From Candidatus Nanoarchaeia archaeon (GTDB lineage Archaea; Nanobdellota; Nanobdellia; Woesearchaeales; GW2011-AR9), in NCBI GenBank assembly GCA_035288985.1, contig DATDYP010000011.1:7673-71672 (forward strand): a stretch of 64,000 nucleotides of DNA, in the 5' to 3' direction. Made by a program: the position numbers and the translations under genes. The notes beneath the pieces were generated by a model. It saw only the letters and a program-made list of their open reading frames with translations, ran no database searches and was not told the DNA's origin. Positions 1 to 64,000 of the stretch are shown one piece after another (position 1 is the first letter of the stretch; each line of letters starts with the position of its first letter).

Positions 1-9131: not shown

Positions 9132-10610
9132 ATGAAGTATAAGGTTAAGGATATGGATATTGCTACCGGCGGCGCATTGGTGGCAATCCTTAACCAAAGT
9201 GATTCCCAGAAGCTTGATCTGCACTCCGGCGACCGCATCCTGGTCAAGCATAACCACCGCTTCATCACCTGCGTCTTAGACATCTCTGAAAGCAAGAAAG
9301 CCGTCCCGCCGGGAAGGATTGGCTTGTTTGAAGAAGTTCTTGATAAGCTGCATGTCAAGGATGGCATGATCGTCAAGCTGGGCTTCACCGGCAAGCCGGA
9401 ATCTGTTAAGCACATCCGTGATAAATTATTGGGAAAAGAACTCAATGCTAAGGAATTATACCATATTACAGATGATATTACACACGATCGGCTGACCGAT
9501 ATTGAGAAAACCTATTTCGTGGCCGCGTCCTTTACGCAGGGATTAAGCCTGAAAGAAGTTATCGGTTTGACGAAGGCGATGGTCAAAACAGGTAAGACGC
9601 TAAAATTCCCTGGAATTACGATCGACAAGCACTGTATCGGAGGAGTTCCGGGAAACAGGACGACGATGATCGTTGTGCCGATCGTTGCTGCCGCAGGGTA
9701 CACGATTCCAAAAACTAGCTCGCGGGCAATTACTTCACCTGCAGGAACTGCCGATACGATGGAATGCCTGGCTAGAGTGGAGATGTCGGAAGCAAAGATT
9801 AAACATGTTGTGCATAAAACAGGAGCATGCATTGCCCACGGCGGCTCTATCAATCTCGCTCCTGCCGATGACAAAATCATCGAAGTTGAACATCCTCTTT
9901 CCATCGATGCAGAAGGCCAGTTATTGGCATCCGTCATGGCTAAGAAACATTCCGTAAGCGCCAATCATGTGCTGATAGACATCCCCATGGGAAAACATGT
10001 AAAAGCGCGGAATCTGAAAGAAGCAAATCACCTTAAAAAAATGTTTCAGCTGATCGGCAAAAAATTAAACATGAATGTCAAGGTAGTCATTACCGACGGC
10101 TCCCATCCTATCGGCAACGGTATCGGCCCATTATTGGAAGCGAAAGATGTGATGGCCGTGTTGCGCAATGATCCTGCAGCTCCGCAAGACTTACGGGAAA
10201 AGTCATTGATGCTGGCAGGACAATTGCTGGAACTAGTCTGTGAATGCGAGAAAGGCCAAGGGCTGCAGGTGGCGCAGGAAATTTTAGAAAGCGGTAAAGC
10301 GCTGCATAAGATGAATGAGATCATTAAAGCTCAGGGAAAGCAAAAAATGCCAGAATTGGGAAAGAATCACCACCAAGTGCATAGTCAAAGATCAGGAAAG
10401 ATTGTTGAAATCGATAATGATGTCATCGCCAAGCTGGCAAGAATCGCCGGGGCTCCGAAAGATAAGGGTTCAGGGCTCTACATCTCCAGAAAGATCGGCG
10501 AGCATGTCAGAAAAGGAGACCTTCTTTATACCATCTATGCAGAAAACGGGTTTAAGCTAAGGCTGGCCTTGGAATTGCTGCAGAAAAATACAGGATATAT
10601 CATTCATTAA
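9132..10610 (+). CDS. deoA: AMP phosphorylase (archaeal thymidine-phosphorylase-family enzyme with N-terminal extension)
   Basis: The N-terminal extension domain (MKYKVKDMDIATGGALVAILNQSDSQKLDLHSGDRI) is followed by a glycosyltransferase-family-3/pyrimidine-nucleoside-phosphorylase core (GGVPGNRTTMIVVPIVAAAGYTIPKTSSRAITSPAGTADTME). A TATA box sits at about 9058-9067. The ORF track starts at GTG 9108; I chose ATG 9132 by analogy with characterised AMPpase N-termini. Confidence 0.75.
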   Translation: MKYKVKDMDIATGGALVAILNQSDSQKLDLHSGDRILVKHNHRFITCVLDISESKKAVPPGRIGLFEEVLDKLHVKDGMIVKLGFTGKPESVKHIRDKLLGKELNAKELYHITDDITHDRLTDIEKTYFVAASFTQGLSLKEVIGLTKAMVKTGKTLKFPGITIDKHCIGGVPGNRTTMIVVPIVAAAGYTIPKTSSRAITSPAGTADTMECLARVEMSEAKIKHVVHKTGACIAHGGSINLAPADDKIIEVEHPLSIDAEGQLLASVMAKKHSVSANHVLIDIPMGKHVKARNLKEANHLKKMFQLIGKKLNMNVKVVITDGSHPIGNGIGPLLEAKDVMAVLRNDPAAPQDLREKSLMLAGQLLELVCECEKGQGLQVAQEILESGKALHKMNEIIKAQGKQKMPELGKNHHQVHSQRSGKIVEIDNDVIAKLARIAGAPKDKGSGLYISRKIGEHVRKGDLLYTIYAENGFKLRLALELLQKNTGYIIH

Positions 10611-10647
10611 ATTCTATTTAACTTGATTGATTCTAACTAGATTGGTT

Positions 10648-10720
10648 TATAGCAAGTCTGGTTAGTTAAGGAACAATCAAATTGTTCATTGAATGAAATT
10701 TAGCGACCAGACTTGCTTAT
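10648..10720. terminator. Compound hairpin between convergent genes (12-bp perfect inverted repeat enclosing a 7-bp inner hairpin)
   Basis: AGCAAGTCTGGT (10651-10662) pairs with ACCAGACTTGCT (10706-10717). The inner hairpin is GAACAAT-CAA-ATTGTTC (10670-10686). The element is flanked by T-rich runs and lies between the stop of deoA and the stop of the ABC permease. Confidence 0.4.
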
Positions 10721-10760
10721 TAGAAAATCTGGGTCAAAGATCATTTATTTTCCAGATTTT

Positions 10761-12998
10761 CTATAGTTGAGGATCTGAGGTGCTGGAGCTCGGTGATGCT
10801 ACTTCTGAACTCCTCCTTCTGTTTCGCCGCGCTTTTTGCCGCAGCAAGCTCTTTTTTCTTTTCGTAGTTTTCTTCTCAGAGTCAGCCATGCTTGTCTGCT
10901 GGGACTGTACTGATGGTATTTGGACGTCTTCCTGCACAGACGATTCCTCCTGCGTATCGGGCTTGCTGGTGTCCCATTGGATGTGCAGCCGAGGAAGTTT
11001 CCAGGATCTAGTTTCAACTGCTACTGACTGAGTAGAGGTTTGCTTAACTTGCTGTTCCCGCACCGCTTCCTGCAATGACTGGCTGTTGGAGAGAAGACCG
11101 ATCATCTCTTCTCTTGTTGCTGCTTTCTTCATTCTACGTGCCAGCTTCACATCCCTAAAGGCATCCTTGAGCCAGAGGGCAATTTCGTTGCCGCCCTTGT
11201 TCACATAAATGCCAAAATCTTCTTCACTGATTTTCTTGAGGGCCCGCAGCAGCTCCTCCTTATTCTTGATCAGCGTCCCGTCCTGCAGGCGGAAGCAGTT
11301 GTCTTTCGTAACATGGGGCTTTCGCAGGACATTCCTATTTGCTGAGCCTTCAAAGAACCAGGTGGAAGAGAGCTTTTGGAACACAACTACTAACAGCGCG
11401 GTAACAAGCACATAGGCACCCAGCAAGGCTAGGCTCTTGCTCAATCCGCTGAAGCCAACATTAAATAAAACAGATTCCTTAATCAGTTCTGCGCTGAGCA
11501 TATAAGGTGTAGAGGAAATGACAGTCCTGATGATCTTAGGGAAACTCTCTACTGGCAGGATCACGTTTGATAAAAACAGGAATAAACTGCCGACCGAAAT
11601 CGAAGCGATAGTCGTCCCTTCCTGGCTTTTGAACAGATGCCCTATCAATGTTCCAAGAAGCACGAAGAAACTGACGCTTAAGAATAAAATGACGACAGTG
11701 ACAATAATGTTTTCCAATAGCGCAATCTTGAGATAATAGAGTGCGGCAGTCAGGATTACCGCCAGCTGCGAAAAGAGGATGGTAATGTTGGTCAGGTATC
11801 CTCCTAAGAGATGGTGCATGCCGCTGGTAGGTGCAGTAAAGGTCTTGAAGAAGGCCCGTGATTTTTTCTCCATCACTACCAAAGTGCTGGCAAGCATGAT
11901 TCCTACAAAAAGAATGATCAAAGTCAGGAAATAAGGAAACATGAAGATCGACCTGTTTGTGGAAGAGAGGATCGGATTTACAGAAACCTCCACGGGGCTG
12001 ACGATACTGGCAGCTGAGGTGATTTTTAAGCTGTCAATCTTGTCCTTAGTAGCCTGGATGCTTCCTTCCACTTCGCTTATTTTTAATTCGATGCTGCCGA
12101 CTTCTCCTTGAACACTATTAGCATTATCGGTAATGACAGCGATATTCTCACTTGTTGAGCTTATTTTTTTGTTAACGTCATCCAGCACGCCTTGCAGGGC
12201 AGTGGTGGCATTGTTAATGTTATAAGTCTCATTCTTTGATACAGTCTTGAGGCTGACATAGCTTTTCTTCAGATCTGAAGAGGCATCTTCTGAACTATCG
12301 AGATACTCATCCAAATCCTCCAGCAACTGCTCTGTTTCATTCTTAAGCGTTTCTGTCGAGTTATCTATTGATTTAACAGTATTCTTGGCTATAGACAGCC
12401 CTGCTGTTGCATCGCCTAAGCTGCTTTCTTCGCTTTTAGATTTGATTTCCTTTGTTTTTGATTCGACAGAATCGACTTTTGCCTTGATCTCGCCCAATGC
12501 TGCTGTCTCCTGGGCAAGCTGGTCAGCGGTGAGATCAACAGTATCTACCAAGCCTTGAGTGAGTGATAAGGTAATCTCCTCAGATTTGATGCCCACAGTT
12601 GAGGAGAGCGAGGAAATAATGGATTCAACAAGATTCATCCGTGACTGGTCTACATAAAACTCGATGGTATTGACCTTATCATTTTCAAGGACAAAATTTT
12701 CCGGAAGCTTGAGGCAGATATTTGCATTTCCCATGTGGATCTGCTTCTCGCACTCCTCAACACCACCATAATAAGAGATGGCATAGCCGCTGTCATGCAG
12801 CTGGGTAATGAATTGGTCGGTAAGTTCGCCTTCTCCGGCTGCAATTACCCCTACTGTTAGGCTGTACTCCTGCGCATTGGATAAAGCAAGAGCAATAAGG
12901 GCAACAAGCAGCAGCGGTCCTACCACTACGACAAAGGCTGATGATTTAGTCCTGAGCAGGATCTTAAAGTTCTTGACAATAATGTTCCATAATTTCAT
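10761..12998 (-). CDS. ABC-2-type transporter permease with large YhgE/Pip-like coiled-coil ectodomain and basic C-terminal tail
   Basis: One N-terminal TM helix is followed by a roughly 300-aa extracytoplasmic coiled-coil region (repeated LxxxLxxxIxxL heptads). A six-TM ABC-2 membrane domain comes next, then a roughly 200-aa hydrophilic Lys/Arg/Ser-rich tail. The gene overlaps the upstream ATPase gene by 4 nt. Confidence 0.6.
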   Translation of the reverse strand: MKLWNIIVKNFKILLRTKSSAFVVVVGPLLLVALIALALSNAQEYSLTVGVIAAGEGELTDQFITQLHDSGYAISYYGGVEECEKQIHMGNANICLKLPENFVLENDKVNTIEFYVDQSRMNLVESIISSLSSTVGIKSEEITLSLTQGLVDTVDLTADQLAQETAALGEIKAKVDSVESKTKEIKSKSEESSLGDATAGLSIAKNTVKSIDNSTETLKNETEQLLEDLDEYLDSSEDASSDLKKSYVSLKTVSKNETYNINNATTALQGVLDDVNKKISSTSENIAVITDNANSVQGEVGSIELKISEVEGSIQATKDKIDSLKITSAASIVSPVEVSVNPILSSTNRSIFMFPYFLTLIILFVGIMLASTLVVMEKKSRAFFKTFTAPTSGMHHLLGGYLTNITILFSQLAVILTAALYYLKIALLENIIVTVVILFLSVSFFVLLGTLIGHLFKSQEGTTIASISVGSLFLFLSNVILPVESFPKIIRTVISSTPYMLSAELIKESVLFNVGFSGLSKSLALLGAYVLVTALLVVVFQKLSSTWFFEGSANRNVLRKPHVTKDNCFRLQDGTLIKNKEELLRALKKISEEDFGIYVNKGGNEIALWLKDAFRDVKLARRMKKAATREEMIGLLSNSQSLQEAVREQQVKQTSTQSVAVETRSWKLPRLHIQWDTSKPDTQEESSVQEDVQIPSVQSQQTSMADSEKKTTKRKKSLLRQKARRNRRRSSEVASPSSSTSDPQL

Positions 12999-14038
12999 TT
13001 TCGTTTTCTTTTCTTTCCTTTTTTCTGTTTTCTTTTCTTTTCGCCCTCTTCTAGTTCTTCAGTTATCTTCTTAAAGACATGATCAAGACTCGGCTTTACT
13101 GATTCTATATTTATCAGTTTCTCACCAACAGCATTAACTGCCCTGATCAGAGCAGGCAGCACTTCACCGGCTCTTTTTGTGTGCAGCACCAACATTTTAT
13201 CCTTGATCTCAACCTGTTTTATGTCCGAACCGACTTCTCCTGAGCGTTTCAGCTCCGCAACAATGTGTTTATAATCACCCGGAGAGGATCGCAGGTAAAT
13301 TTGTTCATGGCAGGCATTATGTAACTTGATTTCAGATGGTTTTCCCAAAGCTGCGATCCTGGCGTCTTTGATGATCGCTATCCGCGTGCAGGCACTTTCA
13401 ATATGGGACAGCTCATGGCTAGCAACGATAACAGTCGTGCCTCGCTGGTTAATCACCGTCAGCAGTTCCCAGATCCTGCTGCTTAAGATTGGATCCAGAT
13501 CTGCCGTGGGCTCGTCCAGGATTAGAATTTTAGGATCATGGATCAACGAACAAGCGATATCCAACCGCCGCTGCATACCACCCGATAGTTTTGCCGCTAA
13601 AGTATGCTGGGCGTGAGTAAGATCCATCAAGCCGAGCAGCTGCTCCGCATTAGACAGCGCGGACTCTTTAGAGAGATTGTATAAGGCGCCGAAATACAAA
13701 AGGTTCTCGAGAACTGTCAAGCTGGGATAGAAACTAGGGCTTTGTGAGGCAAAGCCGTACAGCTTTTTAAGATCGCTTTGTTTTTTAAATACAGAAACAA
13801 AGGGGTCTTTGCTGCTCTCAGGAAGGTAGCTATCCCTGAACTTGATATCTCCTTTTTCGGGCTTGATAAAACCTACCAAGAGGTTCAGGAGAGTGCTTTT
13901 TCCCGACCCGCTTCCTCCGATAATGCCAAAAATTTCTCCTTCATGAATAGAAAAACTAACATCATTGAAGACGTAATTATTTCCGAAGACCTTTGAAATA
14001 CCTTCTATAAGGTACATTTCCTTGCCAGAGGCAGTCAT
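12995..14038 (-). CDS. ABC transporter ATP-binding protein
   Basis: Walker A is GGSGSGKST, the ABC signature is LSGGMQRRLDIA, Walker B is ILILDEPT, and an H-loop is present. The Lys-rich C-terminal tail is KKRKQKKGKKRKRK. Confidence 0.85.
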   Translation of the reverse strand: MTASGKEMYLIEGISKVFGNNYVFNDVSFSIHEGEIFGIIGGSGSGKSTLLNLLVGFIKPEKGDIKFRDSYLPESSKDPFVSVFKKQSDLKKLYGFASQSPSFYPSLTVLENLLYFGALYNLSKESALSNAEQLLGLMDLTHAQHTLAAKLSGGMQRRLDIACSLIHDPKILILDEPTADLDPILSSRIWELLTVINQRGTTVIVASHELSHIESACTRIAIIKDARIAALGKPSEIKLHNACHEQIYLRSSPGDYKHIVAELKRSGEVGSDIKQVEIKDKMLVLHTKRAGEVLPALIRAVNAVGEKLINIESVKPSLDHVFKKITEELEEGEKKRKQKKGKKRKRK

Positions 14039-14112
14039 GGCCAGAAAGTGGCAAGAGTCTTTTTAAATTAATTGTACCACTAGTGGGTACTAACGCAGTT
14101 ATTTTGAAGGTC

Positions 14113-14553
14113 TTAGGCTCCCAAACCAGTACTGCCAAAGCCGCCTCGGTCATTATTTCTTGCTTCCTCAACTTCTTCAAAATCGGCGCGTTCAAATTTG
14201 ACAAAAACCCCTTGGGCGATCCTGTCCCCTCTCGTGATAGTGATCTCCTGATCGGTCATGTTGTATAATGAAATCATGATCTCGTCATTCGGACCGCAGA
14301 AATCGCTGTCAATCAGCCCGACGCTGTTAGCCAGAAAGATTCCTGGATAATTTTTGGCCAGGCTGCTGCGGGCCATGACCTTAAGCGCATATCCTGGCGG
14401 TGTCTGGATGATCGTATTTGCCGGCGCCTTTGCCCATCCTTTGGCTGGGATGATGGTGGTTTCACGGACATAAAAATCAAACCCGGCCGCGCCTTGTGTT
14501 TTATATTGCGGTACGGGAAGTGTTTTGTCAACTCGTAGTATTCGCACTTTCAT
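14113..14553 (-). CDS. dut: dUTP diphosphatase (dUTPase)
   Basis: All five dUTPase motifs are recognisable: GAAGFDF (motif 1), GLIDSDFCGPNDE (motif 3), RGDRIAQ (motif 4) and the C-terminal RGGFGSTG (motif 5). Confidence 0.75.
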   Translation of the reverse strand: MKVRILRVDKTLPVPQYKTQGAAGFDFYVRETTIIPAKGWAKAPANTIIQTPPGYALKVMARSSLAKNYPGIFLANSVGLIDSDFCGPNDEIMISLYNMTDQEITITRGDRIAQGVFVKFERADFEEVEEARNNDRGGFGSTGLGA

Positions 14554-14644
14554 AGTTTTACGAGCGAGGTGTGTTTTTTAATGATTGTTGTTCTTTAAAA
14601 GTGGGATGAAGTTTTTTATTTTGAGAATCATCTTTAGGCTTTTC

Positions 14645-15379
14645 TCACAACTTCCTGCAAAAGGTCAAGAAACCAGTATGTCCGAGCATCTGAAATTCAG
14701 GGCGCATGGTCTTCTCAGTAATATTCCACTTACGTTCAATCAGTTCGAGTGTTTCCTGTACGCTGATAGAGGTGCCTTTTGTTGAATCAATGAATTGTTT
14801 AACTTGATTTAAGTTAGGAAGATAGACTACCAGATAAGCCCCCTCTTTCAACGCTTTCTCTGCATGTCTTGTAACCTGCCATGGTTCCGGCAAGTCTAAG
14901 GTAACTAAATCCAGATCCTTCTCTTTGATGCCTTTATAGACATTATCCCGCTTTAAGATTATATTGGTCAGACCAAAGGCTTTAGCATTCTTCTGGATGA
15001 TCTCAACATTCTCCGGACTTATTTCGTACACTGTAACTTCCTTGCAGATGTTGGCTACGGACAGGCATAGTGATCCGGAACCGCCGCCGGCATCGAGAAC
15101 CTTAGAGTGCTTGTTTATTCCGGTCTTGGCGATAATCAGGCCTATATCTTTCTGCAGGATGATCTGCGGCCCACGTTTTAGATTTTCCCATAAATCAGGG
15201 AAGGTTGGATGTACCAGCAGGAAGGTTTGACCCTGGCTTGATTTCACTGTAGCACTCTTGCCTTTGAGATCCTTGCTTTTGATGATTCCGGAAGAAGTAT
15301 GAAAATCTTCGTCCAGATCTTTCACAAAAAACTTTTTTCCAGTCTTAGCTTCGATAAGAATTTTTTGGACAGTTCGCAT
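14645..15379 (-). CDS. trmI: tRNA (adenine-N1)-methyltransferase TrmI (Gcd14 family)
   Basis: SAM motif VLDAGGGSGSL plus Gcd14-like N-terminal and C-terminal regions; 244 aa. Confidence 0.75.
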   Translation of the reverse strand: MRTVQKILIEAKTGKKFFVKDLDEDFHTSSGIIKSKDLKGKSATVKSSQGQTFLLVHPTFPDLWENLKRGPQIILQKDIGLIIAKTGINKHSKVLDAGGGSGSLCLSVANICKEVTVYEISPENVEIIQKNAKAFGLTNIILKRDNVYKGIKEKDLDLVTLDLPEPWQVTRHAEKALKEGAYLVVYLPNLNQVKQFIDSTKGTSISVQETLELIERKWNITEKTMRPEFQMLGHTGFLTFCRKL

Positions 15380-15447
15380 GGGCTTTGAAAGAGGCAGCTC
15401 TTTTTAAAATTTGTCTATAACCTAGCCTAGTAGGAATCTGCACTACC

Positions 15448-15945
15448 TTACAACAACGGCAATTGAAGAAATGAAAACCGCTCAGGAATACGCTGCGGCC
15501 CTATAACTCCATTTCTGCGAATATAATCGGTAAGGCTTGGATCGTTTCTGTAATAAAACCAGGCCCACCAGTTTATCTGGTCCTCGCTGTGCCGGGTATG
15601 CAGATCCAAGTCCATAACAAGGTATTCAAACGCATGCAGCCATTCATGATTGATAGCGTGGTCTTCAAGTCTTTTCCCTTCCAGTCGTGTTGCAGGGTTA
15701 ATGCCGATAAGCTTTAAGTCGGGAAGCCATTCTGAGGGAGGATCGCATGACAGCATGGAATAATCATAAAACATCCTGACTCCTTCTCCCACGAGATAAT
15801 CGACCCAGTGGCGGTTGAAATCCCGCAGAGATAAGATCGCCATTGATGAGAAAAATGCATCAAAAAATATAAATGTACCGTCAAAAACCAGCAAAATATG
15901 ACCTTTATGAACAATAAAAAAACCTTCCTGGCTAAAGTAGACCAA
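15448..15945 (-). CDS. Hypothetical protein with HExxH motif (possible zincin-like metallopeptidase)
   Basis: Contains NHEWLHAFE (HExxH). The 5' end overlaps the divergent Taw3 gene by about 50 nt, so the true start may be the internal Met at 15843. Confidence 0.35.
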   Translation of the reverse strand: MVYFSQEGFFIVHKGHILLVFDGTFIFFDAFFSSMAILSLRDFNRHWVDYLVGEGVRMFYDYSMLSCDPPSEWLPDLKLIGINPATRLEGKRLEDHAINHEWLHAFEYLVMDLDLHTRHSEDQINWWAWFYYRNDPSLTDYIRRNGVIGPQRIPERFSFLQLPLL

Positions 15946-16587
15946 AGCAAGAAGGGAAGTATAGATGCACGGGTAACTCCACTACTTGACACCATTAACA
16001 AGAAAGCAGATTACTACACTACCTCTTCCTGTTCGGGCCGGGTCTATCTCTGGAAAGGAACAGAGAAGAAATCAGAAATGGAATGGCTGAGAGTAAGCCA
16101 TGATCTTATTGACGAGGATTTTGTCAAAATAGGACTGGGCGGACCATCGGTCAATAGACCGATGGCATGTTCGCTTTCGCTCACCGCCCAGCCTAATTTT
16201 GAACACGCAAGTATTCCACAAATAATTAGTGGTTTGCTTGCAAACCACCATTCACTAGAATGGTGGAATACTCCGCGTTTTAATATTGAAAAATCAGGAG
16301 TGGTATGGCTTCGCTTGGAGCCATTCATCCTTCACGTGGCCTGTAAAGACTTGGAGTGCGCCAGTGCTTTCCTTGAAAAAGCGCGAAGAGTCTACAAGAA
16401 AAGCTCCCTGCTCAGCACGGGCAGCAAAATCATGGTGGAAGTGCGAGGCTCTGAATTTATCGAGATGCCGTTGTACAAGGATGGCAAACTTCTTTTTTGT
16501 GGTGATAAAGAATGGTTGAGAAAGATGATCAATACTAAATTACAGAAAATATGGGCTGGAACGGCTACGTTTGCAAAGAATATCTAA
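15898..16587 (+). CDS. taw3: tRNA wybutosine-synthesizing protein 3 homolog (Taw3/TYW3 methyltransferase)
   Basis: TYW3-family features are DARVTPLLDTINKKADYYTTSSCSGRV and a conserved C-terminal half. An alternative start at 15907 is possible. Confidence 0.65.
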   Translation: MTFMNNKKTFLAKVDQSKKGSIDARVTPLLDTINKKADYYTTSSCSGRVYLWKGTEKKSEMEWLRVSHDLIDEDFVKIGLGGPSVNRPMACSLSLTAQPNFEHASIPQIISGLLANHHSLEWWNTPRFNIEKSGVVWLRLEPFILHVACKDLECASAFLEKARRVYKKSSLLSTGSKIMVEVRGSEFIEMPLYKDGKLLFCGDKEWLRKMINTKLQKIWAGTATFAKNI

Positions 16588-16639
16588 TAACAGCCATCAA
16601 AGAAAATAAAGATAAATAAAATATAAAAAAAAGGATTAA

Positions 16640-18661
16640 TTACCTTTTCTTCTTTACCAAAACAGCAAAAGTCAGCACTGCTGCAACGAAGGCAAGGATG
16701 ACCAGCACGCCCAGGAAGACTACATACTCATCACTTTCCCGGAAGGAAGCCTTAGCAGTCTTGGCAGTCTCTTTGGAGAGTACATAACTTTCCAGCTTCT
16801 GCTGCAGTTCTGCCTTCAGCGCATCATAATCCTGTTCGGTCTCGCTCTTACTGGTAACAGCAGAAGCGCAGCCTTTAACTTCCAGCTCAACATCTTCTGT
16901 CGCTTCCAACTCGCCGTCCCTGTACACTTCCACTGTCAGAAGGTGTTTGCCTTCTGCAGCTTCAGTAAGCAGGATCTGGAATGATTTAGAGTATTCAGTA
17001 TCATCTCCTGAATATTTGTCCAGTTCGATATCGGATTTTACAAGGTTGATTGCAAGATCATCGTTTCGTACCTTTATTTCAAGATCATCTTCATCGCTCT
17101 TGCCAACATTCTTAATCTCGACATCAAGGGTAAGCTGCTTAGTGGCTGAACATTGCAGCAAGGTTGAGGAAAGTTCTGCCTGAGTGATGATGACCTGATG
17201 TTTTTCCCGTTCAACATTCAGAGTGTACTTTTCTACTGTTATATGAACTGTGCCGTCATCAGCTTCGCCTTCAACAGTAACTTCAAGGACATATTCTTCC
17301 TCGTCAAGATCTTCTCCTTGTAAGTCAAACTCGAAAGTTTCTTCCTGCTCATCGCCGTCTTTCAGCTCAAATTCGTCGCTTTCCTCTTCTAAGTCATCAC
17401 CGTCAACATCAAGAAGCTCAACAGTGATAGTAACATCATCCATGTCTTCAGTGTATTCGTTCTTAACTTCAACAGTAACGTCGTTGACATCTTCAAGTGA
17501 AAGGTCGCCTGTTGTTTTGCCATTGACTTTTACTTTTGTAATGTCGAGAAAACTCTTCGGCAGCACATAGATTTGAGCTTCTTTCGTCACAGGCTGGTTA
17601 TCTTCATTTGTTCCCATTACTTTGAAAGTGCCAATGCTGTGTTTATTGGTATCTTCATCATCAGGTACTTTGATCTGAAGAGTTACCGAAGCCGGTTCAC
17701 CGGGAGAAAGCACTAGCTCATCTCCAGACAATCCTTCGGTAATCAGCGCCGCGTACTTGCTATTAACGTCGACAAGTTGGACGCTTACATTGCTTAACGT
17801 TTCTACCGTGCCGTTATTCTTGAACGTAAAAGTAGTTAGTACAGTCTTGCCTCGCAGGACATCGTTGAAAAGGATTTCTGAGATTTCGAAATCAGCAGCT
17901 TCGACAACTTGGTATGTTGAAAATCCTGCAACAGTGAAGACAAATTTTCCGTTTCCGTTACTGACAACCGTACATCCTACAGTACACTTTTCAAAATCCT
18001 CGTCATTTCCAGATTTCAGAATGACAGGCTTTTGGTATGTTTTCTTGACTGTAACTTTTCCACCCAGTTCTAGATGGCTGTCTGTCGGCAAGTCACCAGA
18101 ATCTACGGAAACTTTTCCATCTTCTATTGAAACATAATCAACAAGTTTCAGAATCTCTGAAAGATCAACTTTGCCATTCATTCCCGTGAATTCTATTGTG
18201 CCAAAGCTGTTTTCAAGCACGAAGTTTTCAACCTGTGTTGGGTCAGCAACAGTATCAAGGGCGGTAGTTCCAGCACCTGGGAATTGGCTTATGTCAACAG
18301 GCCTGTCGGCAACGTGAACATTCCATGATTTGGTTAGTTCAGAATCATCATTTACTGTTACTTTTATTACATAATCGTCTGCTTCATTGGAAGGAGCGTC
18401 GAATATGTACGAATCGCTATCCATACCTACATCATCGCCATCCAGAGACCATTGGTAGCTAATCATAACATCATCAGGATTATTCATCGTTACACTAAAT
18501 GTCTGGGAATCGCCATCTTTCATTACAAAAGGGCTTTCAGGGGCAGTTTCATCAAAGGTTAGTGCCAGCGCACTGCCGACAGTTATCAATAACGCCAATA
18601 CAAAGGCGATTACAAGTCCAAGTTTTTTTGTTTCCATTTTGTCTACCTCAATAGTAAACAT
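16640..18661 (-). CDS. Acidic cell-surface (S-layer-like) protein with CARDB-like repeats and C-terminal TM anchor
   Basis: 673 aa with a signal peptide. Multiple Asp/Glu-rich beta-domain repeats are present (e.g. TVEVKNEYTEDMDDVTITVELLDVDGDD). The C-terminus has a hydrophobic helix followed by KKKR. Confidence 0.6.
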   Translation of the reverse strand: MFTIEVDKMETKKLGLVIAFVLALLITVGSALALTFDETAPESPFVMKDGDSQTFSVTMNNPDDVMISYQWSLDGDDVGMDSDSYIFDAPSNEADDYVIKVTVNDDSELTKSWNVHVADRPVDISQFPGAGTTALDTVADPTQVENFVLENSFGTIEFTGMNGKVDLSEILKLVDYVSIEDGKVSVDSGDLPTDSHLELGGKVTVKKTYQKPVILKSGNDEDFEKCTVGCTVVSNGNGKFVFTVAGFSTYQVVEAADFEISEILFNDVLRGKTVLTTFTFKNNGTVETLSNVSVQLVDVNSKYAALITEGLSGDELVLSPGEPASVTLQIKVPDDEDTNKHSIGTFKVMGTNEDNQPVTKEAQIYVLPKSFLDITKVKVNGKTTGDLSLEDVNDVTVEVKNEYTEDMDDVTITVELLDVDGDDLEEESDEFELKDGDEQEETFEFDLQGEDLDEEEYVLEVTVEGEADDGTVHITVEKYTLNVEREKHQVIITQAELSSTLLQCSATKQLTLDVEIKNVGKSDEDDLEIKVRNDDLAINLVKSDIELDKYSGDDTEYSKSFQILLTEAAEGKHLLTVEVYRDGELEATEDVELEVKGCASAVTSKSETEQDYDALKAELQQKLESYVLSKETAKTAKASFRESDEYVVFLGVLVILAFVAAVLTFAVLVKKKR

Positions 18662-18685
18662 CCTACCACCAAGTATTAATCTAAT

Positions 18686-20068
18686 TTATTTTCTCACTAA
18701 TGCAGCCAGAAGTACGGCTATCATCACGATAAGAGCAACCATGGTAACCATGATTGCAGCAAAAGCGAAATCATCGACAGTATAAGGATCTTCGACTGTT
18801 TTAACCACTGTCGAGGATGTGATCAGGTCTTTTCCGGTTGAAGGTGCAGTCGAAGGCTGTTCTTGCGGTGCTGCAGTCTCAGTAGTGTCTTGCTCCTCTT
18901 CTTGTACTACTTCTTCCACAACCTCTGGCTTGCAGTCTTTGACAATGATGTCAACAAGCTCCTTGTCAGAGAAGGTATTGTATTCATACAAAGCATTAAT
19001 TGAGAGTGGATACTTGCCGGTCTTCTGCCCTTCCTTCAGTTTTATGAGATATTGATAAGTATAAGTGTTGTCCTTTGCCGTTCCCCGTTGAATTTCAAAC
19101 TCAACATTATCATCTATGCCAAGTTCAGTATTAAAGATGGACAGAGCAGCATGTTTTTGCGTGTTGGTGCCGTAATTCTTGACTTCAATAGTAAGCATGG
19201 TAGTTCGCGAACAGCTTAGCTCGGCTGGTGAAAAGGCGACAGATTCGATCCTGAGATCATCTTCCTCCCTTTCTACCATAAGGGTAACATCCCATTGTGT
19301 TGAATATGCAGCTCCAGTACCGTCTTCACTTTCAACCGTGATTTCCAGCGTGTACTCTCCTTCATCTGCATCGCCTGGGATGGTAAAGAGAAGAGCGACA
19401 GAATCAAGCGTCTCCCCTGCTTTGAGTTCAAAATCTTCTTCTAAGTCAATATCATCGCCAAAATCGCTGTCATCCAGCTCGACAGTTATGGTACCGTCCA
19501 GGTCCCCTTCATCATAATCTTCATCCAGAAGGTTTCGCAGATCAAATTGCAATTCCACCTCATCGCCGGGAGCTAGTTCATCAAGCTCTTCCCCGTCTTC
19601 GTCAACTTTCTTCTCAGAAACTCCATTGACAAAAAAGGTAATTTTTCGCACTTCCAGCATTTGCTGGACATCCGTCTTGAGATCATAACTGGTTGTTCCA
19701 CTGGTTGTTTCTACTTTTAAGGTGCCGATGGTGTGAACTCCTGCATCAACGTCAGCAGGAACGGTTCCGGTGATGGTAACATCAGAACTTCCTTGTGCAG
19801 ACAATTCCAGTGTCAAGGGTGAAACAGAAAGACTATATCCAGAAGCTAGTCCTTGCAGCGAGATGCTGACGTTTTCTGTAGAGTCGCCAGTATTTTTTAT
19901 CGTTACTGTATGAGAGACATTTACTTTGTCATCATCATCCTGAAGATTGTTATAGCTGATATCAATAGTAAGATCTTCAGCTTCAGCCTCTACAGCTGCA
20001 GAAACAAAGCTGGATAAAAGTAGTACTACGGCAAGTACAAGTGCTATCTGTAATGTAGGTTTTGCCAT
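18686..20068 (-). CDS. Acidic cell-surface protein, paralogue of the upstream gene, with C-terminal TM anchor
   Basis: 460 aa with a signal peptide. It shares the domain style of 16640..18661 (DDLRIESVAFSPAEL..., acidic repeats, a Pro/Glu/Thr-rich stalk). The C-terminal TM helix is followed by LVRK. Confidence 0.6.
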   Translation of the reverse strand: MAKPTLQIALVLAVVLLLSSFVSAAVEAEAEDLTIDISYNNLQDDDDKVNVSHTVTIKNTGDSTENVSISLQGLASGYSLSVSPLTLELSAQGSSDVTITGTVPADVDAGVHTIGTLKVETTSGTTSYDLKTDVQQMLEVRKITFFVNGVSEKKVDEDGEELDELAPGDEVELQFDLRNLLDEDYDEGDLDGTITVELDDSDFGDDIDLEEDFELKAGETLDSVALLFTIPGDADEGEYTLEITVESEDGTGAAYSTQWDVTLMVEREEDDLRIESVAFSPAELSCSRTTMLTIEVKNYGTNTQKHAALSIFNTELGIDDNVEFEIQRGTAKDNTYTYQYLIKLKEGQKTGKYPLSINALYEYNTFSDKELVDIIVKDCKPEVVEEVVQEEEQDTTETAAPQEQPSTAPSTGKDLITSSTVVKTVEDPYTVDDFAFAAIMVTMVALIVMIAVLLAALVRK

Positions 20069-20183
20069 CTATGTTCTTATTTCAGGGTAGTACTATTTAA
20101 ATGTTATGTTACAAAAAAGGACACTGTAACTTTATCGGCAGGTATTGCGTAATTACCGATTTGCTGAGTCTCAGAGAGATGAT

Positions 20184-20552
20184 TTAAGATGTTCCTTCAC
20201 AACCTATCCCATCCTGGTCTCTATCAAATCCATGACGATCGGGTGGAAACACGCGAAAACCCCTATATGGAATGTCTACACAATCCAAATCAGGACCTAA
20301 AGAATCAAGACATAAATCAGGGTATGAAGGATCACAGATCTGCGCCGCTTGTAAATCTTGCCAGTATTCGAGGTCATCTTGCCACTTTGCTAGTCTCTGC
20401 TGCTCTTCCAGCTGCTCTTTTTGCAAATCTAACACCATCTGCCCAGTTATTAGACTTGGCTCAGGAACAGATGGAATAATTAAAACAATGATAAAGAAAA
20501 TTAAACAAGTTGCCACAACCAAACCCCACCCGAATTTAATCCAACCGCCCAT
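20184..20552 (-). CDS. Small membrane-anchored protein with C-terminal Excalibur-type Ca-binding motif
   Basis: Starting at the internal ATG 20552 gives MGGWIKFGWGLVVATCLIFFIIVLII (TM helix), a coiled-coil segment, and DRDQDGIGCE matching the DxDxDGxxCE Excalibur signature. A TATA element lies about 27 nt upstream. The longer ORF-track version would overlap the neighbouring gene. Confidence 0.5.
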   Translation of the reverse strand: MGGWIKFGWGLVVATCLIFFIIVLIIPSVPEPSLITGQMVLDLQKEQLEEQQRLAKWQDDLEYWQDLQAAQICDPSYPDLCLDSLGPDLDCVDIPYRGFRVFPPDRHGFDRDQDGIGCEGTS

Positions 20553-20673
20553 ATTCCAAAACTGGCCTACTTTAGTATATAAGCATTGTGTAAGAAATAC
20601 CGTCCGCCGATAAGTTAACAGTGTCCAAAAAAGAAACATATTAATAAAAAAAAAGGTTGAAAAAGGTTGATGC

Positions 20674-21195
20674 TTATTTACTGCCCATGTAAAAGAACTT
20701 CTCGACAGACACATCTCCTGCGGTATAATTTCCCAGGCGGGGATGGCTTTCACTTTTCTTCTCTTCCCCTCGCACCTGTTTGATTTCCTGCGATTTGATT
20801 TCCTGCGGCTTAACTTGGCCAGAACTGTCCCTAGCCAAGACCTCGCTGGCAGACTGAATGCGATTATAGGTCTGTGAAGTTCTAAGGTTCTGTATTTCCT
20901 TCTCCATAGCAGCGATCTGTTCTTGAAACTGAGTTATTTTCTTGACCAGGAACTTAGTGTTCTGCTCTAGGATGTCCTTAATTTTTTCCGGCTGAAGATC
21001 TTCCTGCGGTGATGATGAGTTCTTGCCCTGCTGCGGTTCCTGCTGCATGCGGTCGCGGATAGAATTATATTCCCCATCCTTGGCATGGAAAACTTTTTCT
21101 GCCTGTATAACAGCATCCTCGCGGTCATGGGCTAATCCCTGCCGCATCAAGTCAAGAGCAAGCTTGTTAATTTTCTGAATTTGTTCGACATCCAT
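20674..21195 (-). CDS. Hypothetical coiled-coil protein
   Basis: 173-aa ORF that is highly charged, with heptad repeats in the region LVKKITQFQEQIAAMEKEIQNLRTSQ. No family recognised. Confidence 0.4.
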   Translation of the reverse strand: MDVEQIQKINKLALDLMRQGLAHDREDAVIQAEKVFHAKDGEYNSIRDRMQQEPQQGKNSSSPQEDLQPEKIKDILEQNTKFLVKKITQFQEQIAAMEKEIQNLRTSQTYNRIQSASEVLARDSSGQVKPQEIKSQEIKQVRGEEKKSESHPRLGNYTAGDVSVEKFFYMGSK

Positions 21196-21301
21196 GTTGT
21201 GACCTCTTTAGTGTTATACTAGCGTTCCCTCTTTTGTTCTGCACCTAAAGAACGAGAAGTTATACAGGAGTTAATTAATAACGTTTTCCATACTGAGGTA
21301 G

Positions 21302-21352
21302 ATATACCAAAGGCAATTAATTTTCGAACATATCGAATTGCCTTTGTATATA
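21302..21352. promoter_or_regulatory. Near-perfect 16/17-bp inverted repeat (ATATACCAAAGGCAATT ... AATTGCCTTTGTATATA) with three TTCGAA half-sites nearby; candidate transcription-factor operator
   Basis: It lies in an AT-rich intergenic region upstream of the 20674..21195 gene. TTCGAA-type hexamers occur at 21323, 21333 and 21372, and CTTTGTATAT is repeated at 21341 and 21387. Confidence 0.35.
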
Positions 21353-21423
21353 CAAAAGCATGAATAATAGTTCGAATATTTTGTGCTTTTGTATATTATG
21401 AAAACACGATGATTAGAAGGGAC

Positions 21424-21645
21424 TTATTTTACAGCTGTCTGGCACAGGAAACCTAGAACATTAGGTATGACTCCTTTCGTGCTTAAGAATACTAATATGA
21501 GGCCGGCAACAATACCGATGGCTAAGCCCATGATGAAGAACTTAAACTCGATAATGCCTAATTGTCCCCTTTTTTCCATACTTTCAGGAAATTTTTTACC
21601 TATATAAATGTTTCTGTGCCGCAAAAAACTTTTATTTTTGGTCAA
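21424..21645 (-). CDS. Small hypothetical membrane protein
   Basis: A single predicted TM helix (FFIMGLAIGIVAGLILVFL). The start is uncertain; the internal Met at 21579 is also possible. Confidence 0.3.
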   Translation of the reverse strand: MTKNKSFLRHRNIYIGKKFPESMEKRGQLGIIEFKFFIMGLAIGIVAGLILVFLSTKGVIPNVLGFLCQTAVK

Positions 21646-21679
21646 AATATTTATAAAAAGATTTCTTTATGGGGTGTTT

Positions 21680-22069
21680 ATGGATAGGAAAGAATTAACT
21701 GATTATTTAACTGGATTGCCGGATGCACAGTTATATGACCTTAAAGAACTCTATAATGTTCTGGTTAGAGAAGGTCCTTCTAAAAGGGTTGAAACTCTAG
21801 CTATTTTAGAACCTCTGATGCCTGGCAGCATCAATCTTATTGATGCATTAGATGAGGCTAGTGCTTGGTATGCCCAGGCAGAATTTAGCGAAAAACCGTG
21901 GGCGAGGCCGTTTGGCGATACTTATTTAGGTATGATACAATATCAAAAACTGAAAGCGGAGGGAAGATTAGGCCCATTCACTGAGGAATTAAGAAGCATG
22001 CGAAGACGTATTGCTGGTGCAATACTTAGTTTACCTGCTTTTCAGCCCGATAAGGACGAGTTGAATTGA
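21680..22069 (+). CDS. Hypothetical protein
   Basis: The ORF is trimmed to the internal ATG 21680 (MDRKELTDYLTGLPDAQLYDL...). No recognisable domain. Confidence 0.35.
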   Translation: MDRKELTDYLTGLPDAQLYDLKELYNVLVREGPSKRVETLAILEPLMPGSINLIDALDEASAWYAQAEFSEKPWARPFGDTYLGMIQYQKLKAEGRLGPFTEELRSMRRRIAGAILSLPAFQPDKDELN

Positions 22070-22168
22070 CTTAGTGGATCCATCCAATTATCCACCAAAA
22101 CATTTATAAAGTATTAACGTAATTTATATTTAAACATAGCGGTGATGGAAGTTCTATAGGCAGGCACA

Positions 22169-23092
22169 ATGATCCGAAAAAATATTAAGGAATGCCCTGA
22201 ATGCGCAAGCAAGAACATTTTCAGGAACGTTGAGAAAGGAGAGACCATCTGCCGCGATTGCGGGCTGGTTATCGAAGACCGCATGGTCGATTTCTCGCAG
22301 GAATGGCGTAATTTTGAAGATGACGGCCAGACCGGCAAGGGCAGGACAGGAGCTCCAGCCAGCCAAACTCAGTTTGACCAGGGTTTAGGTACAGAAGTAG
22401 GCACTACAGCAGACTTTTACCGTTTAGGCTCAGATAAAGAAAGAGACAGGTTCTTCCGGCTGCGGAAATGGAATATTCGCATCAGCACGGCTATTGAACG
22501 AAACTTGAAAGTTGCCCTGGCAGAATTGAAGAGGGTCAGTTCATTCTTACGCCTGCCAAAATCGGTAGAAGAAGAAGCCGCGCGAATCTACCGGCTGGCA
22601 GTGCAAAAAGGCCTAGTTCGAGGCCGATCCATGGAATCAGTCGTTGCTGGTGCATTATACGCTGCTTGCAGACGGCATGAAATTCCGCGAACGCTGGATG
22701 AGATGGGCGAAGCTTCCGGTATTGAGAAGAAAGAAATTGGCCGAACTTACCGCTTTGTAACCAGAGAATTGGAAATCAGCATCCGGCCAAGCAATCCAGC
22801 TGATTACATTCCACGCTTTGCTTCCGCATTAAAATTAAGTCCAGAAACACAGTCAAAAGCAGTGGAAATTCTGGAAATGGCTCGGGATATTGAATTGACT
22901 TCTGGAAGAGGACCGACAGGTATCGCTGCTGCTGCATTATATGTTGCTTCATTGATCCATGGTGAGAAACGGACGCAGCGGGAAGTGGCTGACGTTGCCG
23001 GCGTAACTGAAGTTACGATCAGGAACAGGTATAAGGAATTAATCAAGAAACTGAAGCTTACGAAGGATGTTGAGAAGAGCAAGAAGAAGTGA
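22169..23092 (+). CDS. tfb: Transcription initiation factor IIB (TFB)
   Basis: N-terminal Zn ribbon CPECASKNIFRNVEKGETICRDCG, B-finger/linker, and two cyclin-fold repeats; 307 aa. Confidence 0.9.
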   Translation: MIRKNIKECPECASKNIFRNVEKGETICRDCGLVIEDRMVDFSQEWRNFEDDGQTGKGRTGAPASQTQFDQGLGTEVGTTADFYRLGSDKERDRFFRLRKWNIRISTAIERNLKVALAELKRVSSFLRLPKSVEEEAARIYRLAVQKGLVRGRSMESVVAGALYAACRRHEIPRTLDEMGEASGIEKKEIGRTYRFVTRELEISIRPSNPADYIPRFASALKLSPETQSKAVEILEMARDIELTSGRGPTGIAAAALYVASLIHGEKRTQREVADVAGVTEVTIRNRYKELIKKLKLTKDVEKSKKK

Positions 23093-23107
23093 AGATTTTT
23101 CTAGAAA

Positions 23108-23533
23108 ATGCCTAAGTACGAACCGACTTTAGATGAGCTGGATGAAGCTTGGTATTTGATTAATGAACGTATGGATTGGTATTGGGAAGAAACAGAACCA
23201 AGGAAGCATATGTTGTCCTTTGAAGCTTGTTATAGAAAAGGTGCAAGACATTTATCCAACGCGAAAAATTCAGATCATGGAAAAACTCTACTGAAAAATA
23301 TGTTAGAAGCTCCAAAAGCATATTTTGAGAAAGGTCTGAATCCGAGATTTAATGAGGTAAATGTTTTTGGCGCTTACGCCGCTGCAATACAACTGAATAA
23401 TGATTATCAAGCAGGCGGAATCCAGACAGGTAAACCGAAAACAGAGCCACTTGCCTTTCTAGGTCAAGATGATGTTGGAACTCTCCAGATAAGAATTAAC
23501 ACCCTCAATTATAATCCCTACACAATAAATTAA
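23108..23533 (+). CDS. Hypothetical protein
   Basis: 141-aa ORF immediately downstream of tfb; no recognised motif. Confidence 0.35.
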   Translation: MPKYEPTLDELDEAWYLINERMDWYWEETEPRKHMLSFEACYRKGARHLSNAKNSDHGKTLLKNMLEAPKAYFEKGLNPRFNEVNVFGAYAAAIQLNNDYQAGGIQTGKPKTEPLAFLGQDDVGTLQIRINTLNYNPYTIN

Positions 23534-23617
23534 TTGTTAGGAAAAAGTGTTACTTAATACTGAAAAGTAACTAACCACAAAAAAAATTAAAAAGAAAATT
23601 TTTGAAACAGCTTTAAA

Positions 23618-24664
23618 ATGAATATTTCACCGGAATTAAAACAGCAATTAGCTGAACAAAAGAAACAATGCGTTTTCTGTAAATTAATCTCCGGCGAAAT
23701 GCCGGATGCAAAAAAAGTTTTCGAAGATGACAAGACTATTGCTCTTCTCGATATTTACCCCGCCGTGAAAGGACATACCTTATTCATGACCAAGGAACAT
23801 TATCCCATGCCCGCATACATGCCTAGTGAGGAATTTAAACAGATGTTCTCACTGATCCCTAGCTTGGGAAAGGCAGTGAAAAATGCCATGGTCAGAACTG
23901 GACTGAATGTGTTCATCGCACTCGGCGGCGCTGCCGGACAACAGAGTCCACATTTTATGGTTCATCTCCTGCCTCGGGAAGATGAGGACGGCTTTTTCAA
24001 TTTCCTGTTTGGCAAGAAAGGAGAAGTCTTGCGTGAGGAAGAGCAGAAGATGCTGGCACAACATTTGTCCCAGATCATGCAGAACCATTTTGCCCGCAAC
24101 CCAGCACCCTGGCATTCAGGAGCTGGAAGTATTCCTCCCTTTCTGGAAAAAATCAAGGCAGCTTCTAAGACCCTTTATGAAGATGAGAAAGTCCTGTGCG
24201 TCTTTCCCGAAAAGAGCGCTGGAAAAGGACATCTTGTGATCTACAGCAAAATGGAAGAGAAGGAGATTGAGAAACTGTCACAGGAAGATGCCGCTCATCT
24301 CTTTTCCATGGCTTCCCTAGCCAGCACTGCTGTCTTTGAAGGACTGAAAGCGCAGGGAACCAATATCCTCCTTAAATCAGGAAGGTGTGACGATAATCTT
24401 AGTGGAATGTTAGAGATACACATACTTCCACGATGGCAGGATGATAAATTGCAGGGATTGATGTGGCAGCCTAAACAGGCCAGTTATGATCTGGATGGCA
24501 TTGCCGCAAAAATTAAGGACAAGACCTGGAATGTCAAGTACAAGAAAGAAGAAAAGAAAGAAAAAAGTGCTGAAGGAAAAAAAGAAGTAAAAGAAAGTAA
24601 GCCAAAACCATTAACAACTCCTGATGAAGAGATCATCAAGGCTATTGAGAGGTTACGGCAATAG
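23618..24664 (+). CDS. Tandem HIT-like domain protein with degenerate histidine triad and Lys-rich C-terminal tail
   Basis: There are two HIT-fold halves (FCKLISGEMPDAKKVFEDDKTIALLDIYPAVKGHTLFMTKEH ... HFMVHLLP, and a second half ending LEIHILPRW). The canonical HxHxHxx motif is incomplete in both. Confidence 0.5.
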   Translation: MNISPELKQQLAEQKKQCVFCKLISGEMPDAKKVFEDDKTIALLDIYPAVKGHTLFMTKEHYPMPAYMPSEEFKQMFSLIPSLGKAVKNAMVRTGLNVFIALGGAAGQQSPHFMVHLLPREDEDGFFNFLFGKKGEVLREEEQKMLAQHLSQIMQNHFARNPAPWHSGAGSIPPFLEKIKAASKTLYEDEKVLCVFPEKSAGKGHLVIYSKMEEKEIEKLSQEDAAHLFSMASLASTAVFEGLKAQGTNILLKSGRCDDNLSGMLEIHILPRWQDDKLQGLMWQPKQASYDLDGIAAKIKDKTWNVKYKKEEKKEKSAEGKKEVKESKPKPLTTPDEEIIKAIERLRQ

Positions 24665-24847
24665 CTTATCGTATGGATCCTGTTAGTTCCTCCGACCTAC
24701 GAGCGAGGACTAGAATTATCGTTAATAAAATCTCCGAGCGGAGTGGGGAGAACGAGGAACGGAGGGACGACTTTCAGATTTTACTTCAGGGAGAAAAGTT
24801 GTCCGTCTGTCGTCAGGAGGGCGGCATACACAAAGCAAGAATGATCT

Positions 24848-26362
24848 TCATGCTTTCCAAGGTGTTTTTCTTGGCATAACTAAACACAAAATTGTAGTTA
24901 TACCAATGATGAATAATGACGCTCCAACAATCCAGACAGGTTTATCAATAATGTTTCCATAAATAAAAAGAGGAAGTCCTACCACGAAGGCAATCAGAAC
25001 ACCCCAAAATACTCCTCGAGCGTCTAATCTATTCCAATACAGGCTTAAAACTGTAGGAACAACAACACAAGCAGCAACGGTGTTAAATATCCACCAAAGA
25101 TGTTTTAATCCAAAACCGGGAATATTCGCTGCTGCAAGAGCGACCAAAAATCCGAGAATAGTAATTCCAAGCATAGCTAATCGTGAGTGATGAACTCCTC
25201 TTTTATCAAGCTGAGCGTGAATTGCTTCTTCATCTTTTGTAAGAGCAATCTCTTTTTCAGCTTTCCCTAAAATTTTGCGCTCTTTATCACTATACTTTAT
25301 GACATCTATAACATAAAGTGAACTTGCAGCCATGACTCCAGAATCAAGAGTTGACATCAGGGCGCTTAGGAGCATAATAACAAATAGTATGACGGCTGCG
25401 GCAGGCAAAAACTGACTTACCGTTACAACACCAATAAGGGAAACATCTATTCCCGCAGGTAAAGAAACGCCTAGGCTTTGATTCGCTGCGAGAAAACCTA
25501 AAAGAGAAAGTGCAAGGGGAACGATACCAAACATAATTGCACCAAATACAAATGATTTAACAAGATTTTTCTTTTTAATTGCGAACGCTCTTTGCCAGTA
25601 TTGTTGATCTGAGATAGCTCCAGAAATAAGTCCAATCGCAGTTACTATCCCAAAGGAAAATGCTACGGAAGGGTCAAAAATATTTCTAAATTGTCCACTT
25701 ACTCCACCTAAGCCAGCATTTACTGCAGAAAAGCCTCCAACAGCAGAAAGAGTCCATGGAACAACGATAACCACGCCGAGTACAATTAAAATAAACTGGA
25801 TAAAATCGGTAACTATGGAAGCTTCCAGACCAGAAATAAAAGAATAGGCGAGAACAATAACCGCCATAATCACCATCGCATTAATGAGTGGAATGCCTGT
25901 AAGAAATGAAATGAGATTGCCGCCAGCAAAGAGCTGAACGGTAACAGCCATGAGTTGGTAGAAAAAATAAGGAAACAAATACATTTTGTGAACTTTACTG
26001 CTCTCCAACCGATATTTTATCCATTGCGGAAGCGTGTAACCATAAGGAAGTTTTTCTCGGATTTTTGGAGCAAGGAACATAAATAGCAATAAAGCGATTA
26101 TATTCGGAAACGTAAACCAAAAAATTCCAGGTAAGCCCTGCTGATATGCAAACTGTGTTGATACAAATAAGGCAGGTGCCCAAATCCATGATGCAGCAAT
26201 GCTCGTTGCACCAAGCCACCAGTTTACATTTCGTTCAGCAACTAAGAATCCCCGAATTGATTTGTATCTAGTCCAGCGAGCAAAGAAATAAGTAATAAGA
26301 ATCATAAATACGCCATAGGCAAGTAAAGTAAGATAACCTGTGGATTGTGATAAGTATGCCAT
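24848..26362 (-). CDS. Sodium:solute symporter family (SSS) transporter
   Basis: 504 aa with about 13 TM helices. An SSS N-terminal consensus is present (GFLVAERNVNWWLGATSIAASWIWAPALF). Confidence 0.7.
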   Translation of the reverse strand: MAYLSQSTGYLTLLAYGVFMILITYFFARWTRYKSIRGFLVAERNVNWWLGATSIAASWIWAPALFVSTQFAYQQGLPGIFWFTFPNIIALLLFMFLAPKIREKLPYGYTLPQWIKYRLESSKVHKMYLFPYFFYQLMAVTVQLFAGGNLISFLTGIPLINAMVIMAVIVLAYSFISGLEASIVTDFIQFILIVLGVVIVVPWTLSAVGGFSAVNAGLGGVSGQFRNIFDPSVAFSFGIVTAIGLISGAISDQQYWQRAFAIKKKNLVKSFVFGAIMFGIVPLALSLLGFLAANQSLGVSLPAGIDVSLIGVVTVSQFLPAAAVILFVIMLLSALMSTLDSGVMAASSLYVIDVIKYSDKERKILGKAEKEIALTKDEEAIHAQLDKRGVHHSRLAMLGITILGFLVALAAANIPGFGLKHLWWIFNTVAACVVVPTVLSLYWNRLDARGVFWGVLIAFVVGLPLFIYGNIIDKPVWIVGASLFIIGITTILCLVMPRKTPWKA

Positions 26363-26625
26363 GCAGTTAGTTCCTCTTTTCTTTGATTAAATAGTTTTTC
26401 TTTTTAAAGTTATCCATAACGTTTGCCCCCTGAGAAACAGAATTATAGGAAAAAATTTGGACGGAATGAAATGAAGTCGTTAAATCAACGTTATAGGACA
26501 GTTGCAGAGCAATTTCCTGCGTTTTTTCTTTTATCGATTTAACGAAGTCAGTCCCGTCAAAAAGCATCGGTTTTCCAAAGGAAAGAACCTCGTGAGGCAA
26601 TGTAAAAATTGAAACTAACTTCCAT

Positions 26626-27957
26626 TCAATCTCCTTCATATTCAACCAGATGAAAGAGGTTATACTTTTCTAATTTTTTTGAGCCTTGCAGATCTGGCAG
26701 ATTTATTACCACTGCCAATCCGGCTACTGTAGCATTTAGCTTCTCAACCAGCTTACAGGCAGCTTCTAACGTTCCACCTGTAGCCAGCAGGTCATCGACA
26801 ATCAAGACCTTGTCCATTTCATGAAGAGAACTCTTATGGATTTCAATTTTATCGGTTCCATACTCCAGGTCATATTCGACTGCAACTGTTTCCGCAGGCA
26901 ACTTGCCTTTTTTGCGGATCAAGACAAAAGGAAGATGCAGTTCCTTAGCCAGAGCTGCACCAAAAATAAATCCTCTTGACTCGATGCCGGCAACTTTTGT
27001 TATTTTTTTATCTTGAAATTGTTCTTTAAAGCGTGCAATGCAATATGCAAAGGCTTCTGGATTTTCTAACAAGGTTGTAATGTCTTTGAACATCACGCCT
27101 TTTTTCGGCCAATGTGGAACCGTCCTGATAACTGTTTTCAAGTCGTATTCCTCTTCTTCATCCTCTTCCTCTTGCGCCAGATTTTTTCCAGCGGCTGTGA
27201 AGGAGATCTTGGTAACTTTTGGAATAGTCTGCATAAGAAGTTTGATTACTTTGCCCACATTTTTTGTAAACACAGCTAATACTTCTTCATGCGTCACTGG
27301 AGCAACATCATCAAACAAGCAGTCATAATCGGTGCTCATAGCTACAGCTGCATAAGGAATTTTGGCTTCGTTAGCTAGTGCACATTCCGGCGCGATGGAC
27401 ATATTGATGACATCAGCTCCCCAGGAGGCAAACATTTTACTTTCTGCTTTTGTCGAGAAACGCGGGCCTTCGATAGTCACGACAGTCCCCTTCCTGTGAT
27501 GCTCCAATCCTAATTCCTGGCAGGATGTAATAAAGGCATTCCGTAATTCTTCAGAAAATGGCGTGGCCATCGGCGTATGCCCATGCTCTCCCGGAGAAAA
27601 GGAATCGTAAAAGGTCAGATCCCTGCGTCGGGTAAAGTCAATGAATTGGTCAAGAATGACCAAGTGACCCCTTCCAATCTCTTTCCGCAGACTTCCGCAG
27701 GCAGTTGTAGCTAAGATATGCGTACAACCGATATCCTTCAAGGCCTGGATATTGGCTTTATAATTAACTTGTGTCGGCGGTATAGTATGCTCCCGCCCAT
27801 GCCTGGCGATAAAAACAACTTCAGTGCCAGCTACCTTGCCTACCCGCAGCGGGGAGGATGGCTTTCCATATCTTGTGACCGCATCCAAGTCATGTTGATC
27901 TTGTACTTGTTCTATTTTGTACAACCCCGATCCGCCGATAATACCTATTTTCACCAT
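26626..27957 (-). CDS. Fusion protein: 5'-methylthioadenosine/purine-nucleoside phosphorylase (N-terminal) + adenine phosphoribosyltransferase (C-terminal)
   Basis: The N-terminal roughly 265 aa are MTAP-like (VKIGIIGGSGL, ARHGREHTIPPTQVNYKANIQALKDIGCTHILATTACGSL, VILDQFIDFT). An acidic linker (EEEDEEEEYD) follows. The C-terminal roughly 170 aa are APRT-like (FKDITTLLENPEAFAY, VAGIESRGFIFG, YDLEYGTDKIEIH, VLIVDDLLATGGT). Confidence 0.8.
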   Translation of the reverse strand: MVKIGIIGGSGLYKIEQVQDQHDLDAVTRYGKPSSPLRVGKVAGTEVVFIARHGREHTIPPTQVNYKANIQALKDIGCTHILATTACGSLRKEIGRGHLVILDQFIDFTRRRDLTFYDSFSPGEHGHTPMATPFSEELRNAFITSCQELGLEHHRKGTVVTIEGPRFSTKAESKMFASWGADVINMSIAPECALANEAKIPYAAVAMSTDYDCLFDDVAPVTHEEVLAVFTKNVGKVIKLLMQTIPKVTKISFTAAGKNLAQEEEDEEEEYDLKTVIRTVPHWPKKGVMFKDITTLLENPEAFAYCIARFKEQFQDKKITKVAGIESRGFIFGAALAKELHLPFVLIRKKGKLPAETVAVEYDLEYGTDKIEIHKSSLHEMDKVLIVDDLLATGGTLEAACKLVEKLNATVAGLAVVINLPDLQGSKKLEKYNLFHLVEYEGD

Positions 27958-27968
27958 GTATCATTACC

Positions 27969-28532
27969 TCATGCTGTTTTTACGTTTGTCTCTTTAAACA
28001 GTTCACACCACTGATTGAACTTTTCAACCTTGTCCTTTCCGAATTTAGCTAGCTCATCCCTGATCTTTTTTAAAGATTTTTCTTCTGTAAGATACATTGG
28101 ATCTTTTGAATAAAAGCAATCTGCGAAACAGATTATCTCTTCTTCAAGTGAGATCGGATTCATATCCCTTTTAGGGATGGGCAGCTTGTTTTTTTCGATC
28201 TCTGGTTTGGAAATACCCACCCCTGTATGCCTCTCGCAGACTAAAGCATGTTTGGATAGCCCTTCCTTTTCCAACACTTCCCGCCCTAGATAACCATGAC
28301 AAATATAAGGCTTGTCGCCATGGCAGCCTATATCCTGGGCATCTGTTTTGAAAATGCCGATATCATGCAGCATGGCCGCTTCCTGGATAAATTGCAGATC
28401 CGGTTTACGTTCAGGAATGCGTTTAGCAATTTCCAAGGCTTTCTTTGTGACCATAGCCGCATGGATAACAAAGATCTTATGTTCCTTAGAACCGGGCTGG
28501 TAATATTTTTCAATGATCTGGAGAGGCTGCAT
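27969..28532 (-). CDS. HD-domain phosphohydrolase
   Basis: Has the H...HD motif (AAMLHDIGIF) and a downstream His/Asp metal ligand (CHGYLG...ERHTG); 187 aa. Confidence 0.65.
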   Translation of the reverse strand: MQPLQIIEKYYQPGSKEHKIFVIHAAMVTKKALEIAKRIPERKPDLQFIQEAAMLHDIGIFKTDAQDIGCHGDKPYICHGYLGREVLEKEGLSKHALVCERHTGVGISKPEIEKNKLPIPKRDMNPISLEEEIICFADCFYSKDPMYLTEEKSLKKIRDELAKFGKDKVEKFNQWCELFKETNVKTA

Positions 28533-28579
28533 TTATTTTTTAGTAAGCTAATACTATTTAAATTTTAGTATCTGTTACA

Positions 28580-29176
28580 TTAGCCAAGAAAATATTTGCC
28601 ATGTTTTTCAAACCATTTCCGGTCTTTATTCACCCTATAATGTTTGGGATCAGCTATGAGCCTGTCTGCAGTGACTATCTTAAAGCCATTTTTCAAACCG
28701 CCGACTGCAGTCTCCTGGACGCAGAAAGAGGCATTAATGCCCATAAGATAAATTTCAGCAACATTCCATTCTTGCAAAACGGAAGTCGCTTCTGGGTTAA
28801 CGAATCCGTCATCATCAACTTTTGTAAGAACCCTGTGCCTGGGCACTGCTGTTACAGCTTCATTTAATGGAAAGATTGTGGTGCCATCACCTTCATATTC
28901 AAATACCAAAACTGGAAGATCAAATCTAGAGCAATAATATAAGACTTTTAATTGTGAAAGAACCATATGAATACTTTCCTGCTCTTCAATCTCTCCCAAA
29001 AACTTCTCTTGCATATCAACTAAAACAAAAGCCCTGCCTTCCTCAGCCGACAGGAATGTTTCTAATCCTGCTCTGCCTTGATGTTCTCTGTTTCTGGGAA
29101 AGGTATTCAGAGAATAATCTCTATTAATATCATTAGGAAGCAAATTTCTCAATCGTTCATATAAACCAGCTGCCAT
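28580..29176 (-). CDS. Isochorismatase-family cysteine hydrolase (nicotinamidase-like)
   Basis: FVLVDMQEKF (the Asp of the catalytic triad) and GINASFCVQETA (the nucleophilic Cys region); 198 aa. Somewhat AT-rich. Confidence 0.55.
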   Translation of the reverse strand: MAAGLYERLRNLLPNDINRDYSLNTFPRNREHQGRAGLETFLSAEEGRAFVLVDMQEKFLGEIEEQESIHMVLSQLKVLYYCSRFDLPVLVFEYEGDGTTIFPLNEAVTAVPRHRVLTKVDDDGFVNPEATSVLQEWNVAEIYLMGINASFCVQETAVGGLKNGFKIVTADRLIADPKHYRVNKDRKWFEKHGKYFLG

Positions 29177-29279
29177 TCAACCTCATTTTTGAGGTTAATT
29201 TATTAATTTTATCTAAAGTTAGGCTTTTATGAACACTCCTTCAGTATCTTTTTAAAGTGTTAATTAGCTTTTCATAAAT

Positions 29280-29765
29280 ATGGATAGAGTGGCTTATTTT
29301 AACTGGGTAAGAGATATCCCATATTGTTTACCTCTTGATCAAGAAGAACAAGATTATTCCTGTCAAGGTAAACATGTCATGTTGGCGAAATTACTAAGAA
29401 AAACTGGTCTAGAGGTAAGGCCCAGAGTTTGTGAGGCACGTTGGACTGATCTTCAACTTCCTCAAGAAATAACGACTATCACCCACGATAATGAGATCCT
29501 GCATCTATATCTTGAAGTAAAAATTAATGGAAAATGGTACAACATCGACGCTAGTTTTGATAAAGGTCTTGAAGGAGTTCTCCCTGTAAGCGAATGGGAT
29601 GGTCAACATGGTACAAAACTTTGTGTAAAGCCACTCACAATTTATTCCCCAAAAGAAAGTTTACAAATGTGTCAAGAAGAAGATGACTACAGCGAAGATT
29701 TAGCTAGGAACAGAGATTTCTACCTAGCTTTTAATAATTGGTTACAAAGTGTACGAAAAACTTAA
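29280..29765 (+). CDS. Transglutaminase-like superfamily protein (Cys-His-Asp core)
   Basis: [18 protein letters not shown] (Cys) and [18 protein letters not shown] (His, Asp), with spacing typical of the transglutaminase-like cysteine-protease fold; 161 aa. Confidence 0.5.
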
Positions 29766-31171
29766 TACCTATAATGCTCTGGCTTGTAGGGCCCTTGTTT
29801 AGGGATGCCTAAATACGTTGCCTGCTGGTCGGTTAATTCGTCAATCTCCACGCCAATTTTTTTCAGGTGCAGCCTGGCCACTTCTTCGTCAAGTTTTTTG
29901 GGCAAGACAAACACGCCAGTTCCATATTTATTCTTCCACAAGTCTAGCTGAGCTAGAACCTGGTTGGTGAACGAATTGCTCATCACAAACGAAGGATGTC
30001 CAGTCGCACAGCCAAGATTTACCAGTCTTCCTTCAGCGAGAATGTAAATTTCCTTGCCATTCAAGGCGTATTTGTCATACTGCGGTTTGATATTCTCCTT
30101 CACCGCGCCGGATTTATTGTTGAGCCAGTCCATGTCGATCTCGTTGTCGAAATGTCCGATATTGCAGACAATGGCCTGGTCTTTCATGGCTTTGAAATGC
30201 CGGTCCACGATGATCCCATAATTTCCCGTTGAGGTGACGAAAATATCCCCTTCCCTGACAGCGTCATCCATTTTCTTGACTTCATACCCTTCCATGGCTG
30301 CCTGCAGGGCATTGATAGGGTCTATTTCGGTTACGATAACCCTGCAACCAAAGCCGCGCAATGATTGGGCGCAGCCTTTTCCAACATCACCATAACCGGC
30401 AACGACAGCGACTTTCCCTGCCAGCATCACATCAGTAGCTCTTTTAAGACCGTCAACAAGGGATTCCCGGCAGCCATATAAATTATCAAATTTGGATTTG
30501 GTAACAGAATCATTAACATTGATGGCAGGAAATAAAAGTTTTCCTTCCCGCATCATTTGGTATAGCCTATGAACACCGGTTGTTGTTTCTTCAGAGACTC
30601 CTCTCACACCTTTGGCAACGTTAGTCCAGGTATCTTTATGTTTGGAATACATCTCTTTAAGAGAGGCTATCAATTCCAGGAAATCGGCTCCTTCATGCTG
30701 GTAGTTTTTGTCCAACAAAGAAGGATTTTTCTCCACTTCCACTCCTTTATGGATCATCAACGTAGCATCCCCACCGTCATCAACGATCAAGTTTGGTCCA
30801 GAGCCATCAGGGAAAGTTAATGCTTTTAATGTGCACCACCAGTATTCTTTCAAGTTTTCCCCTTTCCAGGCAAAGACTGGAATTCCGGCTTTAGCAATAG
30901 CAGCGGCAGCATGATCCTGCGTAGAGAAAATATTACAAGAAGCCCAGCGTACTTGCGCTCCTAAAGCAGTCAGTGTTTCAATAAGAACGGCAGTCTGGAT
31001 GGTCATATGTAAAGAGCCGGTAATCTTAGCTCCTTTCAGCGGCTTTTCCTGGGCATACTTTTCCCGTAAAGCCATCAAGCCAGGCATTTCTTTTTCTGCA
31101 ATAGTAATCTCTTTTCTTCCCCACTCTGCGAGGGAGATGTCTTTGACTTTGTAATCTTGTTGTAGATTCAT
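29762..31171 (-). CDS. ahcY: S-adenosyl-L-homocysteine hydrolase (adenosylhomocysteinase)
   Basis: Full-length homolog. NAD-binding motif is [12 protein letters not shown]; catalytic-domain motifs include [13 protein letters not shown] and [16 protein letters not shown]; 469 aa. Confidence 0.9.
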
Positions 31172-31303
31172 GGTAGTACCTCTTTTGAAGGTTTATTGTA
31201 AACGATATATAAAGTTTTGTGAAATAAGGGACTATAAAAAGCGTGATAAGTAAATGGCTACTGAGACTAAAGAATAAGTTGTTTCATAATAGAGTTAAGG
31301 GGA

Positions 31304-31993
31304 TTACCTATATTTTTGATCCACTTCCAGGCTACGAATACATTCCCCACAAAACCATGCTTGATTTAGCCTCGTGATTAAATCGTCGAGTCCTGCATCA
31401 AATCGTTTTTGGCCGCCGACAAGAAAATGGCCTTCTCTTGGATGCGGCGTTTGGACATCAGCAACCTGGTATAAAACGCAATCATTGTTAGGGCAATGGG
31501 GACCAGTTGAAACAGTATATCCTGTTTGAGCATTGACCCAAGTAGCATCCTGCAAATGCCCTCCTTTAACAACATCATGCCCGATTTCATGTAAGGCTAT
31601 TGCTGCTAATCTTTGAAGATAGAGGTTTTCAGGGATTTCCAACTCTTTTCCAGGACTGCTGTCCCTGCCCTTCAAACGTGAAGTAGAGATAACAATAGAA
31701 GTTTTAGGAGGATTGTCTTGTTCGTACGCAAAACACCAATTATCTTCCCGGCTTTCATCATTAAAATAGATGTCTCGCGAGGTTAAAACAATAATTTTTT
31801 TTCCTCTTGTCTGGCTGTAAAGATGTTCAGAGATTCTATCACAAGAATGCCAAAAAGCATTAAACCTTTCAAGTCGTTCAAACAGGTGTGAAAGGTCTTC
31901 AGATTGGAGAGCGCAGTCAACAGAAAGCACTTCCTCAACTATTTTAGCGATGTGGTTAGCTTCAGAATCCAAGGCTTCATGAATAATTATCAT
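31304..31993 (-). CDS. amzA: Archaemetzincin (zinc metalloprotease AmzA)
   Basis: HEIGHDVVKGGHLQDAT followed by CPNNDCV ... CGEC matches the archaemetzincin HExxHxxGxxH plus the Cys4 second zinc site. Confidence 0.75.
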   Translation of the reverse strand: MIIIHEALDSEANHIAKIVEEVLSVDCALQSEDLSHLFERLERFNAFWHSCDRISEHLYSQTRGKKIIVLTSRDIYFNDESREDNWCFAYEQDNPPKTSIVISTSRLKGRDSSPGKELEIPENLYLQRLAAIALHEIGHDVVKGGHLQDATWVNAQTGYTVSTGPHCPNNDCVLYQVADVQTPHPREGHFLVGGQKRFDAGLDDLITRLNQAWFCGECIRSLEVDQKYR

Positions 31994-32115
31994 TTATGTT
32001 ATCCTAGAGAAGGTATTTATTAACATTCCGCCCTTTATTCCGATTTTATATTTTCTGCAAGAATAATTATATCCCTCATCAAAACCTTAATAAACATCCA
32101 ATCTTTCTTCCATCC

Positions 32116-33405
32116 ATGCCCAGCACAGGTGATGTAGTCAAAATAACGACAAAGAAAGGCGCTGAAGAAGGAGTACTGCTGCCCAGCCCTGACAAGAATG
32201 TTCTGATCATCAAATTACAGAGCGGCTACAATATGGGATTTGAGAAGAAAGATGTGAAAAAAATCACTGTTGTCAAAAAAGCTGCACAGACAAGACCGCC
32301 TGTGAAAAAAGTCACTAAAAACAAAAATCTTCCAACCATCTCGATTTTACATACCGGCGGAACTATCGCCAGCAAAGTGGATTACAGAACTGGCGGCGTA
32401 ACTACTGACTTCAGCCCGGAAGAGTTAGTGGCCATGTTTCCTGAACTTAAAAACATCGCCAATATTGAATCAGAGCTCATTGCCCAGATGTGGAGCGATG
32501 ATCTGCGGTTTGCACATTTTCCCCTTATTGCTAAAGCGATTGAGAAGCATGTCCAGAAAGGAGTGAAAGGAATTATTGTTGGCATAGGCACGGATAATTT
32601 GGCAGTCGCTTCAGCAGCATTATCATTCATCGTGGAATCTTCACCAGTTCCAATATTATTTGTAGGATCGCAGCGTTCTTCAGATCGGGGCAGCAGTGAT
32701 GCAGCCATGAATCTCATCTGTGCTGCGGAATTCATCACCAAAACAGATTTTGGCGGAGTAGGGATCTGTATGCACGAATCGGAAGATGACTCCTCTTGCG
32801 TCATCCTGCCTGCCGCAAAAACATATAAATTACACTCTTCGCGGAGAGATGCGTTTAAAGCGATTAATGCCAGCCCCATTGCTCGTGTTGATTATAACAG
32901 CAGGAAGATAACATTTGTAGAAAAGCACTATATGCAAAAATCGTCAAAATTAGTACTCAAACCAAAAATGGAAGAGAAAGTAGGCTTGCTCAAAATTCAT
33001 ATCAACATGTCACCGGAACAATTTGCTTTCTTCAAGGGCTACAAAGGCCTGGTCATTGAAGGAACTGGCTTAGGACATACACCCGGACAAGTTCCAAACA
33101 AAGAAAGTACGATCCACAAAAAAATCTACCCCGCAATGAAAGCAGTTATCGATTCAGGCTGTGTAGTAGTCATGACCACGCAATGCCTATTTGGCGGCGT
33201 GAATATGAATGTCTATGACAAGGGCAGGGATCTCCAGGAATTAGGCGTTCTCTCAGCAAAGGACATGCTTGCTAATACTGCTTTGGTGAAATTATCATGG
33301 CTGTTAGGAAATTATCCAAAAGAAAAAGTAAAAGAACTAGTGGGTACAAATCTAAGAGGAGAGATAAACGAACAATTAATGTATGAAAGAGATTTTTTAC
33401 GTTAG
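32116..33405 (+). CDS. gatD: Glutamyl-tRNA(Gln) amidotransferase subunit D (GatD)
   Basis: N-terminal GatD-specific domain plus an asparaginase-like domain (ILHTGGTIAS, GIIVGIGTDNLA, HTPGQVP); 429 aa, archaea-specific. Confidence 0.85.
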   Translation: MPSTGDVVKITTKKGAEEGVLLPSPDKNVLIIKLQSGYNMGFEKKDVKKITVVKKAAQTRPPVKKVTKNKNLPTISILHTGGTIASKVDYRTGGVTTDFSPEELVAMFPELKNIANIESELIAQMWSDDLRFAHFPLIAKAIEKHVQKGVKGIIVGIGTDNLAVASAALSFIVESSPVPILFVGSQRSSDRGSSDAAMNLICAAEFITKTDFGGVGICMHESEDDSSCVILPAAKTYKLHSSRRDAFKAINASPIARVDYNSRKITFVEKHYMQKSSKLVLKPKMEEKVGLLKIHINMSPEQFAFFKGYKGLVIEGTGLGHTPGQVPNKESTIHKKIYPAMKAVIDSGCVVVMTTQCLFGGVNMNVYDKGRDLQELGVLSAKDMLANTALVKLSWLLGNYPKEKVKELVGTNLRGEINEQLMYERDFLR

Positions 33406-33455
33406 ACTGATACAATTAATATACAGTAAAAATATACGGTCAAAGAGGTGTTGGC

Positions 33456-33719
33456 ATGAACAAGGCAGGATGTTTAATGTTATTAATCTCATTATTTTCA
33501 GTATTCTTACTTTCCTGCACTCCAGCAGAAAAAGTATGTTCAATCGATAGTGATTGTGTTCCTGCTGCCTGCTGCCATGCTACCGATGCGGTCAATGCAG
33601 AACACGGCCCGGACTGCAGGGGAGTTTTCTGTACAGCAGTCTGTCAGCCTGGCACGCTCGACTGCGGGCAAGGAAAAGTAAATTGCATCTCCGGACAATG
33701 CACGGCGGTGATTGAATGA
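33456..33719 (+). CDS. Small secreted Cys-rich protein (possible lipoprotein)
   Basis: Signal peptide with LLSC lipobox-like site. The 60-aa mature region has 12 Cys (CSIDSDCVPAACCHATDAV...). The stop overlaps the start of the VIT1 gene (ATGA), indicating co-transcription. Confidence 0.5.
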   Translation: MNKAGCLMLLISLFSVFLLSCTPAEKVCSIDSDCVPAACCHATDAVNAEHGPDCRGVFCTAVCQPGTLDCGQGKVNCISGQCTAVIE

Positions 33720-34402
33720 GAGAACGGATGAAAGGCGTAGTCCGTGACTTTGTCTTCGGCATGGAGGATGGGTTAGTATCTAATCTAGGTCTGGTTTTGG
33801 GCGTGTATGTAGGAGGAGGAAACACTTTTACCATTGTTCTGGCCGGACTGGCCAGCATGTTTGCCGGAGCATTTTCCATGTCAGCTGGCAGTTATCTCTC
33901 TGCCAAAGCACAGCGGGAAGTCTATGAGCATGAAATAGAAGAAACAAGAAATTTTTTGGAAAAAAATCCGCGCAAGTGTTACGACAACATGAAAACGGCG
34001 CTGATGAAAGAAGGCCTGGGAAAAACCGAGATTGATGCGCTCTTTAAGAAATCATCTAAGTATAAACATCCCGAATTTGTATGTAATTATATGGTCCAGA
34101 AAAAAGTAGGAATATCCAAGGAAAAGCTAGACGCTCCCTTAGAGAATGCCCTAACGATGTTCCTTTCCTTTTTAGTGGGGTCGGCATTTCCCATCATGCC
34201 GTTCATCTTTCTTTCCTCAGGAATGACTGCTGTCAAGGTGGCAGTGGTTCTTACCATCTCAGTGCTATTCATGGTAGGCTGGGCCAAGACCTATTTCACA
34301 CGGCGCAGTTGGTTCAAGTCTGGGATGGAAGTAGTGATAGTTGGCGTAGGAGCTGGAATTATCGGCTATCTGGTCGGCTGGCTGGTTGGAATTATAGCCT
34401 GA
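33716..34402 (+). CDS. VIT1/CCC1-family iron/manganese transporter
   Basis: FGMEDGLVSNLGLVLGV at the N-terminus and 5 TM helices, giving the CCC1-like topology; 228 aa. Confidence 0.7.
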   Translation: MRERMKGVVRDFVFGMEDGLVSNLGLVLGVYVGGGNTFTIVLAGLASMFAGAFSMSAGSYLSAKAQREVYEHEIEETRNFLEKNPRKCYDNMKTALMKEGLGKTEIDALFKKSSKYKHPEFVCNYMVQKKVGISKEKLDAPLENALTMFLSFLVGSAFPIMPFIFLSSGMTAVKVAVVLTISVLFMVGWAKTYFTRRSWFKSGMEVVIVGVGAGIIGYLVGWLVGIIA

Positions 34403-34759
34403 GCAGGGGAAGCTTCCTAAAAAGTCTAACTATATACAAACTATACAGAATAGAGTCAAATATTATATAATTCAATTGTCTCTATCCTTTGAAATGGTGA
34501 CTTCCCTTACTCCAGCGCAACGGGATCATCTTGAAAGATTGAGACGGGAACAAAATCCTGGAAAGTACCGTGAACAACCACGGCAGCAGCCTCTTTGGCT
34601 TCCTTTGGAAGAACGGCTGCCGCAGGGAAACCCTTCTCCGGAACAGAATGTGCTTTCTTCGTATCAGGTATGCTACGTCTTTAAATCTTCTTACAATTGT
34701 TGAGATTATTTCTCTTCTCTCACAAAAACATTTTTAATATTCTTTCATTCCCTAAGGTC

Positions 34760-35308
34760 ATGAAACCGCTTCCTGCCTCGTTTTTTGCCCGAGATACTGT
34801 AGAGGTAGCAAAAGATCTGCTGGGGAAAATTATTTCTGTCAATGGATTCAAGGGCAGAATCGTGGAAACAGAAGCATATGGACGTGACCCTGCATCGCAT
34901 GCCTTTACTAAAACTGAACGAAGCGCGTTGATGTTTGATACCCATGCTTATGTGTATGTATACTTAATCTATGGGATGTACCATTGCCTGAATTTTACGT
35001 CTGACCGGCATAATGCTGGAGCTGTTTTAATCCGGGCAGTCGAGCCTCTGAATAATATTGAGGAATTGAAAAGGATCCGAAAAAACAACAAAATTACCAG
35101 TCTTTGTTCTGGTCCTGGAAAGCTATGTCAGGCCTTTGGAATCAACAAGAAACATAACGGTTTAAAATTGGGGGGGAAAATTACAGTTTTTGATGACGGC
35201 TTTACGGTAGGAAGCATTGCCACAAGTTCCAGAATTGGCATTAAAGATGCCTTGGATTTACAATGGAGATTTTATAGTAAAGACAACCAGTTTGTGAGCA
35301 GACGCTGA
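34760..35308 (+). CDS. mpg: 3-methyladenine DNA glycosylase (AAG/Mpg family)
   Basis: FFARDTVEVAKDLLGK...GRIVETEAYG...DPASHAF...HAYVYVYLIYGMYHCLN matches the Mpg/AAG fold. Start chosen at the ATG at 34760. Confidence 0.75.
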   Translation: MKPLPASFFARDTVEVAKDLLGKIISVNGFKGRIVETEAYGRDPASHAFTKTERSALMFDTHAYVYVYLIYGMYHCLNFTSDRHNAGAVLIRAVEPLNNIEELKRIRKNNKITSLCSGPGKLCQAFGINKKHNGLKLGGKITVFDDGFTVGSIATSSRIGIKDALDLQWRFYSKDNQFVSRR

Positions 35309-35603
35309 GAAACTATACTTGACATTCGCTTGGATTAAGAATTATTTCCTAACCAAACCCTTCTTGATGTTAGCCATCAATTTGTCAATCTGTGCAGGAT
35401 CTACATTATCATACCGAGTTTGCGGTTTGACTTCCTTGTTATCCAGGGCACTTTGCAGCATGGAAGCAACAAAAATAGAGGCGCCATCTTTTTTAAGAGG
35501 TTGTTTTTGATTCATAAGACAACAAGTAAAATGTTAGGATATTTAAGGTTTATTGTTGCACACAGTTAATCTTTTAAACTAGAAGTGGATTTTTCTGTTC
35601 CAT

Positions 35604-35709
35604 GCGAGGGTGGGAGAGCGGCCAAATCCGCCACCTTGAGATGTAGTACAACTACACAAGAAGGGGTGGTCCCTTAGTGGGTACGCGTGTTCGAATCACG
35701 TCCCTCGCA
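35604..35709 (+). tRNA. tRNA-Leu (anticodon GAG) with a roughly 22-nt intron 3' of position 37; no encoded CCA
   Basis: The acceptor stem GCGAGGG/CCCTCGC is perfect, with U8 and discriminator A. A 3-bp D-stem (GGA/TCC) carries an 11-nt D-loop containing GG. The anticodon stem is CCACC/GGTGG and the loop is UUGAGA|intron|G. There is a long variable arm (CCC-TTAGT-GGG) and a T-arm GCGTG-TTCGAAT-CACGT. TTTTAAA lies about 28 nt upstream and a T5 run lies downstream. Confidence 0.7.
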
Positions 35710-35713
35710 TGTT

Positions 35714-36154
35714 TCATTTTTCTAACTTCTTATCCATCCAAACATACTGATGACCTTCTGTAAAACCTTCTTGTTTCATAAAATCGATGATCTTCCCACC
35801 GCTTTTGGCCCAGCCGTAGATATACGAAATACCTCTTTGTTTCAGCTCTTCTTCACACTGCTGGTACAACCGTTTGGCAATACCTTGTCTACGATGTTCA
35901 GGGTGGACGGCAAGATACACCAAACAAGCATATCGTTCCGGCCGTTCCACATCCTGTGTATTTGCATAGATGAAACCAACAACAGATTTTTCCGTTTCGG
36001 CAAGGAGAAAGACACTGGCAGGATTCCCTATGCAATACCTTAATTCATCAAGAGACATGAACGGCTCGGTAGCGCTCGCTCTGAACTCAGGAGTCTTGCT
36101 GGCAAGATCATATAACACAACAAAATCATCAATAGTCGCTCTGCGAATATTCAT
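35714..36154 (-). CDS. GNAT-family N-acetyltransferase
   Basis: Acetyl-CoA-binding motif HPEHRRQGIAKRLYQQCEEELKQRG; 146 aa. Confidence 0.7.
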   Translation of the reverse strand: MNIRRATIDDFVVLYDLASKTPEFRASATEPFMSLDELRYCIGNPASVFLLAETEKSVVGFIYANTQDVERPERYACLVYLAVHPEHRRQGIAKRLYQQCEEELKQRGISYIYGWAKSGGKIIDFMKQEGFTEGHQYVWMDKKLEK

Positions 36155-36157
36155 ACT

Positions 36158-37453
36158 TTATTTCCTCAACCATTCCACGATCAGATCCACAGCAACAACA
36201 ACCTTCGTGCAAAACTTTTTTGTGAACCCAGAAGGCAACTCCTTACTAAGAGGAATTTTATAACTCTCTTCAAGAGCCTTGCCGCCATCAAAATCAACAT
36301 AGGCCAGCCTGGCAGTTAATTCTTCCTTTGCCCTTCCAAATACGGCTCCGGGAAGTATCGCTACTCCCGTATCCTGAAGAAGTTTTTCACATAATTCGGT
36401 GCTGGTTCGTATTCCCCTCTTTTCTAACTTCTTTGCAAAAGGGGAAAAGTCAATAAAATGATAAAATCCTCCCTGAGGGATGTGAACCTGGCAGCCTGTT
36501 GCAGACAGTTTTTTAGCACTTTCACTGCCGAGCGCAGAAAAAATACGCCGCACGTGCTTCAGATATGTCTCAAGATCTTCCCCCCCCTTGAAGGCAGTTA
36601 TTGCTGCATGCTGTATCGGCGAGCTTACCGAAGAAAAGGTTTCACTGGCAACTGTTGCCATTGCATTCCTCAGCGCGGACAATTGTGGAGGAAATACAAA
36701 TGTCCCTAGCCGCCATCCGCCGGCTGCACACCATTTCGATAATCCTGAACAGACTATTGTTCCTTCCGGATAGAAGCGCGCAACTGAAATATGTTTCCCC
36801 TGATGATGGATCTGCCCGTAAATCTCGTCTGAAAGAATGATCAGGTTATGCTTCCTGGCTACGGCCGCTATTTCCCTAAGTTGTCCCTCTGTATAAGTCG
36901 TGCCAGAAGGATTGCCCGGATAATTTAAGATTAATAAGGAGCGGCTCTTACTTCTTGCCGTAGTTTTGCATGCCTCAGCCAGTGATTCCGGGCTGATCAG
37001 CCATTGATCAGTAAAGCTGGTGTGCAAGACTTGAAATTTATTTCCAAGAATTCTTGCCTGGGATTCGTAGGAAACCCAATAGGGACTGGAAAGGATAATC
37101 TTCCCGTCAAAGGCAAGCTGCAAGAGAAACAGCAGTTCCTTGGTTCCAGGGCCAATCACAACATCATCTGCCTGGACACTAAGCAGATCTTTTTTCCTAT
37201 GAAAGTCTGCCACGGCTTCCCGTAACGCCTGCAACCCTTTTACTGGTAAATAGCGGTTTTGTGCAGCATTTTGAGCAAGCGAACGTACTACTTCCTTCGG
37301 GATGGGGAAAGGAGACTCTCCCAAACCAAGATTGTATACAGCTTTGCCTTGCTTCTGCAGCTCAGCACATTTTTGGTTGAGAGCAAATGTCGGAGAAACA
37401 CCCATCCCTTGCAGCTGCGGATTGATAGGATCTGAAGCAGTCATTTTCCGCAA
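36158..37453 (-). CDS. PLP-dependent aminotransferase, class I/II
   Basis: PLP-lysine region SKWCAAGGWRLG; fold-type-I layout including NYPGNPSG; 431 aa. Confidence 0.7.
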   Translation of the reverse strand: MRKMTASDPINPQLQGMGVSPTFALNQKCAELQKQGKAVYNLGLGESPFPIPKEVVRSLAQNAAQNRYLPVKGLQALREAVADFHRKKDLLSVQADDVVIGPGTKELLFLLQLAFDGKIILSSPYWVSYESQARILGNKFQVLHTSFTDQWLISPESLAEACKTTARSKSRSLLILNYPGNPSGTTYTEGQLREIAAVARKHNLIILSDEIYGQIHHQGKHISVARFYPEGTIVCSGLSKWCAAGGWRLGTFVFPPQLSALRNAMATVASETFSSVSSPIQHAAITAFKGGEDLETYLKHVRRIFSALGSESAKKLSATGCQVHIPQGGFYHFIDFSPFAKKLEKRGIRTSTELCEKLLQDTGVAILPGAVFGRAKEELTARLAYVDFDGGKALEESYKIPLSKELPSGFTKKFCTKVVVAVDLIVEWLRK

Positions 37454-37478
37454 TTAAGTGCTGGTGGAGTATATAAAA

Positions 37479-40400
37479 TTAACCAGCAGAAACCGTGCTG
37501 TCAGCAGCAAAGATACTATTTTCCTGCTGGCAGTCATAATCTATCTTCCAGGTGATGATCCTCCCGCCCTGAAATTCATCATTAAACTTGCTGAAACATT
37601 TCAGGCCATGCCCTTCAAGGAAAAATAATCTTGTGAATAAGCTTGATGCCAGGGGAGGATCTGCAAGAAGGAGGTTATAATTACCCTTGTCAGGTATCAG
37701 AACAATGGAGAGGTCAGGCCCTTCACCCTGAAATGATTTCTCTTCTATACCCTTGTCCGTCACATATACTATAGAACGAGGCACAGCCCCGGGATTATTT
37801 TCAAAACGCACATCAAAGGAAGCGATGTTAATGAATGTATTAATGGTCCGACCTTCTTGGGTTATGATAGGGCAGCTAATCTCAGTTTCAGATGATGTTG
37901 TGCACTCTATCGGCTTGTAGTTCTGAAATCTCAGCTTCGAGGCGATCCATTCCGTGCTTTTTGCTGCTCTAATCTCATCATAAATCTGATCTGCACGCTC
38001 TTCGCTGACGCTAAACGTTTCAGTCAAATAAGAAACAGCTTCCGGTCTGGATAAACTTTTAGTATTCTGGTACATGGTCGCTTTTTCAAAATCCCAGCTG
38101 CCAAAATAACCCCATGAAGTTGTTTTTGCCACCATATCTTCAGAGGTGATGAAATAATTTGGCAGCAAGTCCTCGCAATGTGTATACTCCAACATTGCCG
38201 CTGCCTGTTCCTCTGTCAAGCCCAGCTCCTGATATTTCAGGTAGGCCTGATCTCTGTCAGAGAGAGGAATGACACTATGCAGAATCTTGACCGATTTTAA
38301 TGGATCCTGGGTATAATTATCCATAGTATCTATCGCTGTTTCTTGGGCGCAGTTGAGCATTCTCAGGATGCCGATGGCTTCGCTTTCATCGCCGGTTAAT
38401 AGCGCCTTTCCGACCCAGTAGATCCTTTTTTTCTGATCACCGCCGTCAAAGGTCACCATTCTCTCTGCAATGGCCACGAAGATGTGCCCAAAATCCCACC
38501 AGCTGGTGATGATTGCTTTATTGGAATCATCCTTGATTTTTATCAAGGTGTCATGCCAGCCGTCGTTGATCAGTGGAGCTTGAAGCTTGACGACAGATAG
38601 TGTTATGGAAAACGGGCTTATAAGCAATAATAACAGTAGTACAGATACAATAACCTTGCTTATCGTTGCGTCTATCTTAATCCCCTGATGCAGCCAGGCA
38701 CTGCTTTTTTCATAGATGATGGCAAAGGCTGCTCCTGCAGCAATGGAGAATGCCGGCGCCGGCAGCAAGGCAAAGCGCACTCCTCTCGTGAAGGCAAAAG
38801 TCCCGCCTAATATCCATATCGCAAAAAATATGAAATACATAAACTCCTGTTGACGGCCGAGCTGCCGGTGATCCTGCTTTTTCGTTCGCAGCATCACGAT
38901 AAGACCCAGGAGGGCCAGAACTACAAAAATGGGTCCGCCTACTTGTAAAATTAAGTCAGAAAGATCACCTGTTCCTAATTCCTCCACAGTTTCTTGAACT
39001 TTTGGCCAGATATTCTGAACATTTGATGACACTCCTGTCTTCGTGAATTTAAGGAAACGGCTTAACGCTGTAAAATCCTGGAAGAAGACAGCAGTGTCTT
39101 GAAATAATGAAACGAAGATGCCAGAACTGAAAAAGAACGATGCAAACATCACGGCATGATCCTTAAGCAAGTTTTTTTGCAGCCACTGGAAGCTGAACTT
39201 GCTGCTGCTTTTAATGAACGGTAACGCCTGACCGAGGAGAGCAGACGCAATGATTGCAGCAAGAATAAAAAAGAAAATAAACGACCATCCGCCCCAGGCA
39301 GCTGAGAAGATACCTACACACAATCCGGCAAGAACGCACAGGACTACTCTAGCACTGCTCTTAGTAGTGCTGTATCCTTCCAGGAACAGCCAGGAAATGA
39401 GCAGCGGAAGCAGTATGATGTACAGATCAGTGTCGGCATCAACAGTTCGCTTGAGGATCGGAATATTGATTGCTAAGAAGAATGCGGCAAAAAAACCGCC
39501 AGCATTGCCGCCCAGCTTTCTGCCGATGAAAAAAGTGCAAACGAGGGACAGGGCCATGATAAATAGGGGAAGCAGGGATAACGCCTTCACCAGCGTGATA
39601 TCTTTATCAAAAAAATGCAGAAATTTGTAAAAGTAGGCCGCGACATAGGGATGCAGCTGCACCGTTGATTTTTTATCCAGCCGGCCGTCACGCAGCGAGA
39701 AATAGGATTCACCATCAATGATCTTGTCGCCAAGGTGTCCATAATTGATGACGTTCCGAGCTTCACTGTACCATAAGTAGGTGTCTACACCTAAAAGATA
39801 GACATCGCCATTGTCATCCTTAAGTATGTTTTTATATTGTCCTGAAAGCTTGCTGATCTCAGCTTCAATAGTGTCTCCATTTTTCTCTAAGAAGGCCTCC
39901 CACTCCCGTTCAAAAATAAGTTTCTTATTCTGATAAGGCAGGGCCGGAAATTGCTGTTCTACCTTCTTGCTTATCTCGCTTTTATAGAAATCGAGAAGAT
40001 CCTGTTCAGCCTGCTGGTCAGTAGAGGGGAGATAGAAAGGCATCACTCGTAAATACGTTGATATAAAGACTACCAGCAGTATCAAGACCAGAGGGATAAG
40101 CCATCGGGCATTGTTGGAACTGAAGGCTTTGAAAGCTTTAAATCCCGAAGCCAGATCAGCGATTTTGATGTGCTTTTCTGAATTCTCAACCCTCTTTTTT
40201 TCACTATGAGACTCAGAACGTCGTTCATGACTCTGGCCATGAGCAAGCCGTTCGGTTTTTTGTTCCATTTTGGAAGTGGTAATAATTACCTTCTCGCGTT
40301 CTGCTTCACGGTCCAGCGTTGCAACTCCTTCAACAGGAGATCCACCCAGACTATCTTCGTTCATAAAGAGAAAAAGACTATCCTTTTCATCATCTTTCTG

Positions 40401-40499
40401 CCACGGCTGCTTTTCAGTCATACTATGAAGAGGCACTGTTACAAATCGTCTTATAAAATTTGTGGTTCTGCAGGCTTGTCCAGAAAAGCTCTCCTGCAT
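37479..40499 (-). CDS. aglB: Oligosaccharyltransferase AglB (STT3 family) with unusual hydrophilic N-terminal extension
   Basis: WWDFGH (the WWDYG motif), about 13 TM helices, and a large C-terminal soluble domain. The first roughly 130 residues are hydrophilic, so the true start may be an internal Met (e.g. 40421). Confidence 0.75.
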   Translation of the reverse strand: MQESFSGQACRTTNFIRRFVTVPLHSMTEKQPWQKDDEKDSLFLFMNEDSLGGSPVEGVATLDREAEREKVIITTSKMEQKTERLAHGQSHERRSESHSEKKRVENSEKHIKIADLASGFKAFKAFSSNNARWLIPLVLILLVVFISTYLRVMPFYLPSTDQQAEQDLLDFYKSEISKKVEQQFPALPYQNKKLIFEREWEAFLEKNGDTIEAEISKLSGQYKNILKDDNGDVYLLGVDTYLWYSEARNVINYGHLGDKIIDGESYFSLRDGRLDKKSTVQLHPYVAAYFYKFLHFFDKDITLVKALSLLPLFIMALSLVCTFFIGRKLGGNAGGFFAAFFLAINIPILKRTVDADTDLYIILLPLLISWLFLEGYSTTKSSARVVLCVLAGLCVGIFSAAWGGWSFIFFFILAAIIASALLGQALPFIKSSSKFSFQWLQKNLLKDHAVMFASFFFSSGIFVSLFQDTAVFFQDFTALSRFLKFTKTGVSSNVQNIWPKVQETVEELGTGDLSDLILQVGGPIFVVLALLGLIVMLRTKKQDHRQLGRQQEFMYFIFFAIWILGGTFAFTRGVRFALLPAPAFSIAAGAAFAIIYEKSSAWLHQGIKIDATISKVIVSVLLLLLLISPFSITLSVVKLQAPLINDGWHDTLIKIKDDSNKAIITSWWDFGHIFVAIAERMVTFDGGDQKKRIYWVGKALLTGDESEAIGILRMLNCAQETAIDTMDNYTQDPLKSVKILHSVIPLSDRDQAYLKYQELGLTEEQAAAMLEYTHCEDLLPNYFITSEDMVAKTTSWGYFGSWDFEKATMYQNTKSLSRPEAVSYLTETFSVSEERADQIYDEIRAAKSTEWIASKLRFQNYKPIECTTSSETEISCPIITQEGRTINTFINIASFDVRFENNPGAVPRSIVYVTDKGIEEKSFQGEGPDLSIVLIPDKGNYNLLLADPPLASSLFTRLFFLEGHGLKCFSKFNDEFQGGRIITWKIDYDCQQENSIFAADSTVSAG

Positions 40500-40554
40500 A
40501 AATCATGACTTGAGTATCATTACCTTTAAAAACAGATTTTTTCTGTGACTGAAG

Positions 40555-42039
40555 ATGACCACGTATACAAAAAAGGCAGTGAAAGGGGCAAGCATAACCC
40601 TGCTCATGAGCGTCCTGGCAGCTCTCATAGCGTATGTCACCAGAATTGTCCTGGCACGAAATCTCGGACCTGCTGATTACGGTTTATTCTCTTCAGTCCT
40701 GACCTTCATCCTCTTCTTCCTCTTCTTCAGGGATCTTGGATTAAGCTCTTCCCTGGTTAAATATATTGTTGAATTTAGAATCCACGGGCGCTACGACAAG
40801 ATCAAAACAGCGATAACCGGGGTTCTTTCTTTTCAGTTTGCCAGCTCCCTCCTTTTTGGCTTGGTTTTCCTTGCTTTATCAGGTTTCCTGGCACAGAATT
40901 ATTTTAAGGATCCCAGAGCCCAGACACTGATCATACTTTTGACTGTCTATGTGCTGTTCAGCATTTTCTTTATCGTTCTTAAAGGCATCTTCAACGGGTT
41001 CCAGAGAATGTTTTTGTTCTCTTCCATAGAGTTTGCCAAGAATGCTATTATACTACTTATCGTCTTTGTCTTCTTTAAACTCGGATTTGACATCTATGCA
41101 CCGGTGCTTGCGTATGTTCTGGTCTGTCCCCTGCTGTTCTTGATATATATTTTCTCTGCAGCAAAGACCTCACAATTTTTCTCATCTACAATCACTGATT
41201 TTAGACCAATCACAAAACAGGTTGTTCTCTTTGGCATCCCCCTCTTTGCTACTGCCTTCGCCGGGAAAATTATCGGTTATATCGATACGTTGATGTTAAC
41301 CTACTTCCGCCCGCTATCAGAAGTAGGAGTGTATAATGTTGTCCTTCCATCTGCCTTAGTGCTGCTGTTCTTCGGCCGTTCCATCTCCTCGATAGTCTTC
41401 CCGATATCTTCAGAGTTATGGGAAAAGAAAGATTACAAAAAATTGGTAGCCGGCGTTCACCTGCTGCATAAATATGCCTTTGTGCTGTTCATACCGGTTA
41501 TTTTTACTGTCTTTTCATTTCCAGAATTTTTCCTTGAACTCTTCTTCGGCGCCGAATATGTAAGCGGTGCCGTTTCCCTGCAAATCCTGCTGGTGGGAAT
41601 GCTTATCTTTATCGTAGCGATGATGAACAATACGATCATTTCCGCCATCGGAAAACCAAAAATCATTGCAAAGATAACGATCTTAGCTGCGGTAACGAAT
41701 ATCGTCCTCAACCTGATTTTGATCCCCAACCTTGGCATCAACGGCGCGGCCATGGCTACAGCTGTCAGTTACGCCTTAGTGCTGGTGCTGACAACTGCAC
41801 AGATCAAGAAATACCTGCCAGTCAAACTTCCATTCCTGGAGTGGAGTAAGCAAGCCTTTACGGCGCTGCTCTTTATCGGCATTATATATCTTCTGAAGGG
41901 AACCTTTCAGAATCCCTGGCTGGACCTAGTAGTCTCAGCTTCATGTGCGGGTGCAGTGTATATACTACTGCTATTTGTCTTGAAGATCATTGATTTGAAA
42001 GAAGTGAACTATTACCGCCGCCTGTTGCGAAGATCATAA
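40555..42039 (+). CDS. MOP-superfamily polysaccharide/oligosaccharide flippase (Wzx/AglR-like)
   Basis: 494 aa with about 14 TM helices and a polysaccharide-biosynthesis-protein-like N-terminus (LMSVLAALIAYVTRIVLARNLGPADYGLFS). Divergently transcribed from aglB with a 55-bp spacer. Confidence 0.7.
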   Translation: MTTYTKKAVKGASITLLMSVLAALIAYVTRIVLARNLGPADYGLFSSVLTFILFFLFFRDLGLSSSLVKYIVEFRIHGRYDKIKTAITGVLSFQFASSLLFGLVFLALSGFLAQNYFKDPRAQTLIILLTVYVLFSIFFIVLKGIFNGFQRMFLFSSIEFAKNAIILLIVFVFFKLGFDIYAPVLAYVLVCPLLFLIYIFSAAKTSQFFSSTITDFRPITKQVVLFGIPLFATAFAGKIIGYIDTLMLTYFRPLSEVGVYNVVLPSALVLLFFGRSISSIVFPISSELWEKKDYKKLVAGVHLLHKYAFVLFIPVIFTVFSFPEFFLELFFGAEYVSGAVSLQILLVGMLIFIVAMMNNTIISAIGKPKIIAKITILAAVTNIVLNLILIPNLGINGAAMATAVSYALVLVLTTAQIKKYLPVKLPFLEWSKQAFTALLFIGIIYLLKGTFQNPWLDLVVSASCAGAVYILLLFVLKIIDLKEVNYYRRLLRRS

Positions 42040-42231
42040 GGTGCTGGTTTAGGAAAGAGAGGTTGATGGGATGGATTTATTTCTTTTTAGGTTTTTCAAC
42101 CGCAATCCAAACATCATCCTTTACACAGTGATAAACGGTTCTGGTGTATTTTTTCTTGTTTTTAGAATTAACACTCGTATCTTTTCTAATTACTTTCATT
42201 AGTTTTTCACAGACAATGCATTTCATAGAAC

Positions 42232-43581
42232 TTAGAACCCCATCCCTTTCGGCATCTTCCCGCCCATCCTCTGCATCAGCTTGCCCATATCCTTCTCTCC
42301 TTTAAACATCTTGACCATCTTCTTGCTCTGACGGTATTGTTTTAATAATTCCCGCACTTCACCGATGTTCAAGCCAGAACCGGCAGCGATCCGGTCAAGG
42401 CGCTCGGCATTCATCACCTCAGGATTTTCTAATTCTTCCCTAGTCATGGAATCCATGGCATATTTCCATTTTTCCAGCTTGCCTTCCTGTACATCCAGCA
42501 TTTCCTTCGGCAATTTCAGCGCTCCCATGCCTGGAATCATTTCCATAAGCTTGCCAAAAGAACCCATCTTTTTCAGCGCTGACATCTGCTGGTAAAGGTC
42601 CACAAGAGTGAACTCCCCTTTCAGGAATTTTTCCTGCATGTCCGCGGCATCGTCTTCGGAAATGACTTCTTTTGCCTTTTCTAATAAAGACTCTAAGTCA
42701 CCCATGCCGATCAATCGGCCCACAAACCGCTGCGGATGGAATGGTTCGAGATCGTCAACCTTCTCCCCGACACCGATAAAAATGATCGGAGCTTTGGTGA
42801 CAGCACAGGCTGATAACGCTCCTCCCCCTTTTGCTGTTCCTTCCAGCTTGGTGACGATAACACCGGTAACACCGCAAGTATCATGGAAGGCCTGCGCTTG
42901 TTTCTGGACCGCCTGGCCTATATCAGCAGAGATGACCAACAATTTTTCTTCTGCCTGGACAGTATTATGAAGCTGATTGAGTTCTTTAATTAAATCATCA
43001 GATAAGGCATCCCGCCCTGCCGTATCAACAATAACGATATCATAATCAGGAAGCTTATCTTCAAAAGCGAGGTAGATGGAAACTGGATCTTTTTCTTTCT
43101 TGATTCCGAAGAAATCCACGCCGATGCTTTCCGCGATTTGTTTGAGCTGCTCGTACGCTGCTGGCCGCCAAGTATCGGTCTGCATCACCACAACTTTATA
43201 GCCTCTTTTCTTATAGAATTTTGCCAGCTTGCCGGCAGTAGTGGTCTTGCCGCTGCCGAAAAGGCCTACAAGCATGATCTGCGTCGGCTTTTTAGTGATT
43301 GAAATCTCATGGGCTTCCTTGCCAAGAAAATTAGTCAGCTCCTCATAGACAATCTTAATAAGCTGTTCCCGTTTAGTGATGCCTGGAGGGGCTTTCTCCT
43401 TGGCACGTTCCTTGATCTTCTTGCTGAGATCAAAAACCAGCTGTACATTAGTGTCCGACTGCAGCAAGGCCCGCTGGAGGTCTTTGACCAGCTCATTGAT
43501 GAGTTTTTCATCTACAAAAACCGATTTGGTGATTTTACTTAAGGTGTCTTTTAAGGATTCGCCCAGTTTCTCAAGGACCAT
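42232..43581 (-). CDS. srp54: Signal recognition particle 54 kDa protein (SRP54)
   Basis: N domain, then the G domain (GLFGSGKTTTAGKLA, DTAGR, TKLEG), then a Met-rich M domain (MMPGMGALKLPKEM...GMGF). Confidence 0.9.
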   Translation of the reverse strand: MVLEKLGESLKDTLSKITKSVFVDEKLINELVKDLQRALLQSDTNVQLVFDLSKKIKERAKEKAPPGITKREQLIKIVYEELTNFLGKEAHEISITKKPTQIMLVGLFGSGKTTTAGKLAKFYKKRGYKVVVMQTDTWRPAAYEQLKQIAESIGVDFFGIKKEKDPVSIYLAFEDKLPDYDIVIVDTAGRDALSDDLIKELNQLHNTVQAEEKLLVISADIGQAVQKQAQAFHDTCGVTGVIVTKLEGTAKGGGALSACAVTKAPIIFIGVGEKVDDLEPFHPQRFVGRLIGMGDLESLLEKAKEVISEDDAADMQEKFLKGEFTLVDLYQQMSALKKMGSFGKLMEMIPGMGALKLPKEMLDVQEGKLEKWKYAMDSMTREELENPEVMNAERLDRIAAGSGLNIGEVRELLKQYRQSKKMVKMFKGEKDMGKLMQRMGGKMPKGMGF

Positions 43582-44023
43582 TTACATCCAAAATGAGTTA
43601 TGTTATAAAAAGGTTATGAGAAAGAATAAAATTGAGCCCGTCCGGAACTTCGTGAGCCTTGCGGACGAAGAAACGAACGCAGTGACTCTTTCGAACCGGA
43701 GTCTGATGGTCTCTTCTGCCATAACAGCAGCCGAAGCCACCTGTCCTCTCTGGTATAAATCTATATCCAGGCTAGACTACGGGCCCAATAGTAGGATAAT
43801 TAGCAAGTTGTTTTAAAAAGATTATGGTTGCCAGGGCTAATATGAAACCCTCTCGTTCGCACCCTCTCGCGCATGATGATAGTCAAGAACATGGACAGGT
43901 TTTCCGAAGGAGAGGGCATAGCTTGTCTTGCGAACAGCAAAGTGCTCACTGGCCAATTGGCGAGGGTTTCATAAAAACCGGTTGCCAGAAAGAAATATAA
44001 AGAATAAAGGCTTAGCTAAACCT

Positions 44024-44449
44024 ATGAAAACACCGCTCCGGTTCTTGAGATTTTACCTTGTAACAGCACTGCTGATAGGAGCAATAAACCTTTCCGACAG
44101 CCTCTTAGCGCTCATAAATATCAACAGCAGCATCTTCAGCCTTGTGCTGATGATCCTCAGTTTCCTTTTTTTCTTTTTTAATATCCTTTCCATCACCATC
44201 TTCCATCACCAGAAGGTTGCCAGGATTGCTTATTTTCTCCCAGTATACTATATTGCCAGTTATGTTATCTTCTTCATACTTAGCAGCATCCTGATTTTCA
44301 GAACTGTACAGCCTATAGTCTGGAACATTCTCATAGGGGTTGGCATTGCTACATCCCTGTTTGAAATGATCTTCAGCACTTACTTATTGAGGAAATTTTC
44401 CCGCTCTTCAGAAACTCAGCCAGCAGCGAATTATCGTCCATCTTTATAG
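44024..44449 (+). CDS. Hypothetical small membrane protein (3 TM)
   Basis: Trimmed to MKTPLRFLRFYLVTALLIGA; three hydrophobic helices. The 3' end overlaps the convergent gene by about 77 nt, so confidence is low. Confidence 0.3.
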   Translation: MKTPLRFLRFYLVTALLIGAINLSDSLLALININSSIFSLVLMILSFLFFFFNILSITIFHHQKVARIAYFLPVYYIASYVIFFILSSILIFRTVQPIVWNILIGVGIATSLFEMIFSTYLLRKFSRSSETQPAANYRPSL

Positions 44450-44855
44450 AATAAGTAATATTGTCTAATTGTTGGACATTGACAAAATTCAGGAAGGTCT
44501 GTCTCTGATCAGCATTCCATGTATCAAATTCCCGTGCTGTCTTGCACAAATAATTAGTATCACAATGCCCGATTCGCAAATCCTTGCCCTGATGCCGTGC
44601 CGGGTGTAATGAACAGAGGAAACGGCCTTTTTCCTCGATAAGATTCCTGCACACGCCATCGCGTAGATCCATAGGATGACGGCGATCTCTGAAGGTGATA
44701 AATTTCTCTTCCGTATCCGGCTGTAGCTGTGTAAACTCCTTGGTATTTTCATCTATAGCCGCTTTTATTTTTTGTTTGGAAATAAAATCATGCCCGCAGC
44801 AGCCCATACAGCCGCCGTTTAACTGACAAAGAGGACTACTGGTTGCCATCTTCAA
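44373..44855 (-). CDS. YkgJ-family (CxxCxxCC) putative Fe-S/zinc-chelating protein
   Basis: CQLNGGCMGCCGHDF matches the CxxCxxCC signature of the UPF0153/YkgJ family. Further Cys/His are present downstream (CRNL...CSLHPARH...HCDTNYLC). Confidence 0.5.
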   Translation of the reverse strand: MKMATSSPLCQLNGGCMGCCGHDFISKQKIKAAIDENTKEFTQLQPDTEEKFITFRDRRHPMDLRDGVCRNLIEEKGRFLCSLHPARHQGKDLRIGHCDTNYLCKTAREFDTWNADQRQTFLNFVNVQQLDNITYSIKMDDNSLLAEFLKSGKISSISKC

Positions 44856-45553
44856 AATTCAATCTCCCTTTTGGCTTTGTTTACAATAAATGTTTTGATC
44901 TCTCCACCAACATGGGATTGTATCAACTCAGCTAATTCATCAATAATTAGTTTGATCTCATCCTTGTTTACTGGAGGCAGGCCTTCGACAACGAGAGTTA
45001 TATTTTTGGTATTTTGGGTCATTTTAGACTTATCGCATTCTCTCCAATTCCATCTTCTACACAGAACCTCGTTACGGTCAACATAGATCACTTCCCCTTC
45101 ATTCGGGCTTTTCACTTCATCAGAATTAAGCTCCTTAAACAACTCGTCTCCTTTCGCAAATGTCAATGTAATATCTCCATCGACGTGGTCTATATCATCA
45201 CCGCCAACTGGAACGAGATGCTTGATTGAAATATAATTGTAAATATCGACAACTGTATTGATATGATGAAGAGCAAGACCTTCAAGAATCATCCTGTACA
45301 AATTCTCTACAGAACATCTGTATTTTTTAGGTTTCGCGCCAAAAGAAGAATACGCTTTTCTCCAAGATTCAATTTTAGGCTCTTGGGAGAGAGTTTCAGA
45401 AGTGAACTTCTGTCGGATCTCTCTCTCCTGATCTCTGAGCAGAGCTAAAATTTCTGCACTTTCCCCTGTATTGTTGATACCTCTAGCTACAACAATGCCT
45501 ATCTGCAACTCAGGAAAGGCATCAAAAATTGAATCTTGTATTTTAAATTTCAT
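44852..45553 (-). CDS. B3/4-domain protein (PheRS-beta B3/B4-like tRNA-binding/editing-fold)
   Basis: 233 aa. The central HLVPVGGDDIDHVDGDITLTFAKGDELF is B3/4-like. It overlaps the ykgJ-like gene by 4 nt and is a paralogue of 48650..49336. Confidence 0.55.
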   Translation of the reverse strand: MKFKIQDSIFDAFPELQIGIVVARGINNTGESAEILALLRDQEREIRQKFTSETLSQEPKIESWRKAYSSFGAKPKKYRCSVENLYRMILEGLALHHINTVVDIYNYISIKHLVPVGGDDIDHVDGDITLTFAKGDELFKELNSDEVKSPNEGEVIYVDRNEVLCRRWNWRECDKSKMTQNTKNITLVVEGLPPVNKDEIKLIIDELAELIQSHVGGEIKTFIVNKAKREIEF

Positions 45554-45564
45554 CTCACCACAGC

Positions 45565-47268
45565 CTACATCTTTTCTGGAGCTTCTATCCCTAGCAAATT
45601 CAGTCCGTTCTCCAAAACCTGCCGCACACTATCAACCAGCAGCAGCCGCGCCTTGGTGATATTCTTCTCTTCCGATAAGACTGGACATTTATGATAAAAC
45701 TCGTTAAAGGCCTGAGACAGCCCGATCAGGTATTGCGCCAAGTGGTGGGGCTTGTATGTTTCTGCCGCTTTCACAATCGCCTCAGGAAATTCATATAATT
45801 TTTTAACTACGGCACTTTCCTCAGCAAGATTAAATGTTTCAAAGTTGACATGGGGAGCTACTTGCAGCTGATACTCGGTGCGTGCTTTTCGCAGTATCGA
45901 ATGCGCACGGGCATGGGTATACTGGATATACGGCCCAGTTTCGCCTTCAAAACTCATCGATTCTTCAGGGTTGAAGACGATATCTTTTACTGGATCGGTC
46001 TGGAGCATGAAAAATTTTATGGCAGCAAGGGAGATGATCTTTGCACGTCTCTGTACCTCCTCACCATCTATATCCTGATGCCGAGCTTTTATTTCTTTCT
46101 CCGCCAGCACTGCGACTTCATCCATGATGTCATCTGCGTCAATAACAGTTCCTTCGCGTGACTTCATCCGACCAGAAGGGAGATGGACCATCCCATAGCT
46201 AAGATGATACATGTCTTTGGCATATTTTTTGCCAAGCAGCTCTAGAACTTTGAACAGCTGCTGGAAATGCAATTTCTGTTCTGACGCCACAACATAGAGC
46301 ATTCTATCAAACTTGAAATCTTTATAGCGAAGAGTAGCAAGATGCATGTCCTGGGTGATGTAAATGGAGGTCTTGTCTCCGCGAAGGAGAATTTTATCAG
46401 GCAGATTGAAGTCTTTCAAAGGAGCACTGATCGAACCAGTTTTTGCATCCTGCGTAAACACGCCTTTTTTCAGCCCTTCAAAGACTAGCTCCTTCCCCTG
46501 CTCATAATATTTTGATTCAAAATAACTCTTTTCAAAATAAGCGCCAAATCTCTTGTAGGTTTGCTCATGCCCGGCAAGGACCCATTCATTCATTTTTTGC
46601 CAGATTTTTCTTGTTTGAGGATCATTATTCTCCCATTTAATTAACAGCTCCTGAACTTCGGTATTGAGACTCTCGTCTTCGGCAGCTTTCTTTGAGAACA
46701 GGACATAAAAATCACCAACAAAATGATCACTTTTTTTATCAGGTTCCTTTCCTGCACCCCATTTCATATAGGCCAGCATGGACTGGCAGATGTGTACGCC
46801 ACGGTCATTGATGATATTGACTGGAGAGACTGTATTTCCTGCAAACTGTAAAATCTTATACATAGAGCTTCCTAAAGCCATATTGCGGACATGGCCGAGA
46901 TGCAAAGGCTTGTTGGTATTTGGACCGCAGTATTCAACAACGACTCGTTCGCCGGTGCTTTTTCCTTTCCCGTAATTCTTAGCCTGCTTGTAGATCGCGT
47001 TCAATGTTTCTTCTGCCAGCACTCTTTGATTGAGAAAAAAGTTGAGATAGGGACCGGAAACTTCTGCTTTCCGTAAAAATGGGGGGAGTTTTAGCTTCTC
47101 TTGTAATTTTCCGGCTTCTTGAGGTGCATTTTCGCCCAGCTTAAAACAGGGAAAGGCATAATCCCCAAGCCGTGGATCAGGAGGTACAGCTAACAGAATA
47201 CTTACTTCATCCTTGGCAAGGCCAGTCTCCGCAGTAAGAAGCTGGATCAATTCTTCCTTAAAATTCAT
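45565..47268 (-). CDS. argS: Arginine--tRNA ligase
   Basis: Class-I HIGH motif (PNTNKPLHLGHVRN), KMSKS-like MKSREG, and an ArgRS N-terminal add-1 and anticodon-binding domain; 567 aa. Confidence 0.9.
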   Translation of the reverse strand: MNFKEELIQLLTAETGLAKDEVSILLAVPPDPRLGDYAFPCFKLGENAPQEAGKLQEKLKLPPFLRKAEVSGPYLNFFLNQRVLAEETLNAIYKQAKNYGKGKSTGERVVVEYCGPNTNKPLHLGHVRNMALGSSMYKILQFAGNTVSPVNIINDRGVHICQSMLAYMKWGAGKEPDKKSDHFVGDFYVLFSKKAAEDESLNTEVQELLIKWENNDPQTRKIWQKMNEWVLAGHEQTYKRFGAYFEKSYFESKYYEQGKELVFEGLKKGVFTQDAKTGSISAPLKDFNLPDKILLRGDKTSIYITQDMHLATLRYKDFKFDRMLYVVASEQKLHFQQLFKVLELLGKKYAKDMYHLSYGMVHLPSGRMKSREGTVIDADDIMDEVAVLAEKEIKARHQDIDGEEVQRRAKIISLAAIKFFMLQTDPVKDIVFNPEESMSFEGETGPYIQYTHARAHSILRKARTEYQLQVAPHVNFETFNLAEESAVVKKLYEFPEAIVKAAETYKPHHLAQYLIGLSQAFNEFYHKCPVLSEEKNITKARLLLVDSVRQVLENGLNLLGIEAPEKM

Positions 47269-47310
47269 GATGATGAAAAAAGAGGGGCAGTTTATATATA
47301 TTTTTGTGTG

Positions 47311-47473
47311 GGCTCTGTCCTGAATCTCACTTTGTTCGGGTTAGCGTGAACTCGCTTTTCGTACCTAAGACAATACTGTGGGTCCTTCCCGCAGGGAGCT
47401 TCCCCTCCCACACTCACTTCGGTGATGAGAGCACCGCTCGAACTTACACGCTAACCGCATCCATGACAGAGCC
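47311..47473 (+). ncRNA. Candidate structured ncRNA, copy 1 of a paralogous pair (unclassified family)
   Basis: Roughly 163-nt GC-rich segment. The termini form a bipartite stem (GGCTCTGTC/GACAGAGCC and GGTTAGCGTG/CACGCTAACC) and there are internal hairpins. A TATA box (TTTATATATA) lies at 47291-47300 and TTTTGTG immediately follows 3'. It is about 70% identical to 62484-62645, with compensatory changes in the stems. Confidence 0.45.
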
Positions 47474-47485
47474 TTTTGTGCGGAA

Positions 47486-48643
47486 ATGTTTTTAAAGAAG
47501 GAAAGTTCTGCCTGCATTTTAATGGACAATATTTTCTGGGGACTATCTGAAACAGTTGCACGATACGATCAAGAACAATTCCGCAGGTTCCTGTCCCTGC
47601 CTCCAGACCAGATCGAGCGAGCCTGCTGCGACGAGAAGGGAAGATTAAAGCATATCATCAGGGCGGAACATTTTGACCGGGAGTTTTTAGAAAAAATCTG
47701 CCAAACAGCAAATGCTGCACGGGTAATAGCCAAAAAAGAAGACAATTTCCTGAACGGATTGCTGCGCTCAAAATCAATTCTAAATTATTTCAGCCAGCCG
47801 AGTTCAAGAACGTTTCTTTCTTTTTCCATGGCCGAGGCTCACTTAGGTATGCGCAGGGAAGAAGTACGGGATGTAAAAACATCTTCTTCAGTAAAAGGCG
47901 AAACCGAACAAGACGGATTACGGACTAACTCCTCCTATTTCGATGCCATTGTCTGCAGGCACCCCAGCGACATTTATGATTTATTTGCAGTATGGGTGAT
48001 GAAAAATTGTGACCGCGAAGTGCCGATCATCAATGCCGGCTCGGGGAAAATGGAGCATCCTACACAAGGATTGTTAGACTATTACACGCTTTGGGAATCA
48101 TTTAAAGGAAAATTGAATGATCTGACAGTCCTCTATGTCGGAGACTGCCGGCGGGGAAGGACCGTTCATTCTTTAGCTAAAATACTGTCTTTACATGCTA
48201 ACCAAACAGCATTGTTCGTAGCTCCAGATGAGCTACAGATAGATTCCGAAACTGAACACTATGTCACAGGACGGGGAACAGTTGTCGGGAAAATAACCGA
48301 CAAGCCTTTACGAGAGCTTGTTCCCTTGGCAGATGTTGTGTATATGACCAGGATTCAAAATGAGCATGGCGGGGAGGGAAATTATAATCCAGATTTTATT
48401 TTCACTGAAGATATGCTAGATTCCATGAAACCTGGCGCAATACTGATGCATCCCCTTCCCAAGAGAGAAGAGATCGATCCTGCCGTAAATTACCGCCATA
48501 AGGATCCCAGAATAGCGTATTGGCGACAGATGCGAAATGGAATGTGGACCAGAGTGGCGCTGCTAGCCAATGTTTTTGGCGTTGATGACAGAATCATGGA
48601 ACACTACGCAGGAAGCATATCAGACGCCAAAGGACCAATCTAA
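47486..48643 (+). CDS. Aspartate/ornithine carbamoyltransferase-family protein (PyrB-like, divergent, N-terminal extension)
   Basis: HPTQGLLD and HPLPKREEID match ATCase motifs. The carbamoyl-phosphate motif STRTR is altered to SSRTF. About 45-55 extra N-terminal residues. No pyrI is adjacent. Confidence 0.55.
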   Translation: MFLKKESSACILMDNIFWGLSETVARYDQEQFRRFLSLPPDQIERACCDEKGRLKHIIRAEHFDREFLEKICQTANAARVIAKKEDNFLNGLLRSKSILNYFSQPSSRTFLSFSMAEAHLGMRREEVRDVKTSSSVKGETEQDGLRTNSSYFDAIVCRHPSDIYDLFAVWVMKNCDREVPIINAGSGKMEHPTQGLLDYYTLWESFKGKLNDLTVLYVGDCRRGRTVHSLAKILSLHANQTALFVAPDELQIDSETEHYVTGRGTVVGKITDKPLRELVPLADVVYMTRIQNEHGGEGNYNPDFIFTEDMLDSMKPGAILMHPLPKREEIDPAVNYRHKDPRIAYWRQMRNGMWTRVALLANVFGVDDRIMEHYAGSISDAKGPI

Positions 48644-48649
48644 ACTTGA

Positions 48650-49336
48650 CTAAATACTAACAGCTTTCCTCTTCTTATCAACAGTAACAACCCGCGCCTT
48701 CCCGCCGCAAAATGTTTCAATCAGTTCAACAGCTTCTTTAGTAATTATCTTCAGCTTCTTTCCTGTAAGAGGAGGGAGGAACTCAAAATGGATCAGGGCA
48801 GATGTAGTTGTCGGTGTTACTGCCGTAGCAGGATTCTTCCAGTAATCGAGTTTTGCGCCTAGAATCTGCTTTGAATCATGATAGTATAGTTCTCCTTTCT
48901 TCAACTTTACAGCGCTGCTCTTTTTTAGCGAGGAAGCGACAGTAAAGGTGATGTCGCCGGTAACTTTATCGAGATCATCAGCACCAAACGGGACAATATG
49001 CTTTAAGGCAAGATACCGCAGCAGATTAGTAAGAGTGTTGGAAGAGTGAATTTTCTTCTTGGCTAAAACATCTTTCAGGAGCTTTTCGACAGAGGTATGG
49101 TAATGTTTGGCAGCGCTGCCAAATTCCTGCCGCGCGACATTCCAGGGGCTGATAAGATGATGGCTCTTATAGGTATCCTTATTGAAAGTAAGGTGGATCA
49201 GTTTTTCTGCTTCAGCAAGAAGATGCCGTGACTCAGTAAGTTTCCGTTTGCAGTCAAGATCCTTAGCGATAATAAAAGCAATTTTCAGCTGCGGGTTGAG
49301 TACAGTAAAGGCAGATGCAGTGATGCTGAGTTTCAT
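48650..49336 (-). CDS. B3/4-domain protein, paralogue of 44852..45553
   Basis: 228 aa. HIVPFGADDLDKVTGDITFTVA aligns with HLVPVGGDDIDHVDGDITLTFA of the other copy. Confidence 0.55.
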   Translation of the reverse strand: MKLSITASAFTVLNPQLKIAFIIAKDLDCKRKLTESRHLLAEAEKLIHLTFNKDTYKSHHLISPWNVARQEFGSAAKHYHTSVEKLLKDVLAKKKIHSSNTLTNLLRYLALKHIVPFGADDLDKVTGDITFTVASSLKKSSAVKLKKGELYYHDSKQILGAKLDYWKNPATAVTPTTTSALIHFEFLPPLTGKKLKIITKEAVELIETFCGGKARVVTVDKKRKAVSI

Positions 49337-49357
49337 TTTTTAGAGTTAGTTAGATAT

Positions 49358-49759
49358 TTAGTCTTTTTTCGATTTTTTCTTCTCTGAATGTTCTTTCCAT
49401 CCCAATGAACGCAGAAGCCTTTGAAAGAAGCCATTGCGTGATCGTGAATGGGGAAGATTATAGTGTTTATTGAGATTATCCAGATCGTATCTGATATCTT
49501 TCAACAATTTCACGGTCTTGCGTTCGTAATGGATTCGAACCAAAATCAGGATGATGTAAAGACCAAATATTCCGCCAACGAGGACATTTGCTTTCCTTAT
49601 CAAAGGCTGGAGGGTATTGACCAGAGGCTGCAGCAAGGGATCGACTTCTTCGACGTTTGCTCCAAGTACGCTTGGTGGAAGTTCTTCGATGTCAATGGCT
49701 GCATGGACTGCGGGAATAAGAATCAGCATAACGAGCGAAAATAGGATTATTTGCTTCAT
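49358..49759 (-). CDS. Hypothetical membrane protein (signal peptide + TM)
   Basis: Trimmed to ATG 49759 (MKQIILFSLVMLILIPAVHA...), because the longer ORF-track version would run through the tRNA gene at 49850. Confidence 0.4.
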   Translation of the reverse strand: MKQIILFSLVMLILIPAVHAAIDIEELPPSVLGANVEEVDPLLQPLVNTLQPLIRKANVLVGGIFGLYIILILVRIHYERKTVKLLKDIRYDLDNLNKHYNLPHSRSRNGFFQRLLRSLGWKEHSEKKKSKKD

Positions 49760-49849
49760 GACACGCCTCTTTTGCTGAATAAGGGAAATATGATATTTAT
49801 ATGTATCGGAAAATTTTATAAAGAACTTAATGAAAAGTGCTTCATTCAC

Positions 49850-49973
49850 AGCCCCGTGGTGTAGAAAGGCGGTATAGAAAGGTAAACTGCCTTGCATAAT
49901 GGACTATCATAGTGCCCTTTGGTCTCTAGAGGGAAGATAGGCATTGACCTCGGTTCGAATCCGAGCGGGGCTA
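49850..49973 (+). tRNA. Intron-containing tRNA gene with unusual architecture (anticodon unresolved)
   Basis: Perfect 7-bp acceptor stem AGCCCCG/CGGGGCT with discriminator A. T-arm is CTCGG-TTCGAAT-CCGAG. A candidate anticodon stem TGCCT/AGGCA is separated by 46 nt, implying an intron of about 39 nt. A 5-nt variable loop is present. The D-region is about 12 nt too long, implying a second insertion. A TATA box (AAATTTTATAAAG) lies about 30 nt upstream and T6 downstream. Confidence 0.5.
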
Positions 49974-50128
49974 CTTTTTTCCTTAAAAAAATTACGCCCC
50001 GCTTTAGCAAGTTTCACCTAAATCTTTTTAAATAAAACATGATTTTAGAGTTCATTCAAGAGATAGGTCGGTCAAGGCTTACCTATACTGGAGAAAAGCT
50101 AGTTGCTTAATTCTCCGAGGATAATAAA

Positions 50129-50581
50129 ATGGCAAGAATGCATTCAAGAGCAAAAGGCTCAAGTGGAAGTAAAAAACCGATCAAAAAAGTACCGTCCTGG
50201 GCTCCTTACAAGGACAAGGATGTTGAAAAACTGGTTGTAAAGTATGCTAAAGCAGAGAAAAGCGCCTCAGAGATCGGCACTATCCTGCGGGACAGTTATG
50301 GCATTAACAGCGTCAAAGCCCTGACCGGAAAGACTGTTTCCACAATTCTTGAAGAAAATAAACTGCGGAAAGAGCTGCCTGAAGATTTATTGAGTCTCAT
50401 CAAAAAGATGATTGAAATCAAAAGGCATCTGGAAAAAAACAGGCTCGATCAGACTGCTCGTCGAGGACTGCTTCTGACCAGCTCTAAAATCAGGCGGCTG
50501 ACAAAATATTACAAAAGGACAGAAAGACTGCCGGCTGACTGGAAGCTAGACACGGAGAGGTTAAAAATCTACATCGGATAA
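50129..50581 (+). CDS. rps15: 30S ribosomal protein S15 (uS15, archaeal S15P/S13e type)
   Basis: MARMHSRAKGSSGSKKP N-terminus and the conserved C-terminal LLLTSSKIRRLTKYYKRTERLPADWK; 150 aa. Confidence 0.85.
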   Translation: MARMHSRAKGSSGSKKPIKKVPSWAPYKDKDVEKLVVKYAKAEKSASEIGTILRDSYGINSVKALTGKTVSTILEENKLRKELPEDLLSLIKKMIEIKRHLEKNRLDQTARRGLLLTSSKIRRLTKYYKRTERLPADWKLDTERLKIYIG

Positions 50582-50633
50582 GCATCTACAGATAAACGGT
50601 AGATTTATTAATTTCTTTCTTTTTCTTCTTTCT

Positions 50634-50861
50634 ATGAATTACAAGTTAAAATCACTTATAGTGCTCGTGGTTCTTCTTGGCGTAGTGGCTTCCTTAGGCA
50701 TGTTCATGAACGGGGGATCAATAACCGGAAGCAGCATCACACCAGACATTGCCTGCTACAATAACCAAGACTGTGATGACAGAACTGCCGGAACAGAAGA
50801 CGTTTGTAAAAATCCAGGAACAGAATTCTCTTTGTGCATCAATAGAAGAATAACAGATTAA
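50634..50861 (+). CDS. Small secreted Cys-rich peptide
   Basis: A signal/TM segment, then CYNNQDCDDRTAGTEDVCKNPGTEFSLC with four Cys; 75 aa. Confidence 0.4.
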   Translation: MNYKLKSLIVLVVLLGVVASLGMFMNGGSITGSSITPDIACYNNQDCDDRTAGTEDVCKNPGTEFSLCINRRITD

Positions 50862-51047
50862 GAATAATCAGTCAAGAGAAATTGTAAGAAAGACGCAGAA
50901 AAAAATAATAATTAGATTAAAAAAAAGATAAAAAAAATTTAAAGAAAAGCCCGGGATTTTCTAAAATCAAAAGTAGCGAAATCAATCGCAACATTCATCC
51001 TCAGCCATAAATGGTGAGGATTTCTGCTCTTTTGATTCAAACAAACC

Positions 51048-51341
51048 TTATAATTTTGATCTGATATTCTCGATGTTTGAAGCTATTTCCTGCCCCCTCT
51101 TGGTCAGCTCGAGCAGTTTCAAGCGTCCTTCTTTCTTAAACTTTATCAGGTCAGATTTCTGCATCTCCTGCAGAATCTTCACCACGTGGGAATACGTGCA
51201 GTCAATTTGCTTGGCCAGGACTGACGCATAGACGTTAGCGTTGGCATTCTTCAACTCTACCAGCATCATGGCTGGCTTCTCCCGAAAAAACACATCAAAT
51301 ATAGCTTTGTTCTTAATCAAGTTGGACACCCCCAAAACCAT
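51048..51341 (-). CDS. Winged-helix transcriptional regulator
   Basis: 97 aa. A helix-turn-helix (ASVLAKQIDCTYSHVVKILQEMQKSDLI) is followed by a wing and a C-terminal coiled coil. Divergently transcribed from the XPD-like gene. Confidence 0.5.
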   Translation of the reverse strand: MVLGVSNLIKNKAIFDVFFREKPAMMLVELKNANANVYASVLAKQIDCTYSHVVKILQEMQKSDLIKFKKEGRLKLLELTKRGQEIASNIENIRSKL

Positions 51342-51430
51342 CTACCTTTCCCCCAGATACCGGGCTTAGGACTTATATTTAAACATTTATCTATTCGAAT
51401 AGTTGTTTTGTAAAATCCACATGTATATAA

Positions 51431-53317
51431 ATGTATTGGAAGCAGTTCAGCTCAAGGATGAAGTTTTCAGAAGTATTTCCCCACGAGAGAATACGCCCCG
51501 GCCAGGATGCATTAATAAAAGACATAGAAGAAGCGCTGGACGGACAAAAAATTCTCCTTGCTCACGCGCCGACCGGGTTAGGAAAGACCGCAAGCGCACT
51601 GTCTGCGGCAGTCGCGTATGCGGCGGAGAAAAAGAAAAAAGTATTTTTCCTCACCAACAGGCATACCCAGCATCGCATTGCCGTGGAAACGTTGCGGCTC
51701 ATAAAAACGAAGAAGGGCAAAAATATCTCCTGCGTTGATCTCATCGGCAAGAGATGGATGTGCAGCCAGGAAATTGCCGGCCTCTTCGGCAACGAATTCA
51801 ATGAATTTTGCAAAACCATCGTCGAACGGGGGGAATGTGAGTTTTATAATAATGTTAAAAATAAAAAAGAGCTCACGGTCGAAGCAAAAAAAACTGTAAA
51901 AGAGGCGCAAATACAGGGGCCGTTACACAACGAGGAAATACTGGCTCTCGGCCGGCAGGAAAAAATGTGCAGTTATGAATTATCTCTCGCACTGGCAAAA
52001 GATGCGGTAGTGATCATAGGAGATTATTACTATCTCTTCAATCCCTTCGTCCAGGCAAACCTCATCAGCAAGCTAAGCATAGAGCTCGAGGATATTATCC
52101 TGATTGTTGATGAGGGACACAACCTGCCAGGAAGAATTTCAGAGATGTTGAGCATAGTACTTACCAGCAACGGCATCAAGAATGCTGTCCTGGAGGCAAA
52201 AAAATACGGGTACAACGGCCTGATCTTCTGGCTGCAGGAATTGATGCGCATCCTCCATGAAATGGGTAATTTTAGCAACACTGATACTGAGAGAGAAAAG
52301 CTTGTTTCCAGAACAGGTCTGATCTCACAAATCAATACTCTCGTCGATTATGATGAGTTTATCAACCAGCTGGAGATCGCCGCTGAGGAAATCAAAAAGA
52401 AGCAGCGCAAAAGCTATCTGGGAGGTATCGCACATTTCCTAAGTTCTTGGAAAGGGGAAGATGCTGGATTTGCCAGAATCATCTCCCAAAAGGCGGGGAT
52501 GTATGGAGAAGTGACAGCTCTCAGTTACCTGTGCCTTGATCCCAGACTGGTGAGCGGAGACATTTTCAACAAAGTTCATGCAGGAGTAGTGATGAGCGGA
52601 ACCCTGCAGCCGACCTTCATGTACAAGGACATTCTAGGAATCGAACGGGGAGTTGAAAGAGAGTACAATTCCCCATTTCCAGTAGAAAATAAATTAAGCT
52701 TGATCATTCCGGAAACAAGTACAAAATATACTGTACGCGGGGACGCAATGTACCGGAGAATTGCACAGATCTGTTCAAACCTAGCTGGGTCAATTCCTGG
52801 AAATGCGGCCTTCTTTTTTCCTTCCTACCAGCTCCGCGACAAGATTGCAAACTTCCTCACCATCAGAAAAAAATTGTTTTGGGAAAAAGCGGAGATGAGC
52901 AAGGAAGAGAAAGAAGCGCTGCTTTCCCAATTCAAAGCAGAAAAAGAAGCAGGGGGAGTTTTATTGGGAGTTACGGGCGCTAATTTTGCGGAGGGCGTCG
53001 ATTTCCCGGGAGATCTGCTGCAGGGAGTAGTGGTTGTCGGCCTGCCGCTGGCAAAGCCCGACCTCCGGACAAAAGAAGTGATAAAGTACTATGAAGAAAA
53101 GTTTGGTAAAGGCTGGGATTATGGATACATCTATCCGGCCATGTCAAAATGCATCCAATCTGCAGGACGATGCATCAGGAGCGAGACTGATAAAGGGGTT
53201 GTTATCTTCTTGGATGAAAGATTTACCTGGCAGAATTATTATAATTGCCTGCCCAGAGAAGGGCTGATAGTCAGCCGTGACTACGAAAAGCTGCTGAAAG
53301 AATTTTTTGGGAAATGA
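51431..53317 (+). CDS. XPD/Rad3-family Fe-S DNA helicase
   Basis: Walker A is HAPTGLGKTAS. The four-Cys Fe-S domain is (WMCSQE...FCKTIVERGECEF...C). DEAD_2 is IVDEGHNL, and helicase C-terminal motifs are present; 628 aa. The start could alternatively be 51458. Confidence 0.8.
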   Translation: MYWKQFSSRMKFSEVFPHERIRPGQDALIKDIEEALDGQKILLAHAPTGLGKTASALSAAVAYAAEKKKKVFFLTNRHTQHRIAVETLRLIKTKKGKNISCVDLIGKRWMCSQEIAGLFGNEFNEFCKTIVERGECEFYNNVKNKKELTVEAKKTVKEAQIQGPLHNEEILALGRQEKMCSYELSLALAKDAVVIIGDYYYLFNPFVQANLISKLSIELEDIILIVDEGHNLPGRISEMLSIVLTSNGIKNAVLEAKKYGYNGLIFWLQELMRILHEMGNFSNTDTEREKLVSRTGLISQINTLVDYDEFINQLEIAAEEIKKKQRKSYLGGIAHFLSSWKGEDAGFARIISQKAGMYGEVTALSYLCLDPRLVSGDIFNKVHAGVVMSGTLQPTFMYKDILGIERGVEREYNSPFPVENKLSLIIPETSTKYTVRGDAMYRRIAQICSNLAGSIPGNAAFFFPSYQLRDKIANFLTIRKKLFWEKAEMSKEEKEALLSQFKAEKEAGGVLLGVTGANFAEGVDFPGDLLQGVVVVGLPLAKPDLRTKEVIKYYEEKFGKGWDYGYIYPAMSKCIQSAGRCIRSETDKGVVIFLDERFTWQNYYNCLPREGLIVSRDYEKLLKEFFGK

Positions 53318-53372
53318 TTAGAAACCAACTCTGAAAAGATTCAATAAAAGTAAAATCTTTTTTGTTAGTATT

Positions 53373-53843
53373 ATGAAAAGGCCTAAAGAAGCATTCCATT
53401 GGATTGTTAAAATATTAAGAAAGAATAAAGTTCCTTTTAGAGTTACCGGCGGTCTTGCTGTTAATTGTTACGGTGTGAAGAGAAAGTTATTCGATATTGA
53501 TATAGATGTTCCTGATTACGCTCTACAGAAACTAATGCCTTTCTTCAAGAAGTTTAAACTCACTGGCCCTACACATTACAAAGATAAAGAATGGGATGTG
53601 AATTACCTATCTATAGATTATCACGGCCAGGATGTTGATTTAATCGGCAGCAACTCTCAAAAGATATTTAACAAAAATACTGGGAAATGGGAAAATGTCA
53701 AGATAAATTTATCTAAACCTCAACAGAAGAAGATTTTTGGACTAATCGTACCGGTTATTCCAAAGAATGAATTAATCAAATATAAAGCAAAAATTAAGAG
53801 AGATGTTGATCTTCTTGATGTTAAGGCTTTAACAGACAAATAA
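53373..53843 (+). CDS. Lnu/LinB-like small nucleotidyltransferase (lincosamide/aminoglycoside-NTase fold)
   Basis: FRVTGGLAVNCYGVKRKLFDIDIDVPD closely parallels the Lnu(A) motif LDGGWGVDVLTGKQQREHRDIDIDFD. 156 aa, AT-rich. Confidence 0.55.
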   Translation: MKRPKEAFHWIVKILRKNKVPFRVTGGLAVNCYGVKRKLFDIDIDVPDYALQKLMPFFKKFKLTGPTHYKDKEWDVNYLSIDYHGQDVDLIGSNSQKIFNKNTGKWENVKINLSKPQQKKIFGLIVPVIPKNELIKYKAKIKRDVDLLDVKALTDK

Positions 53844-53939
53844 TTAATTTTACTGATTTTTCTGTCCCACTCCCGCACGGTCAACTCCGGCTAAAGTATA
53901 TAAACTTCCTTCTCTCCCAAGTATAAGGGGTGGCTACCA

Positions 53940-54773
53940 ATGAATAAACTATCTGTATTTGAAGGAAAGAATGTACGAAGAATTTGGCATAAAGACGAAT
54001 GGTATTTCTCAGTTGTGGATGTTATTGAAGCACTTACGGATAGCTCTAATCCTCGAAATTATTGGAACATGCTCAAAGCAAGAGAGGCAGAGCAAGGAGT
54101 TGAACTGTACACAGTTTGTGTACAATTGAAATTAACAGCAGAAGACGGCAAACTGAGAGAAACCGACTGCGCCAATACTGAAGCATTATTCCGTATTATT
54201 CAGTCCATCTCTTCTCCTAAAGCAGAACCCTTCAAGTTATGGTTGGCGAAAACTGGGTACGAGCGCATCCAGGAAATAGAAAACCCTGAATTAGGACAAA
54301 ACAGAATCAAACAATATTATGAACTGAAAGGCTATCCCAAAGATTGGATTGACAAACGCCTTAGAGGTATTGCTATTAGGCAAGAACTTACCGATGAGTG
54401 GAAAAAGCGCGAGGTAACCCAAGAAAAGGATTTTGCTATACTTACCAATGAGATTAGTAAAGCAGCTTTTGGCAAAACGATAGAGGAATATAGACAGTTC
54501 AAGGGTTTAGCAAAACCCAATCAGAATTTGCGAGATCACATGAATGATTGGGAATTAATTTTAAACGTGATTGGCGAGAAAGCGACCACAGATATTACGA
54601 TTGCCAAAGATGCGAAGGGATTTCCAGAATTGAAGCATACTGCTAAAGAAGGAGGCGATATTGCTAAGAATACCAGAACAGAACTCGAACAAAAAATAGG
54701 AAAATCAATAGTTTCAAAAGAAAATTATGTTCATCTGATAGAAGAGAAGAGAAAGAAGAAATCAATATCATAA
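53940..54773 (+). CDS. DinD/Bro-N-family protein (DNA-damage-inducible protein D-like; phage antirepressor-type domain)
   Basis: N-terminal Bro-N-like VRRIWHKDEWYFSVVDVIEALTDSSNPRNYW. The C-terminal KGLAKPNQNLRDHMNDWELILNVIGEKATTDIT resembles DinD KGLKKNQKILDHMGSTELAANLF. Confidence 0.6.
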   Translation: MNKLSVFEGKNVRRIWHKDEWYFSVVDVIEALTDSSNPRNYWNMLKAREAEQGVELYTVCVQLKLTAEDGKLRETDCANTEALFRIIQSISSPKAEPFKLWLAKTGYERIQEIENPELGQNRIKQYYELKGYPKDWIDKRLRGIAIRQELTDEWKKREVTQEKDFAILTNEISKAAFGKTIEEYRQFKGLAKPNQNLRDHMNDWELILNVIGEKATTDITIAKDAKGFPELKHTAKEGGDIAKNTRTELEQKIGKSIVSKENYVHLIEEKRKKKSIS

Positions 54774-54804
54774 CCAATATAAACTCACGAAACTCTTTCT
54801 GTTT

Positions 54805-55665
54805 ATGAGAGATTATTATAAATCACAACTAATAATGGTGATGAAACGTGTTGAGAAGATTGCCATGCTCACCGCGTATGATTATTCTATGGCGGCGTTA
54901 GAATCAACAAACGGGGTTGATATGATTCTGGTTGGTGATTCTGCCAATTTTATTCTTAATGGGAGAGATACCACCCGAGGAATAACCATGGAGCAGATGG
55001 TAGAAATGGCAGAGCGGGTGGTTAATGGCGTTACTAAAGAAGGAAACGATTATGCCTTAGTCGTTGGCGATCTTCCTGCTGGATCATATGACACTATGGA
55101 GAGCGCTGTTGCTAATGCCAGAAAATTGTGGGCTGTAGGTGTTGATGCAGTAAAATTAGAAGGTGGTACAGAGAAACCCTATTTATCAGATATAATCAAA
55201 GCTATCGTTTCTCAAGGGATTCCCGTTCAAGGACATATTGGCTACACGCCGCAATCAGAAGAATTAACTGATAAAGGGATTGTTCAAGGTAAAACAGAAA
55301 AAAGTATAGAAAAACTGTTTGCCGATTATCATCTATTAGAAAAAGCAGGAGTTTTTTCCGTGGTTCTAGAATGTATTCCTTGGCAAGTTGCTCAACTGAT
55401 TACCGAAGGAGCGCGAGTTCCCACTATTGGCATAGGCGCAGGACCATACTGCGACGGACAAGTGTTAGTGTCGTATGATCTGCTTGGCCTGGGTACCGGA
55501 TTGGCAAGTAAGCCGGGAACATTTCCTAAATTTGTCTGGCAATATGATCTGAAAGCTCCCGAGGCAATTAGACGATATGTTGCTGACGTTAAGTCTGGAA
55601 GAATGCCAGATGTAGAGCATAGTTATGCTTTAGCTGACCAGAGAGTGTTGGAGAAGTTTAGATGA
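54805..55665 (+). CDS. panB: 3-methyl-2-oxobutanoate hydroxymethyltransferase (ketopantoate hydroxymethyltransferase)
   Basis: KIAMLTAYDYSMA, ILVGDS, and DAVKLEGG are present. The start could be the downstream ATG at 54835 or 54841. Confidence 0.8.
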   Translation: MRDYYKSQLIMVMKRVEKIAMLTAYDYSMAALESTNGVDMILVGDSANFILNGRDTTRGITMEQMVEMAERVVNGVTKEGNDYALVVGDLPAGSYDTMESAVANARKLWAVGVDAVKLEGGTEKPYLSDIIKAIVSQGIPVQGHIGYTPQSEELTDKGIVQGKTEKSIEKLFADYHLLEKAGVFSVVLECIPWQVAQLITEGARVPTIGIGAGPYCDGQVLVSYDLLGLGTGLASKPGTFPKFVWQYDLKAPEAIRRYVADVKSGRMPDVEHSYALADQRVLEKFR

Positions 55666-55924
55666 TTTTGTTAAAACCAGCCAGCAAGCGCTCTTAACAC
55701 TTGGTTCGCTTTGCCATCTTCTTCGCTGTTCTTATTGCTTCATCAATCGGCATAGCATCCTTAGAAGAATACAAGTATTCCTGTAACTGTTCTTCAATAG
55801 TTTTGCCCATTGTTTCAGAAATAGAGTAGGTATAAATTTCTTCCGAAAGACTTTTGCCACATCTTCCCAACCAGTATACAAAATAGTAACATTTATATAC
55901 TTATAGTGTTTTATTACGAAATGT

Positions 55925-56012
55925 GGCGAAAGTCACACGCGTTTAATCACGATGCGTATCAGGGTCCCACAGAATAGTTCTACCACCCTCACCCCCTCTT
56001 TGGGGCCCTGTT
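55925..56012 (+). ncRNA. Candidate small RNA (about 80 nt) with upstream TATA box and hairpin + T8 terminator
   Basis: TATA (CATTTATATACTTA) lies at 55892-55905. The 3' hairpin CCCC-CTCTTT-GGGG is followed by CCCTG and T8 (56005-56012). No ORF of 60 aa or more falls in the 570-bp gap. Confidence 0.3.
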
Positions 56013-56099
56013 TTTTTTGTAAAAAAAGAAAGCAAATGGCGATACTCAATTTGCTCCTAGCAATGAAGGACACCTTTCTGTTTATTCTAAAAAGAGCAG

Positions 56100-56245
56100 T
56101 GAGAAAATAACGCCGCTCTGGTTCTTGAAGAGTATACCCCCACTGCTCGCAGTGGGGATACGAAGCAAGACCAAAAACCCAGCAGCTACAGGGGTCATAT
56201 TATTTATCGCATAACCAGTAGCTTGCTGCGGGGTTTTTGATTGTT
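56100..56245 (+). ncRNA. Candidate structured RNA element: two strong hairpins ending in T5
   Basis: Hairpin CCCCACTG-CTCG-CAGTGGGG (about 56137-56156). A long imperfect hairpin CCCAGCAGCTAC...GTAGCTTGCTGCGGGG (about 56168-56240) is followed by TTTTTG. T-runs flank it on both strands. Confidence 0.3.
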
Positions 56246-56338
56246 ACTGTGCATAAGCCGAGTATATACTATATAATAACGATATGCAAAGAATATATAA
56301 GCTCTTATTCTCACCTGCCGTCAAAAGAGGCAGATGTT

Positions 56339-64000: not shown

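Follow-up and report, generated by a model that had tools for sequence, protein, structure and literature searches.

A gene in the analysed stretch of DNA from a Candidatus Nanoarchaeia archaeon (64,000 nucleotides, hereafter the window) encodes S-methyl-5'-thioadenosine phosphorylase (MTAP) and adenine phosphoribosyltransferase (APRT) in a single polypeptide. The protein probably (at roughly 80%) serves a Woesearchaeota-type (DPANN) archaeon as a bifunctional enzyme of adenine salvage, and was formed by fusion of an mtnP–apt gene pair. The MTAP–APRT fusion is real and recurrent; it combines two textbook enzymes, each with a predicted activity, in a bifunctional arrangement that is apparently undescribed.

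According to an ORF listing of the window, one uninterrupted 443-aa reading frame spans exactly 26626..27957 (Table 1). It lies on the minus strand; the preliminary description of this DNA gave no strand. A Pfam check proposed in that description detects both expected domains in the one ORF, PNP_UDP_1 at aa 3–245 (E = 6e-50) and Pribosyltran at aa 294–433 (E = 8.5e-21). Domain identity was decided by the curated equivalog cut-offs of NCBIfam; both halves pass theirs and both active sites are intact. The core of the preliminary description, a single-polypeptide fusion of two enzymes that act in consecutive steps, is upheld.

Table 1. Coordinates of the fusion gene, its parts and neighbouring genes in the window.
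Feature	Position	Strand	Basis and remarks
Complete fusion gene	26626..27957	minus	ATG-to-stop ORF, 443 codons + stop codon at 26626–26628
MTAP (S-methyl-5'-thioadenosine phosphorylase) domain, aa 1–246	27220..27957	minus	TIGR01694, PNP_UDP_1
Inter-domain linker, aa 247–272 (KVTKISFTAAGKNLAQEEEDEEEEYD)	27142..27219	minus	Hypervariable columns in family alignment
APRT (adenine phosphoribosyltransferase) domain, aa 273–443	26629..27141	minus	TIGR01090, NF002634, APRT structure alignments
HD/HDIG-domain phosphohydrolase	27969..28532	minus	PF01966, TIGR00277; ends 11 nt upstream of fusion start
Adenosylhomocysteinase (ahcY), 469 aa	29762..31171	minus	AdoHcyase, AdoHcyase_NAD Pfam; 1.8 kb from fusion
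AMP phosphorylase	9108/9132..10610	plus	TIGR03327, 551.4 bits vs cut-off 535; ~16 kb from fusion

The N-terminal half scores 289.0 bits with the MTAP model TIGR01694 (cut-off 274.85) over aa 3–246, which cover model positions 1–239 of 240. Its best match among solved structures is human MTAP 1cb0 (E = 6e-77, query residues 2–259). It has the fold and family of the stand-alone MtnP/MTAP enzymes (human 1CB0, Sulfolobus 2A8Y, Aeropyrum 1WTA) and retains all of their phosphate, ribose and adenine contacts. Residues were mapped by HMMER alignment to human MTAP 1cb0, and conservation was assessed in 46 relatives with 53–73% identity to the query; the roles of the residues are presumed from the human MTAP structure literature. 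S10, R52, H53, H57, T85 and A86 align with human T18, R60, H61, H65, T93 and A94, and F167, S168, M186, S187, D210 and D212 align with F177, S178, M196, T197, D220 and D222. Ten of these 12 residues are invariant or at least 90% conserved, while H57 and S187 are kept in most, not all, of the relatives. The phosphate site, formed in the human enzyme by T18, R60, H61, T93, A94 and T197, is present as S10, R52, H53, T85, A86 and S187; of these, R52, H53 and A86 are invariant and S10 and T85 at least 90% conserved. The adenine and ribose contacts F167, S168, M186, D210 and D212 are all invariant. The serines at the equivalents of human Thr18 and Thr197 (S10, S187) are, as aligned, conservative changes.

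The fused MTAP stops at about residue 246, where the stand-alone enzymes have neither linker nor APRT domain to follow. Compared with human MTAP, roughly the last 20–25 residues are missing: the 1cb0 alignment stops at residue 259–269 of 283, and the C-terminal segment (human L279 region) that belongs to the 5'-alkylthio pocket of the neighbouring subunit is absent from it, the linker beginning there. This segment lies outside the TIGR01694 model, which has 240 positions. Stand-alone MTAPs of the same clade stop at the same point, so the short C-terminus is a trait of the clade and not a result of fusion. It may still count against a bifunctional role, because the human segment reaches the 5'-pocket of the neighbouring subunit.

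The C-terminal half passes three APRT equivalog cut-offs, namely TIGR01090 (apt; 223.6 bits against 185.85, aa 273–440, model positions 1–169 of 169), NF002634 (229 against 170) and NF002636 (225 against 125). With the APRT model PRK12560 it reaches 107 bits, under the cut-off of 188; it is closer to bacterial-type models. Its best matches among solved structures are the bacterial APRTs 4mb6/5b6h (E = 1e-50, query residues 273–442), and E. coli 2dy0 is matched as well. Like the stand-alone bacterial-type Apt of E. coli (2DY0) and Yersinia (4MB6/5B6H), it is a full-length type I phosphoribosyltransferase (PRT) with the APRT-specific motifs; unlike them, it is tethered by its N-terminus to MTAP. 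The motifs were mapped by alignment to 5b6h/4mb6/7xi2. The PRPP motif VLIVDDLLATGGT (aa 383–395) is identical to that of characterised APRTs, and within this type I PRT PRPP-binding loop, V383-LIVDDLLATGGT-395, residues D388, D389, A392 and G395 are invariant in the 46 relatives. Also invariant there are L364-E365-Y366-G367 and R328-G329-F330, which are identical in the alignments to the E. coli and Yersinia APRTs. From the APRT structure literature, we take the Glu-Tyr pair to be part of the flexible catalytic loop and the Arg to be part of the PPi site. Since catalytic and substrate-contacting residues are invariant or nearly so among the 46 relatives, both halves are evidently under purifying selection, and both look catalytically competent from their sequences.

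In a word-indexed search of 5.8 billion proteins, the fusion protein matched at least 120 clusters at 56–72% identity. All of the 120 best clusters span the query from end to end and contain both Pfam domains. GTDB was also scanned by pattern, with each species represented by one genome; the best 80 loci were considered, and the counts drawn from them are lower bounds. An ORF check found a single-ORF fusion in 16 of these best 80 loci. The 16 loci are in metagenome-assembled genomes (MAGs) that are nearly all labelled Woesearchaeota, Pacearchaeota, Nanoarchaeota or simply 'archaeon', with one 'Methanosarcinales' MAG and one 'Buchananbacteria' MAG as exceptions. Bacterial tblastn matches that appeared full-length (residues 1–443) were rejected as fusions, as the ORF check resolved them into two adjacent genes. 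In Woesearchaeota-type DPANN archaea, fusion is the common arrangement.

The architecture is thus not rare, contrary to what was suggested by the preliminary description, which did not regard it as standard, although the fusion is unrecognised in the names given by source databases. The preliminary description had also considered that the architecture might prove both common and already annotated. It is common and present in public databases, but automatic naming gives the entries no more than 'S-methyl-5'-thioadenosine phosphorylase', and one of them is called 'adenine phosphoribosyltransferase'. The MTAP–APRT architecture is presumably listed in InterPro. No published description of the fusion was found in the full-text literature searched, outside which most subscription journals lie, and targeted reading of a comparative-genomics paper on Woesearchaeota and of a Nanobdellota preprint from 2026 turned up no mention of it.

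Several other fusions of related enzymes exist. In an exhaustive HMMER search of 1.84 billion representatives at 50% identity, the family of the window's fusion collapses to about one representative (P0121). The same search found a more distant MTAP–APRT protein (P0133), a PRK08931-type MTAP joined to APRT (P0123), two proteins of the opposite domain order, APRT–MTAP (P0122 and P0124), and two in which an MTA/SAH nucleosidase precedes APRT (P0186 and P0255); these other combinations are less secure, since they are single clusters on short contigs. All follow the same logic of an adenine-releasing enzyme with APRT, the nucleosidase proteins employing a hydrolase (Pfs/MtnN) instead of a phosphorylase. 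Adenine-releasing enzymes would thus have been joined to APRT several times independently, which, as far as sequences can tell, is a classic signature of functional coupling. In addition, 8 of the 120 clusters contain proteins of about 760 aa with a further, N-terminal PfkB kinase domain. The best structural relatives of this domain are adenosine kinases (3ubo, E = 1e-53, full length). Its assignment as a ribose-1-phosphate kinase found no support, the models for that activity giving 100–105 bits against cut-offs of 330–500. The window contains no homologue of the PfkB domain.

The following scheme of action is proposed. The MTAP domain would phosphorolyse 5'-substituted adenosines, which are by-products of S-adenosylmethionine (SAM) chemistry; the substrates would be 5'-methylthioadenosine (MTA), probably 5'-deoxyadenosine and possibly adenosine, and the products free adenine and a (5-substituted) ribose-1-phosphate. 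In such cells, MTA and 5'-deoxyadenosine probably derive from aminocarboxypropyl transfers and radical-SAM enzymes. The APRT domain would then condense the released adenine with PRPP to give AMP. A single chain would guarantee 1:1 expression and co-localisation of the two activities. The MTAP reaction is reversible, and from general enzymology the removal of its product adenine by APRT should therefore favour turnover. The same pairing of enzymes is known from the nucleocidin cluster of Streptomyces calvus, where the MTAP-like NucPNP and the APRT-like NucV convert MTA or adenosine to adenine and then, with PRPP, to AMP in vitro (PMC8694150); unlike the two halves of the fusion, they are separate proteins and belong to a secondary-metabolite cluster.

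Reading a preference for MTA or adenosine from active-site residues was rejected. When Schistosoma MTAP was mutated at the residues that distinguish this adenosine-using enzyme from the human one, its specificity did not switch (PMC5147791); as these residues do not set substrate preference, it cannot be read from the sequence. The triple fusions offer a mild argument: next to an adenosine-kinase domain, the MTAP half would serve 5'-blocked nucleosides, which are unusable by the kinase.

These considerations bear on an alternative in which the same fusion serves mainly to salvage adenosine after adenosylhomocysteinase (SAH to adenosine, adenine and AMP), its N-terminal domain being a general 6-aminopurine nucleoside phosphorylase. 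Some MTAP-family enzymes do take adenosine as well as MTA (PMC5147791; for NucPNP, PMC8694150). Ser10 of the phosphate loop corresponds to the serine of the adenosine-using Schistosoma enzyme and not to human Thr18, and the domain has no C-terminal segment of the kind that shapes the 5'-pocket in human MTAP. The proximity of ahcY in the window, and its position directly upstream of the fusion in one other locus (L006), point the same way, but the linkage is missing in 14 of the 16 other fused loci. The best HMM of the N-terminal half is the MTAP equivalog, and in the eight relatives with an adenosine-kinase-like N-terminal domain phosphorolysis of adenosine would be redundant, a pattern that fits better with an MTAP half handling 5'-blocked nucleosides. 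A main role in adenosine salvage is judged rather unlikely.

The genes around the fusion in the window are all on its strand: a 92-codon ORF overlaps its 3' end by 20 nt, a sodium:solute symporter gene lies downstream, and an isochorismatase-family gene and ahcY lie further upstream than the HD-domain gene. The HD gene was not seen beside the fusion in the other fused loci, and ahcY is close to it in 2 of the 16, being near in L005 and adjacent in L006. A conserved neighbourhood of ahcY, HD, isochorismatase, symporter and AMP phosphorylase genes was not found, close synteny being limited to L005 and L006. The preliminary description gave the correct positions of ahcY and of AMP phosphorylase; it called the clustering with AMP phosphorylase loose, and that gene is linked to the fusion in none of the 16 other loci. 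Because the neighbours do not recur around these loci, the argument from clustering adds little.

A second alternative is a carbon-harvesting role, in which adenine would be used catalytically by APRT and AMP phosphorylase to turn PRPP into ribose-1,5-bisphosphate for form III RuBisCO, rather than to fill the AMP pool. The window does contain a bona fide AMP phosphorylase, and some Woesearchaeota encode the full route of AMP phosphorylase, R15P isomerase and RuBisCO (PMC8421398). However, the AMP phosphorylase gene lies on the opposite strand at a distance of 16 kb and is unlinked to the fusion in every other fused locus, and the window ORFs that were scanned include neither RuBisCO nor R15P isomerase. 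A tie of the triple fusions to the pentose-bisphosphate/RuBisCO route was not supported either, since their PfkB domain resembles adenosine kinase and not ribose-1-phosphate kinase. Carbon harvest appears improbable. Less probable again is a protein with one enzymatic activity, in which the other half is a non-catalytic sensor or regulator, such as a PRT fold responding to adenine or PRPP in the manner of PurR or PyrR: PRT folds have been recruited as regulators and the purR_Bsub model weakly matches the C-terminal half (59.8 bits against a cut-off of 258.7), but this half passes three APRT cut-offs with its PRPP loop, Glu-Tyr catalytic loop and Arg-Gly-Phe motif kept invariantly, and the N-terminal half keeps every phosphate, ribose and base contact.

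The bifunctional enzyme has a counterpart in pairs of separate genes. In about 30 further loci among the best 80, mtnP and apt are adjacent co-directional ORFs. Their hosts are Desulfobacterales, Thermodesulfobacteriota, Nitrospirae, Marinimicrobia, Saganbacteria and Magnetococcales, some bins labelled Patescibacteria and several Woesearchaeota; in Desulfovibrionaceae the order is reversed, with apt before mtnP. Many of the pairs share a frame, interrupted by a single stop codon with an ATG immediately after it. A ranking bias, produced by tblastn hits that extend through the stop, probably explains the excess of same-frame pairs. The stops are a mixture of TAA, TAG and TGA, indicating ordinary tight gene packing and not recoding; selenocysteine insertion or programmed readthrough at the bacterial mtnP–apt stop was rejected on this ground and because an ATG follows immediately. 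Pairs such as those of Saganbacteria (L024), Desulfobacterales (L015), Nitrospiraceae (L027) and Woesearchaeota (L045) have halves orthologous to those of the fusion (43–68% identity), in the same gene order and often in frame with each other, a stop and an ATG being all that lies between; they differ from it in yielding two polypeptides.

Neighbour-joining trees of the two halves, taken singly and combined, have fused and split forms intermingled; the trees are crude and lack support values, leaving the count of fusion and fission events uncertain. At the junctions of sister sequences, the fused 'KLHPIKSRIRT' of L028 corresponds to the split 'GRI*MPIKSRIRT' of L024, and the fused 'GGQEIGAKK' of L005 to the split 'GGV*MADSK' of L008 (asterisk, stop). 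As fused and split sisters differ essentially by a stop and a start in place of sense codons, fusion arises easily. It would have begun with a tightly packed co-directional mtnP–apt pair that lost the intervening stop and start, and on the evidence of the junctions this has probably happened repeatedly from the mtnP–apt operon. Fission, the opposite direction, is equally easy. The adjacent pair is thus likely to represent the precursor state, or otherwise a fission product, and for some split forms a secondary fission or a sequencing error could be the cause.

The existence of closely related genomes in which the two genes are adjacent but separate, in some cases with a single stop between them, also means that a single-base error could mimic a fusion. 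The idea that the gene of the window is such an artefact, two adjacent genes united by a frameshift (as the preliminary description had allowed for), a missed stop codon or chimeric assembly, is effectively refuted: 12 contigs that stem from three or more independent assemblies, among them JGI 3300002502 and two ENA assemblies with the same neighbours, encode an identical protein of 443 aa, fused frames with linkers of varied length persist in at least 120 diverged clusters, and the 26-aa linker of the window's protein is without counterpart in the split genes.

Sequence variability in the 46-member family alignment is confined to the junction between MTAP and APRT. In the 120 relatives, the linker measures 5–52 aa (median 19.5) against the domain boundaries of the query; one fusion from a sister group has essentially none. 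The poly-acidic linker of the preliminary description is present as EEEDEEEE at aa 263–270 (27148–27171, minus strand), but is not a design feature: a run of at least four Asp/Glu occurs in the linkers of 22 of the 120 relatives, and at least two cysteines in those of 19. With linkers so variable, the acidic stretch is a trait of this protein and its nearest relatives and not of the architecture. An AlphaFold2 model built from the family alignment has two confident domains (mean pLDDT 87.8), pLDDT below 50 at aa 254–269 and a pTM of 0.58, corresponding to an undefined domain arrangement. The linker is thus predicted to be a flexible, disordered tether without conserved sequence.

No structured inter-domain interface or tunnel is predicted in this monomer model, the reach of which does not extend to an interface formed only in an oligomer. 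The fusion differs in this respect from a channelling enzyme of the tryptophan synthase type, having neither a conserved linker sequence nor a predicted fixed interface. Any catalytic coupling between the halves would therefore come from proximity and product removal, and not from a built tunnel; true channelling is unsupported. MTAPs are trimers or hexamers and APRTs are dimers, and this mismatch of symmetry counts against the bifunctional reading. It can also be turned into a bolder proposal, which we regard as a long shot: in DPANN archaea whose nucleotide metabolism is minimal, the fusion and its adenosine kinase–MTAP–APRT version would form a defined particle of MTAP trimers bridged by APRT dimers (for example, a D3 hexamer), which would channel adenine with no release and serve as the one hub at which the cell rebuilds AMP from every adenine nucleoside, SAM-derived or scavenged. 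Such an 'adenylate salvage' machine would be undescribed, and its repeated origin by stop loss would be a natural model for the passage from metabolons to fusion proteins.

The fusion reveals no new chemistry and no new kind of system; it is made of ordinary parts by a mundane evolutionary step and is, to a specialist, tidy rather than surprising. If both activities were confirmed, it would provide a compact route by which one protein turns SAM by-products into AMP in organisms that supposedly live by scavenging, and would correct a systematic annotation gap, as hundreds of entries named only 'MTAP' hide the cell's APRT. Split pair, zero-linker, long-linker and three-domain fusion form a natural series with which to study the making of multidomain enzymes from operon neighbours and to ask whether tethering by itself improves flux.

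The near homologues of the fusion protein are labelled Candidatus Woesearchaeota. The window is archaeal by its content of TFIIB, Cdc6/Orc1, STT3, SRP54 and an XPD-type helicase, and it encodes several SAM-dependent methyltransferases, including TYW3.

Eight protein clusters outside the window (P0011, P0016, P0019, P0027, P0037, P0040, P0069 and P0078) consist of three domains, PfkB kinase, MTAP and APRT, in N- to C-terminal order, in chains of about 760 aa. Their MTAP–APRT part is 61–69% identical to the window protein, and the closest match of the PfkB domain is to adenosine kinases (3ubo, E = 1e-53). Judged by domain content, a single chain in these relatives would hold three routes to AMP. 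Other fusions around APRT were found in the exhaustive representative search, each as one cluster on a short metagenomic contig: reversed domain order, APRT–MTAP (P0122, P0124), MTA/SAH nucleosidase joined to APRT (P0186, P0255) and two PRT domains in tandem (P0139, P0180, P0228).

The linker between the MTAP and APRT domains contains at least two cysteines in 19 of the 120 listed family members (P0021, P0022, P0024 and others), as in 'SCNPSCCCHQNCEEEE'. In some relatives, as at loci L005 (fused), L008 (split) and L038, the MTAP domain ends in a CxC motif ('CKCRED', 'CQCRED', 'CECK'). The linker cysteines and the CxC motif may serve in disulfide formation or metal binding.

Among the matches listed, split mtnP–apt pairs very frequently have both genes in the same frame with a single stop between them (L008, L015, L017–L020, L022, L024, L025, L027, L029, L033, L035, L037 and L038), and in several of these an ATG lies immediately 3′ of the stop. 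Nearly all split pairs among these matches share a frame, far more than one third; this excess may be a ranking bias, produced by tblastn matches that extend across a stop.

Among the matches listed, the MTAP half has its nearest stand-alone relatives in Asgard archaea (66–70% identity; Promethearchaeota and Hermodarchaeota MAGs, loci L042–L050, L054 and L061). Several of these Asgard loci have an APRT gene about 1.2–2.7 kb upstream of MTAP on the same strand and, nearby, another MTAP paralogue that has diverged to 36% identity. Woesearchaeota-like fused or split genes also occur under unrelated lineage labels, namely 'Methanosarcinales' (L012), 'Buchananbacteria' (L028) and 'Patescibacteria'/'Magasanikiibacteriota' (L040 and L064). 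This points either to mis-binning or to genes passed laterally between DPANN and Patescibacteria.

In the window, the fusion belongs to a head-to-tail series with tiny gaps (see the table), and its four genes may form an operon; this order is not kept at other fused loci among the matches listed. The HIT family is a nucleotide hydrolase/transferase superfamily, and a homologue of the HIT-domain protein (51% identity) is also found near the fusion at L005.

For several large ORFs of the window (398–673 aa), neither Pfam nor NCBIfam gave a match. Two aminoacyl-tRNA synthetases and several tRNA/rRNA methyltransferases are encoded there, although ARAGORN found no tRNA genes across the entire 64 kb (1–64000). 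The archaeal contig also carries a Bro-N domain, which is typical of viruses and mobile elements.

Features of the window, in order of position
Feature	Position	Strand	Remark
Large unmatched ORFs	3017–5601; 16640–20068; 56695–58269	−	
AviRa-like methyltransferase	8144–8881		
Trm61-like methyltransferase	14645–15379		
TYW3	15898–16587		
HIT-family domain protein	23618–24664	+	348 aa; lysine/glutamate-rich tail; two genes downstream of fusion
Head-to-tail series including fusion	24848–28532	−	
Sodium:solute symporter gene	24848–26362	−	
92-codon ORF	26367–26645	−	no family match; 20-nt overlap with 3′ end of fusion
HD-domain gene	27969–28532	−	
Bro-N domain protein	53940–54773	+

Follow-up and report, generated by a model that had tools for sequence, protein, structure and literature searches.

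A 163-bp folding repeat of DPANN archaea is very probably a MITE with a covarying internal hairpin

The question raised by this locus is whether a GC-rich, strongly folding segment of 163 bp, located between argS and an OTCace/PyrB-like gene, is the gene of a structured RNA or an element of another nature. The first-pass annotation had taken it for an unclassified RNA, one of a pair of resident paralogues in the window (by which we mean the whole stretch of 64,000 nucleotides that was analysed), with a promoter and a terminator of its own and with compensatory changes between the two copies. It had placed the copies rightly, at 47311-47473 and 62484-62645/6, and both are indeed GC-rich and non-coding. 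Taking into account its terminal inverted repeats (TIRs), the target-site duplications (TSDs) around it, its presence at unrelated loci and the empty sites found in relatives, all of them read from sequence, we conclude that the element is very probably a MITE, that is, a non-coding and non-autonomous DNA transposon. As such it is a new family of a known kind of element in DPANN (Woesearchaeota/Nanoarchaeota-like) archaea. The coordinates of its features are given in Table 1.

The two copies were 77.8% identical over 162 nt by BLAST, a little above the figure of about 70% proposed at first, while the similarity itself stood. It starts and stops exactly at GGCTCTG...CAGAGCC, and the flanks are dissimilar. 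The GC content of the element was 0.55, versus 0.39-0.46 for the window. Compared with shuffled sequences, the predicted fold of the + strand had z = -5.0 in copy 1 and -4.5 in copy 2, and the - strand also folded well (z = -3.2 and -3.8, respectively). Within the 64-kb window, neither a search by pattern nor one with the covariance model, run without filters, found any copy besides these two.

Table 1. Positions of the element copies and associated features in the window. The strand given for the element is an arbitrary family orientation; CM, covariance model.
Feature	Coordinates	Strand	Remarks
Element copy 1, 163 bp	47311-47473	+	CM R1, 168 bits; absent from the orthologous L066 spacer
Left TSD, copy 1 (TTTTGTGTG)	47302-47310	.	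8/9 against the right flank in register
Left TIR, copy 1 (GGCTCTGTCCTGAAT), 5' arm of P1	47311-47325	.	Conserved in 8/8 copies; pairs with 47459-47473
P2 left arm, subterminal inverted repeat (GGTTAGCGTG)	47340-47349	.	Pairs with 47449-47458; 10 bp
Internal hairpin P3, copy 1 (UGUGGG...CCCACA)	47377-47412	+	Encloses the CCC/GGG hairpin at 47387-47397
P2 right arm (CACGCTAACC)	47449-47458	.	Pairs with the left arm
Right TIR, copy 1	47459-47473	.	Pairs with the left TIR
Right TSD, copy 1 (TTTTGTGCG)	47474-47482	.	In-register match; the "T-run" of the first-pass annotation
TATA box of the argS promoter (AAAAATATATATAAAC)	47292-47301	-	Same distance from the ArgS ATG in L066, without the element
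Element copy 2, 163 bp	62484-62646	+	Last base mutated C>T; CM R1, 173 bits; absent from the L068 spacer
Left TSD, copy 2 (TCTTTCTTC)	62475-62483	.	6/9 in register; within the relic 3' end of the Exo_endo_phos frame
Internal hairpin P3, copy 2 (UGCGGG...CCCGCA)	62550-62585	+	Paired, as in all eight copies
Right TSD, copy 2 (TACTTCTTA)	62647-62655	.	In-register comparison with the left flank
TATA box of the DUF212 promoter (GTATATAAA)	62455-62462	-	Same distance from the DUF212 ATG in L068, without the element
Present Exo_endo_phos stop (TAA)	62646-62648	-	"TA" from the TSD plus the terminal base of the element
Relic of the original Exo_endo_phos stop	62465-62467	-	Beyond the element; the restored frame ends there

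The first-pass annotation could match the segment to no known RNA, and our searches agreed with it. No match reached the Rfam gathering score in the whole 64-kb window, and at E ≤ 10 only chance-level matches (U12, snoRNA-like) were obtained around both copies, with a best E of 0.18; those touching the element were U12 over the first ~44 nt and SNORD125 over the last ~23 nt of a copy. ARAGORN detected no tRNA or tmRNA. Hammerhead ribozymes are three-way junctions whose catalytic core, CUGAUGA ... GAAA, is conserved among homologues; no hammerhead model matched even at E ≤ 10, and the hammerhead-like string GUGAUGAG...CGAAC is confined to copy 1, as had been noticed from the comparison with copy 2. 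No part of the family varies more than the stretch from P3 to the 3' arm of P2, in which this string falls.

Homologues were then sought elsewhere. The scan of species-representative genomes with the pattern CGGGTTAGCGTGNACTCGC gave two diverged copies (72-78% identity), L007 and L008, on two contigs of the MAG CAYIZT01, and three chance matches besides. The metagenome scan, performed with GGGTTAGCGTG-N88-112-CACGCTAACC, gave four further distinct copies from one sample (L024, L031, L032, and L036) and a sequence identical to L008 (L043); the rest of its matches came mostly from an unrelated bacterial soil palindrome which shares the 11-mer by chance. This makes eight distinct copies (alignment A4), two in the window and six in related metagenomic or MAG contigs, and the copy number is modest in each source: two in the 64-kb window, two in the MAG and four in one metagenome. 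The copies are 159-165 bp long and mutually 20-28% diverged, which gives no indication that they arose in a recent burst. Coding capacity is absent, with stop codons in every frame in most copies, indels that are not multiples of 3 and no reading frame open throughout the eight. When a profile of the frame that is most often open was used to look for further copies hidden under mis-called ORFs, it returned a sole protein, from the locus L074, which is identical to L036.

Homologues with a covarying P3 hairpin do exist, but the eight copies lie in eight unrelated gene contexts, none of them syntenic: argS/OTCace and DUF212/Exo_endo_phos for copies 1 and 2 of the window, AlaE-like/MgtC for L007, a glycosyltransferase-rich cluster for L036 (= L074), and unannotated ORFs for the remaining ones. 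The named relatives of ArgS and Exo_endo_phos are Woesearchaeota or Nanoarchaeota. The MAG that carries L007 and L008 is labelled "uncultured Methanosarcinales", a label which we regard as doubtful because proteins identical to those of L007 have been deposited under "Nanoarchaeota archaeon". On these grounds a Methanoperedens/Methanosarcinales origin, to which sample names and the MAG label had pointed, was rejected. In a census of MITEs, a Woesearchaeal genome had a very high density of them, one of the highest among archaea (PMC11602168).

All eight copies are bounded by a 15-bp terminal inverted repeat, GGCTCTGTCCTGAAT/ATTCAGGACAGAGCC, and seven are flanked by a clear 9-bp direct repeat in register. 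The repeat is perfect in L008 (TCTAGTACT), L024 (TTAGGAACC), L031 (CTTAAAAAA), and L032 (GCAATAATC), and it agrees at 8 of 9 positions in copy 1 of the window, at 7 in L007 (TATTCTACC/TTTTCCACC) and at 6 in copy 2 of the window. The eighth, L036 (= L074), has a flanking repeat of only 6 bp and out of register (4/9 in register), which we count against the MITE explanation. Over the eight copies 61 of the 72 flank positions matched, versus about 24 expected; non-cognate flank pairs had a mean of 3.0 matches in 9, and control 9-mers taken 9 or 18 nt further out were at background level (23/72 and 18/72). The observed total was reached by 6 of 100,000 permutations, about as many as should recover the true pairing by chance. 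DDE-type transposition has this signature, namely, terminal inverted repeats and a duplication of constant length whose sequence varies. It follows from these flanks that the T-run immediately downstream of copy 1, regarded at first as a terminator of the element, is the right target duplication TTTTGTGCG of TTTTGTGTG.

Repeats derived from IS200/IS605 (PATE, REPIN) and ends bearing omega or bridge RNAs lack TIRs and target duplications, carry subterminal hairpins and are associated with TnpA, TnpB, or IS110 genes. They were ruled out here by the TIRs and the variable 9-bp TSDs. No TnpA, TnpB, or IS110 gene was present among the annotated neighbours (Pfam; gene tables of L074 and of the empty-site relatives), the neighbours of L024, L031, and L032 being unannotated.

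Relatives with precise empty sites were found for both positions of the window, L066 for copy 1 and L068 for copy 2, and the covariance model detected no element copy anywhere in the fetched loci of the relatives. The closest relative of ArgS in the protein database (P0002, 71% identity) is encoded on contig L066, whose gene order is that of the window: S15, B3_4, OTCace, ArgS, and SRP54. Its OTCace-ArgS spacer is 81 bp long, without the element, and has a single 9-mer corresponding to the TSD of copy 1, CACCTAAAA on the - strand. When the element and one 9-mer were removed from the window, the restored sequence aligned colinearly with this spacer, with 69% identity overall and nearly perfect agreement at the junction, TTAAAAAYATTTCCAC..AAAAATATATATAAAC. 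The same alignment indicates, from sequence, that the OTCace-like gene probably starts at 47522 and not at 47486, both starts being present among the gene calls of the window.

The TATA-like sequences near the copies had been attributed to the element itself. The sequences are there, but they are placed about 24-30 nt from the start codons of argS and DUF212, on the strand opposite to the element, and they are conserved in L066 and L068, which lack it; for both reasons they are the promoters of argS and DUF212. Between copies 1 and 2 the spacing of TATA box and element start changes by 10 nt, which argues against a promoter common to both. In the usual archaeal geometry the TATA box is centred near -26, and by this geometry we infer that mRNAs made from the two promoters would have a short leader or none. 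Since the copies precede argS and DUF212 when read on the - strand, a cis-regulatory leader of these genes was considered; it was rejected, the TATA box being situated between element and start codon and the relatives being without the element. The same evidence bears on the proposal of a resident, vertically inherited structured RNA gene in two paralogues with own promoter and terminator. A strong predicted fold, compensatory changes, and TATA-like and T-rich sequences adjoining the copies speak for it, but both loci are empty in relatives, the homologues are non-syntenic and bounded by TIRs and by in-register 9-bp TSDs, and the TATA boxes serve the opposite-strand genes and differ in spacing, so that we hold this explanation to be very improbable.

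In L068 (GCA_964373595.1) the Exo_endo_phos protein is 91% identical to that of the window, and its gene lies 39 bp from DUF212. The restored site of the window was colinear with it and 80% identical. The Exo_endo_phos protein has now 257 aa; excision in silico of the element and one repeat gave 260 aa, the length of the orthologues P0121 and P0123, and the restored protein ends in ...FDLKKEKE*, as compared with ...FDFRKKKK* in the orthologues. The recovery of the 260-aa frame places the insertion of copy 2 in the last codons of Exo_endo_phos. With its terminal G unmutated, copy 2 would give TAG, likewise a stop. The locus with an identical ArgS was found on at least 10 metagenome contigs, and copy 1 was unchanged in the six of them examined. 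Both insertions of the window are old and fixed.

In other relatives the Exo_endo_phos/DUF212 spacer holds a gene of 207 aa or one of 428 aa. Such variation recalls an integron attC-type site, or another product of site-specific recombination, as does an imperfect palindrome of about 160 bp with GTTAGCG/CGCTAAC inverted cores. The attC consensus is RYYYAAC/GTTRRRY, and in a comparison by eye the cores do not fit it. The annotated flanks contain no integrase and no cassette array, and each site has a 9-bp duplication of another sequence, a sign of transposition rather than of recombination at a fixed core. We regard this explanation as extremely improbable.

A mechanism for the MITE can be proposed from these data. 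A DDE-type transposase encoded elsewhere would bind the terminal repeat GGCTCTGTCCTGAAT and, probably, the invariant subterminal repeat GTTAGCGTG as well; it would cut the target with a 9-bp stagger and join the element ends, and gap repair would leave the 9-bp duplication. Copy 1 would have landed in a gap of ~10 bp that separates two divergent core promoters, those of argS and of the OTCace/PyrB-like gene, leaving both TATA boxes intact. Copy 2 would have landed in the last Exo_endo_phos codons, making the protein 3 residues shorter and giving the last base of the new stop. An autonomous partner was searched for as a second pair of matching inverted termini 0.1-4 kb apart, and neither the window nor any of the loci retrieved contained one. 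Pattern scans of viral contigs gave chance matches only, none confirmed by the covariance model, and the phage and plasmid collections held no related sequence. In the literature searched there was nothing relevant on the terminal repeat sequence and no match to the element family.

The consensus fold calculated with RNAalifold from the eight copies has four helices. The long bipartite terminal helix described in the first-pass annotation is present, with P1 of 12-15 bp, which is the terminal inverted repeat, and P2 of 10 bp; it is the inverted-repeat architecture of a transposon viewed as a fold. P1 was 90.8% paired, its 11 unpaired cells out of 120 being spread over 8 pairs. P2 is invariant in the eight copies, which is partly a matter of ascertainment, both scan patterns having required the P2 arms. 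The internal hairpin P3 has 5-6 bp, and five of its pairs were paired in every copy (0/40 cells unpaired). Three of these five have changed on both sides (CG/UA/GC, GC/AU, and GC/AU), and throughout the eight copies P3 has only Watson-Crick pairs, without any G.U intermediate. P3 encloses an inner hairpin of 3-4 bp (CCC/GGG) capped by a GNA or GNRA-like loop, with one compensated pair and one U-G/U-A alternation. P3 and the inner hairpin taken together hold four compensated pairs, with 1 of 72 cells unpaired. The observed covariation score was reached by none of 500 shuffles, and slid controls fell to 31-46% paired. The paired differences between the window copies reported at first (GUGGG/CCCAC versus GCGGG/CCCGC, and UCCC..GGGA versus CCCC..GGGG) are therefore real, and the compensation persists across the eight copies. 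They had been explained by selection on RNA structure; the hairpin does keep its pairing by double substitutions, but the interpretation as an RNA gene is unsupported.

In our reading, the unpaired changes of P1 are decay after insertion, since an element can stay active only with ends that match its transposase, and P3 diverged among active source lineages while it was held paired. The clean covariation of P3 is not required by a plain cut-and-paste model, and we count it against the MITE explanation.

It may be asked whether the MITE also carries a functional structured RNA, being transcribed and acting through P3 or through the whole fold. Such an RNA could regulate the transposase of the element, as an antisense RNA or by titration, in analogy to RNA-OUT of IS10, or it could be a 3'-end stabiliser or terminator of the upstream gene, a role proposed for bacterial REP and ERIC-type repeats. 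The maintained pairing of P3 and the inner hairpin agrees with this. So does the U-G/U-A alternation of the inner hairpin, which exists on the + strand and would be a C.A mismatch on the - strand, and so does the orientation of the copies, sense in 6 of the 7 that lie just downstream of a gene. With a one-sided p of 0.06, however, this bias is not significant. The eight copies share no conserved internal promoter or terminator, T-runs of 4-5 occurring in only four of them; the flanking TATA boxes belong to the neighbours, and the - strand folds nearly equally well. We consider an RNA-carrying MITE unlikely, and, once the element is accepted as a MITE, it is probably a purely passive one. If the RNA existed, the element would be a mobile gene for a structured RNA in DPANN archaea, whose genomes are reduced, and a stabiliser or terminator would explain the sense orientation downstream of genes.

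The covariation of P3 could also come from a process at the DNA level, either replication template switching in the palindrome, by which one arm is copied onto the other at a single stroke and which reportedly creates and maintains perfect hairpins, or two inverted half-sites that co-evolve with a dimeric DNA-binding protein, for example, the transposase. This proposal can be held together with the MITE explanation, as it bears solely on how the compensatory changes are to be understood. The purely Watson-Crick pairs of P3, free of G.U intermediates, are as expected if both arms change together, and the whole element is an imperfect palindrome; against this, the inner hairpin has its U-G/U-A alternation, and about 27 nt separate the two arms of P3, a long distance for a single operator. 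We give it a minor but appreciable probability. Eight sequences are too few to separate template switching, co-evolving half-sites, and a hairpin with a role in mobilisation. Our best guess is the last of these: P3 may fold, as single-stranded DNA or within a transcript, into a hairpin that mobilisation requires or that regulates it.

A GC-rich folding repeat with compensatory changes, in an archaeal genome that is AT-rich, looked like a new RNA family, and the TSDs and empty sites reveal what is very probably a transposon; in this case, covariation by itself failed to identify an RNA gene. The MITE reading adds a cleanly documented family to DPANN archaea, in which mobile elements have been little studied. 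Both insertions were reconstructed to the base, copy 1 splitting two back-to-back promoters without damage and copy 2 rewriting the 3' end of a gene with its stop. The covarying P3 raises a small, testable question, namely, what constrains the interior of a MITE.

By comparison with known systems, the duplication of 9 bp and a terminal repeat beginning with GG are shared with several groups of insertion sequences, and we take this as a lead only. Duplications of 9 bp are made by IS1, by IS10/IS50 (IS4 family), by the IS903 group (IS5 family), and by the IS256/Mutator-like elements. The end of IS903 (GGCTTTGTTGAATAAATC) resembles the element end GGCTCTGTCCTGAATCTC at the first 8 bases. Unlike in these groups, no transposase gene was linked to the element ends in the sequences examined. 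The antisense hairpin RNA-OUT is encoded near a transposon end, the outside end of IS10, and is a stable stem-loop whose pairing matters for function. The element has no sequence similarity to it and no target mRNA is known, but a covarying hairpin inside a transposon makes the analogy possible. Correia/NEMIS, ERIC, RUP, and BOX are short mobile repeats of bacteria, with RNA-like folds, which can be co-transcribed with their neighbours; they are usually high-copy, and some are curated in Rfam. The present element is likewise a short mobile repeat whose predicted fold resembles a structured RNA, whereas it is archaeal, low-copy and not in Rfam.

Prokaryotic MITEs are non-autonomous derivatives of insertion sequences (definitions in PMC3852290) and have been counted in archaeal and DPANN genomes (PMC11602168). 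The family described here differs from them in being apparently low-copy and old, at the divergence given above, in having a covarying hairpin outside the TIRs, and in that no parent insertion sequence was found in the window or in the fetched loci. It resembles them in being small and non-coding, in its TIRs and TSDs of fixed length, and in its location at dispersed, non-homologous sites between genes or at gene ends, which are empty in relatives.

Insertion of MITE copy 2, the second window copy of the 163-bp non-coding transposon, removed the final three codons of the Exo_endo_phos gene, and the present stop codon of this gene is formed by the target duplication together with the first base of the element. 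This terminal base of copy 2 is mutated, G>A on the Exo_endo_phos coding strand, which changed the stop codon from TAG to TAA; a relic of the original stop codon persists (table). Weak C/D-box snoRNA-like Rfam matches were also obtained here, SNORD125 (20.5 bits, E = 0.18) and SNORD30 (19.1 bits), both far under the Rfam gathering scores. About 85 of their 107 bp fall within the coding 3' end of Exo_endo_phos and about 23 nt reach into the 3' end of copy 2; these matches are probably due to chance.

The spacer between Exo_endo_phos and DUF212 is a variable spot across the window and its relatives: it is occupied by the MITE in the window, measures 39 bp in L068, the relative with the empty site for copy 2, and holds a gene in other relatives (table).

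Coordinates of the features described
Feature	Locus	Position	Strand	Remark
Exo_endo_phos gene	window	62646-63419	(-)	
Relic of original Exo_endo_phos stop codon	window	62465-62467		downstream of MITE copy 2
SNORD125 and SNORD30 matches	window	62624-62730	(-)	
Exo_endo_phos/DUF212 spacer	L072	2279-3166		207-aa gene, function unknown
Exo_endo_phos/DUF212 spacer	L073	2431-3318		207-aa gene, function unknown
Exo_endo_phos/DUF212 spacer	L070	4798-6489		428-aa gene
Rival OTCace/PyrB-like starts	window	47486-47524		
TATA-like AAATGTTTTTAAAG	window	47484-47497		~30 nt upstream of 47522 start
226-aa ORF	L066	6933-7613		between S15 and B3_4 gene
Bacterial nested-palindrome repeat, examples	L021	9528-9728		
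	L028	10311-10511		

Seven MITE copies (L007, L008, L024, L031, L032, L036/L074, and window copy 2) are located 0-60 nt past the stop codon of an upstream gene. With respect to this gene, six are oriented alike and only window copy 2 departs from the pattern, a bias that is not significant at this sample size. The MAG containing L007 and L008 (CAYIZT010000072.1 and CAYIZT010000010.1) is titled "uncultured Methanosarcinales archaeon". We doubt this label because two L007 proteins are identical to MEK6809234.1 and MEK6809235.1, both deposited as "Nanoarchaeota archaeon"; probably the label is wrong or the bin is mixed.

Near copy 1, the OTCace/PyrB-like gene has two rival start calls, 47486 (385 aa) versus 47522 (373 aa), and alignment with L066, the relative with the empty site for this copy, favours 47522 as the putative start. 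L066 also carries an ORF with a weak LAGLIDADG_3 match, apparently absent from the corresponding place in the window, which suggests another small mobile insertion.

The metagenome scan with a pattern based on the subterminal inverted-repeat arms of the MITE also caught a bacterial repeat, a nested palindrome about 190 bp long, present on about 20 soil-metagenome contigs among L020-L046, with the layout GTAGGGTGGGTTAGCGTGGCC ... ATCCACGCGTAACCCACC ... GGTGGGTTACGCGTGGAT ... GGCCACGCTAACCCACCCTAC. It has an 11-mer inverted repeat in common with the archaeal MITE. This is the sole feature that the two share; the bacterial repeat is unrelated to the archaeal element and looks like a separate REP- or MITE-like family.
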